Source: Clostridia bacterium (GTDB lineage: Bacteria > Bacillota > Peptococcia > DRI-13 > SV3-B141). Taken from it: 64,000 nt of DNA. Below are positions 1 to 64,000 of the stretch, piece after piece. Location of the stretch: positions 742-64,741 of the forward strand of contig JAHDSB010000077.1 of assembly GCA_018433015.1 (NCBI GenBank), written 5' to 3'. Made by a program: the position numbers and the translations under genes. Numbering within the stretch: the first letter of the stretch is position 1; each line of letters opens with the position of its first letter. The notes under the pieces are model-generated. The model saw only the letters and a list, made by a program, of their open reading frames with translations. It had not been told where the DNA came from and made no database searches.

Positions 1-785
1 CAGTCACTGTCCAGAGGTTTATTACGGGTATGAAGTTTTAGTATGGCCAAACGACCGGCTTTATCAGGTAGATCCACCTTGACTTGCCTATCAAATCTTC
101 CTGGTCTTAATAGGGCAGTATCAAGTAAATCCGGCCTATTGGTAGCAGCGATTAGAAGAATTTGAATATCCTCATTGTTAGTTAAACCATCCATTTCTAC
201 TAGAAGTTGATTTAAGGTCTGATCATATTCCAAATGGCTGGTATGACTCCCCCGCTTTCCTCCTAAAACATCAATTTCATCAATAAAGATGATAGCCCGA
301 TTTTTCTTCTGTTTTACCGCATTTTCTCTAGCTGTTTTAAAAAGTCCTCTTACCCTTTGTGCTCCAACTCCTGCATACATCTCAATAAATTCACTACCTG
401 AAGTTGCTAAAAATACTGCATCAGAATACCCTGCTGCTGCTTTTGCCAAAAGCGTTTTTCCTGTACCCGGAGGTCCCGTTAAAAGTATCCCTTTCAGGGG
501 ACGAATCCCCATTTGACTGGCTTGCCTTGATTTAATTAAAAACTCCAAGGCCTCCTTTAATTCTTGTTTAGGGGTTTCCTGTCCACCAATATCTTCAAAC
601 TTAAATTTGCTTTTCTCTACTACTTTCTGATATGAATTTATTTTCAGCAATCCATTGCGCTTTGATATGACCAAGAGAACAACACCCATAACCCCGATAA
701 TTAGAAGAGGTGTTAAATCATAACCTATATAAGCTAAATAAGAGAGACCTCCAATTATTGCACCGAACAGCAATTCCTTTTTCAC
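1..785 (-). CDS. FtsH-family AAA+ ATPase, N-terminal ~261 codons (gene continues beyond window start)
   Basis: Absent from the ORF track because no stop lies in the window. Hand translation from GTG at 785 (TAGTG overlap with upstream stop, G7 Shine-Dalgarno about 10 nt upstream) gives two N-terminal hydrophobic helices. These are followed by Walker A GPPGTGKT, Walker B IIFIDEID and ATNRPDLLDTALLRPGRFDR. Confidence 0.8.
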   Translation of the reverse strand, partial: MKKELLFGAIIGGLSYLAYIGYDLTPLLIIGVMGVVLLVISKRNGLLKINSYQKVVEKSKFKFEDIGGQETPKQELKEALEFLIKSRQASQMGIRPLKGILLTGPPGTGKTLLAKAAAGYSDAVFLATSGSEFIEMYAGVGAQRVRGLFKTARENAVKQKKNRAIIFIDEIDVLGGKRGSHTSHLEYDQTLNQLLVEMDGLTNNEDIQILLIAATNRPDLLDTALLRPGRFDRQVKVDLPDKAGRLAILKLHTRNKPLDSD

Positions 786-1342
786 TATAGGTATTCCCCC
801 CCTATTGTATTAATTACGGTCAATGGTGAGTCAGCGCGTTTAATAACCATATGGGCATAGTTATCTTTAGTACGAGTAGTTAAAAAAATGAATTTATCAT
901 CCATCTCTACTTCCCATTCTAAGTTTTGTCCAGTAGATATTTTTGCTAAATTTTCTGTTAGTTGTGAATATTTTCCTGTACTAATAGCTTCATAAATAGG
1001 CAACTGGGAAGAACTTAAGATCTTTTCCAATTGAGAATCCTTATTATTACTAATTTCGATGGTTAAATTGTTAACACGGTTGGACTGAGTTTCTAATTGA
1101 TCTAATAGATTATAAAAATTCGCCTTAAGCTTCCCTTGATCACTAAAATTAACTTTGAGTTTCTCATGGGAACTATATTTCTCAATGGCAAAAGAAGTAA
1201 CGGCAGGCATATTACTTAGAGATGCCTCTAGGGGGTTAGTATATATTATTTTTTTGTATACAGAGGAACCACCAATCAGTAGAACTAAGGTCAAAACAGC
1301 TGTTACTAAAATTGTTAGAATTCGCATGATTTTTTGTGACAA
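785..1342 (-). CDS. hypothetical membrane-anchored protein (single N-terminal TM helix)
   Basis: Track ORF 785..1351. GAGGAGGAG lies 9 nt upstream of the TTG at 1342, so that start is preferred. Hydrophobic N-terminus ILTILVTAVLTLVLLIGG; no recognisable family motif. Confidence 0.55.
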   Translation of the reverse strand: MSQKIMRILTILVTAVLTLVLLIGGSSVYKKIIYTNPLEASLSNMPAVTSFAIEKYSSHEKLKVNFSDQGKLKANFYNLLDQLETQSNRVNNLTIEISNNKDSQLEKILSSSQLPIYEAISTGKYSQLTENLAKISTGQNLEWEVEMDDKFIFLTTRTKDNYAHMVIKRADSPLTVINTIGGEYL

Positions 1343-1374
1343 TTTCAACAACTCCTCCTCGGAGTATTATAACA

Positions 1375-1409
1375 TAAGAAAACCAGCCTTTCCTTAGAGA
1401 ATGGCTGGT
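1375..1409 (-). terminator. rho-independent terminator after pgpA
   Basis: Minus-strand stem ACCAGCC/GGCTGGT (7 bp, 14-nt loop) followed by TTTTCTTATGTT. Confidence 0.6.
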
Positions 1410-1419
1410 AAATAAACCT

Positions 1420-1866
1420 TTAAAGCGTTATATAGTACCCGTGGGCAATAATCAAAAGATGCAAGATATAGCGTGCGGCTAAGCCTGCCACCACATCATC
1501 GATCATGACTCCTAGTCCTCGTGGTAATTCTTGTAATTTATTAATAGGAAATGGTTTTAAGATATCTAGCATTCTAAACAGTGCAAAAGCAACTATAAAT
1601 TCTGAAACTGTTTGTAAATGCCAGATGGCAATAAACATCCCGCAAAATTCATCGAATACTATTTTAGAGCAATCATGCTGTGCAAATAATTCCTCACCTT
1701 TGGTACAAATGGGTATTCCTATCAAGCATAGCACTAATATTTGCCAGGTTTGTAGCGGTATGTACCAACCAATGATTAGGGCTACCCCACTGCCTACTGT
1801 TCCTGGAAACCAAGGGAAATACCCGCTGCCAAATCCTGTAGCAAAAAACTTTCCCAAAAAACTCAT
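1420..1866 (-). CDS. pgpA: phosphatidylglycerophosphatase A
   Basis: N-terminus GFGSGYFPWFPGTVGS and C-terminal GLGVMIDDVVAG are typical of PgpA. ATGA start/stop overlap with pgsA. Confidence 0.85.
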   Translation of the reverse strand: MSFLGKFFATGFGSGYFPWFPGTVGSGVALIIGWYIPLQTWQILVLCLIGIPICTKGEELFAQHDCSKIVFDEFCGMFIAIWHLQTVSEFIVAFALFRMLDILKPFPINKLQELPRGLGVMIDDVVAGLAARYILHLLIIAHGYYITL

Positions 1867-2408
1867 TTTAAATTTAACCTCTGACTCTTTCTAGCCTTAA
1901 GAAAATAATCTACTCCTGACCAAATTGTAAAGAAGACAGCCACATACAATGCATACTTGCTAAAGGTAATATTTAATAAACTAAAAGGAAAATCATTTAA
2001 AAGATAAGCTGATATAGCCACAATTTGGGTAACAGTTTTTATTTTTCCCAGTTTACTTGCTGCAATAACCACGCCTTCACTAGAGGCAATGGCTCTAAGC
2101 CCTGTAACAAAAAATTCTCGCCCTATAATAACTACTGCTATCCATCCCGGTATTTCTTTCAATTCCACCAGGGATATCAAGGCAGCCGATACTAAGAGCT
2201 TATCAGCTAAGGGATCCATTAATTTCCCGAAATTTGTTACTTCTTTTCTTTTTCTAGCAATATAGCCATCTAATCCATCGGTACTTGCAGCTATGATAAA
2301 GATAGCTGCTGCTATATATTTACCAAACGGAATCTTAATTAATAAAACCGTCATAAAGATGGGGATAAGTATAATTCTCGATATCGTTAATTTATTAGCC
2401 AAGTTCAC
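1863..2408 (-). CDS. pgsA: CDP-diacylglycerol--glycerol-3-phosphate 3-phosphatidyltransferase
   Basis: CDP-alcohol phosphatidyltransferase motif DGLDGYIARKRKEVTNFGKLMDPLADK. GTG at 2408 has GGGAGAG 7 nt upstream and gives the typical N-terminus (M)NLANKLTISR. The track start at 2438 (TTG) has no SD. Confidence 0.88.
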   Translation of the reverse strand: MNLANKLTISRIILIPIFMTVLLIKIPFGKYIAAAIFIIAASTDGLDGYIARKRKEVTNFGKLMDPLADKLLVSAALISLVELKEIPGWIAVVIIGREFFVTGLRAIASSEGVVIAASKLGKIKTVTQIVAISAYLLNDFPFSLLNITFSKYALYVAVFFTIWSGVDYFLKARKSQRLNLK

Positions 2409-3741
2409 GGCATATCTCTCCCAATAAAGAAAATTCAAGGCTGTGCGTAATTTTAACTGTGATTATGTCCCCGGGACATAATTTACCGTCGGAATCAAAA
2501 TAAACTACTCCGTCTATTTCTGGGGCATCTCCGCACGTTCTGCCTTCCCACTTACCTTCATAATCTGTACTTGCCCCATCAACGATAATCTGTATTTTTT
2601 TACCTATCAGCTGTTCCTGTTTTTTTGCCAAGATCTTTTCCTGTAGTGCCCTAGCCCGTTCAAGACGTTGCAGCTTGATCTCCTCAGGAATCTGTAAAGG
2701 CATATGACCTGCCGGAGTATCCGCTTCCCTTGAATATGAGAAAAACCCTGCTCTATCAAATTCTACTTCTTGTAGAAACTCTAAGAGTTCCGCAAAATCT
2801 TCTTCCGTTTCCCCTGGGAATCCTACAATAAAAGTAGAACGCAAAGTCATTTCCGGTACAATGGAACGAATTCTCTCAATCAGCTCTCTAGTCTTTTGTT
2901 TATTCATAGGTCTTCCCATATCTTTAAGGATATGGTCTGATATATGCTGTAAAGGTATATCCAAATAAGGGCAGATCTTTGTCTCTTCTTTAATTACCTG
3001 AAGTAATTCGTCTGTAATATAATTTGGATAGCAATATAAGAGTCGTATCCTCTCAAGCTCAGGTATCAGGGCTAACTCCTTTAGTAGCTGGGGTAAATTA
3101 GATTTCCCATAGATATCTATACCATAGAGTGTGGTATCTTGGGCTACTAAAATTATTTCTTTGACACCTTTACGTGCCAGCTCAGAAGCTTCATGAACGA
3201 TGGCTTCTTTTTTTCTGCTACGATAATTTCCACGCAAAGATGGTATAACACAAAAAGAGCAACGATTATAGCACCCTTCTGCAATTTTGATATATGCATA
3301 ATGCCCTCTATCCCCAAGGGGTACTGAGTAATCTTCATTAAACAAGAAATTATTGGGGTCCGTTATAATACATGCTTTCTTCTGAGTACCCAGAGATGAA
3401 AGAGCTTGCGGCAAGCTAGGAATATCACCTGTACCTATGGCTACATCTATTTCCGGTATTTCTGCCATGAGTTCCTGAGCATATTTCTGAACTAAGCACC
3501 CTACAGCAACTAAATACTTACAGTTCCCTTTTTCTTTCCATTGAGCTGCTTCAAGAATGGTAGTGATGGATTCTCTTTTAGCATCCTCAATAAAACCACA
3601 GGTATTTATTATGATAATATCTGCCTGAGAAATATCATCGACTGTTATATAACCATCTGCTTTTAAATAGTGCATAATTTGATCGCTGTCAACCAAGTTC
3701 TTTGGGCAACCTAGTGTGATAATTTTGACATTGAGGGACAT
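2395..3741 (-). CDS. rimO: ribosomal protein S12 methylthiotransferase RimO (radical SAM MTTase)
   Basis: N-terminal TLGCPKNLVDSD, radical SAM cluster motif CYNRCSFC, C-terminal TRAM-like region. Sits next to pgsA as in many Clostridia. Confidence 0.85.
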   Translation of the reverse strand: MSLNVKIITLGCPKNLVDSDQIMHYLKADGYITVDDISQADIIIINTCGFIEDAKRESITTILEAAQWKEKGNCKYLVAVGCLVQKYAQELMAEIPEIDVAIGTGDIPSLPQALSSLGTQKKACIITDPNNFLFNEDYSVPLGDRGHYAYIKIAEGCYNRCSFCVIPSLRGNYRSRKKEAIVHEASELARKGVKEIILVAQDTTLYGIDIYGKSNLPQLLKELALIPELERIRLLYCYPNYITDELLQVIKEETKICPYLDIPLQHISDHILKDMGRPMNKQKTRELIERIRSIVPEMTLRSTFIVGFPGETEEDFAELLEFLQEVEFDRAGFFSYSREADTPAGHMPLQIPEEIKLQRLERARALQEKILAKKQEQLIGKKIQIIVDGASTDYEGKWEGRTCGDAPEIDGVVYFDSDGKLCPGDIITVKITHSLEFSLLGEICRELG

Positions 3742-3783
3742 ATATACTCTCCAATTTTATTATATTTAGCTTACATCTTTTTT

Positions 3784-3812
3784 AGTATATACTACGATAT
3801 CAAGGATGTCAA
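3784..3812 (-). promoter_or_regulatory. sigma-A-type promoter upstream of rimO
   Basis: TTGACA (3812..3807), 17-nt spacer, TATACT (3789..3784). Confidence 0.6.
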
Positions 3813-3875
3813 AGCAGAAGTTATAGCGGCTTTCTAAGCTTATTTCATCTTTTCCCTCTCTATCTTCTATTCTTA

Positions 3876-5672
3876 TTATCTTACTTCTATAATTAAACAT
3901 TTTTTACCTTTTCCTACTAAATCTAAACGTCCTGCTTTTTTTAAAGCACGCAAAACCAAATTATGATTTTCCCGCTTTTTAAACTGCAATAAGGCACGCT
4001 GCATTGCTTTTTCTTCCCCTTTAGGTACATGCACCTTCTTTTTAGTAAAAGGGTGAATTCCCGTGTAATACATAGCCGTGGATAAACTTCCGGGAGTTGG
4101 TATAAACTCCTGAACTTGATCCGGTTGGAAGTTAAGATCTCGTAAATATTCGGCTAGATAGATGGCATCATGCAATGTTGTACCGGGATGCCCCGACATA
4201 AAGTAAGGTATTAAATATTGCTTCTTATGCAATTTTTTGTTCATTTTCATATATGCATCTCTAAATTGATCAAAAACATCAATGGAAGGCTTTCCCATAT
4301 ACTTTGTAACCGCGGGAGATGCATGTTCCGGAGCAACTTTTAATTGTCCGCTAATGTGATATTGGCATAATTCCTGTAAAAACCTACTATTTTTATCTAA
4401 TAATAGATAATCGTAGCGTATCCCTGAGCGAACAAACACTTTCTTTATTCCTGGAACCTTACGTAAAGAACGTAATATATCTAAATAATCATCATGGGTA
4501 ACCTGTAAGTTTTTACAGGGTGTAGGGCTTAGGCACTGGCGTTCCCGACATGTTCCCATCTTTATTTGCTTTTTACAAGCTGGCTGACGGAAATTAGCCG
4601 TTGGTCCTCCTACATCGTGAATATATCCTTTAAAATCAGGATCTAAGACAAAACCAGTAGCCTCTGCTAAAAGTGATTCTTTAGAGCGCGCTTGGATGAT
4701 CTTTCCCTGATGAAAATGCAAGGCACAAAAAGAACAAGCTCCAAAACATCCTCTTTGACTAACTAGGCTAAATCTAACTTCTGATAAACCTGGTATTTCT
4801 TTTCCCTTATAACGGGGATGACTTTTTCTTCTGTACGGAAGATCATAGATTGCATCTAGTTCTTGTGTACTTAAGATGGGAGCTGGAGGGTTTTGAATCA
4901 ATAATTTATCACCATGTTTTTGAGCTATGGCTTTACCTCTTACAGGATCCTGCTCCTGATATGCTAATTTAAAGGCCTCTGCGAAAGCTGCTTTCCCTTT
5001 CATACATTGTTCATATGAAGGTATCCTGACACATTGGGCCGGCTCTTTATCAGCAATATAACAGATGCCCGGTATCTGGGAAAGCTGCTGTACCAATTTA
5101 CCCTTTTTTAATCCTGCCGCCAGATGTTTAATTTGATATTCCGCCATACCATATACCAGCAAATCGGCTTTACTGTCAAATAATATAGAACGTCTTAATT
5201 TATTATCCCAGTAATCATAATGAACAAATCTACGTAAAGAGGCCTCTATACCTCCTATAATAATGGGGATATTTTTAAATACTTGCCTAGCCATATTAGT
5301 ATAAACAATTGTAGCTCTATCGGGACGCAATCCCATCTTACCATCTGGGGAATATGCGTCTTTTTTTCTTTTGTTTTTTCTAGCTGTATAGTGATTCAGC
5401 ATACTATCCAGGTTTCCCCCTGTCACAAGTATACCTAACAAAGGGGCTCCCATTTCTTTTAGACCTAAAGGATTTCTCCAATCCGGTTGAGGTAATATTC
5501 CTACTCTATATCCTAAAGCTTCTAAACGCCTTCCTATTATAGCTGCCCCAAAACTGGGATGGTCCACATAAGCATCGCCCGTTATCAATAAAAAGTCTAA
5601 ACGTTCCCACCCAATTTCCTGCATTTCTTCTCTTGTAGTCGGCAAATAATTAACTGCTATTATAATCACCAC
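3876..5672 (-). CDS. ygiQ: YgiQ-family (UPF0313) radical SAM protein
   Basis: LPTTREEMQEIGWERLDFLLITGDAYVDHPSFG N-terminus and CFGACSFC cluster motif match the YgiQ family. The exact start is uncertain (GTG 5672 versus a downstream TTG). Confidence 0.82.
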   Translation of the reverse strand: MVIIIAVNYLPTTREEMQEIGWERLDFLLITGDAYVDHPSFGAAIIGRRLEALGYRVGILPQPDWRNPLGLKEMGAPLLGILVTGGNLDSMLNHYTARKNKRKKDAYSPDGKMGLRPDRATIVYTNMARQVFKNIPIIIGGIEASLRRFVHYDYWDNKLRRSILFDSKADLLVYGMAEYQIKHLAAGLKKGKLVQQLSQIPGICYIADKEPAQCVRIPSYEQCMKGKAAFAEAFKLAYQEQDPVRGKAIAQKHGDKLLIQNPPAPILSTQELDAIYDLPYRRKSHPRYKGKEIPGLSEVRFSLVSQRGCFGACSFCALHFHQGKIIQARSKESLLAEATGFVLDPDFKGYIHDVGGPTANFRQPACKKQIKMGTCRERQCLSPTPCKNLQVTHDDYLDILRSLRKVPGIKKVFVRSGIRYDYLLLDKNSRFLQELCQYHISGQLKVAPEHASPAVTKYMGKPSIDVFDQFRDAYMKMNKKLHKKQYLIPYFMSGHPGTTLHDAIYLAEYLRDLNFQPDQVQEFIPTPGSLSTAMYYTGIHPFTKKKVHVPKGEEKAMQRALLQFKKRENHNLVLRALKKAGRLDLVGKGKKCLIIEVR

Positions 5673-5723
5673 TTCTAAATAATACTCTTGTATTTAGCTT
5701 CTATTTTGCTTGTCTATTTATGA

Positions 5724-6512
5724 TTATATTTCTTTAATTTCATTATTTTCCAGTTCATATTTCTTCGTTAACACTTCTCCTACTTCTCCAGGAGCACCTA
5801 AATCTTTATCATTTAAAAACATTTTCACATTTCCTGCATTTCCCAATCTCAAGGTAACTTTAGTTAGTCCGGTAAAAGTCTGTTCTTGTCCTTCAGTTAA
5901 GGTCCCCTCATAAATGACTTTTTCCCCATCATTAACCTGCACCCAACATCTATCTTGCACACCTTTAATCTGCAAAGAAAAATCATCGATTTCTTGTGTT
6001 GCTAAATCTCCGTTATCCCGTGGTGTTTCTTCAGGATTCTCAGCATCACCTTCTTCAGCGACAACTGCAGGATTTTCATTCTCTAAGTCACCAGTCTCTT
6101 GTTTATCAGTAATTTGCGGTACAGAATCCTGATCTGTATGGGGATCACTAATAAAGTTTTGGTAAAAATGTTGTGAAGCCGCCAGAAGCAAAACAGCGAT
6201 AATGCCCACAATAATACTTAATTTTCTGCGTGGCCTACCTGGCATTTCGATTTTTTCCGGTAAAGGCTGAGTCTTATTTTCCTCAACCAAATTATTAGCA
6301 AAGGTATCCAATATTTCTTTTTCATTTAAGCCCAGATAAGCACTATATGTCTTTAAAAATCCTCTCAGATATACTTTACCAGGGAATACACTCCATTCCT
6401 CATTCTCCATAGCTTCTAAGTAACGCTTCCTAATTTTTGTATCATTTTCGATTTTATCTAGAGATATCTTTTGTTCGAGCCTTGCGTTCCTTAATGCTTC
6501 ACCAATTTCCAT
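5724..6512 (-). CDS. rodZ: RodZ-like cytoskeleton protein (N-terminal XRE-type HTH, TM helix, C-terminal DUF4115-like domain)
   Basis: IGEALRNARLEQKISLDKIENDTKIRKRYLEAME HTH, central TM helix LSIIVGIIAVLLLAA, C-terminal beta-rich domain. Same position as ymfM/rodZ upstream of pgsA in Bacillus. Confidence 0.75.
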   Translation of the reverse strand: MEIGEALRNARLEQKISLDKIENDTKIRKRYLEAMENEEWSVFPGKVYLRGFLKTYSAYLGLNEKEILDTFANNLVEENKTQPLPEKIEMPGRPRRKLSIIVGIIAVLLLAASQHFYQNFISDPHTDQDSVPQITDKQETGDLENENPAVVAEEGDAENPEETPRDNGDLATQEIDDFSLQIKGVQDRCWVQVNDGEKVIYEGTLTEGQEQTFTGLTKVTLRLGNAGNVKMFLNDKDLGAPGEVGEVLTKKYELENNEIKEI

Positions 6513-6689
6513 AAATACCTTAACACCTCCTCATCCTCTAGTTTTATTATAACAATATAACCATGGGTAACTAGGTAACTCCTTAAAATGGTAAGAAATA
6601 AGTTAACGGATATTAACACTCTATCAATTCAGTTAATAGTATAACTGGTAATATTTAAGAGTACAAGCTACCTTATAATAAATATGTCA

Positions 6690-8972
6690 TCAGCCACTAA
6701 ATGTTCTTTCATACTCTTCCCACGTCATGCGAATAGTCCTGGGTTTACTTCCTTCATAACCTCCCACTATACCCTTCTCTTCCAATTGGTCAACTATACG
6801 GGCAGCCCGTGTATAACCTATCCTTAATCTTCTCTGTAAAAGGGATATGGACGCTTGTCCGTTTTCAATAAAGATTTTTGCGGCTTGAGGCAACAACTCG
6901 TCATCCTCACTAGAACCTTGTATTTCAGGATCTCCCTCTATAGATGTTTCTTGATACTGAGGACTTTTTTGTGCTTTTAAGAAATCAACTAATCTTTCAA
7001 TTTCCTGATCAGAGACAAAAACACCTTGGACCCGTAATGGTTTAGCCATTCCCGTAGGATAAAACAACATATCTCCCCGTCCTAAAAGCTTTTCTGCTCC
7101 TCCCATATCCAAAATAGTACGTGAATCAGTTTGGGAAGATACTGCAAAAGCAATACGTGACGGGATATTAGCTTTAATTATCCCGGTAATAACGTCTACT
7201 GAAGGTCTCTGCGTAGCTACAACCAGATGTATTCCTGCCGCCCGGGCCATTTGGGCCAATCTACAAATAGCATCCTCCACGTCAGCGGGAGCAACCATCA
7301 TTAGATCTGCCAACTCATCGATGAGCACAACTAATTGAGGAAGTTTAGCCAGCTCTTTTTCAGCTTCCATAGTATTATCTTCTATGTTACTCCCCTCATT
7401 TGTATCATCTTCCGTAGTGTTTAAAGAGTTTTCCGTAATGATTTGGTTGTAGCGCACAATATCTTTTGCTCCAGTATTAGCAAATAATTCATAACGAGTC
7501 TCCATCTCATGAACAGCCCAACGTAAAGCTGAAGCAGCTTTCTTGGGATCAGTTACTACGGGAGAAATAAGATGAGGTATGCCATTAAAGTTAGATAATT
7601 CTACTACTTTAGGATCGATCATTAATAATTTAACATCGTCAGGATGTGCCTTATAAAGGACACTAGCTATAATGGAATTCATGCATACACTTTTCCCTGA
7701 GCCCGTAGCCCCGGCAATCAAAAGATGGGGCATCTTTGCCAAGTCAGCTACTATGGGATTCCCACCAATATCTTTACCTAAGGCCACTGTAAGATTAGAT
7801 TTGGATTCTAGAAAAAGCTTGGTCTCTAACACTTCGCGCAAAGTAACTACTGCAATTTCCTCATTAGGAACTTCTATTCCTACTGCTGCTTTTCCCGGGA
7901 TTGGCGCTTCTATGCGTACTTGGGGAGCAGCTAAGGATAAAGCAATATCGTCTGCCAAACCAACTATTCTGCTAACCTTAACTCCCGGTGGAGGTTGAAT
8001 TTCATAACGTGTTATGCTTGGACCTCTGCTGACTTGAGTTACTCTAGCTTTTACCCCAAAATTGTCTAGGGTTTCTTCTAGTATTTGCACTTTATCAGTT
8101 ATATCTTTATTCATTTTATGTCCTTTGAGTTTAGGAGGATTCTGAAGTATATCTACTGAAGGCATTTCAAAGTTATCTTTATATGCAATATTTCCTCCTA
8201 CTATATCTTCGGGGGAAGTACTATTATTAGAGTCTTTCTCTTTAAGTACAGCTGGCGAAGCAGTAAAATTTTCACCTTCTTCTTTTTCACCTTGTTCCTC
8301 ACTTTGAATATTATCGAAGATCACCGGTTTTTCGTCTTCTTCTTTAACTTTTTCCTTAACTTTCTTCTTCTTAGGCTTTTCTTCCGCTTCTTCATCAACT
8401 TCGGTAAAAATGAAATCAATTAATTCCTGCCTTAAGTAAGATAAAAAGCCAAGTATATTTAATGATAAATTTTTTAAGATACTGCTCAAAGGTTTTCTGG
8501 CAATGCCAATTAAGGTAAATACTATGAATACACTCAAAAATATGTAAGATCCAATTTCTCCAAATAAACTTACAGTTAATTTGGTCAATAATGCTCCTAT
8601 TACTCCTCCACCATATCCTTCCCACCCAGAAGTTAGTGTTTGCATTTCCAGAGGTAGTTTTAAATGAAAGCAGGCCAAAAGCGCTATATACAATCCTAAC
8701 CATGATAAGAAGGTATATTTTCCCGACTCAGTTTTCTTCCACACTTTGGTTATTCCCCATAAAAACAGGACAATTGGCAATAGGTATTTACCATTTCCTG
8801 TCATTGTAGTCACTACTCGATAAATGAAACTACCAACAGCCCCGATTGTTGTAATATCATTTTCTCCCGTACCTTGCCATAAACAGAAACAAATAAATAT
8901 ACTTAAACCAAAAAATGCAATACCTACTACTTCATTTTTTACTTCTTCTTTAAATGATTTTCTTTTTCCCAT
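6690..8972 (-). CDS. ftsK: DNA translocase FtsK/SpoIIIE
   Basis: N-terminal polytopic membrane domain, acidic/lysine linker, motor domain with Walker A GATGSGKS and [12 protein letters not shown]-terminal gamma wHTH ([21 protein letters not shown]). Confidence 0.95.
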
Positions 8973-9120
8973 AAATTATTGTCACCTCATTACTATAAGT
9001 GTACTATTACAAAGTAACTAGAGCAATGGCTTTTAATAAGTTATTGCTTGTTATTTTACCTGCATTTACAATTATAACAACAGTTTTATAATAATAATCA
9101 ATAAAAATCAAGATATATTT

Positions 9121-9167
9121 AAAATAAAGATAAAAAGAGATAACAGTAAAATAATTACGTTATCTCT
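9121..9167 (-). terminator. rho-independent terminator after ylzJ
   Basis: Stem AGAGATAAC/GTTATCTCT (9 bp) followed by TTTTTATCTTTATTTT on the minus strand. Confidence 0.7.
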
Positions 9168-9178
9168 CTTCTTTATAT

Positions 9179-9367
9179 CTATTCTTTATTACCCTGAGCC
9201 AACTTGCTATCAAAGGATCGATATTCTAAGACTTGTCCTGGTTGGCAAGATCCTGTCAAATAATCTTGTGGATTGGTACTGAGAATACGTTCCACACTGG
9301 CACTTTTGCCATTTACTACTCTTATTTGTACAGGTACTCCTTCAATGGCACTCTCTACAAGTTCCAT
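9179..9367 (-). CDS. ylzJ: YlzJ-like small protein (ATG-defined core; the reading frame is open upstream to 9424+, see findings)
   Basis: Position immediately after tepA and before ftsK/spoIIIE matches Bacillus ylzJ. RILSTNPQDYL resembles the family as I recall it. The upstream in-frame extension [19 protein letters not shown] has no ATG/GTG/TTG. Confidence 0.6.
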   Translation of the reverse strand: MELVESAIEGVPVQIRVVNGKSASVERILSTNPQDYLTGSCQPGQVLEYRSFDSKLAQGNKE

Positions 9368-9420
9368 TTTTTCCTCAGCGTTATACCATAATACTTCCGG
9401 CGGTACAGGTGTATAAATAA

Positions 9421-10158
9421 CTATTGGATCTGCCCCCCCTTCTTGGAGAATTCAATCATCTCATTTAATTTGTGAACGGCAGCGGATAAGGAACCAACTT
9501 CTTGAATCACTCCTGCCTCAACTGCATCCTGCCCTACTAAAACCGTACCAATATCGCGGGCTAATTCCCCCGTTCTAAACATAAGTTCCCTCAACTTCTC
9601 ATTACTAATATTAGAGTGTTTTTCGATAAAACCAATAACTCTATCTTGCATTTTATCCAAATATTCATAGGTTTGTGGTACTCCTATTACCAAACCTGTA
9701 AGTCTAATGGGATGGATCGTCATAGTTGCTGTTTCCGCTATAAAAGAATAATCTGCAGATACTGCTATGGGTACACCAATGCTGTGTCCTCCCCCTAAGA
9801 CTATGGATACGGTAGGCTTTGACAAACCATTAATAATTTCAGCAATGGCAAGCCCTGCTTCTACATCTCCCCCCACAGTATTAAGCATTATTATTAAACC
9901 TTCTATCTGGGGGTTTTGTTCCACTGCAACTAGCTGGGGAATGATGTGCTCATATTTGGTAGTTTTATTCTGGGGAGGTAGGATAAGATGTCCTTCTATC
10001 TGACCCACTATGGTAAGACAATGAATGTTGGATTGTTGTTCCGGGACAGGAACTTGCCCTATGCCTAATTCTTTTATATTTTTTACCTGTTGGTTTACCA
10101 TCTTTTTGTCTTTTTCCGGTTGAGGAGGAATTATTGTTCCTGGAACATTATTTGGCAC
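9421..10158 (-). CDS. tepA: ClpP-fold translocation-enhancing protein TepA-like
   Basis: ClpP/SDH-fold signature [18 protein letters not shown], synteny rnj-tepA-ylzJ-spoIIIE. GTG start with GGAGAG 7 nt upstream. Confidence 0.8.
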
Positions 10159-10215
10159 GTGCTCACTCTCCTTAAATTTACTAGCTCTCTGCTCTTATTA
10201 GCTTGCCAATCTTGT

Positions 10216-10252
10216 AAAAAAAAATGCACTCTTTCTTTAAGAAAAAGTGCAT
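10216..10252 (-). terminator. rho-independent terminator after rnj
   Basis: Stem ATGCACT/AGTGCAT followed by T9 on the minus strand. Confidence 0.7.
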
Positions 10253-10279
10253 TAAAACGAAATTACATTATTTTACTTG

Positions 10280-11947
10280 TTAGATTTCCATAATTATAGG
10301 CATAATCATGGGCCTTCTGCCGGTTTTTTCATAGAGATACTTACCTAGTGCATCTCTAACTTGGGACTTTATTGAGGACCAATCTAAAATATGTTTTTCC
10401 AAACAATTATCTAGTACATCTTTAACTATTACTCGGGCCTCTTCTATTAACTTTTCAGCTTCTCTTACATATACGAAGCCTCGGGATACTATATCAGGTC
10501 CAGCTGCAACAGCTTTTTCGGATTTATTGATTGTTACAACTACTATTAAAATACCATCTTGAGAGAGCTGTTTACGGTCACGTAAAACAATGTTACCTAC
10601 ATCGCCTACACCCAGACCATCTATTAACACCCGTCCGGAAGTAACCCTTCCTCCGATGGCACCTTTCTTTCTGGTAAATTCTAAGATCTGTCCATTTTCA
10701 GCAACGAAGATATTGTTTTTTCTGATCCCCAACTGCTGGGCTAATTGAGCATGTTTCACCAGATGGCGATATTCACCATGAACAGGTACAAAGAATTTGG
10801 GGCGCACCAGATTGATCATCATTTTCAATTCTTCTTGGCTGGCATGCCCGGAAACATGAACTCCACTGACAGACTCATAAATTACTTCTGCTCCCTGTCT
10901 AAACAACTGATTTATCGTCCTAGCAACTAATTTTTCGTTACCAGGTATGGGCGTTGCAGAAATAAATACGGTATCACCCGGTACTATTTCAACTTTGCGG
11001 TGATCCGACATAGCCATTCTTGTTAAAGCAGACATAGGTTCACCTTGACTTCCCGTTGTCAATATTGCTACTCGACTACGAGGATAGTTGCAAATTTCAT
11101 CAATATCTATTAACGTATTTTCAGGTATGGAAATATATCCTGTTTCTTGTGCAATGGATACAACATTTACCATACTTCTGCCAACTATGGCTACTTTGCG
11201 ATTATATTTGGATGCTGCATTTATAACCTGCTGGATTCTGTGAACATTTGAAGCAAAAGTTGCTACAATTATGCGTTCCTTCGCTTGTCTAAACGTCTCC
11301 TCAAATGTTTGTCCAACTGCACGTTCAGACATGGTAAATCCTGGCCTTTCAACATTTGTGCTGTCAGAGAGCATAAGAAGAACACCTTTCTCTCCATATT
11401 CAGCAATACGAGAAAAATCTGTAACACCACCATCGACAGGTGTTTGATCTAATTTAAAATCACCTGTGTGAAAAACTGTGCCTACCGGTGTTTGTATAGC
11501 CAGACCTATAGCATCGGGTATACTGTGACTCACTTTTATAGCTTCAATTTTAAAAGCAGATCCTAATTTTATAATATCTCTTGAACGAATAGGGATTAGT
11601 TTTGTACCAGTCACATTATTTTCTTTTAATTTAGCCTCTAATAATCCTAGGGTTAATTTTGTTCCATACACTGGCACTTTAATTTCTTTTAATACATAAG
11701 GTAATGCTCCAATATGGTCTTCATGACCATGGGTTAGTACTATTGCTTTAATTAAGTCTTTGTTTTCTCGCAAATAAGTAATGTCAGGTATAACTATATC
11801 AATCCCCAGTAACTCATCTTCCGGGAACATTAATCCTGCATCTATAACTACCATTTCATCATTATAGCGAAAAACCATCATATTTTTGCCGACTTCCCCT
11901 AAACCGCCCAGGGGAATCATCATTAGCTTGTTGTCATTTTCTGCCAT
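10280..11947 (-). CDS. rnj: ribonuclease J
   Basis: Metallo-beta-lactamase/beta-CASP RNase J: LTHGHEDHIGALPY, 555 aa, AAGGAGG SD. Confidence 0.95.
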   Translation of the reverse strand: MAENDNKLMMIPLGGLGEVGKNMMVFRYNDEMVVIDAGLMFPEDELLGIDIVIPDITYLRENKDLIKAIVLTHGHEDHIGALPYVLKEIKVPVYGTKLTLGLLEAKLKENNVTGTKLIPIRSRDIIKLGSAFKIEAIKVSHSIPDAIGLAIQTPVGTVFHTGDFKLDQTPVDGGVTDFSRIAEYGEKGVLLMLSDSTNVERPGFTMSERAVGQTFEETFRQAKERIIVATFASNVHRIQQVINAASKYNRKVAIVGRSMVNVVSIAQETGYISIPENTLIDIDEICNYPRSRVAILTTGSQGEPMSALTRMAMSDHRKVEIVPGDTVFISATPIPGNEKLVARTINQLFRQGAEVIYESVSGVHVSGHASQEELKMMINLVRPKFFVPVHGEYRHLVKHAQLAQQLGIRKNNIFVAENGQILEFTRKKGAIGGRVTSGRVLIDGLGVGDVGNIVLRDRKQLSQDGILIVVVTINKSEKAVAAGPDIVSRGFVYVREAEKLIEEARVIVKDVLDNCLEKHILDWSSIKSQVRDALGKYLYEKTGRRPMIMPIIMEI

Positions 11948-11988
11948 TACAAGCCTCCTTTTATTATTTTATTTTTTTTAACATACAT

Positions 11989-12027
11989 AAAAAAAAACCT
12001 TCCCTATTCGTCCCGTCCAGAAGGTTT
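11989..12027 (-). terminator. terminator-like hairpin plus U9 tract inside the rnj leader (candidate attenuator or sRNA 3' end)
   Basis: Stem AAACCTTC/GAAGGTTT (8 bp, 17-nt loop) followed by nine T. It lies about 45 nt downstream of a consensus promoter and about 40 nt upstream of the rnj ATG. Confidence 0.55.
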
Positions 12028-12070
12028 CACCAGAAATGGATTAGAACCGAACCGACTTATCCCTTGCTAC

Positions 12071-12099
12071 ATTATATGACAATATTTAGAATGTGACAA
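12071..12099 (-). promoter_or_regulatory. sigma-A-type promoter of the rnj leader
   Basis: TTGTCA (12099..12094), 17-nt spacer, TATAAT (12076..12071). Confidence 0.6.
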
Positions 12100-12163
12100 G
12101 AGAAACTTTATTTATACTTTTAACATCTTAAGCCGATCCTATTCATTATTTATATAGTTATCT

Positions 12164-12943
12164 TTATAAAATATTTTCCAAGCCGATTTTCAGGCCTTGA
12201 AAATCTCTTACTTTCCTGAGGGCTAATAGTATTCCCGGCATAAAAGCTTCTCGAGAAAAAGTATCATGCCTGATAGTTAAAAGTTCACCCAAGCCCGAGA
12301 ATATTACTTCTTGATGAGCTACAAGACTATTAAGTCTCACACTATGAATTCTAGTTCTACCATACTCTCCTCCACGACAGGGAGATTTATCATTGGACTC
12401 TTTATTTTTCCCCTCTTTTCCAGCCAATGCTTGGGCTGTGGCCAGAGCTGTGCCTGAGGGACTGTCTACTTTTTTATCATTATGATACTCAATAATCTCC
12501 GACTGGAAGAAATACTTACTCACCTCTTGAGCGCACTTTATCATCATAACTGCTCCTAAAGAAAAATTAGGCGCAATAAACAAGCCTACCCCTGAGTTTT
12601 TAGCACTTTTATCCAAATCTGTCAAATCTTCTTCACTAAAACCTGTTGTCCCAACTACTACTGATACACCCTTTTTTAGAGCTACATTAATATTATGCAT
12701 GGCACTCTCTTTTCTTGTAAAATCAACTATAACATCGGGGGTAAGTTGTTGTAACAGCTTCTCTAAATCATTATGTATCGTAATACCTAATAGTTTCTGA
12801 TGGATAGTTATTCCTAAATCTTCCCCCACATTATTTATATCTACTGCTCCAATAACCTTCATATCATCTGCTTCCGTAAGACCTTTTATTACTTGACTCC
12901 CCATTTTACCCTTGGCACCAACCACAATGACTTTTATAACCAT
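12164..12943 (-). CDS. dapB: 4-hydroxy-tetrahydrodipicolinate reductase
   Basis: N-terminal Rossmann VIVVGAKGKMG, EIIEYHNDKKVDSPSGTA catalytic region typical of DapB. Confidence 0.9.
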   Translation of the reverse strand: MVIKVIVVGAKGKMGSQVIKGLTEADDMKVIGAVDINNVGEDLGITIHQKLLGITIHNDLEKLLQQLTPDVIVDFTRKESAMHNINVALKKGVSVVVGTTGFSEEDLTDLDKSAKNSGVGLFIAPNFSLGAVMMIKCAQEVSKYFFQSEIIEYHNDKKVDSPSGTALATAQALAGKEGKNKESNDKSPCRGGEYGRTRIHSVRLNSLVAHQEVIFSGLGELLTIRHDTFSREAFMPGILLALRKVRDFQGLKIGLENIL

Positions 12944-12963
12944 AATGATATAACCACCCTCCG

Positions 12964-12983
12964 GCTGCTCATCGATGAGCAGC
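12964..12983 (-). promoter_or_regulatory. 20-bp perfect palindrome abutting the dapB Shine-Dalgarno
   Basis: GCTGCTCATCGATGAGCAGC (8-bp stem, TCGA loop as RNA) immediately 5' of CGGAGGGTGG and the dapB ATG. Confidence 0.5.
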
Positions 12984-12990
12984 TAACGCT

Positions 12991-13023
12991 AAATAAAAAC
13001 AGCTAAAGTCATCTTCAGCTGTT
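12991..13023 (-). terminator. weak hairpin plus U-tract after ymxH / at the 5' end of the dapB leader
   Basis: Stem AACAGCT/AGCTGTT (7 bp, 12-nt loop) followed by TTTTTATTT. Confidence 0.4.
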
Positions 13024-13037
13024 ATAACTTATGCCTT

Positions 13038-13066
13038 ATTCTATGTAGATTGTGCAGTTTTGTCAA
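13038..13066 (-). promoter_or_regulatory. sigma-A-type promoter upstream of dapB
   Basis: TTGACA (13066..13061), 17-nt spacer, TAGAAT (13043..13038). Confidence 0.55.
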
Positions 13067-13104
13067 TACCAAAATAAGGTATATTTTTTATGTTTTTATA
13101 ATTT

Positions 13105-13380
13105 TTAATATGAAAATCTCTTAAACCTCATATGAGATTCATCAAGTTCAACAATAATCACTTCTGACCCTATTTTTTTTACAGCATCCCAAGGAATCGT
13201 CAAGTTGCTTCTATCCCAAAAGCTTAAGAAACCTCCTTTGCTAGGCAATATTATGGAATGTATGACACCAGTTTCTGCATTAACTACTAAATCTGAATCT
13301 GCCGCTGTCCCTAAGCGACTTCCTGTTTGAATATTAACTATATCTTTTCCAATAAGCTCACTTAATCTGACTTCGCTCAA
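13105..13380 (-). CDS. ymxH: YlmC/YmxH-family PRC-barrel sporulation protein
   Basis: RLSELIGKDIVNIQTGSRLG ... IPWDAVKKIGSEVIIV is typical of the family. TTG start with G-rich SD. Confidence 0.8.
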   Translation of the reverse strand: MSEVRLSELIGKDIVNIQTGSRLGTAADSDLVVNAETGVIHSIILPSKGGFLSFWDRSNLTIPWDAVKKIGSEVIIVELDESHMRFKRFSY

Positions 13381-13408
13381 CTTTCACCACCCCCACTTTT
13401 CAACAGAC

Positions 13409-13735
13409 TTAACTTTTTCTAACGTTATAGTATACGGATAAGATAACTGGCTGCAATATGGCAATAGATAAAGCAATAAGAGCCAATGGATCTATAGACA
13501 TGCTAAAAATAATAATTTTGTCCGGCATGGAGATTTTAAGAAAAGAGACTAACAAAATCAATGATAAATATATACCGCCAGCAATAGCTATCAACTCCCC
13601 CATGGCCACAGAAGCTGGTGAAGGAACAGCATTCTCTAAGGCCTCTCCCGTTCTTCTTCTCCGCAAATATACTCTACTTCTCACAGCATAAGCTATAAGG
13701 CCAACTAACAATAAAGCAAGGATAATCTTTCCCAT
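13409..13735 (-). CDS. hypothetical small membrane protein (3 predicted TM helices)
   Basis: AGGAGGG SD 9 nt upstream of ATG, hydrophobic segments, no recognised family. Confidence 0.5.
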   Translation of the reverse strand: MGKIILALLLVGLIAYAVRSRVYLRRRRTGEALENAVPSPASVAMGELIAIAGGIYLSLILLVSFLKISMPDKIIIFSMSIDPLALIALSIAILQPVILSVYYNVRKS

Positions 13736-13802
13736 CTTGACATTCCCTCCTTTTTAATAAATTTATGCCTAGTAAAAGGGAGATATGCTATATATCAGCT
13801 AA

Positions 13803-13829
13803 TAAAAAAAACTAGCCATCATGACTAGT
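13803..13829 (-). terminator. rho-independent terminator after the M16 peptidase gene
   Basis: Stem ACTAGTCA/TGGCTAGT (8 bp including one G-U, 3-nt loop) followed by T8. Confidence 0.75.
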
Positions 13830-13857
13830 TCTTTGTTATTTATCCGCTTTTCTTATT

Positions 13858-15129
13858 TTACAGGTGCAAATACGCATTTAAGTCTAAGGGTTTCTCCAAA
13901 GGACCAATAGTGCTTAAACAAAATTCCTGTTCTCTAAAGAGTGCTTGTGCTACGGAACGAACATCATCTAGAGTGACAGCAGCTATACGTTCAACAACTT
14001 CTTCCGGTTTTATAATACGATTCAAGCACAGTTCTGTACGTCCCAATCTGGTCATCCTGCTGCTAACATTTTCTAAACCCAGATATAAGCTGCCTTTAAT
14101 CTGCTCTTTTGTTTTATTTAATTCCCTTTCAGTAATCCCGTTGTTAGCTACATCATTTACTTCCTGTAAGATTAATTGAATAACCTCATCATATTTTGTG
14201 GGACTTGTCCCTGCATAAAAAGTAAACAAACCTGTATCACAAAAAGCTGTATGATATGAAAACACAGAATAAGCCAAGCCTCTTTCTTCCCTAATTCTCT
14301 GGACAAGCCGGGATGATAATCCACCCCCCAAGACATTGTTTAATACATAAACACTGTATAAACGATCATCCTTTTGGGCTAAACCTTTTGTGCCAAAACA
14401 AATTTGCACCTGCCCTGTTTCCCGCGTTAAATTTGATACACCGGTTTTTGTGCCTTCAGGTGTATAAACAGAACATGAGTTTTCTGGACGGTTTAAACTC
14501 TTAAATATAGGGCCAATTTTATCTTGGATATCTTGATGTTCGATATTACCGGCTACTGCTATAACAATTTTATCCGGAGTATAGTTGTGATTAATATAAT
14601 CAAGAATAGCATCTCTATTGATTCCTTCTAAGGATTGTACAGTACCTAAAATAGGTCTGCCTAAAGGATTTTGGGGCCATACAGTATGCACAAAAAGATC
14701 ATGTATTAATTCATCAGGAGTATCTTCATACATTTTTATTTCTTCTTCTATTACACCCCGTTCTTTTTCTATGGCCTTTTCAGTGAAAGTTGAATTAAAA
14801 AACATATCACTTAGAACATCTACGGCGATGTCTATGTGTTCGTCAAGCACTTTAGCATAATAACAGGTAAATTCTTTGGTAGTAAAAGCATTGAGTTGGC
14901 CTCCCACTGATTCCAAAGATTCAGCAATATCAGTGGCAGACCGCTTTTCTGTTCCTTTAAACATTAAATGTTCTATAAAATGACTGATGCCACTATTTTT
15001 ATCGTTTTCATGGCGAGAACCTGCCCCTACCCATATACCTATAGCAACAGATCGTACTCCTGGGATCTTTTCAGTAACAATTCTAACACCATTATCTAAT
15101 TTGAGTTTAACAACATCGTCTCTTTGCAT
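13858..15129 (-). CDS. M16-family zinc peptidase (MlpA/YmxG-like)
   Basis: Inverted zinc motif HFIEHLMFKGT; synteny after the pnp-deacetylase block as for mlpA in Bacillus. Confidence 0.9.
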   Translation of the reverse strand: MQRDDVVKLKLDNGVRIVTEKIPGVRSVAIGIWVGAGSRHENDKNSGISHFIEHLMFKGTEKRSATDIAESLESVGGQLNAFTTKEFTCYYAKVLDEHIDIAVDVLSDMFFNSTFTEKAIEKERGVIEEEIKMYEDTPDELIHDLFVHTVWPQNPLGRPILGTVQSLEGINRDAILDYINHNYTPDKIVIAVAGNIEHQDIQDKIGPIFKSLNRPENSCSVYTPEGTKTGVSNLTRETGQVQICFGTKGLAQKDDRLYSVYVLNNVLGGGLSSRLVQRIREERGLAYSVFSYHTAFCDTGLFTFYAGTSPTKYDEVIQLILQEVNDVANNGITERELNKTKEQIKGSLYLGLENVSSRMTRLGRTELCLNRIIKPEEVVERIAAVTLDDVRSVAQALFREQEFCLSTIGPLEKPLDLNAYLHL

Positions 15130-15932
15130 AAGTACTCTCCTTTTAAACCATATTCTAACATTCTCTGTGCATCACCATATCGATCAGGCGAATTTAGTAC
15201 TACAACTATCATTTCCCTTTCCTCGTTTTTACCTGATGCCACCAGGCATTTTCCTGCTTTATCTGTTGTTCCCGTTTTAACTCCTGTAGTATAGGGATAA
15301 AGCCACAGTAATTTATTAGTATTTTTGAGACTTTTGACTCGTGGGGAATCGGACCAATGTAAAGTGTAGTTCTTTTTCTTTACTATTTCTGAAAAAACTT
15401 GATTTTTCATAGCATAGCGTGCAATCACTGCTAAATCATAGGCTGTCGTAAGATGATTTTTACAGGGTAAACCATTAGTATTACAAAAATTTGAATTTAA
15501 TGCTCCCAGGCTTTTGGCCTTCATGTTCATAAGGCCCACAAATTCTTCTTCACTAGGGGCTATAGCTTCTGCCAAAGCAACACAGGCATCATTACCTGAT
15601 TTTAGCAAGGCTCCATGTAATAATTCGCCAATTGTGATATGTTCTCCTGTTCTCAGGTTAATGCTGGCCTCGCCTGTTGCTGCGCAATTATTGCTTATGG
15701 TGACAACTCTCTCAAAATCGTTACATCGTTCAATTGTAAGGAGTGCAGTAAGAATTTTTGTAGTACTGGCAGGTTGTCGCAATTCCTCAGCATTTTTAGA
15801 AAATATAATTTCACCTGTTTTGCTGTCCATCAGTATGGCTGCATGAGCCGAAACTCTCGGTGCTGCTTCCAAATTTAGCGGAATAATAAATACAGAAATT
15901 AATGTTAATAAAAATATTAGTTTTTTCTTCAT
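15096..15932 (-). CDS. D-alanyl-D-alanine carboxypeptidase (S11 penicillin-binding protein)
   Basis: SxxK (ASTTKIL), SGN (KSGND) and KTG (VKTGTT) motifs plus a signal peptide. The second ATG (15932) has GGAG 6 nt upstream. The 3' end overlaps the M16 peptidase start by 34 nt. Confidence 0.85.
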   Translation of the reverse strand: MKKKLIFLLTLISVFIIPLNLEAAPRVSAHAAILMDSKTGEIIFSKNAEELRQPASTTKILTALLTIERCNDFERVVTISNNCAATGEASINLRTGEHITIGELLHGALLKSGNDACVALAEAIAPSEEEFVGLMNMKAKSLGALNSNFCNTNGLPCKNHLTTAYDLAVIARYAMKNQVFSEIVKKKNYTLHWSDSPRVKSLKNTNKLLWLYPYTTGVKTGTTDKAGKCLVASGKNEEREMIVVVLNSPDRYGDAQRMLEYGLKGEYLCKETMLLNSN

Positions 15933-15988
15933 CCCAAACTCCATTAAATAATTTTAGATATATTTATTATGCGCGCTATTCCTATTTC

Positions 15989-16690
15989 TTATTGAATTAT
16001 TTCTGTAACAGTTTTAAAAACAAAATCTTTTTTGTGTAACTCGTCAATTATTACAGGCAGAGCTTGCAAAGTACATTTTTTAGGATGCATTAATACTAAA
16101 ATACCATTATCTGCCTTAGAAATAACTTTTTGCTGAATCGTTTCAGGAGCAGGTTCTTTCCAATCGATAGTATCAACAGTCCAGAGCACCGTCTTATAAC
16201 CTAAAGATTCTGCGGCCTTAATAACATGGTCTTTATGTTCTCCATAGGGAGGAGCATAGATGTTACTATAGCTTATATTCAGATCTTGGAAGATCTTTTC
16301 CGTTGTTGTAATTTGATTTTTGTTATCCTCCACACTTAACTTATCGGGATGGGGATGGGAATACCCGTGATTTCCAATTTCGTGGCCTTGCTCAGCAATA
16401 TCCTGAACCAGCTGAGGAAATTTCTCAGCAAATTTACCTGTAACAAAAAAAGTTGCTTTAACATTTTTACTTTTGAAGACATTTAACATATCAGGTAAAA
16501 CATCTTCACCCCAGTCAACATTCACCATTAAAGACAAGGCTTTTTCTTCTGTATTCCCAATATAGATAGGATTTAGAACCGGCGTGGTATTTATAATAAA
16601 ATGTGAAAATAAATTATAAAGTATAAATAATGCTAAAATTATCCCCGAAGCAAAATATAAAATCCTTTTTCTCAGAATATAAATTTTCAT
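15989..16690 (-). CDS. polysaccharide deacetylase (NodB homology domain; YlxY-like by position)
   Basis: NodB motifs FFVTGKF and IGNHGYSHP, N-terminal TM anchor. ATG at 16690 is preceded by a GGGGGG SD. Confidence 0.85.
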   Translation of the reverse strand: MKIYILRKRILYFASGIILALFILYNLFSHFIINTTPVLNPIYIGNTEEKALSLMVNVDWGEDVLPDMLNVFKSKNVKATFFVTGKFAEKFPQLVQDIAEQGHEIGNHGYSHPHPDKLSVEDNKNQITTTEKIFQDLNISYSNIYAPPYGEHKDHVIKAAESLGYKTVLWTVDTIDWKEPAPETIQQKVISKADNGILVLMHPKKCTLQALPVIIDELHKKDFVFKTVTEIIQ

Positions 16691-16758
16691 ACAAATCCCC
16701 CCATACAATTCTTTAATTAATATTAAGCTAGTGGAGGGAAGATTATGATAAAAACCTT

Positions 16759-16789
16759 AAAAAGAAAATAAAAGCGAATTAACCGCTTT
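16759..16789 (-). terminator. rho-independent terminator after pnp
   Basis: Stem AAAGCG/CGCTTT overlapping the pnp stop codon, followed by TTATTTTCTTTTT. Confidence 0.6.
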
Positions 16790-18918
16790 TATTTGTCTTG
16801 ATCATTTTTCTGCTGGCGCAATGCTTCTTTGCGAGATAAATTTATACGTCCTTGTCGATCTATCTCTGTAACCTTGACTAAAATTTCGTCGCCGATAGAT
16901 ACAACATCTTCAACTTTGGGAATTCTTTCTTCAGCTAAGTGAGAGATATGGACAAGTCCTTCTTTACCCGGTAGTATCTCTACAAAAGCGCCAAAATTTG
17001 TAATCCTATTGACTTTACCAATGTATATTTTACCTACTTCTACATCTCTAATTAAACTCTCTATGATTCTTAATGCTTTTGCTCCAGCTTCACTATCCAC
17101 AGCAGCAATAAAGACTCTTCCATCATCTTCAATATCTATTTTAACACCGGTTTCATCTATTATTTTCTTGATGGTCTTACCACCGGGTCCAATTATATCG
17201 CGAATTTTATCGGGATCAATCATTGTTGTAATTATCCTCGGAGCGTAAGGTGACAGCTCTGGACGTGGTTCTGAGATAGCATTCAACATCTTATCCATGA
17301 TGAAAAGGCGTCCCTTTCTGGCCTGTTCTAAGGCATCCTTTAAGATGTTGCGATCTATACCGGCAATTTTTATGTCCATCTGAATAGCCGTTACACCCTT
17401 TTTAGTTCCGGCTACTTTAAAGTCCATGTCTCCAAAATGATCTTCCATTCCCTGTATATCAGTGAGAATTGTATAATGTTCACCTTCTCTAATTAAACCC
17501 ATGGCAACTCCCGAAACAGGAGCTTTGATGGGAACTCCGGCATCCATTAAAGATAGTGTGCTTCCACATACACTAGCCATAGATGATGAACCGTTAGATT
17601 CCAAAACTTCGGAAACCAGCCGAATGGTGTAAGGGAATTCTTCTTCCGAAGGAATCATAGGCTCTAAAGCGCGTTCAGCTAAAGCCCCGTGACCGATTTC
17701 CCTTCTTCCCGGTCCCCTCATGGGACGCGTATCTCCTACACTGTAGGGTGGGAAATTATAATGATGGATATAACGTTTAGATTCTTCCAGACCTAAACCA
17801 TCAAGAATCTGTTCTTCTCCAATTGCACCCAAAGTAGTTACATTTAATACTTGAGTTTGCCCTCTGGTAAATAATCCGCTACCGTGTGTACGTGGTAATA
17901 CTCCTACTTCACAAGTAATAGGTCTTATCTCGTCCGTTGCTCTTCCATCCGGTCTTATTTTGTCAACTGTTATCAACTTACGAACGTACTCTTTTACAAT
18001 GCTATCTAAAATATTTCTTATGTCTTTTTCCTGCTCAGGATATTCTTCCAGTAACTTTTCTATAGTTTCGTTTTTAACTCCATCAATATTAGCTTCTCTT
18101 TCTAACTTTTCTTTGGTCCTGATAGCTTCTTGCATGGGTTCCGTCGCCAATTCCCTTATCTTTTCTTCCAACTCTGGGTCAATAGTATAAAGTTGCGGTT
18201 CCTTTTTCTCTTTAGCTATCCCTAGTTCCATGGCTTCATTACAAAAGTCTTCTATGAAGCTTACTATTTCCTGGATCTTTTCATGACCAAATAAAATAGC
18301 ATCTAAGCAAGTCTCTTCAGGTATTTCCTGAGCCCCTGCTTCTACCATCATAACTGCATCTTTGGTACCTGCAACCACTAAATGCATTAAACTTTTTTCA
18401 GCTTGTTCTACTGTGGGGTTGATCACTAATTGATCGTCAATAAGACCAACTACTACAGCAGCAATAGGACCTTGAAAAGGAATATCGGAAATATGTAATG
18501 CTGCCGAAGCTCCAATCATGGAAGCAACATCAGGTAGATTGTCTTGATCAACGGATAATACCGTAGCAACCACATGAACGTCGTTTCTATAACCTTTAGG
18601 GAACAAAGGACGTATAGGTCTATCAATTAAACGACTAGACAAGATAGCTTTTTCACTGGGACGTCCCTCTCTCTTTATAAAACCTCCGGGTATCTTCCCT
18701 ACTGAATACAAGCGCTCTTCATAATCTACTGTTAGAGGGAAAAAATCTATTCCTTCCCTTGGCTCGGAAGATGCAGTAGCCGCTGTAAGTACACAAGTAT
18801 CGCCATAACGCACTAGTACTGCTCCATTCGCTTGCTTAGCTAACCTACCTGCTTCTAATGTCAATGTACGACCAGCAATTTCAATTTCCTTACTTAATAT
18901 TGGATAATTGTATTCCAT
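16789..18918 (-). CDS. pnp: polyribonucleotide nucleotidyltransferase (PNPase)
   Basis: 709 aa with two RNase PH domains plus KH ([11 protein letters not shown]) and S1 ([15 protein letters not shown]) domains. Confidence 0.97.
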
Positions 18919-18961
18919 GAATGTAGAATTACCTCCCTATATTCGTACTCTGTCTAATTAC

Positions 18962-18982
18962 TTTTATCCAATAGCTAACCAC
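18962..18982. repeat. 21-nt exact repeat, copy A (pnp 5' UTR)
   Basis: Plus strand TTTTATCCAATAGCTAACCAC, identical to 28121..28141. It lies 43 nt upstream of the pnp start codon. Confidence 0.9.
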
Positions 18983-19046
18983 TACTAATCCTTCGTTTCT
19001 CTACAAGATGAGGGGTAGTGCTAAGCTCCTGGATAACATCTTCTAA

Positions 19047-19078
19047 GAATCAGATGAGTTTAAACTCACATCTGATTC
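19047..19078 (-). promoter_or_regulatory. long hairpin in the rpsO-pnp intergenic leader
   Basis: GAATCAGATGTGAGTTTAAACTCATCTGATTC on the minus strand: 9 bp, a 2-nt bulge, 4 bp, TTAA loop, no U-tract. Confidence 0.45.
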
Positions 19079-19169
19079 AAGAATACTGTTTATCTGAATA
19101 GATTTCTACACAACTTTTATTATTTCCTTCTCTGGGTGTAAAAAATACCATTCCTGCTAATTTAAAAGG

Positions 19170-19196
19170 ATAAAACGAAAGGGCGGTAAACCGCCC
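19170..19196 (-). terminator. rho-independent terminator after rpsO
   Basis: GGGCGG-TTTA-CCGCCC hairpin starting in the rpsO stop codon, followed by TTTCGTTTTAT. Confidence 0.75.
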
Positions 19197-19465
19197 TATC
19201 TTCTGATGCCAAGACTTGCAATGACTTTCCTATATCTATCCACATCTTTTTTCTTAAGATAATTTAATAAGCCTCTCCTATGTCCAACCATTTTGAGCAG
19301 TCCACGTCTGGAATGATGATCCTTCTTGTGTACTTTCAAATGATCTGTCAGATAGTTAATCCTTTCAGATAAAATAGCAATCTGAACTTCTGGAGAACCT
19401 GTATCACTTTCATGGATACGATATTGTTCAATCAATTCCTTTTTTCTTTCAAGTGTCATGGACAT
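19196..19465 (-). CDS. rpsO: 30S ribosomal protein S15
   Basis: 89-aa product from the ATG with GGAGGTG SD; [37 protein letters not shown] is canonical S15. Confidence 0.95.
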
Positions 19466-19538
19466 AAAAAATTCACCTCCTTTTTTATCCACCATAGCCA
19501 AGTTAAACGATGGTGAAGCGTCAAACCTAGCATACGGT

Positions 19539-19581
19539 ATTATAACATACTAATTATATGCTAAGAAATCAATGATTGCAA
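19539..19581 (-). promoter_or_regulatory. tandem sigma-A-type promoters upstream of rpsO
   Basis: TTGCAA (19581..19576), 17-nt spacer, TATAAT (19558..19553); then an extended -10 TGTTATAAT (-10 hexamer at 19544..19539). Confidence 0.55.
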
Positions 19582-19616
19582 GCTTGTCTTTCCCCTGCTT
19601 AAAATTTTTTATATGT

Positions 19617-19841
19617 TTAACCCTTGCCGATTATTGTTATTACTAATCGTCCACTAGGGATATCCTTTGCAACTATATCAAAGATTCTGCCAGATTTGCT
19701 AACAAACCCACGAAACCTTGTGGCTGTAGGTATATGTCCTGGTATTTCCTTGGCCGCTGCAACTATATCTGCTACTATGATTTTTTTTTGTCTATAATCT
19801 TTAAGTCTTTTTCTGGCATGCTCAGTAATAATTATACGCAT
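19617..19841 (-). CDS. hypothetical small basic protein, toxin-like (74 aa)
   Basis: Internal ATG at 19841 has AGGAG 8 nt upstream and lies 14 nt after the upstream ORF stop. The longer track ORF (to 19904) would overlap that ORF by 49 nt with no SD. Product: MRIIITEHARKRLKD...LVITIIGKG. Confidence 0.45.
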   Translation of the reverse strand: MRIIITEHARKRLKDYRQKKIIVADIVAAAKEIPGHIPTATRFRGFVSKSGRIFDIVAKDIPSGRLVITIIGKG

Positions 19842-19855
19842 ATTAGGGCTCCTAC

Positions 19856-20071
19856 TTAACAGGATAAGACTTTTTGAGGAGTCTCCTTTTGGGCTAGAAT
19901 GCAATAAAATGCATCTAAAAAAGCTTCCTGGTCAGGTTTATCAACATCAATATTCTTATAGATAATTTCCAGTTCTTCATATAAGCTAGAAAATTCTTTA
20001 TCAAAAATGATTTTACATGCTAATTGCGATGTTGCTAAAGTCTTATAGTGATTTCTAGCGACTTTGACCAT
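19856..20071 (-). CDS. hypothetical small acidic protein, antitoxin-like by position (71 aa)
   Basis: GGAGG 8 nt upstream of ATG, 51 nt after the ribF stop with no terminator. No recognisable motif. Confidence 0.4.
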   Translation of the reverse strand: MVKVARNHYKTLATSQLACKIIFDKEFSSLYEELEIIYKNIDVDKPDQEAFLDAFYCILAQKETPQKVLSC

Positions 20072-20122
20072 GCTTTTTTCCTCCTCTACCTCAGGTATTA
20101 CATTTTATTTCAGCATAAATAA

Positions 20123-21067
20123 TTATATTCTTAAATATTTTAAGTGATGGGATATTATAGAACGTGCAGTTATAACATCTTGTGATATTTGTTTTTGTAG
20201 CTCATTACCATCTTTAAAACATCTTTCCGGTCTGATTCTTTTTAACAATTTAATTTTTAATTTCTTATTATATAGGTTGCTGTGAAAATCTAAAATATGT
20301 ACTTCAATAGTTACCGATGAACTATTAAAAGTTGGTTTTGTGCCAATATTAACTACGGCTGAAATCATTTTTCCCTCTAATTCTACAAGGGCAGCATAAA
20401 CACCGTAAGCCGGTAAAAGAATGCTGTCAGCCAATTTCAGGTTTGCCGTAGGGTAACCTAGCAGACGACCTCTTTTGTCTCCAGAAACAACTGTGCCTTC
20501 CAGAGTAGGCCAATATCCTAAGAATTTATAAACTTCTTCTATTCTGCCTGCGGCATACTTCTCTCTTATTACAGTACTACTAACTATCTCTCCATCTAAT
20601 TCCACGGGGTCCATAACATAAACTTGATACCCCCATTTACTACCTTCTGTTTCTAATAAGTGGGGAGTTCCCTTCCCTTTTTTACCAAAAGTATAATTAA
20701 AACCTACATATATTTTTTTTGCTTTAAATATATCTATAAGATACTTTTTAATAAAATTTTCTGGTTCAATGGCAGCAGTTTCATGGTTAAAAGGCATTAA
20801 AAAAAGGTTTTTTACGCCTATTTTCTCCATTAGTTCCTTTTTTTGGTTTAATGTGCTTAAAAATTTGATGCTGCTTGTGCCCTTCAAAACTACAGATGGA
20901 TGGGGTTCAAATGTTAATACGGAAGGCTCCCAACCATTAATGCGAGATTCATATACACACTTATTAATTAAGGCCTGATGCCCTTTATGTACTCCATCAA
21001 AATTACCTAGTACTAAAGCCAAAGGTTTTTTTACTTTAATTTCTGAGAAATTATTTATAACTTCCAT
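20123..21067 (-). CDS. ribF: bifunctional riboflavin kinase / FMN adenylyltransferase
   Basis: LGNFDGVHKGHQ adenylyltransferase motif, C-terminal kinase GRLLGYPTANL. Confidence 0.92.
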   Translation of the reverse strand: MEVINNFSEIKVKKPLALVLGNFDGVHKGHQALINKCVYESRINGWEPSVLTFEPHPSVVLKGTSSIKFLSTLNQKKELMEKIGVKNLFLMPFNHETAAIEPENFIKKYLIDIFKAKKIYVGFNYTFGKKGKGTPHLLETEGSKWGYQVYVMDPVELDGEIVSSTVIREKYAAGRIEEVYKFLGYWPTLEGTVVSGDKRGRLLGYPTANLKLADSILLPAYGVYAALVELEGKMISAVVNIGTKPTFNSSSVTIEVHILDFHSNLYNKKLKIKLLKRIRPERCFKDGNELQKQISQDVITARSIISHHLKYLRI

Positions 21068-21071
21068 AGCT

Positions 21072-22004
21072 TTACTCCATATGAAAAACTTTTTTGGGTT
21101 TTATTTGGATTACTTCGTTTTTAGCCCTCACTGTTGTCAAAGCATGAAAAATCCCCCTGACATCATAAACTGCCACAGGAGCTTGTACCTGCAAGACTTG
21201 TGTTATAGGATATTCACTACCCTCTTTCATAAAACAAGCTTCATCTTGCTTCACATCTATCATTTTTCCCTGCTTTACAGCTGTGATATTTTTATCACTC
21301 AGTTTAATACTAATTAATTCCTGAACACAATAGCTCATGGGTAACACTAATTTTTCTTTGTATTTCCTAATATTTTCCAAAGTATGACAGTCAGCTAAAC
21401 TAAACTTGCCTACTTTGGTTCGCAATAAAAATGAAAGATAACCTCCTACACCAAGGGTTTCACCTATATCATGGCATAAGGTTCTAATATAGGTACCTTT
21501 GGAGCAATTCACCAACATACTAACAGCAGGGAGCTGGAGCTCAGTTATCTTTATATCATTAATCGTTACATTACGCACTGGTGTATCTATTTGCTTTCCG
21601 CTTCTGGCCATTTTATAAAGAGGTTGCCCTTTAACCTTAACTGCGGAGTACATAGGTGTTACCTGTTGTATCTCACCAACAAAACGCGCTATTACTTGTT
21701 TAACCTGTTCAACAGTAACACAGGCCGCCTTTGCTTGATTCTCTTTTATTACTTCTCCCCATGCATCTTGAGTTGTAGTGGAACAACCTATTTTCATCGT
21801 ACAAAAATATTCTTTATCACGAATAGTTAGGTAATCTACTAAGCGAGTGGCTTGCCCTATACATACAGGAAGGACTCCTGCTGCTTCAGGATCCAAAGTT
21901 CCCGCATGGCCTATCCGCTTCATTTTAAATTCACGGCGTAGAAAAGCTACTACATCATGGGAAGTCATGCCTGGCGGTTTGAGAACATTAATTACTCCGT
22001 TCAT
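21072..22004 (-). CDS. truB: tRNA pseudouridine(55) synthase
   Basis: MNGVINVLKPPGMTSHDVV...GHAGTLDPEAAGVLPV catalytic Asp motif. Start at 22004 gives the typical N-terminus. Confidence 0.92.
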   Translation of the reverse strand: MNGVINVLKPPGMTSHDVVAFLRREFKMKRIGHAGTLDPEAAGVLPVCIGQATRLVDYLTIRDKEYFCTMKIGCSTTTQDAWGEVIKENQAKAACVTVEQVKQVIARFVGEIQQVTPMYSAVKVKGQPLYKMARSGKQIDTPVRNVTINDIKITELQLPAVSMLVNCSKGTYIRTLCHDIGETLGVGGYLSFLLRTKVGKFSLADCHTLENIRKYKEKLVLPMSYCVQELISIKLSDKNITAVKQGKMIDVKQDEACFMKEGSEYPITQVLQVQAPVAVYDVRGIFHALTTVRAKNEVIQIKPKKVFHME

Positions 22005-22974
22005 TATCTCCCCTACCTTTAAGAGCGCCTTCCGCTTTCTGTAAGACTTCATCTACTATATCAGAGAGATTTCCCCTTATAGTACATCCTGCCGCTCTAG
22101 GATGTCCGCCCCCTTCATATTCTTGGGCTAATTCATTAACGTTGTAAAAAGATTTGGATCTAAGACTGAGCTTTACTTGCCCCGGCGCCACTTCTTTAAA
22201 TAAAAGAGCCACCTCAACGCCTTCAGTAGAACGTAAGATATTAATTAAACCATCTGTATCTGCCGTTAAAAGGTCATTTTTCGACAAATCTCCATATCCA
22301 ATGGTACAAGCGGCCACTTGTCCCTCCGGGGAAAGATATAGATTATCTAAACCCTTTTTAATTATTAATAAATCTTTCAAAGGCTTCTTTTCATAAATAT
22401 TATATCTTATGCTATCTATATCGGCCCCTTTGGCCAAGAGCTCCGCGGCTATCTGTAATGTTTGATAAGTAGTATTGCTGTAGCTAAAGGAACCTGTATC
22501 TGATGATATAGCTGTATAAAGACATGTAGCTATATCACCAGTTATTTTTATATCACTTTCATGCAAAAGCTTATAGATGATTTCCCCTGCAGCAGCAGCT
22601 TCAGCATCTACCAAATTATAGTCACCAAAGGAAGTATTGCTAATGTGATGGTCTATATTTATAATGCCTACAGAGTTTTTAGGGAGGCGATATTCAAAGC
22701 GCTTTGTATCTGCACAATCTACGGCAATAATTAATACATCGTGGGGAAGCAAATATGGAGGTTTTATCGATATTAAATGTTGCCCCGGCAAAAACTCATA
22801 TATTTCCGGCATTTTATTAGGCATAAGAATTTCCGGGTTATAGCCTTTACTTTCCAGAGCCAAACCTAAGGCTAAGGCCGAGCCTAGACAATCGCCATCG
22901 GGTTTCTCATGGATAAGTATTAAAATATCGGATTTTCCATGAAGATACGAATTTATCTTAGACCACTCAGTCAT
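21988..22974 (-). CDS. nrnA: DHH/DHHA1 phosphoesterase, NrnA-like oligoribonuclease/pAp phosphatase
   Basis: HEKPDGDCLGS, NIDHHISN (DHH) and C-terminal GGGHPRAAG (DHHA1) motifs. Confidence 0.85.
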   Translation of the reverse strand: MTEWSKINSYLHGKSDILILIHEKPDGDCLGSALALGLALESKGYNPEILMPNKMPEIYEFLPGQHLISIKPPYLLPHDVLIIAVDCADTKRFEYRLPKNSVGIINIDHHISNTSFGDYNLVDAEAAAAGEIIYKLLHESDIKITGDIATCLYTAISSDTGSFSYSNTTYQTLQIAAELLAKGADIDSIRYNIYEKKPLKDLLIIKKGLDNLYLSPEGQVAACTIGYGDLSKNDLLTADTDGLINILRSTEGVEVALLFKEVAPGQVKLSLRSKSFYNVNELAQEYEGGGHPRAAGCTIRGNLSDIVDEVLQKAEGALKGRGDNERSN

Positions 22975-23338
22975 TCTCATCCTCAGCTTTCTCGGATTTA
23001 TTAATGTTGGAGATGATTTTATTTATCTTATCACCGTATTGAATAGAATCATCAAATTTAAAGATTAGCTCTGGCGTGTAGCGGAGTTGCAAGCGTTTTG
23101 CTAATTCACTCCGTAAATATCCGCTGGCCTTTTCTAATGCTTTGAAAGCACTTTTCTCGTCATTTTCTTGCGAGTACATGCTAACAAAGATCTTGGCATA
23201 TCTTAAATCATTAGTAACTTCAACATGGGTAACACTAATAAGTCCTTTGAGCCGAGGGTCTTTCAGATCATCCCTGATCATTTGGGCTATTTCACGTTTA
23301 ATTTCTTCAGCCACCCTAACTGATCGATGATTTGTCAT
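22967..23338 (-). CDS. rbfA: ribosome-binding factor A
   Basis: RVAEEIKREIAQMIRDDLKDPRL...ITVTHVEVTNDLRYAKIF is typical RbfA. Confidence 0.92.
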   Translation of the reverse strand: MTNHRSVRVAEEIKREIAQMIRDDLKDPRLKGLISVTHVEVTNDLRYAKIFVSMYSQENDEKSAFKALEKASGYLRSELAKRLQLRYTPELIFKFDDSIQYGDKINKIISNINKSEKAEDEND

Positions 23339-23372
23339 AATTAAATTTCCCCCTCACGACAGCAAATTTCTA

Positions 23373-25730
23373 TTATAATTCTCTTTTCACTTCTTCAAAT
23401 GTGAAGGCTTCCAGTATATCATTATCATGAATATCATTAAATTTCTCTAAACCAATACCGCATTCATAGCCGCTAGCCACTTCTTTAGCGTCATCTTTAA
23501 ATCTTTTTAGGGAATCGATATTACCTTCGTGAATAACTACTCCATCTCTAACGACACGCACTTGGGCATTACGCACGATTTTACCTTCTGTCACATAACA
23601 ACCGGCGATAGTACCGACTTTAGGAACTTTGAAAGTAGCTCTTACCTCTGCTGTACCTAAAACAACTTCTTTTAAATCCGGTTGTAAAAGACCGCTCATA
23701 GCAGCTTTAATATCTTCGATAGCATCATAAATAACGCGATATAATCTAATGTCTATTTGCTGCTTTTCCGCTACTTTTCTGGCATTGGCATCGGGCCTTA
23801 CATTAAATCCGATAATAATGGCGTTTGAGGCATCTGCCAACATTACATCAGTTTCAATTATTGCTCCAACACCCTGATGAATAATATTAACACGCACCTC
23901 GTCAGTACTTAATTTTTCTAGGGATTGTTTGATTGCTTCAATAGAACCCTGAACATCAGCTTTAATAATAATATTAAGCTCTTTTATATCCCCTTCTTTG
24001 ATTTGTGAGAACAGATCATCTAGGGATATGCGGGTTCTTGCTTGCTGGGTTTCTTCTTTTTGTTGCGTGATCCGCTCATCAATAATCTGCTTAGCTAAAC
24101 GTTCCTCCGTTACAACATGAAATACATCCCCAGCTTGGGGAACTTTATCTAAACCGATTACTTCTACAGGCGTTGAAGGCAGAGCATTCTTTTGATTTCT
24201 TCCTTTATCATCTTGCATAGCTCTTATTCTTCCTTGGGAATAACCTACAACTAAATAGTCTCCTACATTCAAAGTACCGTTTTCTACTAATACTGTAGCT
24301 ACAGGGCCTCTACCTTTATCTAACTTAGCTTCAACTACAGTACCTTTTGCATTTCTATTAGGATTTGCTTTGATGTCAGTTACCTCAGCTACTAACAGGA
24401 TCATTTCCAAGAGAGAATCAAGACCTTCTTTGGTCTTAGCTGATACATTCACACAGATAGTATCTCCGCCCCACTCTTCAGGAATAAGCCCATATTCTGT
24501 TAACTCTTGTTTAATACGTTCCGGGTTGGCTTCCGGTTTATCTACTTTATTGATAGCTACAATGATAGGTACTTTTGCTGCCTGGGCATGATTAATAGCT
24601 TCTATAGTTTGAGGTTTAACGCCATCATCAGCAGCAACAACTAAAATAGCAATATCTGTTATTTGGGCTCCTCTCGCCCTCATAGCTGTAAAAGCTTCGT
24701 GACCCGGTGTATCTAAAAATGTTATTTTTTTGCCTGCTACTTCAACCTGGTAAGCACCTATATGCTGAGTAATTCCACCTGCTTCTGTGGCTGTAACATT
24801 AGTATGTCTTATTATATCAAGCAAGGAGGTTTTCCCGTGGTCAACATGACCCATGATGGTAACTACAGGAGGCCTTTCTTGTAAATCTTCAGGATCATCT
24901 GTAGTTTCTGCAGCAGCAGTAAGGATCTCTTCTTTAGTAGCTTTAATATCTACAGTTACTCCAAATTCTCCTCCTAACAGGATCAATGTATCAATATCCA
25001 ACTCTTGATTAATAGTAGCTAACACACCTAGGTTCATGAGCTTCTTAATAACTTCTGAAGCCTTCTTATTAATTAAATGTGCAAAATCTTGTACTGTCAA
25101 AGATCCTTCAAGAGTAACTTTCTTAACTAAAACTGGTTCCGCTTTTTCTCTTTTCATTTGCTGATTTCTTCTGTTTTTGTTATTCTTTCCCGGACGTCTG
25201 TTTGATCTTTTATTATCGTCATAACGGGATGTTTTACGGGATGGCGTCTTCTTTTTACCGCCTCTCTCAAAAGCTTTTTGGCCTACTGCCTTTTCAGCTT
25301 TATTTAGTAACTCAGCCGGGTCATTGAATGATTTATCTTTTGTTTTATCATTTTTGGCAGTATTTTTTTCAGCCGGTTTAGTATTATTTGGTTTAGTATT
25401 ATTTGGTCTATTGTTCCTATAATTTTGTTGGTTTTTTGTCTCTTTATTATTGTAATGAGGTTTATTAGCCTGAGAGTTATGTTTATCCGTTTCTCTGTTC
25501 CTTTCTTGCTTCATAGGTTTTTGGGCAGGCTTTTGCTCTCTAGATGTATTGGTATTAACATTATCTTTATCTAAATTAAGCACCATTTTTTTTATTCTTT
25601 CTGCTTCGCCGCTAGGGATTGTGCTCATATGGTTTTTCACATTTAGACCGAGAGTCTGCAATTTACCCAACAATTCTTTGCTAGCCATGTTCATTTCTTT
25701 TGCTAATTCATGCACACGAATTGTAGCCAT
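23373..25730 (-). CDS. infB: translation initiation factor IF-2
   Basis: [13 protein letters not shown]1 motif, [13 protein letters not shown]-terminal basic/asparagine-rich disordered region. Confidence 0.97.
25375..25404. repeat. perfect 15-bp tandem duplication inside infB
   Basis: GGTTTAGTATTATTT occurs twice (plus 3 nt of a third unit), encoding [10 protein letters not shown] in the disordered N-terminal region of IF-2. Confidence 0.9.
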
Positions 25731-26075
25731 TTAATCACCTCCATAAGAATCAGTTAAACCCGTTGCTGTGAGTCTTAACTGTTTGAGGATCGCTTGAGCC
25801 ATCTGTTTATCAGTTACCGTAAGTAGGTTTCGCGGCGATATACCCAGAATAGCACCATATTCCTCTTTCGTACCAAGTACATAATATTTAATATTTTTTT
25901 CTTTACACTTCTTTTCCCAGTATTTCTTGCGTTTTTCTGGCATATCACTAGCTATAAGTAGAAAAGTAAAGATATTACGCTTCATTCCATCTTCAACAGC
26001 AGTCTCCCCACTGATGACTTTGCCACTCTTTTTAGCAAACCCTAGCAAAGTTTTAACCTTTGGATTGATCAACAT
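25731..26075 (-). CDS. ylxQ: L7Ae-family RNA-binding protein YlxQ
   Basis: LLGFAKKSGKVISGE ... LLIASD ... pattern; position between ylxR and infB. Confidence 0.8.
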   Translation of the reverse strand: MLINPKVKTLLGFAKKSGKVISGETAVEDGMKRNIFTFLLIASDMPEKRKKYWEKKCKEKNIKYYVLGTKEEYGAILGISPRNLLTVTDKQMAQAILKQLRLTATGLTDSYGGD

Positions 26076-26334
26076 ACCCTAAACCAACTTTCAAACGCTC
26101 GATAATTTCTTCACTTATAGGTTGCTGAAGATTTTTTTCCAAGAGTTTTCCTTTTAACGCCTTCACAAGACACTCTTTTTCTGGGCAAAGATAAACTCCT
26201 CTTCCTGATTTTTTACCGGTAGAGTCCAAAATCACTTCTCCATCAGGAGTTCTAACTATCCTGATCAGTTCTTTTTTAGGTTTCATCTCCCGACAACCTA
26301 CACACATTCTTTGAGGAACTTTTTTTTGTCGCAC
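26053..26334 (-). CDS. ylxR: YlxR-family (DUF448) RNA-binding protein
   Basis: RMCVGCREMKPKKELIRIV ... GRGVYLC signature; GTG start with GGGGTGA SD. Confidence 0.85.
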   Translation of the reverse strand: MRQKKVPQRMCVGCREMKPKKELIRIVRTPDGEVILDSTGKKSGRGVYLCPEKECLVKALKGKLLEKNLQQPISEEIIERLKVGLGYVDQSKG

Positions 26335-26348
26335 TATTTATTCACCCC

Positions 26349-27401
26349 TTATTCCGTAGGATTAGAGGCTTGTGACTGTGATTCACTTTTAATATCAATT
26401 TTCCAATTTGTAAGTTTAGCAGCCAAGCGAGCATTTTGCCCTTCTTTTCCAATGGCTAGTGATAATTGATAATCGGGAACAACCACCTTAGCCATCTTTT
26501 CTTCAACCAAAATATCAACTGAAACCACTTTGGCCGGGCTTAAAGCGTTAGCAATGTATTTTACCGGATCCACATTCCATTTTACAATATCAATTTTTTC
26601 CCCTTTAAGTTCTGTTACAATTGCCTGGACTCTTAAACCTTTAGGACCCACACATGCACCTACGGGATCAACGTTCTCATTTTTGGAGTACACTGCTATT
26701 TTAGAACGTGATCCTGCCTCACGGGCTACAGATTTAAGTTCAACTGTACCATCATGAATTTCTGGGACTTCCAATTCAAATAAGCGTTTTAATAAGCCGG
26801 GATGAGTTCTGGATACTAAGATTTGAGGACCCTTAGTAGTCTTCTTTACATCAACTATATATGTTTTAATCCGATCTCCATTTTTATACTGTTCCCCCGG
26901 CATTTGTTCATTTTGTACAAGTTGGGCTTCAGTTTTTCCTAAGTCAATATATACAGTTCTGTTTTCTATTCTCTGGACTACACCAGTAACAATATCTCCT
27001 TCTCTGTTGGAATACTCATCAAAAATTATTTCTCTTTCAGCTTCCCTGATTCTTTGTACAACCACTTGCTTAGCCGTTTGTGCAGCGATCCGTCCAAAGT
27101 TTTTCGGAGTAACCTCAACCTCAACAATGTCTTCCAACTCATAGCGGGGATCTTTTTTCCGCGCTTCATCCAAGGAGATTTCAGTTATCTCATTGGAGCT
27201 CTCTTCCACTACTGTTTTTCTGGCATAGACTTTTATTTCTCCTGTATCTCTATCAAAATGCACCCGTACATTTTGTAAAGTACCAAAGTTCTTCTTATAG
27301 GCAGAAATTAAAGCAGCCTCAATAGCTTCGACTAATATATTCGGATTAATTCCTTTTTCCTTCTCCAAAGCATTAATAGCTTCAATCAACTCAATATTCA
27401 T
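26349..27401 (-). CDS. nusA: transcription termination/antitermination factor NusA
   Basis: N-terminal domain, S1 (GDIVTGVVQRIE) and two KH domains; canonical position after rimP. Confidence 0.97.
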   Translation of the reverse strand: MNIELIEAINALEKEKGINPNILVEAIEAALISAYKKNFGTLQNVRVHFDRDTGEIKVYARKTVVEESSNEITEISLDEARKKDPRYELEDIVEVEVTPKNFGRIAAQTAKQVVVQRIREAEREIIFDEYSNREGDIVTGVVQRIENRTVYIDLGKTEAQLVQNEQMPGEQYKNGDRIKTYIVDVKKTTKGPQILVSRTHPGLLKRLFELEVPEIHDGTVELKSVAREAGSRSKIAVYSKNENVDPVGACVGPKGLRVQAIVTELKGEKIDIVKWNVDPVKYIANALSPAKVVSVDILVEEKMAKVVVPDYQLSLAIGKEGQNARLAAKLTNWKIDIKSESQSQASNPTE

Positions 27402-27494
27402 TTATTATCCTCCTATTTATCCCGGTGTTAACTAATGCTAACACCCGATTGCTCAACTAACCCATCAGTTAGAGATTCCTCTGAGAAGTTTCTC

Positions 27495-27959
27495 TTAATC
27501 TTGCCAGGCAAGTCTCACTTGAGCTACCTTATTTCTGGGAACAGATAACTCTTCACCGTCCTCTAAATATAAAACTAGATTTTCTTCATTAACGGGTCCT
27601 AGTTTCCCTTTAATTACTTTACTTCCATTAATAGGTGCATAAGTATGTACATTAACTAAAGCCTCTTGGAACCTCACAAAATCTTTTTCTCTAAATAAAA
27701 TACGTTCAATACCGGGTGATGATACTTCAAGAAAATAAGCTTGTGAGATAGGATCTTTTTCATCTAACAAATCGGAAAGTACTGTGCTTACAGCTTGACA
27801 ATCATCCAGGTCGACTCCATCTTCTTTATCTATATAAATTCTTAGATACCAGTTCGCCCCCTCCTTAACAAATTCGACAGCCACCAGTTCCATATCCATA
27901 CTTTCTACAACAGGCTCAGCCAGATTATAGACTATATCATGAATTTTCTCTCCCTGCAT
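27495..27959 (-). CDS. rimP: ribosome maturation factor RimP
   Basis: LEVSSPGIERIL motif; AAGGAGG SD. Confidence 0.9.
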   Translation of the reverse strand: MQGEKIHDIVYNLAEPVVESMDMELVAVEFVKEGANWYLRIYIDKEDGVDLDDCQAVSTVLSDLLDEKDPISQAYFLEVSSPGIERILFREKDFVRFQEALVNVHTYAPINGSKVIKGKLGPVNEENLVLYLEDGEELSVPRNKVAQVRLAWQD

Positions 27960-28013
27960 GCACAGGCCTCCTTAGTGTATTTTACTTATATTTTTCTCAA
28001 AAACCCGCCTGTA

Positions 28014-28047
28014 ATATAAATGAAAGAGTGGGTTTTTTTCCCACTCT
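28014..28047 (-). terminator. rho-independent terminator after polC
   Basis: Stem AGAGTGGG/CCCACTCT (8 bp, A7 loop) followed by TTCATTTAT. Confidence 0.75.
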
Positions 28048-28120
28048 CGCTGTACTAAAACGTCGGATTGCATGATTGTTACCCTTTACAGTCTAACACA
28101 TCGGATTAACACTTGGCAAG

Positions 28121-28141
28121 TTTTATCCAATAGCTAACCAC
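28121..28141. repeat. 21-nt exact repeat, copy B (immediately 3' of the polC stop codon)
   Basis: Plus strand TTTTATCCAATAGCTAACCAC, identical to 18962..18982. It abuts the polC TAG (28142..28144). Confidence 0.9.
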
Positions 28142-31100
28142 CTAAAACAAGGAGATTTGATCATTTTCAGGTAAATCTCGTAAACTCCCATGATGATCAA
28201 GAACTTCAATTACTGTCTTGCTTATTTTTGCCCTCACCCGTAAATCCTCGCAGGATGTAAACCTTTTTTCTTCCCGGGCCTTTACTATGCTCACTGCCGC
28301 TGCCTGACCTAACCCTTGTAAAGAACCGAGAGGAGGCAAGAGGGCTTTCCCATCGTCAACTATTAAAAAGCGGGTAGCATCAGAGGAAAACAAGTCAACA
28401 TGTTTTAGAGTAATATTTCTTAAATGCATTTCTAAAGCCAATTCCAAAATGCTATACAGGTTTTTTTCTTTTTGGGAGGCTTCATTTCCTTTTTTCGCTA
28501 TTTCCTCCATTTCCCGTTTTATGGAGGAGATACCACCCACTACGATGTCTGCATCAAATTCATCAGCCCTTACAGTAAAGAAGCTAGCATAGAAAGCAGC
28601 AGGATAATAAACCTTAAAATAAGCGATTCGGAAAGCCATCATTACATAAGCTACAGCATGGGCTTTAGGAAACATGTATTTAATCTTTTGACAAGATTCT
28701 ATATACCAGCCAGGTACATCATGTTCTTTCATGATTTCTATATTTTCCGGCAATAAGCCTTTTCCCTTACGAACTCTTTCCATTATTTTAAAAGCTTGAC
28801 TAGGTTCAACACCTTTTTGAATTAAAAACAGCATAATATCGTCACGAGCTGATATAACCTCCGACATTTTAGCTGTACCTGATTTAATAAGATCCTGGGC
28901 ATTGTTTAACCACACATTAGTTCCGTGAGAGAAACCACTGATCCGAACCAACTCGGAAAAATTCTGGGGCTTAGTGTCTTCCAACATCTGTCGAACAAAT
29001 TTAGTGCCAAACTCTGGAATTCCTAACGTTCCTACCTTACTTCCCAAGTCTTCACTACTAATTCCTAAGGCATCCAGACCTAAGAATAATGATAATACCT
29101 TACTTTCATCTAATGGTATGGTCTTACAATCTACTCCCGTCAAGTCTTCCAGCATTTTAATTACTGTAGGATCATCATGGCCCAAAATATCTAATTTGAC
29201 GAGACGGCTAGAAATAGAATGATAATCAAAATGAGTAGTTATTATTTCCGATTTAACGTCATCAGCTGGTCTCTGCAACGGTGTGAATTTATGGATATCT
29301 AACCCCTTAGGCAATACCATAACCCCACCGGGGTGCTGCCCTGTAGTGCGTTTAACCCCTGTACATCCATCCACAAGGCGTTGTACTTCGGCACTTTTAA
29401 TGACTTGTTCCTTCTCGGCATAATAACTTTTAACAAAGCCATAGGCCGTCTTATTAGCAATAGTCGCTATTGTACCGGCCCGGAAAACATTATCTACTCC
29501 AAATAATTCCTCGGTATATTTATGAGCACAAGGCTGGTAATCTCCGGAAAAATTCAAATCAATATCTGGTACCTTATCACCTTTAAAACCGAGGAAAACT
29601 TCAAAAGGTATATCGTGCCCCTCTTTGCGCAATTTGGCTCCACACTCAGGGCATTCTCTATCGGGTAAATCTGCCCCTGAGCCCACAGAACCATCTGTAA
29701 TAAACTTACTATAATGACAGTTGGGACAAAGATAGTGTGGTGGTAGGGGATTAACCTCAGTGATATCACTAAAGGTAGCAACTAAAGAAGAACCAACGGA
29801 TCCTCGAGATCCTACCAGATATCCATCTTCATTGGAGTGTTTTACTAATTTATGAGCAATTAAATATAATACGGCAAAACCATTATTAATTATAGAATTC
29901 AGTTCTTTATCAATTCTTTGCTGTACAATATCAGGCAAAGTATCGCCATACAGATTATGTGCGTTTGTTTTTGTTAATCTAATAATTTCCTCTTCCGCAC
30001 CGGGAATCTCAGGAGGATAGAGTTCATCAGGAATAGGTTTAATTTCCCCGTCAACCAAGGCTGCGATCTTTTGCGGATTTGTAATAACAACTTCCTTCGC
30101 CGCATCTTCTCCTAGGTAAGCGAATTCCTCCAACATCTCTTCTGTAGTCTTAAAATAAAGAGGTGCCTGATTATCAGCATCATCAAAACCTTTACCGGCC
30201 ATAAGAATACGACGATATATTTCATCTTCCGGGTCTAAAAAATGGACATCTCCTGTAGCTACTACAGGCTTGTTCAATTTTTGACCTAATTCATATATTT
30301 TTTTATTTATTGTCAACAAATCTTCTTCACTATTGACAATACCTTTATTTATCATGAAAGTATTATTCCCACGGGGCTGTATTTCTAAGTAATCATAAAA
30401 CTCCGCAATTTTTTCCCATTTTTCCTGATCAATTCCTTTTAGATAATAACGGATCAATTCCCCCGCTTCACAAGCAGAGCCAATCAACAATCCTTTTCTC
30501 AGTTTATTTAATTCACTCTTGGGTATTCTGGGTACTCGATAATAGTGATGTAAATGAGATAAGGTTACTAATTCATACAAATTGCGCAGTCCTTCTTGAT
30601 TTAAGGCTAAGATAATAACGTGATATGTAGGTACTTTTCGCCCTTCATGCTGTTCCTGATCATTATAGAGATATCCTTCCACACCAAAAATGGGTTTAAC
30701 ACCATTTTTCTTCGCTGCTTCATAAGCCTCCGGGAAAGCCTGAACCACACCATGGTCAGTAATAGCTAACGCTTCATGTCCCCACTCCCGGGCTCGCTTG
30801 AAGATGTCCTTGATACCTGTCAAAGCATCCAAAGCACTCATCTTAGTATGCAAATGAAGCTCCACACGTTTTTCCTGAGCAGTATCCTTTCTGGTAGTAA
30901 TAATAGTTTCCATAATATCATAAGGCATAAGGGTCAGTTCCTGACTATACCTATCATACTGGAGAGGCCCCCTAAATAAATACCAGTTATTTTCAACCAA
31001 TCTTTCTTGCAACTTTTCCGCCAAATCTCCATCAGCCCATATTTTACATGTTAACGAATCTGTCTTATCACAAATAAAAAAGGTAACTAATATGCGGCCT

Positions 31101-31852
31101 GTCTTTAGCGTTCTAAACTCCAGATTAAATACATACCCTCGTACTGTTACACTCTTCTCCTCATCCAGTAGAGTTTTAATTTCTTGGGGGCCTCCTGTTA
31201 TCTTTTTGCCCGTTATAACGTCGGATACTGCAGGACTTTGCATAAGCTTTTCTTTTTTCTTCTTAACGATACTTTCTTTAAAAAGCTCTGCATAGTTATT
31301 CTCTATCTCTTGTAATTCCTTACAGTCCTCTCCCTCTTCTTCCTTCCAGGTTATTTGGACTTGAACATCCAACTGATAATTTTTTTCTAATAATGTCTCC
31401 AGTTGATTAATTATTCCATGGGATGTTAAATAGGCCCATCCTATTTCTTGTTTTACAATAATCTGTAGTAAATTATCAGTCACTTCATATGAGGCACCTG
31501 CCAACCATCCACGGCAACTTGGAATCATTCTACATAAACTTGCAATAATCTCTTGTTCTCTCTGTTTCCAAAGGCTTTTTAAATTAGAATACTTATTAGC
31601 AAGGGTAAAATGAAACCTTGTATTACACTCTGCACCAAACAAATCTCTCCAAAATTTCGTGAGATACTTATAAATATCATCTTCTGGCTTTTGGGAACTA
31701 GCAAAATATATTTCCCAAGCCTTATCAGCCTGGGAAATTAGAATCTTCGTTATTTTACAATGTAATAAATATTCCTTGATTGGTTTAGGCAGGGTCGAAG
31801 ATACCAGGGCCTGTTGCCAAAGCATTAGCCTGTTGTTATTGTCAATAGCCAC
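28142..31852 (-). CDS. polC: DNA polymerase III PolC-type alpha subunit, exonuclease-domain-less variant (1236 aa)
   Basis: OB fold; PHP motifs HLHT/TDH/GVEGY/YHV/GSAC/TGDVHF; Zn finger CPNC..CPEC; palm PDIDLNFSGD; C-terminal QISLF. Only 10 residues (QEQHEGRKVP) lie where the DnaQ-like exonuclease normally sits. Confidence 0.93.
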   Translation of the reverse strand: MAIDNNNRLMLWQQALVSSTLPKPIKEYLLHCKITKILISQADKAWEIYFASSQKPEDDIYKYLTKFWRDLFGAECNTRFHFTLANKYSNLKSLWKQREQEIIASLCRMIPSCRGWLAGASYEVTDNLLQIIVKQEIGWAYLTSHGIINQLETLLEKNYQLDVQVQITWKEEEGEDCKELQEIENNYAELFKESIVKKKKEKLMQSPAVSDVITGKKITGGPQEIKTLLDEEKSVTVRGYVFNLEFRTLKTGRILVTFFICDKTDSLTCKIWADGDLAEKLQERLVENNWYLFRGPLQYDRYSQELTLMPYDIMETIITTRKDTAQEKRVELHLHTKMSALDALTGIKDIFKRAREWGHEALAITDHGVVQAFPEAYEAAKKNGVKPIFGVEGYLYNDQEQHEGRKVPTYHVIILALNQEGLRNLYELVTLSHLHHYYRVPRIPKSELNKLRKGLLIGSACEAGELIRYYLKGIDQEKWEKIAEFYDYLEIQPRGNNTFMINKGIVNSEEDLLTINKKIYELGQKLNKPVVATGDVHFLDPEDEIYRRILMAGKGFDDADNQAPLYFKTTEEMLEEFAYLGEDAAKEVVITNPQKIAALVDGEIKPIPDELYPPEIPGAEEEIIRLTKTNAHNLYGDTLPDIVQQRIDKELNSIINNGFAVLYLIAHKLVKHSNEDGYLVGSRGSVGSSLVATFSDITEVNPLPPHYLCPNCHYSKFITDGSVGSGADLPDRECPECGAKLRKEGHDIPFEVFLGFKGDKVPDIDLNFSGDYQPCAHKYTEELFGVDNVFRAGTIATIANKTAYGFVKSYYAEKEQVIKSAEVQRLVDGCTGVKRTTGQHPGGVMVLPKGLDIHKFTPLQRPADDVKSEIITTHFDYHSISSRLVKLDILGHDDPTVIKMLEDLTGVDCKTIPLDESKVLSLFLGLDALGISSEDLGSKVGTLGIPEFGTKFVRQMLEDTKPQNFSELVRISGFSHGTNVWLNNAQDLIKSGTAKMSEVISARDDIMLFLIQKGVEPSQAFKIMERVRKGKGLLPENIEIMKEHDVPGWYIESCQKIKYMFPKAHAVAYVMMAFRIAYFKVYYPAAFYASFFTVRADEFDADIVVGGISSIKREMEEIAKKGNEASQKEKNLYSILELALEMHLRNITLKHVDLFSSDATRFLIVDDGKALLPPLGSLQGLGQAAAVSIVKAREEKRFTSCEDLRVRAKISKTVIEVLDHHGSLRDLPENDQISLF

Positions 31853-31863
31853 TGTTACACCCC

Positions 31864-32541
31864 CTACTGTCCTGTTGATACTTGATATACGCCCTTTATC
31901 TTACTAACTTTCTCTATTATTTCTTCCAAATCATGATTGTAAGGTACTATCACAGTGATAACTAGCTTAAGACGGTTAGAACTGCCCATACCACTCATTT
32001 CTAAATTACGAATATGAACATCTAATTCACCTAAAGAAGAAGTAACTATTCCTAATTGTCCCGGTTTATCTTCTACAGTAAGATGGAGTTTTTTTTGTTT
32101 ATCATGAGACAATCGGAGACGATTCTCAAATTTCGTCATATAAACTAGTACTAAAAAAACTATTCCCGTTGTTATTATTGCTGTAAAGTAACTGCCCATC
32201 CCCACGGCCAAGCCAATTCCTGCTACGACCCACAGAGAAGCAGCCGTAGTTAACCCTTTAACTCCAAAGCCGGATCGAATGATGGTACCGGCACCCAAAA
32301 AACCTATCCCGCTTACAACTTGGGCTGCGATGCGACCTGGGTCAGCTGTATTGGTATAACCTACATTTTGATACATTTCTATGGATGTCATCATAATTAA
32401 ACAAGAGCCCAAGCACACAAGGGTATGTGTACGAAAGCCCGCAGATTTGTTTAAGCTCTCTCGCTCTAAGCCAATTACTGCACCTAATATGGCTGCTAAA
32501 AATAAACGTATTGCTGCAATCCCTTCATAACTCACGTACAA
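31864..32541 (-). CDS. MgtC/SapB-family membrane protein with C-terminal ACT-like domain
   Basis: AAILGAVIGLERE...GFRTHTLVCLGS...GLTTAASLW motifs of the MgtC family. TTG start 5 nt after GGGAGGG, 2 nt after the GT2 stop. Confidence 0.8.
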   Translation of the reverse strand: MYVSYEGIAAIRLFLAAILGAVIGLERESLNKSAGFRTHTLVCLGSCLIMMTSIEMYQNVGYTNTADPGRIAAQVVSGIGFLGAGTIIRSGFGVKGLTTAASLWVVAGIGLAVGMGSYFTAIITTGIVFLVLVYMTKFENRLRLSHDKQKKLHLTVEDKPGQLGIVTSSLGELDVHIRNLEMSGMGSSNRLKLVITVIVPYNHDLEEIIEKVSKIKGVYQVSTGQ

Positions 32542-32543
32542 AA

Positions 32544-33176
32544 CTACCCTCCCATACGTACATTTTTAGCTATCTCCCAGTACATTTTCAAGCGGTAAGT
32601 AAAGCCCCGTATTAAACCTAATTTTTCTTCTTTCATAACGTGGGACATATCTGCTAAATGTACTTCTTTTATTCTTAGGTTATGTTCATGGGCAAAATGT
32701 GTTAACGCCGTTTCCACACCGAATCCAGTTTTAGCCAGATCTTTTATTTCATAAAGCCATTTTTTCTTAATACAACGCTGACCAGATAAAAAAGGAGTCA
32801 GGACTTGAGCAAAATCCGTAGCTAAACGTCCATGTTCAAAAATGCCAATGGTCATATCAGCCTCATCATTGAGTACTGGCATTATCATATTCTGCACATG
32901 GACTTCTGTTAACCCTATTAAATCCCCATCTAAAAAAAGTATTATTTCTTCCCGGGCCTTCTCTACACCGACGGCCATGGCGCCTCCCTTACCGATATTC
33001 TCTGACAAGGGAATCACTTGTACACCGCACTTTTCTGCAACCTGAATTGTATCATCAGTAGAACCATCACTTACAACAATAATTTGAGATATCTCTTTCA
33101 GCTTTTTCAAAGGTTCTAAAACGCCTGCTAAATATTTTTCTTCATTGTAAGCCGGGATAACTACAGTTACCTTCAT
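32544..33176 (-). CDS. family-2 glycosyltransferase, short glucosyl-3-phosphoglycerate-synthase-like type (210 aa)
   Basis: VVIPAYNEE, VVSDGSTDDT and LDGDL (DxD) GT-A motifs. The SGQR...GFGVE segment resembles GpgS-like enzymes by eye. Confidence 0.78.
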   Translation of the reverse strand: MKVTVVIPAYNEEKYLAGVLEPLKKLKEISQIIVVSDGSTDDTIQVAEKCGVQVIPLSENIGKGGAMAVGVEKAREEIILFLDGDLIGLTEVHVQNMIMPVLNDEADMTIGIFEHGRLATDFAQVLTPFLSGQRCIKKKWLYEIKDLAKTGFGVETALTHFAHEHNLRIKEVHLADMSHVMKEEKLGLIRGFTYRLKMYWEIAKNVRMGG

Positions 33177-33215
33177 AACCGGTCCTCCTATTTTTAACCG
33201 ATAGATCTCACCGCT

Positions 33216-34922
33216 TTAGTATTTCTCAATGATGCCTTTTACATGTTCAATTATTTCATTTTTATTTATATAGCTAATCTCTGAGTCCTTACGCAGTTTA
33301 ACTTCCACTAACTCTTCACTTGCATATTTCTTACCTATAGTCAACCTAATGGGATAACCAATTAAATCCGCATCTTTAAATTTCACACCGGCTCTCTCAT
33401 CTCTATCGTCCAATACTACTTCCACTCCGGCTTTTTGTAATTCTTCATATAATGTTTGCGCACCTTGCCAGATTTCGGGGTCCTGGACTTTTACCGGTAC
33501 AACTACAACTTGATAAGGCGCTATGGACATAGGCCAAATTATCCCATGTTCATCATAGTTTTGTTCAACGGTAGCTGCCAGAGTTCTGCTGACACCTATG
33601 CCGTAACATCCCATGACCATAAGATTATCTTTCCCATTTTCATCCACATATTTAGCATTTAAAGCTTCACTATATTTTGTTCCTAGTTTGAAGACTTGTC
33701 CTACTTCAATACCTCGGGCCCAGTTTAACACTGCCTGACATTTAGGGCAGGTTTCGCCTTTCTCAATAAGCCTCAAGTCTGCATAGGTTGTCCTTGGGAA
33801 GTCACGCTCTGGTTGAACATTGATATAATGATAGTTTTCTTCATTTGCTCCACAAACACCATTAACCATGGTTTTTACTTCATTATCTGCATAAATCTTA
33901 ATTTGTTTCCCTAACTTAAGGGGACCTACATAGCCAGGCTCACAACCAGTTACTTCTTTGATTTGTTGAGCTGAGGCCATTTCTAGTGTTAACGAGGGAT
34001 GGACACGTTGCAGTTTTATTTCATTTATCGTTCTATCTCCCCGTACCAAGACGGCAATTATTTCGTCATCAGCCTGATAAAACAAAGTTTTAATAAGTTT
34101 TTGGGCAGGTACCTGCAAAAACTGAGAAACTTGCTCAATAGTAGTTTGACCAGGTGTGCTTATTTTTTCCATGTTTTTAGCAGGTTCCTCCCCATTGTCA
34201 CTAGGAACACAAAGAGCAATTTCTACGTTAGCAGCATAATCACATTCCGGACAGTAAACAATCTCCGCTTCTCCTGAATCGGCAATAACCATGAACTCGT
34301 GGGTATCACTACCTCCGATAGCCCCAGAATCAGCCTCCACAGGACGGAATTTCAAACCGCAGCGAGTGAATATAGCAGTATATGCATCATACATTTTTTG
34401 ATAACTAACATCCAATCCCGCTTCGTCTTTATCAAAAGAGTACAAATCCTTCATAATAAACTCCCGGCCGCGCATCAAACCAAAACGTGGTCTCCGTTCA
34501 TCCCTATATTTATTCTGCATTTGATAAAGGAGTAATGGCAGTTGGCGATATGAATAAACATCTCCTCTTACTAAATCAGTAATTATTTCTTCATGGGTAG
34601 GTCCTAAACAAAAGTCCCGATCATGACGATCTTTTAAGCGAAATAACTCTTTGCCGTAAACATGCCAGCGTCCCGATTCCAACCACAGCTCAGCAGGTTG
34701 AATAACAGGCAGCATTATCTCCTGTCCTCCGGCCTTATTCATTTCTTCCCGCACTATAGCAGATATCTTCTGCAGTACTCTCTGCGCCAAGGTTAAATAT
34801 GTATAAACACCGGAGGAGGATTTACGAATAAACCCTCCTCTCAGCAGCAATTTATGGCTCACTACTTCTGCCTCAGCAGGTGTTTCCCGTAAAGTAGGTG
34901 CATACAATTTACTAAAATACAT
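33216..34922 (-). CDS. proS: proline--tRNA ligase (bacterial type with editing insertion)
   Basis: [29 protein letters not shown]-terminus, class II motifs. ATG at 34922 has GAAGGAG 9 nt upstream; the track TTG at 34943 lies inside ispG. Confidence 0.95.
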
Positions 34923-34926
34923 AAGT

Positions 34927-36000
34927 TCATACTCCTTCTGCAATATATTTTTGTATTTCTTCCCATAATGCCTCTACCAAGGCATCTTCCGGTACCTTTT
35001 TAATAACTTTCCCTTTAACAAAAACCAATCCTTCCCCTTTACCACCGGCAATCCCCAGATCTGCTTCTCGGGCTTCTCCCGGCCCATTTACAGCACATCC
35101 CATAACGGCCACAGTTAGGGGGACATTTAAATCAGCCACTTTTTCTTCAACGGCTTTAGCAATAGGGTATAAATCTATCTGGGTTCGTCCACAAGTGGGA
35201 CAAGATATAACATCTACACCTTTTTTTCGTAATCCCAATGTTCTTAGAATAACTTTCGCGGCCTTTACCTCAGGAAGAGGATCCCCTGTTAATGAAACCC
35301 TAATAGTATCACCTATTCCTTCGGCTAATAAGGTGCCAATACCTACAGCTGATTTTATGCTACCGTTTTCTCCCAATCCGGCTTCCGTTACTCCTAAATG
35401 GAAAGGGTAAGAAACTTTCTCCGCCATAATCCGATAAGCTTCAATCATAAGGGGCACATGGGAAGCTTTAAGAGATATCTTGATAAGATCAAAATTTAGA
35501 TCTTCTAAAATACTGATATGCTGCAAAGCACTTTCCACCATAGCAGGGGCTGTTACACCCCGATACTTTTCCAACAGCGTTTTATCTAATGACCCGCTAT
35601 TTACACCAATACGAATCGGAACCGCCTTATCCTGAGCTTTTTTTACAACTTCCCGTACTTTCCAAGCTGCCCCTATATTTCCTGGGTTTAATCTTAGACC
35701 ATGTACCCCATTATCCAGGGCTTTTATGGCCAGTTTATAATCAAAATGTATATCAGCAATTACTGGTATTGGGGATCCTTGTACAACCTTAGCTACTGCT
35801 TCTGCGGCCTCATTATCGGGTATGGCCACACGTATAATTTCACATCCATCAGCAGCTAACTGTTTAATTTGGGTTAAAGTAGCCTCTACATCACAAGTAT
35901 CCGTATTAGTCATAGACTGAATAGAAATAGGATGTAAATGGCCTACCCCCACATCTCCCACCAGAAAATTCTTGGTGACACGTCGCTTGATATCTTGCAT
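34927..36000 (-). CDS. ispG: 4-hydroxy-3-methylbut-2-en-1-yl diphosphate synthase
   Basis: [18 protein letters not shown] and [10 protein letters not shown] motifs. Confidence 0.95.
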
Positions 36001-36012
36001 TTTACAGGCTCC

Positions 36013-37059
36013 TTAACTTAACAATTTAATAACATCTTTATATGTGACAAGAACCATCAACAACATTAATAAAAAGAATCCAACTAGATGTACGAAATTT
36101 TCTTTAGCGGGATTAACAGGTTTTCCTCTTACTGCTTCCACTAAAAGAAACAAGAGGCGGCTGCCATCAAGGGCAGGTATAGGTATTAAGTTGAAAAGCC
36201 CAATACTAATGGAAATTAAGGCTGTTAAATTAGCTAAATATACTATTCCATAGCGAGCCGATTCATCAATCATTTTAACAATACCTACGGGGCCGGCAAT
36301 TTCATTAGTAGACAATTTACCTGTTATCAATTGCAACAAACCATTTATTGTCAGGACTGTAAACTCGTAGGTATGGTATACTCCCTCCTTAATCCCTTCA
36401 ATAAGTCCGATTTTTTCCCACACGGGGGTTTTCGGCATAATGCCGATCATTCCCACGTTGTTTTGTTGATCTAAATAGGGCGTAACCTGAACATCAATAG
36501 CACTATCCCCCCTCTTAATCGTTAAATCAAGAGTTTTACCGGGATTATCATGAATAACTTTTACCATTTCACTCCATGTTTCAACAGGCTTCCCATTTAT
36601 TTGGACAATTTCATCATCCACCTGTAAACCGGCAACTGCTGCCGGTCCATCGGCTACAACGTTTCCTATACTAGTAGTGTAATCCTTGGGAACTCCCAAG
36701 AAAGTAAAAATCATCACAAAGATAAATGCTGCCAAGACAAAATTCATAATAGGCCCCGCTATTATTACTGAAATACGGGCCCATACTGATTTTTGATCGA
36801 AGCGTTTGGGATCTTTTATTTCTCCGGGGAACTCATCTTCCCCAGGAGTCTCTCCCGACATCTTACAAAAACCGCCTAAGGGAAAAACTCTTAAAGAATA
36901 TAACGTTTCCCCCCATTGTTTACTTATTAATTTGGGCCCCATACCTAAACTAAATTCTTCCACGCGTACACCTGATAATTTTGCCAAGAAATAATGGCCA
37001 AATTCATGGACAAAGATTATCAAGCCGAAAACAATAAGGGCTAAAATAAATGTTTTCAC
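36013..37059 (-). CDS. rseP: RIP site-2 metalloprotease RseP/RasP
   Basis: HEFGHY zinc motif, PDZ domain, NLIPIPALDG motif. Confidence 0.9.
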   Translation of the reverse strand: MKTFILALIVFGLIIFVHEFGHYFLAKLSGVRVEEFSLGMGPKLISKQWGETLYSLRVFPLGGFCKMSGETPGEDEFPGEIKDPKRFDQKSVWARISVIIAGPIMNFVLAAFIFVMIFTFLGVPKDYTTSIGNVVADGPAAVAGLQVDDEIVQINGKPVETWSEMVKVIHDNPGKTLDLTIKRGDSAIDVQVTPYLDQQNNVGMIGIMPKTPVWEKIGLIEGIKEGVYHTYEFTVLTINGLLQLITGKLSTNEIAGPVGIVKMIDESARYGIVYLANLTALISISIGLFNLIPIPALDGSRLLFLLVEAVRGKPVNPAKENFVHLVGFFLLMLLMVLVTYKDVIKLLS

Positions 37060-37081
37060 GTTAACACTCCTTAATGAGGAT

Positions 37082-38230
37082 TTAAATAGCTGTTTGTTTA
37101 GCTATGACTCGAGCCCACTGATCTATTTCTCTAATATCCTCTAAACAAAAATTTTCTACTGAAGCATGCATACTCATTACTTTTTCAATTAGAACAGGAA
37201 TATTTGTGAAATTAATCTGCTTATGCAAAAATAGTTCCACAGCTTTTTCATTTACTGCATTATATACTATGGGCATAGTACCACCAATTTTTCCTGCCTC
37301 AAAAGCTAATTTAAGTCCGGGGAATTTCTCCATGTCAGGTTGCAAAAAAGTTAAATTTTCTAAAGCAAAAATATTCATCTTAGGGAAAGTATTGCTTTCT
37401 CTCAAAGGATACGTATAAGCATACTGGATAGGCACCCTCATGTCGGGCATACCCAATTGGGCCAATATTACTCCATCCCCATATTCAACCATGGAGTGAA
37501 TAATACTTTGGGGATGAACAACTACTTGTATTTTTTCATACGGTACATCAAAAAGCCAATGGGCTTCAATAACTTCTAAGCCCTTATTTATTAAGCCCGC
37601 TGAATCTATTGTTATTTTTTTCCCCATATTCCACTTAGGATGTTTTAAAGCCTGTTCAGGCGTAACTTTAGCCAGCTCATCCAGGCTATGATTTAAAAAT
37701 GGGCCTCCCGAAGCAGTAAGAAGGATCTTATCTATGGCAGTGCGATTGGATTCTTCTATACACTGAAATATAGCAGAATGTTCACTATCTACAGGAATGA
37801 TAGGTGTTCCCGTTTCTTTAGCTTTTTTCATTACTAACTGTCCCCCTGCAACTAGCGTTTCTTTATTTGCTAAGGCCACAGGGATTTTATTATCTAAAGC
37901 CAGTAAAGTTGGTTCTAAACCATTTATGCCACTTACTGCAATTAAAATTAAATCAGTATCCTGTATTTGGGTTAATTGGGCTAAACCATCCTTACCATAA
38001 CATACTTTTATATTATTACCCATTTGAGATTTTAACCGATCTGCTGCTTCTAAAGATGCCACTGATACATATTGTGGCTGATATTGCTTTATTTGATGTA
38101 GCAAAAGATCAACATTTGATCCTGCTGCCAGCCCTACAACATTATAGCTTTGCGGAAACTCATCTACAACTTGCAGCGCCTGTCTGCCTACAGAACCAGT
38201 TGAGCCCATAATGACTAGATTCTTAACCAA
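37082..38230 (-). CDS. dxr: 1-deoxy-D-xylulose 5-phosphate reductoisomerase
   Basis: GSTGSVG, LANKETLV and PVDSEHSAIFQC motifs; TTG start with AGGAGG SD. Confidence 0.95.
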   Translation of the reverse strand: MVKNLVIMGSTGSVGRQALQVVDEFPQSYNVVGLAAGSNVDLLLHQIKQYQPQYVSVASLEAADRLKSQMGNNIKVCYGKDGLAQLTQIQDTDLILIAVSGINGLEPTLLALDNKIPVALANKETLVAGGQLVMKKAKETGTPIIPVDSEHSAIFQCIEESNRTAIDKILLTASGGPFLNHSLDELAKVTPEQALKHPKWNMGKKITIDSAGLINKGLEVIEAHWLFDVPYEKIQVVVHPQSIIHSMVEYGDGVILAQLGMPDMRVPIQYAYTYPLRESNTFPKMNIFALENLTFLQPDMEKFPGLKLAFEAGKIGGTMPIVYNAVNEKAVELFLHKQINFTNIPVLIEKVMSMHASVENFCLEDIREIDQWARVIAKQTAI

Positions 38231-38248
38231 TATAAGGTCCTCCTTTTT

Positions 38249-39349
38249 TTACATACACTGCTGCCACATTGCTTTAATTACAGACTTTCCGATTATAAAA
38301 AGTACCGGACCTAATACTATCCCCCAACCACCCATGACTTTAACACCAATATACATGGAGGCAATAGTAGCCAAAGGATGAATGCCAATATTTTCGGAAA
38401 GGATTTTCGGTTCAATAAGTTGCCTTACTCCTGCTATTACAGCATAAATGATTAATAAGCCAACTCCAAATTTTATATTACCGGAAATAAAGTGAAAAAT
38501 GGACCAAGGTATCAGTATTGTTCCCGGGCCTAAAACCGGTAGGAGATCAAAAATGCCTACAACGACTCCCAAGGTCAGCGCATATTTTGCACCTAAAATA
38601 TACAATCCTGCAATGGTCTGAACCCCAGTGATACTTATTAAAATTGCCTGGGCTCTAAAAAATCCTATCAAGGCATTACTTAATTCATTAATCACATGTC
38701 TTGCCGGCCCTACACATCTGTGAGGTAATACTTTAAAAATAAAGTTAGATATTAATTTTTTATCTCGACTAATAAAGAATGTGGCCAAGCCTGACACAAT
38801 AATTATAGTGACAAAACTAGGCAAACTTGTCAAGATGCCAAATAAAACATTGGTTGTGACGGAAACCACATCTGCTAATCCTTTAATACCTACTTGCAAA
38901 TTATCCCTAATAGTATCCTTTACTTCTACAGGCAAACTATTGTTTGTTAACAAATATCTTAGGCGATCAAAAATAGTTTGATCCTGGCCTAAAATATTAT
39001 TAGCATAAGCTATCAGCTGTTTATATAGGGAAGATAATTCTATCACAAGATGTGTTGTTAAATAAATAATAACTAAAAGTACTACTAGCAACACAATACT
39101 TAAAGTTATTGCAACTGCAAATCCTCTATTAAGCTTTTTTTTCTCTACTAACCAATCCACAATAGGGTCTATTAATATCGCCATGGCCCCTGCAAGTATG
39201 AAAGGAAGAAGTACAACAGCAACTTCACCTGAAACAGAGAAAAAAAGAGGTAAAAAATATCTAGTGAAAAAGTACAAAGATACCATAACTAACAATATTA
39301 GAGATAATTTTACCACATATGACTTATACGCATCTACATTTTTGCTCAT
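38249..39349 (-). CDS. AI-2E/PerM-family membrane protein (YtvI-like sporulation integral membrane protein)
   Basis: 366 aa, about 8 TM helices; the C-terminal GLLIIYAVIAGVRQLIEPKILS...IHPLATI pattern is typical of the family. Confidence 0.72.
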   Translation of the reverse strand: MSKNVDAYKSYVVKLSLILLVMVSLYFFTRYFLPLFFSVSGEVAVVLLPFILAGAMAILIDPIVDWLVEKKKLNRGFAVAITLSIVLLVVLLVIIYLTTHLVIELSSLYKQLIAYANNILGQDQTIFDRLRYLLTNNSLPVEVKDTIRDNLQVGIKGLADVVSVTTNVLFGILTSLPSFVTIIIVSGLATFFISRDKKLISNFIFKVLPHRCVGPARHVINELSNALIGFFRAQAILISITGVQTIAGLYILGAKYALTLGVVVGIFDLLPVLGPGTILIPWSIFHFISGNIKFGVGLLIIYAVIAGVRQLIEPKILSENIGIHPLATIASMYIGVKVMGGWGIVLGPVLFIIGKSVIKAMWQQCM

Positions 39350-39362
39350 AAACTAAACCTCA

Positions 39363-40139
39363 CTAAAACAAAATTAAATAATATACTAAGGGAGCAGCCC
39401 ACAGCATACTATCAAAGCGATCTAAAATACCTCCATGCCCGGGAATAATGTTTCCAGAATCCTTACATCCGGCAAAACGTTTCAAGGTACTTTCAAAGAG
39501 GTCTCCTAGTTGACCCGCAACAGAAATCAGGGGAGTTATTACTAGTAATGGAATTTCCTGTAAGGATTGCACGTAAATTACCATGATATATACACATAAT
39601 ATACTAAAAAGCACGCCTCCTACAAACCCTTCCCACGTTTTATTGGGACTGATCTGAGGAGCAAGCTTCCTTTTACCTAAAAACATACCTGTAAAATAAG
39701 CACCTGTATCCGTGCTCCATACTACAATAAAAACATAAAGAATCAACCAGAACCCATTATTCATAGTCCGTAATAACAAAAGGTGAGAAAACCCTATAGT
39801 CACATAAAAGACTCCTAATAAAGAAAATGCTAAATCTAAAGGTGAATAATGAGGATAACGAAAAAGAAAAGAAACAAAGAATAGTAATACATATGCTGCA
39901 ATTATAAATTCCAATTGGGAAACTTCCCACGCTACAGCTAAAGGTATTACAGTTCCTCCTAAGAGTATTAAGGATAGTATACTTTTGCATCCCGCTTTAT
40001 TGCTAATATTGTTAAATTCCCTCAAACCCAACAAGACTAATAAAATTACAGGCATATAAAAATATAAACCACCCTTATATACACAGAATATCAGTACCGG
40101 AATTCCTACAAGTGCGCTTGCTACCCGCTTTACTAACAT
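39363..40139 (-). CDS. cdsA: phosphatidate cytidylyltransferase
   Basis: SPNKTWEGFVGG and GHGGILDRFDS signature motifs. Confidence 0.9.
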   Translation of the reverse strand: MLVKRVASALVGIPVLIFCVYKGGLYFYMPVILLVLLGLREFNNISNKAGCKSILSLILLGGTVIPLAVAWEVSQLEFIIAAYVLLFFVSFLFRYPHYSPLDLAFSLLGVFYVTIGFSHLLLLRTMNNGFWLILYVFIVVWSTDTGAYFTGMFLGKRKLAPQISPNKTWEGFVGGVLFSILCVYIMVIYVQSLQEIPLLVITPLISVAGQLGDLFESTLKRFAGCKDSGNIIPGHGGILDRFDSMLWAAPLVYYLILF

Positions 40140-40167
40140 ATAACTGTCACCAACTTTTTCACTACTT

Positions 40168-40944
40168 TTATATACCTCCTAAACGTCGCTTCCTATGTTG
40201 ATACTCGTATATAGCTTCATATAAAAGATTTTGAGTGAAGTCGGGCCATAAGACAGGAGTAGACCAAAATTCTGTATATGCGGACTGCCATAAGAGGAAA
40301 TTACTTAAGCGCATTTCTCCAGATGTTCTAATCATTAAGTCGGGATCCGGCAATCCCGCAGTATATAAATACTTTTCAATAATGTTTTCTTCAATATCTT
40401 CACTCTTTATTTTTCCCGCTGCCGTCTCTATAGCTATCACTTTAACAGCATCTATTATTTCCCTTCTGCTCCCATAGTTTAACGCAATTTGCAGATATAA
40501 TTTAGAGTTTTCCTGGGTATCTTTAATAGCTTTCTTTACACTTATAACCGCCTTTTCTGGTAATTCTTCTATATGTCCTAAAGTTCTAATACATACTCCA
40601 TTGTCCTTTAACTTGTTTAATTCTTTATCTATATACTCTACTAATAAATGCATTAAGGAATTTATTTCTTCCCTAGGCCGTTTCCAGTTTTCTGTAGAAA
40701 AAGCATATACCGTCAAATGCTTCAGACCAAGATCTAGGGAAGTTTCAACTATCTTTTTCAAAGTTTCCATCCCAGCTCGATGCCCGGCACTTCTAGGTAA
40801 TCCTCTTTTTGTCGCCCAGCGTCCATTTCCATCCATAATAATTGCTACATGAGTCGGAAGCGGCCTTTCTAGTAGAGCTTCTTTGCTTATTTCTGTATTT
40901 TCCTTATTTTTATCTCCAAAAAAACTCTTTACATATCGATACAC
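40168..40944 (-). CDS. uppS: isoprenyl transferase (undecaprenyl diphosphate synthase)
   Basis: HVAIIMDGNGRWA, FSTENWKRP and RTSGEMRLSNFLLWQ motifs. Confidence 0.95.
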   Translation of the reverse strand: MYRYVKSFFGDKNKENTEISKEALLERPLPTHVAIIMDGNGRWATKRGLPRSAGHRAGMETLKKIVETSLDLGLKHLTVYAFSTENWKRPREEINSLMHLLVEYIDKELNKLKDNGVCIRTLGHIEELPEKAVISVKKAIKDTQENSKLYLQIALNYGSRREIIDAVKVIAIETAAGKIKSEDIEENIIEKYLYTAGLPDPDLMIRTSGEMRLSNFLLWQSAYTEFWSTPVLWPDFTQNLLYEAIYEYQHRKRRLGGI

Positions 40945-40971
40945 TGTAACATTTGCCTCCTTATGCAGTAA

Positions 40972-40992
40972 AACCCCCTTTTATAGGGGGTT
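40972..40992 (-). terminator. GC-core hairpin between the 70-aa ORF and uppS (weak terminator or attenuator)
   Basis: AACCCCC-TATAAAA-GGGGGTT with only a short U tail (TTAC) on the minus strand. Confidence 0.4.
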
Positions 40993-40996
40993 ATTC

Positions 40997-41209
40997 TCAA
41001 TGATTAAACTCGGGCAACTTAAAATAACCGACAAGAACTTCTAACTCCTGGTGGTTTTCTTTAATACGAATGATTCTCTTCTCTGTACTTTCCCTTTTAT
41101 CTTGAGGATTCTTTGTATAATAAACGTTATATTTACAATTATTAAGAGTAAAATATTTAACGGCTTCTTCTTCTTTTTTACCAAGCAACTTATAATAATT
41201 CATATTCAC
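40997..41209 (-). CDS. hypothetical small protein (70 aa)
   Basis: GTG start 5 nt after AAGGGA, between frr and uppS. No recognised motif; followed by a GC-core hairpin. Confidence 0.4.
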   Translation of the reverse strand: MNMNYYKLLGKKEEEAVKYFTLNNCKYNVYYTKNPQDKRESTEKRIIRIKENHQELEVLVGYFKLPEFNH

Positions 41210-41240
41210 TCAAATCCCTTAATATAATCACAAAAAGAAT

Positions 41241-42570
<1,330 letters not shown>

Positions 42571-42625
42571 TTAACTGAAAAAATATCAGCCCTTTTGTCT
42601 AGGGAATTGTAAGTTTTACACCATC

Positions 42626-42669
42626 TTTAAAAAGAGAACACTAAGTTTTCGATCGTACTAAGTGTTCTC
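42626..42669 (-). terminator. rho-independent terminator after tsf
   Basis: 13-position stem GAGAACACTTAGT/ACTAAGTGTTCTC (one mismatch) followed by TTTTT. Confidence 0.8.
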
Positions 42670-42677
42670 CCATATCG

Positions 42678-43325
42678 TTATTTGTTGATTTGTGACATTA
42701 CTTCATCTGCAAAGTTTTCTTCTTTCTTTTCAATACCTTCACCCAGTTCAAAACGAGCAAAGCGGCGAACCTGGATATTTTCTCCGATCTTGGCAATGCT
42801 GTTGGTGATTAACTCGCCCACAGAAATGTCCGGATCTTTGATAAAGGGTTGTTCTAATAAACAAACTTCTTTATAAAATTTCTCTAATCTGCCCACAACC
42901 ATCTTATCAATAATCTTTTCTGGCTTTCCTTCATTTTGAGCTTGTACCTTTAAAATATGTTTTTCTCTTTCCAGAATATCTTCAGGTACTTCTTCTTTGT
43001 TAACATATTCGGGACGAGAAGCAGCAATCTGCATAGCAATGTCTTTAACAAGTTCTTTAAAAGCAGGTGTCTTTGCTACGAAATCAGTTTCACTGTTTAC
43101 TTCAACTAAAACACCAATTCGCCCATTACCATGTATATAAGATTCTACCAAACCCTCGGCTGCCAAACGACCGGCTTTTTTTGCTGCTGCAGCTAAGCCT
43201 TTTTCTCTTAAAAGCTCAATAGCTTTGTCCATATCACCATTAGTTTCTTGTAAAGCTTTTTTACAATCCATCATACCAGCATTTGTACGCTCACGCAATT
43301 CTTTAACCATAGCTGCTGTAACCAT
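42678..43325 (-). CDS. tsf: elongation factor Ts (short form)
   Basis: [23 protein letters not shown]-like N-terminus. Confidence 0.95.
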
Positions 43326-43394
43326 AAATTTAACCTCCTAGCTATATTAACATAAATTATTATTCCACTTACAAAGATAAATAACTATGTACAG

Positions 43395-43438
43395 ATAAAG
43401 AAAAGAGGTGCCAAGGGATACCATTCCCCTTGGTCACC
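43395..43438 (-). terminator. hairpin plus U-tract between rpsB and tsf (partial terminator/attenuator)
   Basis: GGTGACCAAGGG/CCCTTGGCACC (11 bp, one bulge) followed by TCTTTTCTTTAT. Confidence 0.65.
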
Positions 43439-43492
43439 CCTTTAATTCATATTGTATCTTGCACTGGGGTTATCTTTTTGATAATCCTTTTA

Positions 43493-44215
43493 TTATTCTG
43501 CTTCAACTTCCTCAGCTGTTTCATCACCAACTTGACCTGCATTAGCTTCTAATACAGCTTCCGCCATTTTTGATGTTAACAACTTAACAGCACGAATAGC
43601 ATCATCGTTGCCCGGTATTACATAATCCACTTCGTCTGGATCACAATTTGTGTCAACAATAGCAACGATAGGAATATTTAAGCGACGTGCTTCAGCTATG
43701 GCAATATGCTCCTTACGTGGATCAATAACAAATAATGCTCCAGGTAAGCCAGGCATATTTTTAATTCCGCCCAAGAATCTTTCCAGCTTTTCAGCTTCTC
43801 CTTTGAGTTTTGCAACTTCTTTCTTGGTTAGAACCTCAAATGTACCGTCTTCTTCCATAGCTTCTAACGCTTTTAATCTTTCAATACGTTTTTGGATGGT
43901 ATTATAATTTGTCAGCATACCACCGAGCCAACGCTCATGAACATAGTACATACCACAGCGAGTTGCTTCTTCTTTAACAGTTTCCTGGGCTTGCTTCTTT
44001 GTTCCAACAAACAATACATGTTTGCCTTCAGAAACTACGCTGCGTATGAAATCATATGCATCTTCTACTTTTTTCACTGTTTTTTGGAGATCAATAATGT
44101 AAATACCATTGCGCTCCGTGAAAATATATGGTGCCATTTTAGGATTCCAACGCCTTGTTTGGTGTCCAAAATGTACGCCTGCTTCTAACAATTGCTTCAT
44201 TGAAACTACAGACAT
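43493..44215 (-). CDS. rpsB: 30S ribosomal protein S2
   Basis: [22 protein letters not shown]; the ATG at 44215 is preceded by GGAGGAGGTG. Confidence 0.95.
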
Positions 44216-44372
44216 TACTACACCTCCTCCCTTCGGTTTATCCTCCGCTTTCCTCATTTTCGCTCCAGACCCTAACGGGCACCCTGAAGCAAATCAAAAA
44301 GCGTGTGTTTTTACACCACTAGAAAGTATACCATAAAATCTCAAAAACACAAACACTTTATTACACATTTTT

Positions 44373-44876
44373 TTATTTTGTATCTGCTAATGCTATAGCT
44401 TGCAATCTTTCCTGTAACCTTATGTTTAATGCAACTTCTCCTTGAGACATGTTTAATTTCTCCGCTATTTCCGGGAGAGAATATCCTTGTTCTTTCAAAG
44501 AAAAAATATCCCCAATATCTTGCGAATCATCTTCTTCCTTGGTTTCTTGTTCGATATTAAATTTTATTTCTTCAACTTTAGCATTTTCTGTTATATTATC
44601 CTTTAATACTTTATTAAAGTCATAATGTTCTCGTTGCTGATGATTAAATACCGTTTCCCCATGCTTTGCTTCATGGTCTTTAATTACGTTTATTTTATAT
44701 TCCAATTCTTCTAAAATCACTTCTACAATTCGCGAATTTTCTTGCACTAGTTCTTCTATATCCTCTTTTATTTGCCTATTTTCCTGCACAAGTTTCTTTT
44801 GTTTTAAAATTTGCATAGTTACTGCTAACAAAATACATAAATTTATAAAAAGGATTATTTTATTAATGCTTGGCAA
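44373..44876 (-). CDS. membrane-anchored coiled-coil protein with C-terminal HTH-like segment (SwrB-like by position)
   Basis: TTG at 44876 lies 7 nt after GAGGTG. N-terminal TM helix IILFINLCILLAVTMQIL, then a charged coiled coil, then EQGYSLPEIAEKLNMSQGEV. It is the last gene of the fla/che cluster before rpsB, as swrB is in Bacillus. Confidence 0.5.
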   Translation of the reverse strand: MPSINKIILFINLCILLAVTMQILKQKKLVQENRQIKEDIEELVQENSRIVEVILEELEYKINVIKDHEAKHGETVFNHQQREHYDFNKVLKDNITENAKVEEIKFNIEQETKEEDDSQDIGDIFSLKEQGYSLPEIAEKLNMSQGEVALNIRLQERLQAIALADTK

Positions 44877-44893
44877 TTTCAAACACCTCAAAA

Positions 44894-45226
44894 TTACACT
44901 TTAATATCCAAAGTAGAACCTACATCTTTGTTATAAGATGGTACTTCCCCTGTCTCTTCATTATTTTTTGGCTTAGCTCTTTTCTCGCCCTCTTTTTGAG
45001 ATGAGGACTTTCTCTTCTTCTCTTTTTTGTTTTCTTTATCGATTACATTTTGTTGGGTCTGTTTAAGTTGATTAATTACCTGTTTTTTGCGATCCATTTC
45101 TTTTTCTATAAGTTGGCTCATCACTTGCTGTTCTGTTTGCTGCTGGTTAACCAGACCTCTTTGAGTTTTTTGTGCTTGATCCAACTTGGGTAATAGCACT
45201 TGCATATCAACAGGATTAATGGTCAT
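44894..45226 (-). CDS. hypothetical Q/K-rich protein (110 aa), flagellar-cluster associated
   Basis: ATGA overlap with the preceding FapA-like gene, GAAGGTGG SD. Low-complexity glutamine/lysine-rich sequence. Confidence 0.5.
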   Translation of the reverse strand: MTINPVDMQVLLPKLDQAQKTQRGLVNQQQTEQQVMSQLIEKEMDRKKQVINQLKQTQQNVIDKENKKEKKRKSSSQKEGEKRAKPKNNEETGEVPSYNKDVGSTLDIKV

Positions 45227-46833
45227 TTAGCCACCTTCTTTTTAACAAAAGGAACCGATTTTATATCAAGTCCATCCAACTTAAATGTTACATGATCCAG
45301 TTGATCTTTTACATGGAATACTGATTTTCCAATACTAATTTCAACACCGGAATATATTCTTCTTTCCACAGATATTCTGGCATCCTCCATCTGTTGGAAC
45401 ATTATTTCCAACTCCATCTTTCTTTCCTTACATTCTTCCATTTCTTGATGCCCTTGATACTGGATTCGGCGAGATTTAATAAATAGTTCATTCTTATCAG
45501 GGGGAATCATACCAAACTTGCCTTTTATCTCATGCAACTTTTTCAGGATTTTATTATTACTATCCATCATTTTTGTAAGTTCTATAATACGCTTAGAAAT
45601 CTTCTTATATTCATCTCGTAATTCTGGTAATATTCCCACTGCTATTTTTGTAGCAGTACCCAGAGAAGCCCCTATATTCTTGGCATATATCTCTTCGCCG
45701 GCACTGCATTCTCCACCTACTAAAAGTCCTTTTTTACCCCCTACATTGACACTTTTCACAGCCTTAGTAGTACTATGCATTATAGCTTCCGTTACCACAA
45801 TCTCACCTTTGCATTCTGCATACCCATTTTCTATAACTTTAGCATAGATATTGCCTTCAGCTACAACCCTACCTTGCACTATGCCCTTCTTGACCTGAAT
45901 ATTACTGCCCCCTATAACGTTACCCTCTATGAGTCCACCTACTTCTATATCACCCGTAGCTTCTACCGTAAAACCATTACGTACACTACCGCTGATAACC
46001 ACATTACCGGGATATTTAATATTCCCCGTATTAAAATCTACATCTCCATTAACCTGATAAGTTAATAAAACACTAACTTTATTATTATTTAAGATAACAT
46101 GTCCTTCTTTAGTAGCTATTAATTTTGTATTGTTATCAATGGCTTGCGTATTTTGACCGATAGGCAACCGAACATCTTTTGCAGGCTTGACCTTGGACCT
46201 TTCACCATATACATTTATACCGTCCTGCCCCTGCTCAGCAGGGATTTTTTCCGCTATAACGGTACCAGAAGATACTAATTGTATTAAATTCAAGTTATAA
46301 AAGTCTATTTTCCCATCTTCTAACTCATTAGGTTTCACTTCAATTCCTTTAGGATTAAAATGATAGATGATTGTGGCATCCTTAGCTTTAATTAATGGTA
46401 AACCTTCAGCAATTAGCCATTCCCCGTATTTTCCTTGATTATTTAAAATTTCAGGTAAGATCTCTTCTTTGATACCATGTTTAATTCCTTCATTCTCCAA
46501 AGCCTTTTGTAAGTCTTTAGTATTCAATTTTTCTCCGCCGGTAAAAGGTATCACGATTAAATAAGCTTGTAACATATCACTGCTAACTTTTACTTTTACT
46601 AATGGCTTGTAAACAATTTCCTCATTATTGGAACATAATAGTACCTTTTCTCCAGTGTTACTATTTATGGTCTCCTCAACCAAATCGGGATCAAAAGTAA
46701 TATTCCTGAAAGCCAAATCCGCACATATTTGTTCAAAATCAGCAGGATACTTTATGTCAGCATCATATTCCACACTAATATAAACACCTTCATCTTCTTT
46801 ATGTAACAAATATTTATTACCTACTAACCCCAT
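45223..46833 (-). CDS. FapA-family (DUF342) flagellar-assembly-associated protein
   Basis: About 536 aa. The beta-helix-like repeats (GNVVISGSV..GDIEVGG..GNVIGGSNIQV) and C-terminal coiled coil are characteristic of DUF342/FapA. Confidence 0.78.
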   Translation of the reverse strand: MGLVGNKYLLHKEDEGVYISVEYDADIKYPADFEQICADLAFRNITFDPDLVEETINSNTGEKVLLCSNNEEIVYKPLVKVKVSSDMLQAYLIVIPFTGGEKLNTKDLQKALENEGIKHGIKEEILPEILNNQGKYGEWLIAEGLPLIKAKDATIIYHFNPKGIEVKPNELEDGKIDFYNLNLIQLVSSGTVIAEKIPAEQGQDGINVYGERSKVKPAKDVRLPIGQNTQAIDNNTKLIATKEGHVILNNNKVSVLLTYQVNGDVDFNTGNIKYPGNVVISGSVRNGFTVEATGDIEVGGLIEGNVIGGSNIQVKKGIVQGRVVAEGNIYAKVIENGYAECKGEIVVTEAIMHSTTKAVKSVNVGGKKGLLVGGECSAGEEIYAKNIGASLGTATKIAVGILPELRDEYKKISKRIIELTKMMDSNNKILKKLHEIKGKFGMIPPDKNELFIKSRRIQYQGHQEMEECKERKMELEIMFQQMEDARISVERRIYSGVEISIGKSVFHVKDQLDHVTFKLDGLDIKSVPFVKKKVAK

Positions 46834-46848
46834 CACCAGCACCCCTTT

Positions 46849-47607
46849 TTATAGATTCTTCTTGACTTTAGCTAATTTCCCCCGCAGCCGAAAGATGGCT
46901 TTGGCATGCAGCTGAGAAATACGTGATTCAGAGAGTTCCATTACCTGCGCAATCTCTTTATTGGCTAAGTCATGATAATAAAAGAGACTGATAACAAGCC
47001 TTTCTTTTTCAGGAAGTTCGTTTACCGCCTTAGCCAGAAACCTTTTAGTCTCGTTATCTTCAGAAATTTTAGCAGGATTGGGGCTACATTGATCAGGGAT
47101 AAGATCTTTAATGGCATTCCCATCATTATTATCCAATGATTCATCTAATGAAATCATAGTTATAAAACTAATGCTATTAAACCATTTCGACAACTCAGTA
47201 GTTGTTATGTTTAATTCCGCTGCTATTTCATGATCCGTAGCATTTTGCCCTGTTTTAGCCTCAATCTTTTGATAGGCTTCTTCGATAAGTTTCGCTTTTT
47301 TTCTTACTGAAACAGGTATCCAATCCTCTTTACGAATGCCATCAATCACAGCACCTTTAATTCTTCGTGTGGCATAAGCAGGAAAAGGTATTCCCAATTC
47401 AGGATCATAACGATCAATGGCTTCGATCAATCCAAATATTCCATAACTATATAAATCATCTTTCTGGATATGTAAAGGAAGATAGGAAGATATCTTATTA
47501 GCTATTTTTTTTACAAGCACTACATATTTTATTATTATTTGTTCTTTTAGGTCAGGGCTCTTATGTGTTTTATACTTGTCCCACAGTTCACAGGACTCCT
47601 CTATCAT
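46849..47607 (-). CDS. sigD: flagellar sigma factor SigD/FliA (sigma-28)
   Basis: Region 2 (DLYSYGIFGLIEAIDRYD), region 3 and region 4 HTH (LANKEIAQVMELSESRISQLH); position after cheD. Confidence 0.92.
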   Translation of the reverse strand: MIEESCELWDKYKTHKSPDLKEQIIIKYVVLVKKIANKISSYLPLHIQKDDLYSYGIFGLIEAIDRYDPELGIPFPAYATRRIKGAVIDGIRKEDWIPVSVRKKAKLIEEAYQKIEAKTGQNATDHEIAAELNITTTELSKWFNSISFITMISLDESLDNNDGNAIKDLIPDQCSPNPAKISEDNETKRFLAKAVNELPEKERLVISLFYYHDLANKEIAQVMELSESRISQLHAKAIFRLRGKLAKVKKNL

Positions 47608-47649
47608 GAGTACAGCCCTCCCTTGTAAAGAAAACTTTGCTTTCTAAGC

Positions 47650-48138
47650 TTAGATAATCTTTTGGCCCTTATTTATGGTCTTGACAAGCAGATCCCCATT
47701 TTCGGTAAAGAACTCGATTGTGCGACCGAAATTACCTCCTGTATCTTCTGCTTTTAGCCTGATACTTAGCTCTTTTAAAGATTTTTTCACGGCCTCTGCA
47801 TTCCTATCGCCAATTCTCATCACATTACTGGATCCTGGAAAATTAAACATCTGGGCTCCCCCGGCGATTTTAGCTACGAGGCGTGTTTTGTTTGCACCTA
47901 AAGATACCATTTCGTCTACAAGAACTCTTATACCCGTGTCAGCAAACTTAGCTTTATTAATTGATTTTCTGCTCTGTGTACTATCGGGAAGCATTATGTG
48001 AGCTAGCCCTCCCACTTTTTTTACCGGATCCCAGAGACAAATTCCTATGCAGGAACCTAAACCGATAGTAATAAGACTCTGAGGGGCTAATGCTGTTTTT
48101 ACTTCAGCCATTCCAACTTTAACTGTCTCATCTGCCAT
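47650..48138 (-). CDS. cheD: chemoreceptor glutamine deamidase CheD
   Basis: GLGSCIGICLWD and GGLAHIMLP motifs. Confidence 0.9.
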   Translation of the reverse strand: MADETVKVGMAEVKTALAPQSLITIGLGSCIGICLWDPVKKVGGLAHIMLPDSTQSRKSINKAKFADTGIRVLVDEMVSLGANKTRLVAKIAGGAQMFNFPGSSNVMRIGDRNAEAVKKSLKELSIRLKAEDTGGNFGRTIEFFTENGDLLVKTINKGQKII

Positions 48139-48752
48139 CACGCCACACCTAATGCCTGTAAGAGATTTTCTAATGTTTGCGGTTCAGGTAATAAAAAGAA
48201 ATATCCTTTTATCTCTTTTTCTTCTTCAATAAAAATGTTTTCTACCACCAGAGCATAGTCACTTACTTCCCCTATTTGCTGTAACACTTCTCCTAATATA
48301 GCACCGGCCATATCTACGGCCATTGCCGGAACTGACGGGTTATATGTATGATTTGTAAAGCAGGCTAGAGCATTCAGATATGAGCCTGCTAAAATATTTA
48401 CAACCTCCATAAAGGCCGATTTTTGCAAATCTCCCCAACTATCATTAGTACCACTAGGGCTGCCTAAAATAAAATCTAAAAAGAAGAAGGCTTGTTCCTC
48501 AGGTATCAAAAAAAGTATTCCTAAGGGCATATCACTATTTACTCGCATATAACCCCCGGCTACACCTTTATCTGCCCCTCCCACAATATCAACGATCTGA
48601 GGAAAAGGAGCGATGCTGGCTTGGGGTACAGTCATATCAATTTTTCTGCCTATCATTTGCGATAATGCTGTAGCTGCATTTCCTGCACCAATATTACTGA
48701 TCTCTTTAACAGCATCTAATTGTAATTGTGTCAGTTCTGAATAGTCTTTCAT
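48138..48752 (-). CDS. cheC: CheY-P phosphatase CheC
   Basis: LDAVKEISNIGAGNAATALS and the second repeat EVVNILAGS. Confidence 0.88.
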   Translation of the reverse strand: MKDYSELTQLQLDAVKEISNIGAGNAATALSQMIGRKIDMTVPQASIAPFPQIVDIVGGADKGVAGGYMRVNSDMPLGILFLIPEEQAFFFLDFILGSPSGTNDSWGDLQKSAFMEVVNILAGSYLNALACFTNHTYNPSVPAMAVDMAGAILGEVLQQIGEVSDYALVVENIFIEEEKEIKGYFFLLPEPQTLENLLQALGVA

Positions 48753-48765
48753 TATACCATCCTCA

Positions 48766-49281
48766 CTATTCCTTAGCTTGTTGAGTACCTAAGTCTAATA
48801 CTTTTTCCAGATTTAGAATTATTAATAAGCGATCTTCCACTTTCCCGATGCCTTTAATAAATAAATTATCAATACTATTCACAGAATGTTGCTTTTCAAT
48901 TTGGTCTTCACTGAGACGTAAAACTTCTGTTACATAATCTACAGTCATTCCAATAGTTATATCGTCCATATTAAAAACAACTATTCTTGAATTATCCGTT
49001 ATTTCCTCTGGATGAAGTTTAAATCTTAAGTGGGAGTCTATTACAGGTATGATGGTTCCCCTTAAATTTATGACACCTTTGACAAAGGGAGGTGCTTTAG
49101 GTACTCGCGTTATATCTGTCCTACGAATTATCTCGCGCACACTCAAGATATCAACGGCATATTCCTCATGGGCTAATTCAAAGGCAACATATTGTTTTTC
49201 ATCGGTACTGCCCATATTCTGTTCACCTTGACCAGTTTTATATATTTCTTTGTTATCATTTGTTTGTTTTACTTCAGCCAA
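48766..49281 (-). CDS. cheW: chemotaxis coupling protein CheW
   Basis: YAVDILSVREIIR...VINLRGTIIPVID pattern; TTG start 6 nt after GGAGGG. Confidence 0.92.
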   Translation of the reverse strand: MAEVKQTNDNKEIYKTGQGEQNMGSTDEKQYVAFELAHEEYAVDILSVREIIRRTDITRVPKAPPFVKGVINLRGTIIPVIDSHLRFKLHPEEITDNSRIVVFNMDDITIGMTVDYVTEVLRLSEDQIEKQHSVNSIDNLFIKGIGKVEDRLLIILNLEKVLDLGTQQAKE

Positions 49282-49293
49282 ACTAATCCCTCC

Positions 49294-51333
49294 TTAGAAT
49301 AATGTGCCAATATCTAATATTAGGGAAACTCTACCATCACCTAAAACTGATGCTCCTGCGATACCAGGTAACCCAGTGAGCAACTTGCCCAAGGAGTTGA
49401 TGACGATTTCCTGCTGACCTACTAACTCGTCTACTACTAAGCCAATTTGTTGTTCGCCCTTTCTCACCACAACCACATACATTTCTTTCTGTTCCTTGTC
49501 CCCGGGTACGGCTAAGATATCTTTAATAAAGACTAAAGGTAATACCTTTCCTCGTAGAACCATAACTTGTTGCCCTTGAACATTTTTTATCTGTTGATGT
49601 TCAAGACTCGTAGTTTCATCAATATTACCTAAAGGTATGGCATAAATCTCTGCTTGGGTTTTAACCAATAAAGCTTGAATAATAGCCAAGGTCAAAGGTA
49701 GTTTCACAACAAATCTAGTTCCTTCACCCTCTTGAGTTTCGAGATGTATTTGTCCATTCAACGTCTGAATCTTGCTTTTAACTACATCTAATCCTACACC
49801 ACGTCCAGAAACATCTGTAACTTTTTTAGCTGTAGAAAAACCCGGCTCAAAAATAAGATTCAAGATCGTCTGCCTGTCACAATTCTCGGCCTGAGCCACA
49901 GTAAGGAAACCTTTATCAATTGCTTTTTGTTTTATTTTTTCCACATTGATTCCTTTACCGTCATCTTCTACCTCAATTATTACATGGTTACCTTCATGCT
50001 TAGCAGATAGCTTTAGCACCCCTTCTACATTTTTTTGTAATGCTAAACGTTCATCGGGTGATTCCAATCCATGATCAATAGCATTTCTAATCAGGTGAAG
50101 TAAAGGATCTCCGATTTCATCAATAACAGTACGATCTAATTCTGTTTCTTTACCTTCCAAAATCAAATTAACTTTCTTACCTAGATCTTTTGCCAGGTCT
50201 CTAACCATCCGGGGAAACCGATTAAATACCTGTTCAATACCGACCATTCGTACATTCTGTACAACACTCTGTAAATCAGTAGTGATTCGGTTTATTTGCT
50301 CTATAGTTTCATTTAAACCCGTCATTTCTTGAGAAGCATTTATTTGTTCCAATCGCGTTTTGTTTATTACCAGTTCCCCTACCAGACTCATCAACTTATC
50401 TAAGCGACCAATATCAACCCGGACTGTTTGGTGGACCTGATGCTTCTTGCCATTAGTCATAGTATCTTGCTTTTTCTGCCCTGCCCCATTAGCTTTATCC
50501 TGCTTTATTTCTTCAGCTTTAGAGGGTTCTTCGTCCTCTGTCTTTTCTACAGTTAGTTCTTTGATATTTTCTAAGGCTTCTAGTGTGACTTCAGAAATGG
50601 AGTCCAGTTTACTTTTAATCACGTTTTCGTGATGAGAAGATACGATAACTAATCCGAAACTTTTATCAAACTTTTCATCTTCGATATCTTGAACTGAAGG
50701 ATCAGACTTAATAATTTCACCAATACTTTCCATATTGCGGAAGACCATGAAGGCTCTAACACCCTTCATAAGACAGCTATCAGCTATGGAAACTTTTATG
50801 GCCCAAATCTGCATACCTTTTTCCTGGGCTGTTTTAAGCAATCTTTCTTCATATTCATTGAATTGTATATTTAAGCTATAGTCCTCTTCTTTTTCTTCTA
50901 TTTTATCATTTTCTATCTTTTCTTCCGATTTGGCCTTGGGCGAAACATAATTTTCCCCTTTTTCCAAGGCTAATAGTTCATTAATAAGTTCCTCATCCTC
51001 CAACTGAGGATTCTGTCCTTCTTTAATCATTTCTGTCATGCTCTCTAAAGCATCGACTGATCTAAAGAGACAGTTAAATATATTGGCGTTAAGATCTATC
51101 TTTCTACTACGTAATTTATCTAACAAATTTTCCATTTTATGTGTTACTTGAGCAATAGATTCATAACCCATGGTAGCAGACATACCTTTTAGTGTGTGGG
51201 CTGCCCTAAATATTTCATCTAATAAATCGAGTCGATCTGGATTAGCTTCTAGTTCTAATAGTTTTTCATTAAAACTTTGCAAATGTTCTGCTGATTCTTC
51301 CAAAAACAAATCTAAATACTGATTCATATCCAT
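49294..51333 (-). CDS. cheA: chemotaxis histidine kinase CheA
   Basis: P1 HTLKGMSATMG, N box HLIRNAIDHG, G boxes DDGKGI / GRGVGLDVV, C-terminal CheW-like P5. ATG at 51333 lies 8 nt after GGAGG. Confidence 0.95.
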   Translation of the reverse strand: MDMNQYLDLFLEESAEHLQSFNEKLLELEANPDRLDLLDEIFRAAHTLKGMSATMGYESIAQVTHKMENLLDKLRSRKIDLNANIFNCLFRSVDALESMTEMIKEGQNPQLEDEELINELLALEKGENYVSPKAKSEEKIENDKIEEKEEDYSLNIQFNEYEERLLKTAQEKGMQIWAIKVSIADSCLMKGVRAFMVFRNMESIGEIIKSDPSVQDIEDEKFDKSFGLVIVSSHHENVIKSKLDSISEVTLEALENIKELTVEKTEDEEPSKAEEIKQDKANGAGQKKQDTMTNGKKHQVHQTVRVDIGRLDKLMSLVGELVINKTRLEQINASQEMTGLNETIEQINRITTDLQSVVQNVRMVGIEQVFNRFPRMVRDLAKDLGKKVNLILEGKETELDRTVIDEIGDPLLHLIRNAIDHGLESPDERLALQKNVEGVLKLSAKHEGNHVIIEVEDDGKGINVEKIKQKAIDKGFLTVAQAENCDRQTILNLIFEPGFSTAKKVTDVSGRGVGLDVVKSKIQTLNGQIHLETQEGEGTRFVVKLPLTLAIIQALLVKTQAEIYAIPLGNIDETTSLEHQQIKNVQGQQVMVLRGKVLPLVFIKDILAVPGDKEQKEMYVVVVRKGEQQIGLVVDELVGQQEIVINSLGKLLTGLPGIAGASVLGDGRVSLILDIGTLF

Positions 51334-51345
51334 AAACAACGCCTC

Positions 51346-52440
51346 CTATCTATTTAAAGCTTGCATAATTGTATCCGCAATCTTATACAGAGGTACTTCG
51401 TGATCTATTACTCCTAATTTGTAGGCACTTTTTGGCATGCCATATACAACACAAGTTTCTGCACTTTCTCCAATAGTTACAGCACCAGCTTCTTTTAAAC
51501 TTTTCATTCCTTTAGCCCCATCAGAGCCCATACCCGTCATGATAACCCCGATCTTCGGTAAAGGAATCTTTGCAACTTTTTCCATCATTACATCGGCCGC
51601 TGGTCTATGCCCATTAACAGGTGGATTTTGATTAAGCTTAATCACATATTTACCACGTTGTTCTACAACTTCCATATGGCTGCTGCCCGGTGCCAGGTAC
51701 GCAGCTTCACCTTTGATTTCATCCCCATCTTCTGCCTCTTTAACACTGTATTCTGATATGGAATCAAGTCGCTGAGCCAAAGATTTGGTAAACCCCGGCG
51801 GCATATGTTGAACAATTAAGACAGCTGCATTGAAGCCGGTTTTAAAATGGCTCATCACCTCATGTAGAGCTTTAGGTCCCCCAGTAGATGTACCTATGGC
51901 TACAAGCTTTAGACCTTTATCACCACGATTTAATATAACTTTTTCTTCAGTAGGTTGTTTTCTTTCCTCACAGATTCGTGGTTTGGGAACTGTGCGCAGT
52001 GTTGATCTACCCATGCATTTATTTAGGGAAATACCGGCAGCACATTTTATTTTATTTATTATTTCCGGTTTTAATTGTCCGATATCTACTGAGATACTTC
52101 CCCCTGGTTTAGAAATAAAATCTACAGCGCCTTTTTCCAGGGCCTTAATTGTTGCTGAAGCTCCATTTTGAGTAAGGGCAGAAAGCATCACGACAGGCAA
52201 CGGGTGTTCTTTCATGATTTTTTCCAGCGTAGCCAGACCATCCATAACTGGCATTTCCACATCTAAAGTAACTACATCAGGACTATATTTCAATATCTTT
52301 TCGTAGGCATCTTGACCATTTCTAGCCGTAGCTACTACTTCCATTGTTTCATCACTGTTGATAATATCACTAAGGATTTTACGCATCAGTGCCGAATCAT
52401 CTGCTACCAAAACCTTAATTATGCCATGACTAGTTATCAA
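51346..52440 (-). CDS. cheB: chemotaxis response regulator protein-glutamate methylesterase CheB
   Basis: Receiver domain (VLVADDS...DVEMP) plus methylesterase (GTSTGGP, QHMP, GMGSDGA). Confidence 0.93.
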   Translation of the reverse strand: MITSHGIIKVLVADDSALMRKILSDIINSDETMEVVATARNGQDAYEKILKYSPDVVTLDVEMPVMDGLATLEKIMKEHPLPVVMLSALTQNGASATIKALEKGAVDFISKPGGSISVDIGQLKPEIINKIKCAAGISLNKCMGRSTLRTVPKPRICEERKQPTEEKVILNRGDKGLKLVAIGTSTGGPKALHEVMSHFKTGFNAAVLIVQHMPPGFTKSLAQRLDSISEYSVKEAEDGDEIKGEAAYLAPGSSHMEVVEQRGKYVIKLNQNPPVNGHRPAADVMMEKVAKIPLPKIGVIMTGMGSDGAKGMKSLKEAGAVTIGESAETCVVYGMPKSAYKLGVIDHEVPLYKIADTIMQALNR

Positions 52441-53103
52441 TTAAAGTAACCCCTTTCTCCTTAGTTCTATTTGCTTTTGGAAAACATACTGGACCAAAGC
52501 CTGAGTGTCCTTTTCGGATATACTTTTAAATTTAACTGCTAAGATATATTTTTTATCACCATGATCATCCCTTTCAGTATCGGTCCGTATTATAACTCCC
52601 GTTGCTTTAATCTGTTCATCATTAAGTGTAAAATCTAAGTTAATATCATCCTTCTTCTTGAGGGGATGGGGTTTATCTAAAACTAACATTATTCCGCCAC
52701 CGCTGATATTACGGCTTTGACAAATAATTGTCTGTATCTCTTTTTTATCATCTTCATAGCTTAATTTTACTTCCAAGCAAGTGTTTACACGAACGTGTTG
52801 TCTATTTTGAATGCGCTCCAGCTCAGTATATTTACTAATAATTATCAGAGGAACGTGGCCTTTAACAACTTCTAAAACACAGGTGGTAAATTTGTAAAAT
52901 GCACAGGCATCCCAAAAATATACATTTATGTTGGTACCTACAGGGATAAAGACAGGTAATCTATCTACGATAGGGCAGAGTAACACTATTCTATCTTCCT
53001 GTACATCATCTACCGTTGTTGTACACCTAACTATTTCATCCATATAATTATAGAATTCTATTTGTACATTTTGATCATTTCTAAGTTTTACTTTATTAAA
53101 CAT
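52441..53103 (-). CDS. PilZ-domain c-di-GMP receptor, YcgR/MotI-like
   Basis: RxxxR (RIQNRQHVR) and (D/N)xSxxG (NISGGG) motifs with an N-terminal PilZN-like domain. ATG at 53103 lies 7 nt after AGGTG. Confidence 0.8.
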   Translation of the reverse strand: MFNKVKLRNDQNVQIEFYNYMDEIVRCTTTVDDVQEDRIVLLCPIVDRLPVFIPVGTNINVYFWDACAFYKFTTCVLEVVKGHVPLIIISKYTELERIQNRQHVRVNTCLEVKLSYEDDKKEIQTIICQSRNISGGGIMLVLDKPHPLKKKDDINLDFTLNDEQIKATGVIIRTDTERDDHGDKKYILAVKFKSISEKDTQALVQYVFQKQIELRRKGLL

Positions 53104-53107
53104 AAGA

Positions 53108-54004
53108 TCACACCTGTCTAAAATAATCAGCAAATTTATTAAAAAACCTTCTAGCTTTACTTAAGTTAGATGGACCTCTGCTATTACTCAAATCCATTGC
53201 GATTCTATAAATATCTTGACCCGCTTTAGAATGCGGCGCCCCTATTATCAGTGGTTTTTGATTTCTAACGGCTTGGCCCACCTGATTGTCTTCTCTAACT
53301 GCTCCCAAATATTCTAGGGAACAACAATTTAAGAATTTTTTTGAAGCATACTGCAATTTATTATAAACATCACGGGCTTCCTCATTATTTTTGACACGAT
53401 TTACAATGATGTTTATTTTATCCTCATACCCGTGCTGTCTTATTGTCTTAATCGTTCCATATGTATCCGTTATAGATGTAGGCTCATCTGTGCAAACCAG
53501 GATAACTTCCTCTGCTGCTAAGATAAAACTTAAGACTATTTGAGATAAACCTGCACCTGTATCGACCAAAAGATAATCTCCATATTCTTCAAGGGAATTT
53601 AATTCCTTTACCAAACTATCCAATTCACTATCACTTAGATTAGCTAATTTATGCATGCCTGACCCTCCGGCAATAACGTTAAGCCCTTGGGGTCCATTAC
53701 ATACAATTTCTTTAACTGTCTTTTCTCCGGATATAACATGGGACAAATTATATTGGGGCATAATTCCCAATATAATATCTATATTGGCTAATCCTAAATC
53801 AGCATCTAAAAGTACCACATTTTTTTTTAACCTTGTGAGACCAATAGCTAAGTTAACCGCTATATTACTTTTGCCTACTCCTCCTTTGCCACTGGCTATA
53901 GTAATAACACGTATCCGTTTTTTTGCCTGCATCACCCTAGGTTCTTCCGGATTAATATTCATTTTTTTTGCTAATAACCTTAATTTTGCGGCCTGGTCCT
54001 TCAT
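53108..54004 (-). CDS. flhG: MinD-type flagellar number regulator FlhG (YlxH)
   Basis: Deviant Walker A SGKGGVGKS; position after flhF. Confidence 0.9.
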   Translation of the reverse strand: MKDQAAKLRLLAKKMNINPEEPRVMQAKKRIRVITIASGKGGVGKSNIAVNLAIGLTRLKKNVVLLDADLGLANIDIILGIMPQYNLSHVISGEKTVKEIVCNGPQGLNVIAGGSGMHKLANLSDSELDSLVKELNSLEEYGDYLLVDTGAGLSQIVLSFILAAEEVILVCTDEPTSITDTYGTIKTIRQHGYEDKINIIVNRVKNNEEARDVYNKLQYASKKFLNCCSLEYLGAVREDNQVGQAVRNQKPLIIGAPHSKAGQDIYRIAMDLSNSRGPSNLSKARRFFNKFADYFRQV

Positions 54005-54009
54005 TTTGG

Positions 54010-55182
54010 TTACTCCTTCATCAGCAATTGAGCTAGTCTAACCGAGTCTGCTATTTCCAGATCATCAGGAATGTTTTGACCATTTGTAAAATATGACAAA
54101 GGTATTTTACTGTGACAAGCTACATTATATATAGGTCCATAAAAAGATGTTTCATCTAATTTAGTAAAAATCAAACGTGTTACTTTAATATCTTTGTATG
54201 TATCAATAATATCCAGTAAATCTCGATAATTATGGGTAGATGACAATACTAAAAAGGTTTCGTCCGGTTTCGTATAATTAAATAAATCCTTTAATTCATC
54301 AATTTGTTCAGAGTTTTTATGACTTCTCCCCGCTGTGTCAATAAAAATCAAATCACAATCAGCATATTCCTTAAGGCACCCTTCCAATTGGTCATAAGAA
54401 TATACTACACCTACAGGAACATTCATAATATCTCCTATTGTCTTTAATTGCTCAACCGCCGCTATACGATAAGTATCAATAGTGACAAAAGCTACTCTTT
54501 TTTTCTTCATAATAGCGTACATACCTGCTAATTTAGAGATTGTAGTAGTTTTTCCTACACCTGTAGGGCCAACAAAAACAAAGATTCGCGGTTTTCTGGG
54601 TCTTTTACTAAAAGATATAGGCTTACAATTTTTTAACGGTTTAAGAATATTAGACATAAAGATATTTTTAAGCTGTGTTTCACTAACCTGAGGTTGAATA
54701 TTAGCTTCTTGTAGTGTGGATCGCACTATCTTTTTTGCTAAAACATCCTCCACACCTTGATTAATTAAACACGTATATAAAGGTTGTCCAAGTTTGGGAA
54801 ATTGGGCAGAAGTTGTGGCATTCTCAAGTTTACTTGACATTTCCACCATCATATGCTTCATCTCGTTTAATTCATTTGATAATCCTTGATCCACGGCTTC
54901 AGCTTTTTTATTTTGCGGTACTGTTTTACTATTTTCCCTATCATTTAATTTAAACTTATTAACCATTGACGAAATATCCCGCAGTCCCGATCTATCGGAA
55001 ATATTATCTTTTCTCGTTTCCGCCGCAGCTGTAACTTCAACATAGCTTTTCTGAAAGAAGCCGAAAATACCACCTTCTTTAAAATTGCGAGTATGAAGTA
55101 TTACTGCATTTCCTCCCATATCACTTTTTACTTTGGCTATTGCTTCTTGCATATTTTTTGCAACATAACGCTTTACTTTCAT
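54010..55182 (-). CDS. flhF: flagellar biosynthesis SRP-type GTPase FlhF
   Basis: GPTGVGKTTT, DTAGR and TKLDET motifs. Confidence 0.92.
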   Translation of the reverse strand: MKVKRYVAKNMQEAIAKVKSDMGGNAVILHTRNFKEGGIFGFFQKSYVEVTAAAETRKDNISDRSGLRDISSMVNKFKLNDRENSKTVPQNKKAEAVDQGLSNELNEMKHMMVEMSSKLENATTSAQFPKLGQPLYTCLINQGVEDVLAKKIVRSTLQEANIQPQVSETQLKNIFMSNILKPLKNCKPISFSKRPRKPRIFVFVGPTGVGKTTTISKLAGMYAIMKKKRVAFVTIDTYRIAAVEQLKTIGDIMNVPVGVVYSYDQLEGCLKEYADCDLIFIDTAGRSHKNSEQIDELKDLFNYTKPDETFLVLSSTHNYRDLLDIIDTYKDIKVTRLIFTKLDETSFYGPIYNVACHSKIPLSYFTNGQNIPDDLEIADSVRLAQLLMKE

Positions 55183-57239
55183 TAGATTTTCACCGCCCCT
55201 ACTGATTCAACTTCTAAATGAGGAGGTATTTCATTATAAGATAATACTGGAAGAGTAGGCGCAAACCTTTCAATTAATCTCCTTAAAGGTATTCTTATTA
55301 CAGGAGATACTAAGACAACTATTTGTTTGCCTAGATATCCAGTCTTTTCAATAATACTAGTTAAATTATTAATTATACCTTGAGCCGTTGCAGGGTCCAT
55401 AGCTAAGTAGGTACCTTGTTCGCTAGTTTGTATACTAGTTCTAATGGTTTCTTCAACTTGAGGATCCAAAGTTATACATGTTATTTTACCCTCAGCATCA
55501 CTATAGAGTTGTCCTATATGCAGCGCAATTTTCTCTCTAACGTAATTTGTTAATAAATCTGGATCTTTGGTAATACCTGCCCAATCACCCAAAGCTTCAA
55601 TGATAGAAGCTAAATCACGGATAGGTATTCCCTCACTTAATAAATTACCTAATATCTTATGTACTTCTGCTAAAGACAACAGATTTGGTACAACTTCCTC
55701 TACAACTGCCGGATACTCTTTCTTTAAGTTTTCTAAGAGACCTTTAACATCTTGTCTGCTCAATACTTCAGCGGCATTTTTCTTCAGGAACTCCGTGATA
55801 TGAGTAGCTAATACCGACGGAGGATCAACAACGGTGTACCCCGCTAATTCCGCTTGTTCTCTTAGATTATCACTAATCCATAAAGCAGGCAAACCAAAAG
55901 CTGGTTCTCTTGTGGGAATACCTTGCAAGCTTCCATCTCCTCCCATGGCTAGGTAATGATTAATCATAATATCACCATGGGCTAAGGGTACTCCTTTTAA
56001 TTTAAGGACATAATTATTTGGTGGCAGTTGCATATTGTCACGTATTCTAATAGGCGGAATAACAAGTCCCAGTTCCAAAGCACATTGGCGCCTGATCATC
56101 ACAACACGCTCCAAAAGATCTCCACCCTGTTTTTCATCTACAAGTGATATCAATCCATAACCTATTTCCAACTCGATAGGATCGATATGTAATAAGGAAA
56201 AGACATTTTCCGGTTTTTTTATTTCTTCTACTTCTGCCTGAGCAGCTTCCTGTTCTTCATCAGGAACAGCCGCTTTTTGTGATTTAAAGAGGGAATAAGC
56301 TAAAATAGCCAATCCGAAACCAAGAACAAAAAAGGGAGCTGTAGGTAAACCGGGTACAAGACCTAAAAATATTAAAATACCGGCGGCAATAGCTAATATT
56401 TTAGGTTGGGAAAACATCTGTCTTGTTAAGTCTTCCCCTAAACTATAATCAGAGGCTGCCCTTGTTACGATAATACCTGTAGCAGTAGATAACAGGAGGG
56501 CCGGTATCTGGCTTACCAAGCCATCACCTACTGTTAACAACGTGTAAGTTTGGGCAACTTGTCCTATGCCTACCATCTCTTTTTGCAATATTCCTACTGC
56601 CATACCGCCCAATATATTTATGATGGTAATAATAATGCTGGCAATAGCATCTCCTTTAACAAATTTACTGGCACCATCCATGGCCCCATAAAAATCAGCT
56701 TCCCTCTGAATTTTATGTCTCCTATCACGGGCTTCTTCCTCAGAAATTAAACCGGCATTTAGATCGGCATCAATGCTCATTTGTTTACCAGGCATAGCGT
56801 CTAAGGTAAAACGAGCAGCTACTTCAGCTACACGTTCTGCACCTTTAGTTATAACAATAAATTGAATAATAACTAGAATCAAAAATATGACAAAGCCAAC
56901 AAACGCATTACCGCCAACCACGAACTGCCCGAACTGTTGAATTACTTCACCGGCTTGACCATGAAGCAATATTAAACGAGTAGAAGATATATTCAATGAT
57001 AGTCGATATAGGGTCATAATTAGCAATAAAGAAGGAAATACTGAAAATTCCAAGGGTTCTTTATTATACATAGAAACTAGTAGAACAACCAGGGAACAAG
57101 TAATATTAACAACAATAAATATGTCTAGGATCCCAGGATGAAGAGGTACTATCATCAATATTACTACGGCTATAATAGCCAAGGTAACAAGTATATCTGC
57201 ATTTTTTAGCAATTTATTTATAAAAGTGCTTATTGACAT
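55182..57239 (-). CDS. flhA: flagellar type III export protein FlhA
   Basis: 685 aa; the FHIPEP region (ITKGAERVAEVAARFTLDAMPGKQMSIDADL) is canonical. TAATG coupling to flhF. Confidence 0.97.
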   Translation of the reverse strand: MSISTFINKLLKNADILVTLAIIAVVILMIVPLHPGILDIFIVVNITCSLVVLLVSMYNKEPLEFSVFPSLLLIMTLYRLSLNISSTRLILLHGQAGEVIQQFGQFVVGGNAFVGFVIFLILVIIQFIVITKGAERVAEVAARFTLDAMPGKQMSIDADLNAGLISEEEARDRRHKIQREADFYGAMDGASKFVKGDAIASIIITIINILGGMAVGILQKEMVGIGQVAQTYTLLTVGDGLVSQIPALLLSTATGIIVTRAASDYSLGEDLTRQMFSQPKILAIAAGILIFLGLVPGLPTAPFFVLGFGLAILAYSLFKSQKAAVPDEEQEAAQAEVEEIKKPENVFSLLHIDPIELEIGYGLISLVDEKQGGDLLERVVMIRRQCALELGLVIPPIRIRDNMQLPPNNYVLKLKGVPLAHGDIMINHYLAMGGDGSLQGIPTREPAFGLPALWISDNLREQAELAGYTVVDPPSVLATHITEFLKKNAAEVLSRQDVKGLLENLKKEYPAVVEEVVPNLLSLAEVHKILGNLLSEGIPIRDLASIIEALGDWAGITKDPDLLTNYVREKIALHIGQLYSDAEGKITCITLDPQVEETIRTSIQTSEQGTYLAMDPATAQGIINNLTSIIEKTGYLGKQIVVLVSPVIRIPLRRLIERFAPTLPVLSYNEIPPHLEVESVGAVKI

Positions 57240-57250
57240 ACATAACTCTC

Positions 57251-58333
57251 CTAATAGCGTTTCTTCAGCTTATATACATAGGCTATTACTTCAGCAACAG
57301 CTTGATACAAATCTACAGGTATATCCATTCCTATTTCCACTTGTTTATACAAAGTTCTTGCTAAGGGTTTATTTTCTACTATGGCTACTCCATGTTCTGC
57401 AGCGATTTCTTTTATTTTTTTAGCAATTAGATCCTGCCCTTTAGCTATAACAACGGGAGCTCCCATCTCATCTTCATATTTTAAAGCAACAGCAAGATGG
57501 GTAGGGTTTGTGATCACTACCGTAGCATCGGGAACTTCTTGCATCATACGACTCGTGGCTAATTGCCGCTGTTTCTCCTTAATTTTAGCTTTAAGTTGGG
57601 GATCACCCTCGATATTTTTATATTCTTCCTTAATTTCTTGCTTACTCATCTTGATGGAATGTTCATACTCATAAAGCTGATAAGCATAATCGAAGATGGC
57701 AATGATAAATAATACTAGAAGAACGCGCCATGTTACGGAATAAGCAATATCTCCAATTATTTTTAAGGTGTTTTCTAAATTATTATCCATCAAAACCGTT
57801 AATATCGGGAGTTTATCCCATAAGTAATTGAAAGCCACATATCCTACTAAAGCTGTTTTAAGAAGGGATTTAGTTAATTCAACTAAAACTTTTTTAGAAA
57901 ACATTCGCTTCAGACCACTAACTGGATTAATACGGTTAGGATCAAATTTAAGTGTTTCCGTAGTGAACAAAAAGCCAATTTGCATCACATTGCCCACAAA
58001 CCCGGCTAACATAGCAACTACTAGTATGGGGGCCACCATTTTAGTAACTACCAGCACTGTTTCCATAATCAACAAGCTGGCTCTTTCTATATTAAAATCA
58101 GCTTCCACAAAAGTAAAAATATGATTAGTAAACTTATGGTATTCTGCCAGCATATAAGGCACCCACAATTTAATGACAAGCATTGACAAAATGAGAACTA
58201 ACATAGAAGTTATTTCATGACTTTTGCCAACTTGCCCCTTTTTACGTGCTTCCCTTTTTCGTTGTGGAGTAGCCTTTTCTGTCTTTTCGCCTGCAAACAA
58301 CTGAATATTGAGTTTAAATAAATTTTTTTTCAT
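57251..58333 (-). CDS. flhB: flagellar type III export protein FlhB
   Basis: EKTEKATPQRKREARKKGQV N-terminus and NPTH autocleavage site (VVITNPTHLAVAL). Confidence 0.95.
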   Translation of the reverse strand: MKKNLFKLNIQLFAGEKTEKATPQRKREARKKGQVGKSHEITSMLVLILSMLVIKLWVPYMLAEYHKFTNHIFTFVEADFNIERASLLIMETVLVVTKMVAPILVVAMLAGFVGNVMQIGFLFTTETLKFDPNRINPVSGLKRMFSKKVLVELTKSLLKTALVGYVAFNYLWDKLPILTVLMDNNLENTLKIIGDIAYSVTWRVLLVLFIIAIFDYAYQLYEYEHSIKMSKQEIKEEYKNIEGDPQLKAKIKEKQRQLATSRMMQEVPDATVVITNPTHLAVALKYEDEMGAPVVIAKGQDLIAKKIKEIAAEHGVAIVENKPLARTLYKQVEIGMDIPVDLYQAVAEVIAYVYKLKKRY

Positions 58334-59106
58334 GCCAGTGACCTAATAATCATGTAAATACCATTAATCATATTTTCAATTAATGAATTAAGTAAATAAA
58401 CATATAGTGGTATTGTGACAAGTAAAATTAGAAAACCTAAGATGATTTTTGCAGGCATTCCCACCATAAATACATTCATTTGCGGTATAGATTTAGCCAT
58501 TATCCCCATAACTATATCTACTATTATTAAAGAACCCACTATAGGGATAGATAGCTTCAAACCGATAAGAAAGATATTACCGAAGAAAAATACAACAAAA
58601 TTATAAAAATCACCATGGAAATTAACATGGCCAATAGGAATAAAATTATAGCTATCAAATAAAGCTTGTAAAAAAAGATGATGACCATTTATTTGTAAGT
58701 ATACAAGCATGGCTAAAATAAATTTAAAACTCCCCAAGATTGGCGCTTGCGTTCCGCTCATAGGATCTAAAACGTTCATAATACCAAAACCCATCTGTGT
58801 ATCGATTAGCTGGCCTGCCAACTGAACTGCTGCAAAAAAGAACAATGCTATTAATGATAAGATCATCCCAATCATAAGTTCTACTATTATCACTAAAATA
58901 TATTGCAAAGTGTTAGTAGGAACTGTATAAGTATCTAAAATTCCCAACTGCCATATAAAATAGGTAAACATTAGTACTAGCGCAACTTTCCAAGGTCGAG
59001 GAAAGTTTTTTGTATTAAATACAGGTGCTAAAGCTAACCCTGACATGCGAGCAAGAATTATTAGAAATTTATCAGTTTCCTGTAGTAAGTTTAATAAAAT
59101 ATCCAT
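58330..59106 (-). CDS. fliR: flagellar export protein FliR
   Basis: Polytopic membrane protein, 258 aa, between fliQ and flhB with ATGA coupling. Confidence 0.9.
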   Translation of the reverse strand: MDILLNLLQETDKFLIILARMSGLALAPVFNTKNFPRPWKVALVLMFTYFIWQLGILDTYTVPTNTLQYILVIIVELMIGMILSLIALFFFAAVQLAGQLIDTQMGFGIMNVLDPMSGTQAPILGSFKFILAMLVYLQINGHHLFLQALFDSYNFIPIGHVNFHGDFYNFVVFFFGNIFLIGLKLSIPIVGSLIIVDIVMGIMAKSIPQMNVFMVGMPAKIILGFLILLVTIPLYVYLLNSLIENMINGIYMIIRSLA

Positions 59107-59118
59107 TGTATCTTTTTC

Positions 59119-59388
59119 CTAGCGCATTAGATTAGGAATTGAATGGATAAGATTAGTAGTAAAACTTATTAAAATATTGAGCATCCAGGGACCAAAAATA
59201 ATCAGCGTAATCAAGACCATTACAATTTTAGGTACAAAAGTTAAAGTTTGCTCTTGTATCTGTGTAGTAGCCTGAAAAACACTTATTAACAGACCCACTA
59301 TTAAACTACAAGCCAAAAGTGGGCCTGAGATAAGCAATATGGTGTAAACTGCTTCTTTTCCGATATATATAATATAATTTTGTGTCAT
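59119..59388 (-). CDS. fliQ: flagellar export protein FliQ
   Basis: 89-aa product from the ATG at 59388 (AGGTGG 8 nt upstream); LISVFQATTQIQEQTLTFVPK motif. Confidence 0.9.
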   Translation of the reverse strand: MTQNYIIYIGKEAVYTILLISGPLLACSLIVGLLISVFQATTQIQEQTLTFVPKIVMVLITLIIFGPWMLNILISFTTNLIHSIPNLMR

Positions 59389-59410
59389 TCCAAAAACCAC
59401 CTAATATTTT

Positions 59411-60169
59411 TTAGCGAAAACTCATAACAAGGGTTTCCACAACTAGATGCCATCCATCAACTAAGATAAATAGCAATATTTTAAACGGTAACGATATCAT
59501 CATCGGCGGTAGCATCATCATTCCCATAGACATGAGGGTACTAGCTATAACCATATCAATTACGATAAACGGTATGTAGATTATGAACCCCATCTGAAAA
59601 GCAGTTTTAAGTTCACTAATAGCAAAGGCCGGTATTAAAGCATAAGTAGGAACATCCTCTACTGTATTGGGTTGAGGCATTTTTGATAAGTTTACAAATA
59701 AGGCCAAATCCTTTTCTCTCGTTTGTTTAATCATAAATTCTCGCATAGGTTGAACAGCTTTGCTAAGAGCTTCCTCCTGAGCTATTTCCCCCTGTAGATA
59801 TGGTTGCAAGGCATTTTCATTAACATCACTCCATACCGGTGCCATGGTGAAAAATGTCAAGAAAAGGGCCAGACCTATTATAACCTGATTAGGCGGCATT
59901 TGCTGGGTAGCTAAGGCATTACGTAAAAAAGAGAGCACTACTACTATGCGAGTAAATGAAGTCATTAAAATAAGAATAGCAGGGGCTAAACTTAAAATTG
60001 TCAAAAGGGCAATTATTTGTAGAGATAAGGCTACATCCTGGGGATTTTCTGAAGAACCAATATCCAATCCTATTTTAGGTATTGCAAGAGGAGCAGCATC
60101 TACAGCCGTAGTAAATATTATTAATAAAAGTACAACTACTAAGATAATGTGTATTTTTTTATTTCTCAT
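59411..60169 (-). CDS. fliP: flagellar export protein FliP
   Basis: Signal peptide plus [26 protein letters not shown] and [14 protein letters not shown] motifs. Confidence 0.95.
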
Positions 60170-60698
60170 TACGATCTCCTCTTGTAATCTGACGATAAAG
60201 ATCCTGTGTACGACTCAATTGTTCTTTTAATTGTATTCCGAACTTGGAAGACCCAGTATCTCGCTGCAATATTTTAGTTATACCTAAAGAATTTATAGTA
60301 CCATTAGCTAGTTCTGCTTGAACCTGCTCCCATTCTTCGCTTTCCCGTTCTATCTCTTTAATAATGTTAAACCCATTTTCACTCATTCCCACTACATATA
60401 TAGCGGAAAATAATTCAATTAAGTAAATTCCTTTGTTTAGCCCTAAGCCATGATAATCAAGAACTTTTATCCATGATTTTTGATTTTGCCGCAGTTTATT
60501 TTGTTTTTTAAGGAATTTTAAAACTAAATATGTCAGGATAAGAACTGCGGCTAAACTAAATACTATGCGAAAAAAATATCCCGCCATACTTGGTTCCTTT
60601 AATTCTGTAACAACTTCTTCACTAGCAGCATAAACGGTCTTACTTAGAACAATATTTATGGTAGCTATCATTGAACCAATTTTATATTTATCTACCAT
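60159..60698 (-). CDS. fliO: flagellar biosynthesis protein FliO/FliZ
   Basis: Single TM helix ([19 protein letters not shown]) protein between cheY and fliP. ATG at 60698 lies 5 nt after AGGTGG. Confidence 0.7.
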
Positions 60699-60707
60699 CT
60701 TATCCAC

Positions 60708-61067
60708 CTAAGATAATGCTTTTTGCACCGCTTCTAGTACACGATCTGGTTGAAATGGTTTAACTATAAAATCTTTAGCTCCAGCTTGAATAGCATCAAT
60801 AACCATAGCCTGTTGTCCCATAGCACTACACATCACAATGCGAGCACTTGCATCCTCGCTTTTGATAGCCTTAACAGCACTGATACCATCAAGCTCAGGC
60901 ATGGTTATGTCCATTGTAACTAAATCCGGTTTAAGTTCTTTAAACTTGTCCACAGCTATCTTACCATTTTCTGCTTCTCCTACAATTTCATAGCCGTTTT
61001 TTGATAGTATATCTTTCAACATCATTCTCATAAATGCAGCATCATCAACTATCAGCACTTTAGCCAT
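60708..61067 (-). CDS. cheY: chemotaxis response regulator CheY
   Basis: 119-aa receiver: VLIVDDAAFMR, phospho-Asp in LVTMDITMP, KPF near the C-terminus. Confidence 0.93.
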   Translation of the reverse strand: MAKVLIVDDAAFMRMMLKDILSKNGYEIVGEAENGKIAVDKFKELKPDLVTMDITMPELDGISAVKAIKSEDASARIVMCSAMGQQAMVIDAIQAGAKDFIVKPFQPDRVLEAVQKALS

Positions 61068-61088
61068 TTTTAATCCTCCTCAAATCCC

Positions 61089-62312
61089 TTAATTATTAAG
61101 ATTTTTAACTCTTTCAGCAGGTGAGACAATTTCTGTAATTCTCACCCCAAAGTTTTCATCTATTACAACAACCTCACCTTTTGCCAACATTTTGCCATTA
61201 ACAAGGATATCAACGGGCTCTCCAGCTAGTTTATCAAGTTCTATCACTGTTCCTACAGAAAAATCTAAAATATCTTTTATTTTTTTAACTGTTCTTCCTA
61301 ATTCAACTGAGATCTGTAAACCCACATCCATCAAAAGATCAATATTTGTCGGCATGCTAACGTGAGGTTCTTCTTGCTGAAAAGAAGTAAATTGAACAGG
61401 CGTGACAGCAACCTGCTGATCCTTTGTTACTTTACCTGCTGTTTCTTTTTCCATAGTAAACGCCTCCACGTTGTGCTCCTTTCCTGAATTATTAGGCACA
61501 TTTATTTGACTTACACTTTGAGCAACAGTTGCTGAAGCTGTCTTCGTCGTTGCAGCAGGAGTCGTATTTGTACTGAGCGGATTTTGTTGCAACGGTTGGG
61601 AGCCAGCTTGTTTTTGCTTCGGTTGGGGCTCATATTTAGACGAATCATGAGAATTCATGATATCGTTCACCATACTCTTGGCAAAGGGTATGGGCAGGAG
61701 TTGCATCACTTCACTATCAATCAGACCTTGAATTACCATTCTAAAGGAAATTTTTACGATTATTTGCTCATCATTACCAAATAATTCATGTTCGCTCAAT
61801 TCAAACAAGTCCAAACCAGGCGGAGATATATCAATCATTTTATCTAATAACTGAGATAATGAAGTACAAGAGGAACCCATCATTTGATTCATAGCTTCAC
61901 TTACCGCACTCATATGCAAATCATTCAATTCCATAGGAGGATTGCTTCCATCTCCTCCCATCATTAGATCAACAATAACTCCCGCATCGTACGTGTGAAT
62001 GATCAAAATATTTGAGCCTTGTAAACCCGCATTATAATTGACATCAACTATAACATAAGGTTTAGGATAATTATCTTTCAATTTCTTAATGTTGGTCATT
62101 TCTACTGACGGTGTTGTTATTTCGACTTTATGATTCAATAAAGAAGACAACGCTGTTGCAGCTGCACCCATAGAAATATTAGCCATTTCTCCTAAGGCAT
62201 CTTTTTCCATGTCTGTTAAGGCATCTTCTGCTACTTGCTCTTCCTTTTTTTCTTCCTCAACTTTACCATTTAGTAGGGCATCAATCTCTTCTTGTGATAG
62301 AACATTACTCAT
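61089..62312 (-). CDS. fliY: flagellar motor switch protein FliY (CheC-like plus FliN domains)
   Basis: MSNVLSQEEIDALL N-terminus, CheC-like EMANISMGAAATALS, C-terminal FliN/SpoA domain (VELGRT...ILVNGKMLAKGEVVVIDENFGVRITEI). Confidence 0.9.
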   Translation of the reverse strand: MSNVLSQEEIDALLNGKVEEEKKEEQVAEDALTDMEKDALGEMANISMGAAATALSSLLNHKVEITTPSVEMTNIKKLKDNYPKPYVIVDVNYNAGLQGSNILIIHTYDAGVIVDLMMGGDGSNPPMELNDLHMSAVSEAMNQMMGSSCTSLSQLLDKMIDISPPGLDLFELSEHELFGNDEQIIVKISFRMVIQGLIDSEVMQLLPIPFAKSMVNDIMNSHDSSKYEPQPKQKQAGSQPLQQNPLSTNTTPAATTKTASATVAQSVSQINVPNNSGKEHNVEAFTMEKETAGKVTKDQQVAVTPVQFTSFQQEEPHVSMPTNIDLLMDVGLQISVELGRTVKKIKDILDFSVGTVIELDKLAGEPVDILVNGKMLAKGEVVVIDENFGVRITEIVSPAERVKNLNN

Positions 62313-63300
62313 TTGCTTCACTCCCTTCTAGATGCAGCTTGGTTATCTTAACAGCTAGTTTGTTTCCTAGCATTCCTGGTTGGCCATAAAATTTAAGACG
62401 GGACCCTACATATATTTCATAATCCTTATACTTATTGGTGTCAAGAGTAATTACATCGCCAACCTGTAACCCCATTATCTCTCTGATGGTCGCATCACTT
62501 TTCCCCACATAAGCAGAAACGGGAACTACAGTAGTTTCAACTACATTTTTTAAGCTTTTTACTTTCTCATCAGGAAGTGAACGTTCAGAACTCGTAAACC
62601 AGAATTTTGTATTCAATTTTGAAGAGATAGGTTCCAACATTAAACATGGGATACAAATATTTACGAAACCTTCTATTTCTCCTACTTGTGTATTTATAGT
62701 AATTATCACAACCATTTCTTGGGGAGATATAATCTGACTAAACTGAGGATTTATTTCAATAGTCTCCAGTATCGCTTCTAGATCAAGCAAACTAGACCAT
62801 GCTTCTTTAAAGAGATAAAGAATTTTATCTGATATTCTTTCCATCACAGATTTCTCTATTTCTGTTAATGGTCTCCCCTTTGCTGTACTAAGTCCCGGCC
62901 CCCCAAATAATCTATCAATAACGCTTAAACCAATAATGGGGTTGATTTCTAAAATCCCCTTTCCTTCAAGAGGAGGGAGACTGAAAATGTTTAGAATTGT
63001 TGGATTTGGAATGGAACGAACAAACTCTTCATAAGTAACCTGGTCAACAGAAGCAACCTGGGCTATAACGCGATTCCGTAAAGTCCCTGATAATACTGTA
63101 GCGAATAACCGACAATAATTTTCATAAATAACTTCGATTGTGTTGAGTTGATCTTTGGAAAACTTATCAGGCCTGCGAAAATCATAGTTTCGTATTTTTC
63201 TACTTTCTTCTTCTTCACGCATAGCTTCAGCATCAACTTCACCCGATTGAAGTGCAGAAAGTAATGAATCTATTTCTGCTTGCGAAAGAATATCGCTCAC
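62305..63300 (-). CDS. fliM: flagellar motor switch protein FliM
   Basis: LSQAEIDSLL CheY-binding N-terminus, RNYDFRRPDKFSKDQL, C-terminal SpoA-like domain; GTG start with GGAGGTGA SD. Confidence 0.93.
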   Translation of the reverse strand: MSDILSQAEIDSLLSALQSGEVDAEAMREEEESRKIRNYDFRRPDKFSKDQLNTIEVIYENYCRLFATVLSGTLRNRVIAQVASVDQVTYEEFVRSIPNPTILNIFSLPPLEGKGILEINPIIGLSVIDRLFGGPGLSTAKGRPLTEIEKSVMERISDKILYLFKEAWSSLLDLEAILETIEINPQFSQIISPQEMVVIITINTQVGEIEGFVNICIPCLMLEPISSKLNTKFWFTSSERSLPDEKVKSLKNVVETTVVPVSAYVGKSDATIREIMGLQVGDVITLDTNKYKDYEIYVGSRLKFYGQPGMLGNKLAVKITKLHLEGSEANE

Positions 63301-63330
63301 TTACTCACCTCCCCGCCTGTCATTATCAAA

Positions 63331-63762
63331 TCAATTAAAGATTAAGCTTTTAAAATAAACTTTTATAACCTCTCCCTTATCCAAACACTTATTTATTTCT
63401 TTAATTAAAGACTGTTTTAATTCTTTTTTTCCTTCCACTGTGCTCATGACCTCTAAAGGTTTGCTTGAAAGAACCATGATTACAGTATCTTCTAAAATAT
63501 ATTTCTTTTTCTCTAACTCTTTCTTAGTCTTGTCATCAGTTGTTTCTAAAGCAAATTGCGCTTTAACATAATGACGAGTCGATTCTAAGGTATTAACCGT
63601 ATACTCTTCAGTTTCATAGATTGGTCCTTGTTTAGCAGCTTGTTCATTCCCATTGCCAAACATTATGAAATTATAAATCCAAAATGCTGATATCAATAAC
63701 AAGAGTACCAATATAGACACTAAAAGTATAGTCAATAATTTCCTAGACTTATCTTTTTCCAT
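63331..63762 (-). CDS. fliL: flagellar basal-body-associated protein FliL
   Basis: 143 aa, N-terminal TM helix; YVKAQFALE...VYFKSLIFN pattern; position before fliM. Confidence 0.85.
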   Translation of the reverse strand: MEKDKSRKLLTILLVSILVLLLLISAFWIYNFIMFGNGNEQAAKQGPIYETEEYTVNTLESTRHYVKAQFALETTDDKTKKELEKKKYILEDTVIMVLSSKPLEVMSTVEGKKELKQSLIKEINKCLDKGEVIKVYFKSLIFN

Positions 63763-63779
63763 GAACAGCGCTCCTTTTC

Positions 63780-64000
63780 CTATTGTAACTCCTTATATTG
63801 CTGGCTTTGCCTAATAATTACTATATCAACTCGGCGATTTTTTCGCCTGTTTTCTTCACTGTCATTTTCAGCTATCGGATGAAACTCACCATAACCCACA
63901 GCCGACAGTCTCTTAGGATCTATGTTCATTTTAATAAAATATTGCAAAACCGTTGTGGCTCGGGTTGTCGATAACTCCCAGTTCGAGGGAAATTTAACTG
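63780..64000 (-). CDS. motB: MotB/OmpA-like flagellar stator protein, C-terminal 73 codons (5' part beyond window end)
   Basis: Hand translation gives SNWELSTTRATTVLQYFI...RLSAVGYGEFHPIAENDSEENRRKNRRVDIVI, the OmpA-like peptidoglycan-binding motif. Stop TAG at 63780..63782. Confidence 0.8.
   Translation of the reverse strand, partial: VKFPSNWELSTTRATTVLQYFIKMNIDPKRLSAVGYGEFHPIAENDSEENRRKNRRVDIVIIRQSQQYKELQ

Follow-up and report, generated by a model that had tools for sequence, protein, structure and literature searches.

Textbooks characterise PolC by a DEDDh exonuclease within its PHP domain, and this exonuclease is also the enzyme's known proofreader. The polC gene in the 64-kb window (the whole stretch of 64,000 nucleotides analysed) raises the question of how fidelity is maintained by PolC+DnaE1 replisomes whose PolC has no DEDDh exonuclease. 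The open reading frame at 28142..31852 encodes a PolC-type DNA polymerase III alpha subunit that is intact but lacks a DnaQ-like exonuclease domain (Table 1). Scores against the NCBIfam PolC models were above their cutoffs (1625.8 bits versus 873 for PRK00448 [NF001688] and 1447 versus 1043 for TIGR01405), and all DnaE models scored far under theirs. The product has the N-terminal domain, OB fold N-terminal to PHP, polymerase core, Zn finger, helix-hairpin-helix (HhH) domain and clamp motif expected of PolC, aligns contiguously with PDB 3F2B over residues 224-1236 and shares 70% identity with the PolC of the nearest named species, Thermanaerosceptrum fracticalcis (Peptococcaceae, Clostridia). 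The gene lies on the minus strand, which an earlier, sequence-only reading of the window had not stated.

That reading had described an uninterrupted 1236-residue reading frame with a full set of PolC motifs, and ORF and motif positions bear out every one of them. In the PHP domain these are HLHT (residues 333-336), ITDH (364-367), GVEGY (390-394), YHVIILA (410-416), GSAC (458-461) and TGDVHF (533-538), followed in the core and C terminus by CPNC (709-712), CPEC (734-737), PDIDLNF (762-768) and QISLF (1232-1236). The catalytic residues D763 and D765 are invariant in 121/121 sequences, and a QxxLF-type C terminus is retained in the sampled homologues. The OB fold is placed as in PolC rather than as in DnaE.

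Table 1. Features of the polC locus and of the encoded protein (coordinates are those of the window)
Feature	Residues	Coordinates	Strand	Details
proS		33216..34943	minus	Conserved upstream neighbour of polC
polC ORF	1-1236	28142..31852	minus	1236 aa + stop, GTG start, uninterrupted
PolC-specific N-terminal domain (NI/NII)	~23-207	31232..31786	minus	PF11490 at 100-207, E 1.6e-7; weak PF14480 at 23-54
OB fold	235-313	30914..31150	minus	PF01336 at 235-313; beta-barrel strands in model
PHP, N-terminal half	331-398	30659..30862	minus	Metal ligands H333, H335, D342, H367, E392
Linker QEQHEGRKVP	399-408	30629..30658	minus	10 aa; at the site of the ~196-residue DnaQ-like exonuclease of canonical PolC
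PHP, C-terminal half	409 to ~590	30083..30628	minus	Metal ligands H411, C461, D535, H537
Polymerase core (palm, thumb, fingers)	622-1031	28760..29989	minus	PF07733, PF17657
Zn finger CPNC…CPEC		29642..29728	minus	Within polymerase core; motif position
Catalytic PDIDLNF		29549..29569	minus	Within polymerase core; motif position
Tandem helix-hairpin-helix domain	1147-1230	28163..28414	minus	PF14579 (HHH_6), E 5.4e-11
Beta-clamp-binding motif QISLF	1232-1236	28145..28159	minus	C-terminal; motif position
rimP		27495..27959	minus	Directly downstream of polC; opens the rimP-nusA-rnpM-ylxQ-infB block that trails polC in Firmicutes

As had been claimed, the protein has no counterpart of the DnaQ-like domain found within PHP in canonical PolC, and four lines of evidence agree on this. 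Pfam matched the NI/NII, OB, PHP, Pol3 alpha, finger and HHH_6 domains in the polC product, with no RNase_T (PF00929) match even at an E value of ≤1. PRK00448 matches the protein in two stretches, the second aligning residues 402-1236 with profile positions 607-1445, and profile positions from ~410 to 606, about 200 in all, are skipped. Regular expressions for the Exo I, II and III motifs gave zero matches in the product, and a MAFFT alignment with 29 exonuclease-containing relatives placed one clean gap of 196 columns after residue 400, inside PHP.

The two PHP halves had been described as joined by only the 10 residues QEQHEGRKVP. The linker itself stands; the coordinates given for it, 30628..30657, were one base off and are corrected in Table 1. 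Its sequence varies among homologues and its flanks are conserved; the C-terminal limit of PHP follows from alignments to DnaE structures, which reach approximately residue 590. Residues 215-640 were modelled with AlphaFold2 (mean pLDDT, 90.2), and in this model the linker is a well-modelled loop between two beta strands. Profile comparison and structural superposition, both suggested by the sequence-only reading as checks, were run with concordant results: PolC- and DnaQ-type profiles show the domain to be absent, and the model superposes on the delta-Exo PolC 3F2B with a TM score of 0.80 over 423 alignment columns and on full-length PolC 9QPC with 0.85 over 624 columns, the ~200 extra columns being the exonuclease domain. 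The model thus shows the halves joined by a short surface loop, with the PHP barrel predicted to be intact. The gap could in principle be an assembly or sequencing artefact, i.e., a collapsed or deleted segment of ~590 bp, which is an a priori possibility in any metagenome assembly and has nothing further in its favour. The reading frame is intact, the flanks are conserved, no part of the PHP fold is missing from the prediction, in which the short loop is well modelled, and an identical architecture occurs in >160 independent sequences, including closed isolate genomes; the probability of an artefact is negligible.

The sequence-only reading had implied that this architecture was new, and here it failed, as the form is both already described and common in the clade. 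Timinskas et al. (NAR 2014, PMC3919608) reported that the Exo insertion is missing in 6% of PolCs, so that a DnaQ-like exonuclease is a typical rather than a universal PolC feature. All but one of their exonuclease-less PolCs were in Clostridia or Negativicutes, with PolC and DnaE1 together, and their supplement lists the Acidaminococcus PolC as NTD+OB+PHP+Pol3+HhH with 9/9 PHP ligands in a “PC+E1” genome. The polC product analysed here has the same domain order with directly joined PHP halves, and its nearest named relative places the host in Clostridia. It is therefore a known variant, described in 2013-14, and the observation is correct but ordinary. The narrower remark that no exonuclease-less PolC was known to have been characterised holds, in that no biochemical study of a natural one was found in the literature.

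A survey of polC length and architecture in relatives, also suggested earlier, extended this picture. The exonuclease-less architecture was found in 91/120 of the best protein homologues and at 76/80 of the best species-representative genome loci, the latter covering Peptococcia, the Desulfosporosinus group, Negativicutes (including five complete genomes of cultured Sporomusa) and Syntrophomonadaceae. A protein with 99% identity from an independent assembly collection has the same architecture. The genus Desulfitobacterium was considered as a further exonuclease-less group and dropped, as “Desulfitobacterium” labels of metagenome-assembled genomes conflict with the PolCs of the cultured D. hafniense DCB-2 and D. 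dehalogenans, which are 1446-1447 aa long and contain Exo.

The genomic setting indicates which polC this is. The gene occupies the conserved Firmicute locus proS-polC-rimP-nusA-infB, with the order rseP-ispG-proS-(GT-mgtC)-polC-rimP-nusA-rnpM-ylxQ-infB within a wider rpsB-tsf-pyrH-frr-uppS…pnp setting; the two extra genes between proS and polC encode a glycosyltransferase and an mgtC-family product. No second C-family polymerase is encoded in the 64-kb window, and an Rfam scan of the window gave zero matches at gathering thresholds. If the gene were a non-replicative paralogue, a full-length, exonuclease-containing polC would be encoded elsewhere in the genome, and an exonuclease-less PolC is indeed an additional copy in one Thermotogae genome (PMC3919608). 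Against this, the gene is at the canonical polC position, two PolCs were found in just one clostridial genome although Exo is missing from 16% of the PolCs that belong to PolC+DnaE1 systems, and Acidaminococcus genomes are PC+E1 with a single, exonuclease-less PolC (PMC3919608). In addition, no two of the 80 related polC loci come from one assembly. A paralogue is consequently very improbable, and the open reading frame is with high confidence the orthologous, functional PolC replicase of this chromosome, naturally exonuclease-less with an NTD+OB+PHP+Pol3+HhH architecture. Retention of the catalytic aspartates, Zn finger, HhH domain and QISLF suggests that it would synthesise DNA processively on the beta clamp.

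How such a polymerase would be proofread is best approached through its PHP site. The sequence-only reading had called this site fully conserved, and the nine ligands H333, H335, D342, H367, E392, H411, C461, D535 and H537 are those of the HHDHEH[C/H]DH pattern that marks PHP-proofreading replicases (Mycobacterium tuberculosis DnaE1 and Thermus thermophilus Pol III alpha). The HHDHEHCDH set is unchanged in 163/163 of the exonuclease-less PolCs examined and equally in the 33 exonuclease-containing relatives (196/196 in total), so that this conservation does not single out PolCs that have lost the DnaQ domain. Furthermore, zero residue columns passed as separating exonuclease-less from exonuclease-containing PolCs, a separation that might have pointed to an adaptation of PHP. 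In M. tuberculosis DnaE1 the PHP exonuclease is the established proofreader (PMC5636811), and 3'-5' editing by the trinuclear metal centre of PolC's own PHP domain, in the same manner, would be the most likely route here because the nine ligands are invariant in all exonuclease-less PolCs examined. PHP is given about an even chance of being the main PolC proofreader.

The earlier proposal that proofreading is supplied either in trans or by PHP was sensible, and the findings bear differently on its two halves: the PHP site is conserved, and no DnaQ-like ORF was detected in the 64-kb window (best E value, 1.5, in six frames with an HMM built from the exonuclease domains of the 29 relatives). A separately encoded DnaQ-like (epsilon-type) exonuclease could nevertheless be the main proofreader, with PHP structural or secondary. 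Stand-alone DnaQ homologues average >3 per bacterial proteome (PMC12926913), DnaQ serves mycobacteria as a second proofreader beside PHP (PMC11348249), and E. coli DnaE binds epsilon via its PHP domain (PMC3919608). At the 76 exonuclease-less loci no such gene lies ≤6 kb from polC, although a partner gene could sit anywhere in the genome, and the perfectly kept PHP metal site also speaks against this explanation. Proofreading mainly in trans is thus unlikely, if clearly less so than a paralogous polC.

Loss of the proofreader could also be tolerated if DnaE1 were the principal high-fidelity replicase and PolC had a limited or specialised role, a possibility raised by Timinskas et al. (PMC3919608). 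In their survey, exonuclease-less PolCs occur only where paired with DnaE1, a DnaE1 with all hallmarks of a self-sufficient replicase, and some Clostridia have DnaE1 alone. Evidence against a subordinate PolC comes from its strong conservation (64% mean column identity, no variation at the catalytic, Zn finger and PHP residues, and a clamp motif still in place) and from a polC gene still at its ancestral locus, and this explanation is rated as somewhat more doubtful than proofreading in trans. Under the preferred reading, PHP-based editing of PolC, a DnaE1 partner encoded elsewhere in the genome, of a type whose PHP site is also intact in this group, would probably share replication.

The history of the exonuclease insert is less clear. 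Neighbour-joining trees on Kimura distances required 3-5 changes of exonuclease state, with 196 sequences, 1157 columns and 100 bootstraps, very short internal branches, a crude method and a weak outgroup; in an earlier tree of 118 sequences, a clean bipartition by exonuclease state appeared in just 3/100 bootstraps. These trees hint that the insert may have been lost several times independently. Linker lengths are clade specific (15 residues between GYL and YH here versus 9-11 in Negativicutes), and together with the ≥3 state changes needed by the distance trees this underlies the tentative proposal that PHP, in the manner of mycobacterial DnaE1, is the sole intrinsic PolC proofreader in exonuclease-less lineages and that the DnaQ-like insert was discarded repeatedly. 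This combined proposal is possible rather than probable; if true, the hallmark PolC exonuclease would be dispensable wherever an active PHP domain is combined with a DnaE1 partner.

The discovery value of the locus is small, given an architecture reported in 2013-14 and widespread in Negativicutes, Peptococcia, the Desulfosporosinus group and Syntrophomonadaceae. Nevertheless, an intact PolC with a perfect PHP site, as the natural counterpart of a delta-Exo crystal construct, would provide a natural test case for PHP proofreading in the PolC branch. In practice, an exonuclease domain should not be assumed in PolC annotation, modelling or inhibitor targeting in these clades.

The protein shares with canonical PolC (Bacillus subtilis, Staphylococcus aureus; 9QPC) the N-terminal domain, OB fold, split PHP, core, Zn finger, HhH domain, clamp motif and genomic neighbourhood and passes the NCBIfam PolC equivalog cutoffs, but its PHP domain does not carry the inserted DEDDh (DnaQ-like) exonuclease of ~196 residues. 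No architectural difference separates it from the exonuclease-less PolCs of Timinskas et al., e.g., that of Acidaminococcus fermentans (YP_003399045, 1191 aa), with which it shares an identical domain order, the absence of Exo, the ligands HHDHEHCDH (9/9), a C-terminal QxxLF and a Clostridia host. The PHP halves are likewise directly joined by a short linker in the engineered Geobacillus kaustophilus PolC delta-N delta-Exo (3F2B/3F2C); that construct is man-made, with the exonuclease swapped for a short Gly-Ser linker and no N-terminal domain, whereas the protein described here is natural and has its N-terminal domain. M. tuberculosis DnaE1 (PMC5636811), for which a functional analogy is proposed, also combines a complete nine-residue trinuclear PHP site with the lack of a fused DEDD exonuclease, but belongs to another C-family branch with the OB fold on the opposite side, and its PHP exonuclease is demonstrated, whereas that of the protein described here is putative.

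The DnaQ-like exonuclease (PF00929, motifs Exo I to III), which is inserted in the PHP domain of canonical PolC, is absent from this PolC, as several independent tests agree. Pfam recovered the PolC N-terminal domains, OB fold, PHP, Pol3-alpha, fingers, and HhH, with no match to an RNase_T/DnaQ-type domain even at an E value of ≤1, and a search of the protein for the Exo I, II, and III patterns found none. The NCBIfam PolC equivalog models were passed (1625.8 bits versus a cutoff of 873), with the match split in two; its second piece aligned residues 402 to 1236 with profile positions 607 to 1445, and ~200 profile positions were skipped. The profile comparison proposed by the sequence-only reading recognized the polymerase and left the exonuclease unmatched. 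Against PDB sequences, the protein aligned in a single piece with 3F2B (G. kaustophilus PolC crystallized without its exonuclease) and in two pieces with full-length PolC (9QPC). Aligned by MAFFT with 120 homologues, the protein showed a single gap of 196 columns after residue 400 when set against the 29 sequences that contain the exonuclease, and an HMM of the exonuclease domains of those 29 detected none in a six-frame search of the 64-kb window (best E = 1.5). The Pfam, NCBIfam, PDB, and MAFFT results bear out the sequence-only reading of a PolC with PHP halves joined by a short linker. The PHP, Zn finger, palm, and clamp motifs it listed were each found at the expected protein position, and its linker coordinates (30628..30657) were one base out.

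Features of the polC region (window coordinates; residues numbered on the PolC protein)
Feature	Coordinates	Strand	Residues	Remark
polC ORF	28142..31852	minus	1236 in total	GTG start, uninterrupted
PHP motif HLHT			333-336	
PHP motif ITDH			364-367	
PHP motif GVEGY			390-394	
Linker QEQHEGRKVP	30629..30658		399-408	
PHP motif YHVIILA			410-416	
PHP motif GSAC			458-461	
PHP motif TGDVHF			533-538	
Zn finger CPNC			709	
Zn finger CPEC			734	
Palm motif PDIDLNF			762-768	
Clamp motif QISLF			1232-1236	
MgtC/SapB-family gene	31864..32541			between proS and polC
Glycosyltransferase gene	32544..33176			between proS and polC

An AlphaFold2 model of residues 215 to 640 (mean pLDDT, 90.2) has a strand (...GVEGYLY), a 13-residue loop, and a strand (YHVIILA) at the junction. 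The suggested superposition on a crystal structure gave a TM of 0.80 over 423 columns with 3F2B; with full-length 9QPC (TM 0.85 over 624 columns), the ~200 extra columns are the exonuclease domain of 9QPC.

Lengths of the 120 best homologues are sharply bimodal, 91 being ≤1255 amino acids without PF00929 and 29 being ≥1409 amino acids with it. Among the 91 are a protein of 99% identity, which comes from a different assembly collection, and the PolC of Thermanaerosceptrum fracticalcis, a cultured organism, at 70% identity. Scanning a single genome for each species gave 80 loci, 76 of which encode exonuclease-less PolC, among them complete genomes of Sporomusa acidovorans, S. malonica, S. ovata, S. 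silvacetica, and S. aerivorans, together with Pelosinus, Anaerospora, Propionispora, Anaerovibrio lipolyticus, Desulfosporosinus fructosivorans, Paradesulfitobacterium ferrireducens, and Syntrophomonas MAGs. The proposed length survey yielded two classes, the short form being the majority of these homologues. Because the same architecture recurs across homologues and genomes, an assembly artefact is excluded for practical purposes.

Exonuclease-less PolCs of ~1230 amino acids (P0119 and L004) bear the label “MAG: Desulfitobacterium hafniense” or “Desulfitobacterium sp.,” which disagrees with D. hafniense DCB-2 and D. dehalogenans, both cultured, where the single PolC has 1446 to 1447 amino acids and includes the exonuclease (Timinskas et al., supplementary table, PMC3919608). 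Either these labels are loose or Desulfitobacteriaceae has both forms. Ten Anaerovibrio polC frames (L059, L062 to L064, L069, L070, L072, L073, L075, and L078) span 1275 to 1322 codons stop to stop, yet lack the exonuclease; tblastn matches start at query residue 197 to 210 in nine and at residue 34 in L062, so the N-terminal region seems to be longer than that of the query and too divergent for alignment with it.

When 196 PolCs were placed on neighbour-joining trees built from 1157 shared columns outside the exonuclease region, exonuclease presence or absence required 3 to 5 changes in 100 of 100 bootstrap replicates. The query clusters with Peptococcia and Negativicutes, and the exonuclease-less Desulfosporosinus/Paradesulfitobacterium group adjoins exonuclease-containing Thermincola and Carboxydocella. 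The length of the linker is clade specific (9 to 11 residues in Negativicutes and Syntrophomonadaceae, 13 to 18 in Peptococcia and the Desulfosporosinus group). Together with the state changes, this weakly suggests repeated loss, a reading not relied upon, given the crude method and the very short internal branches. Exonuclease-less P0064 (1237 amino acids) nests within the exonuclease-containing Thermincola/Phosphitispora cluster, and an exonuclease-containing pair (L046 and P0055) lies beside exonuclease-less Syntrophomonadaceae (L049, L066, L068, and L074); both placements may represent independent, recent losses.

The gene order (rseP, ispG, proS, glycosyltransferase, MgtC family, polC, rimP, nusA, rnpM, ylxQ-like, infB), flanked upstream by rpsB-tsf-pyrH-frr-uppS-...-dxr and downstream by truB-ribF-pnp-RNase J-ftsK-rimO, is the conserved Firmicute position of replicative polC. 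In the classical Firmicute order, proS immediately precedes polC. Only 11 nt separate the mgtC stop from the polC start, which suggests cotranscription or translational coupling. Most other junctions in the block are tight, but a 182-bp non-coding gap (27960..28141) between the polC stop and rimP start may hold a terminator or promoter parting polC from the rimP-nusA-infB operon. All family-assigned and all long ORFs of the window are on the minus strand (rimO, ygiQ, ftsK, RNase J, pnp, ribF, truB, infB, nusA, rimP, polC, proS, ispG, rseP, dxr, ytvI, uppS, frr, pyrH, tsf, rpsB, cheA); the plus strand has only short ORFs (up to 129 amino acids) overlapping them. The sporulation gene ytvI suggests an endospore-forming host. 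Rfam at gathering thresholds found no riboswitch, T-box leader (e.g., before proS), tRNA, or other RNA family in the window, slightly unexpected for a 64-kb region rich in translation genes.

One of three proofreading options is gone in this organism. When all of its ligands are present, a PHP domain can act as a Zn-dependent 3'-5' exonuclease, and such a site is the proofreader of Mycobacterium tuberculosis DnaE1 (PMC5636811); mycobacteria have a DnaQ as second proofreader (PMC11348249). The fully conserved PHP site of the sequence-only reading was recovered, all nine ligands (H333, H335, D342, H367, E392, H411, C461, D535, and H537) being present and invariant in 163/163 exonuclease-less and 33/33 exonuclease-containing relatives. 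As conservation is equal in both groups and no alignment column separates them, a sequence signature of compensation for the loss is absent from these comparisons. Most likely, with middling confidence, PolC would edit through its own PHP site, with DnaE1 as partner polymerase. Proofreading in trans by a DnaQ homologue is rather unlikely; it could be encoded anywhere in the genome, but none occurs within the window or close to polC in the 76 related loci. That DnaE1 is the main replicase and PolC plays a lesser part was raised as a possibility by Timinskas et al. (PMC3919608); PolC is strongly conserved, which speaks against this, and it is judged improbable. All of 121/121 sequences carry the polymerase aspartates D763 and D765, and homologues keep the C-terminal clamp motif.

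The anatomy and mechanistic options of the sequence-only reading hold, whereas its implied novelty does not, since the variant is already described (PMC3919608) and common among related loci. Its narrower remark, that no characterized exonuclease-less PolC is known to it, stands, as no report on the biochemistry of a natural one was found in the literature; the only part worth pursuing is the experimental question of whether PHP proofreads in a PolC lacking the DnaQ domain. Timinskas et al. reported exonuclease-less PolCs only from Clostridia and Negativicutes, the classes where PolC is paired with DnaE1, apart from one Thermotogae genome that has such a PolC as an additional copy (PMC3919608). 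The PolC of Acidaminococcus fermentans (1191 amino acids; NTD+OB+PHP+Pol3+HhH; supplementary table of the same survey) has a 9/9 PHP site (HHDHEHCDH) in a genome with complement PC+E1 (PMC3919608), and the PolC described here is a further member of this already described, common variant.
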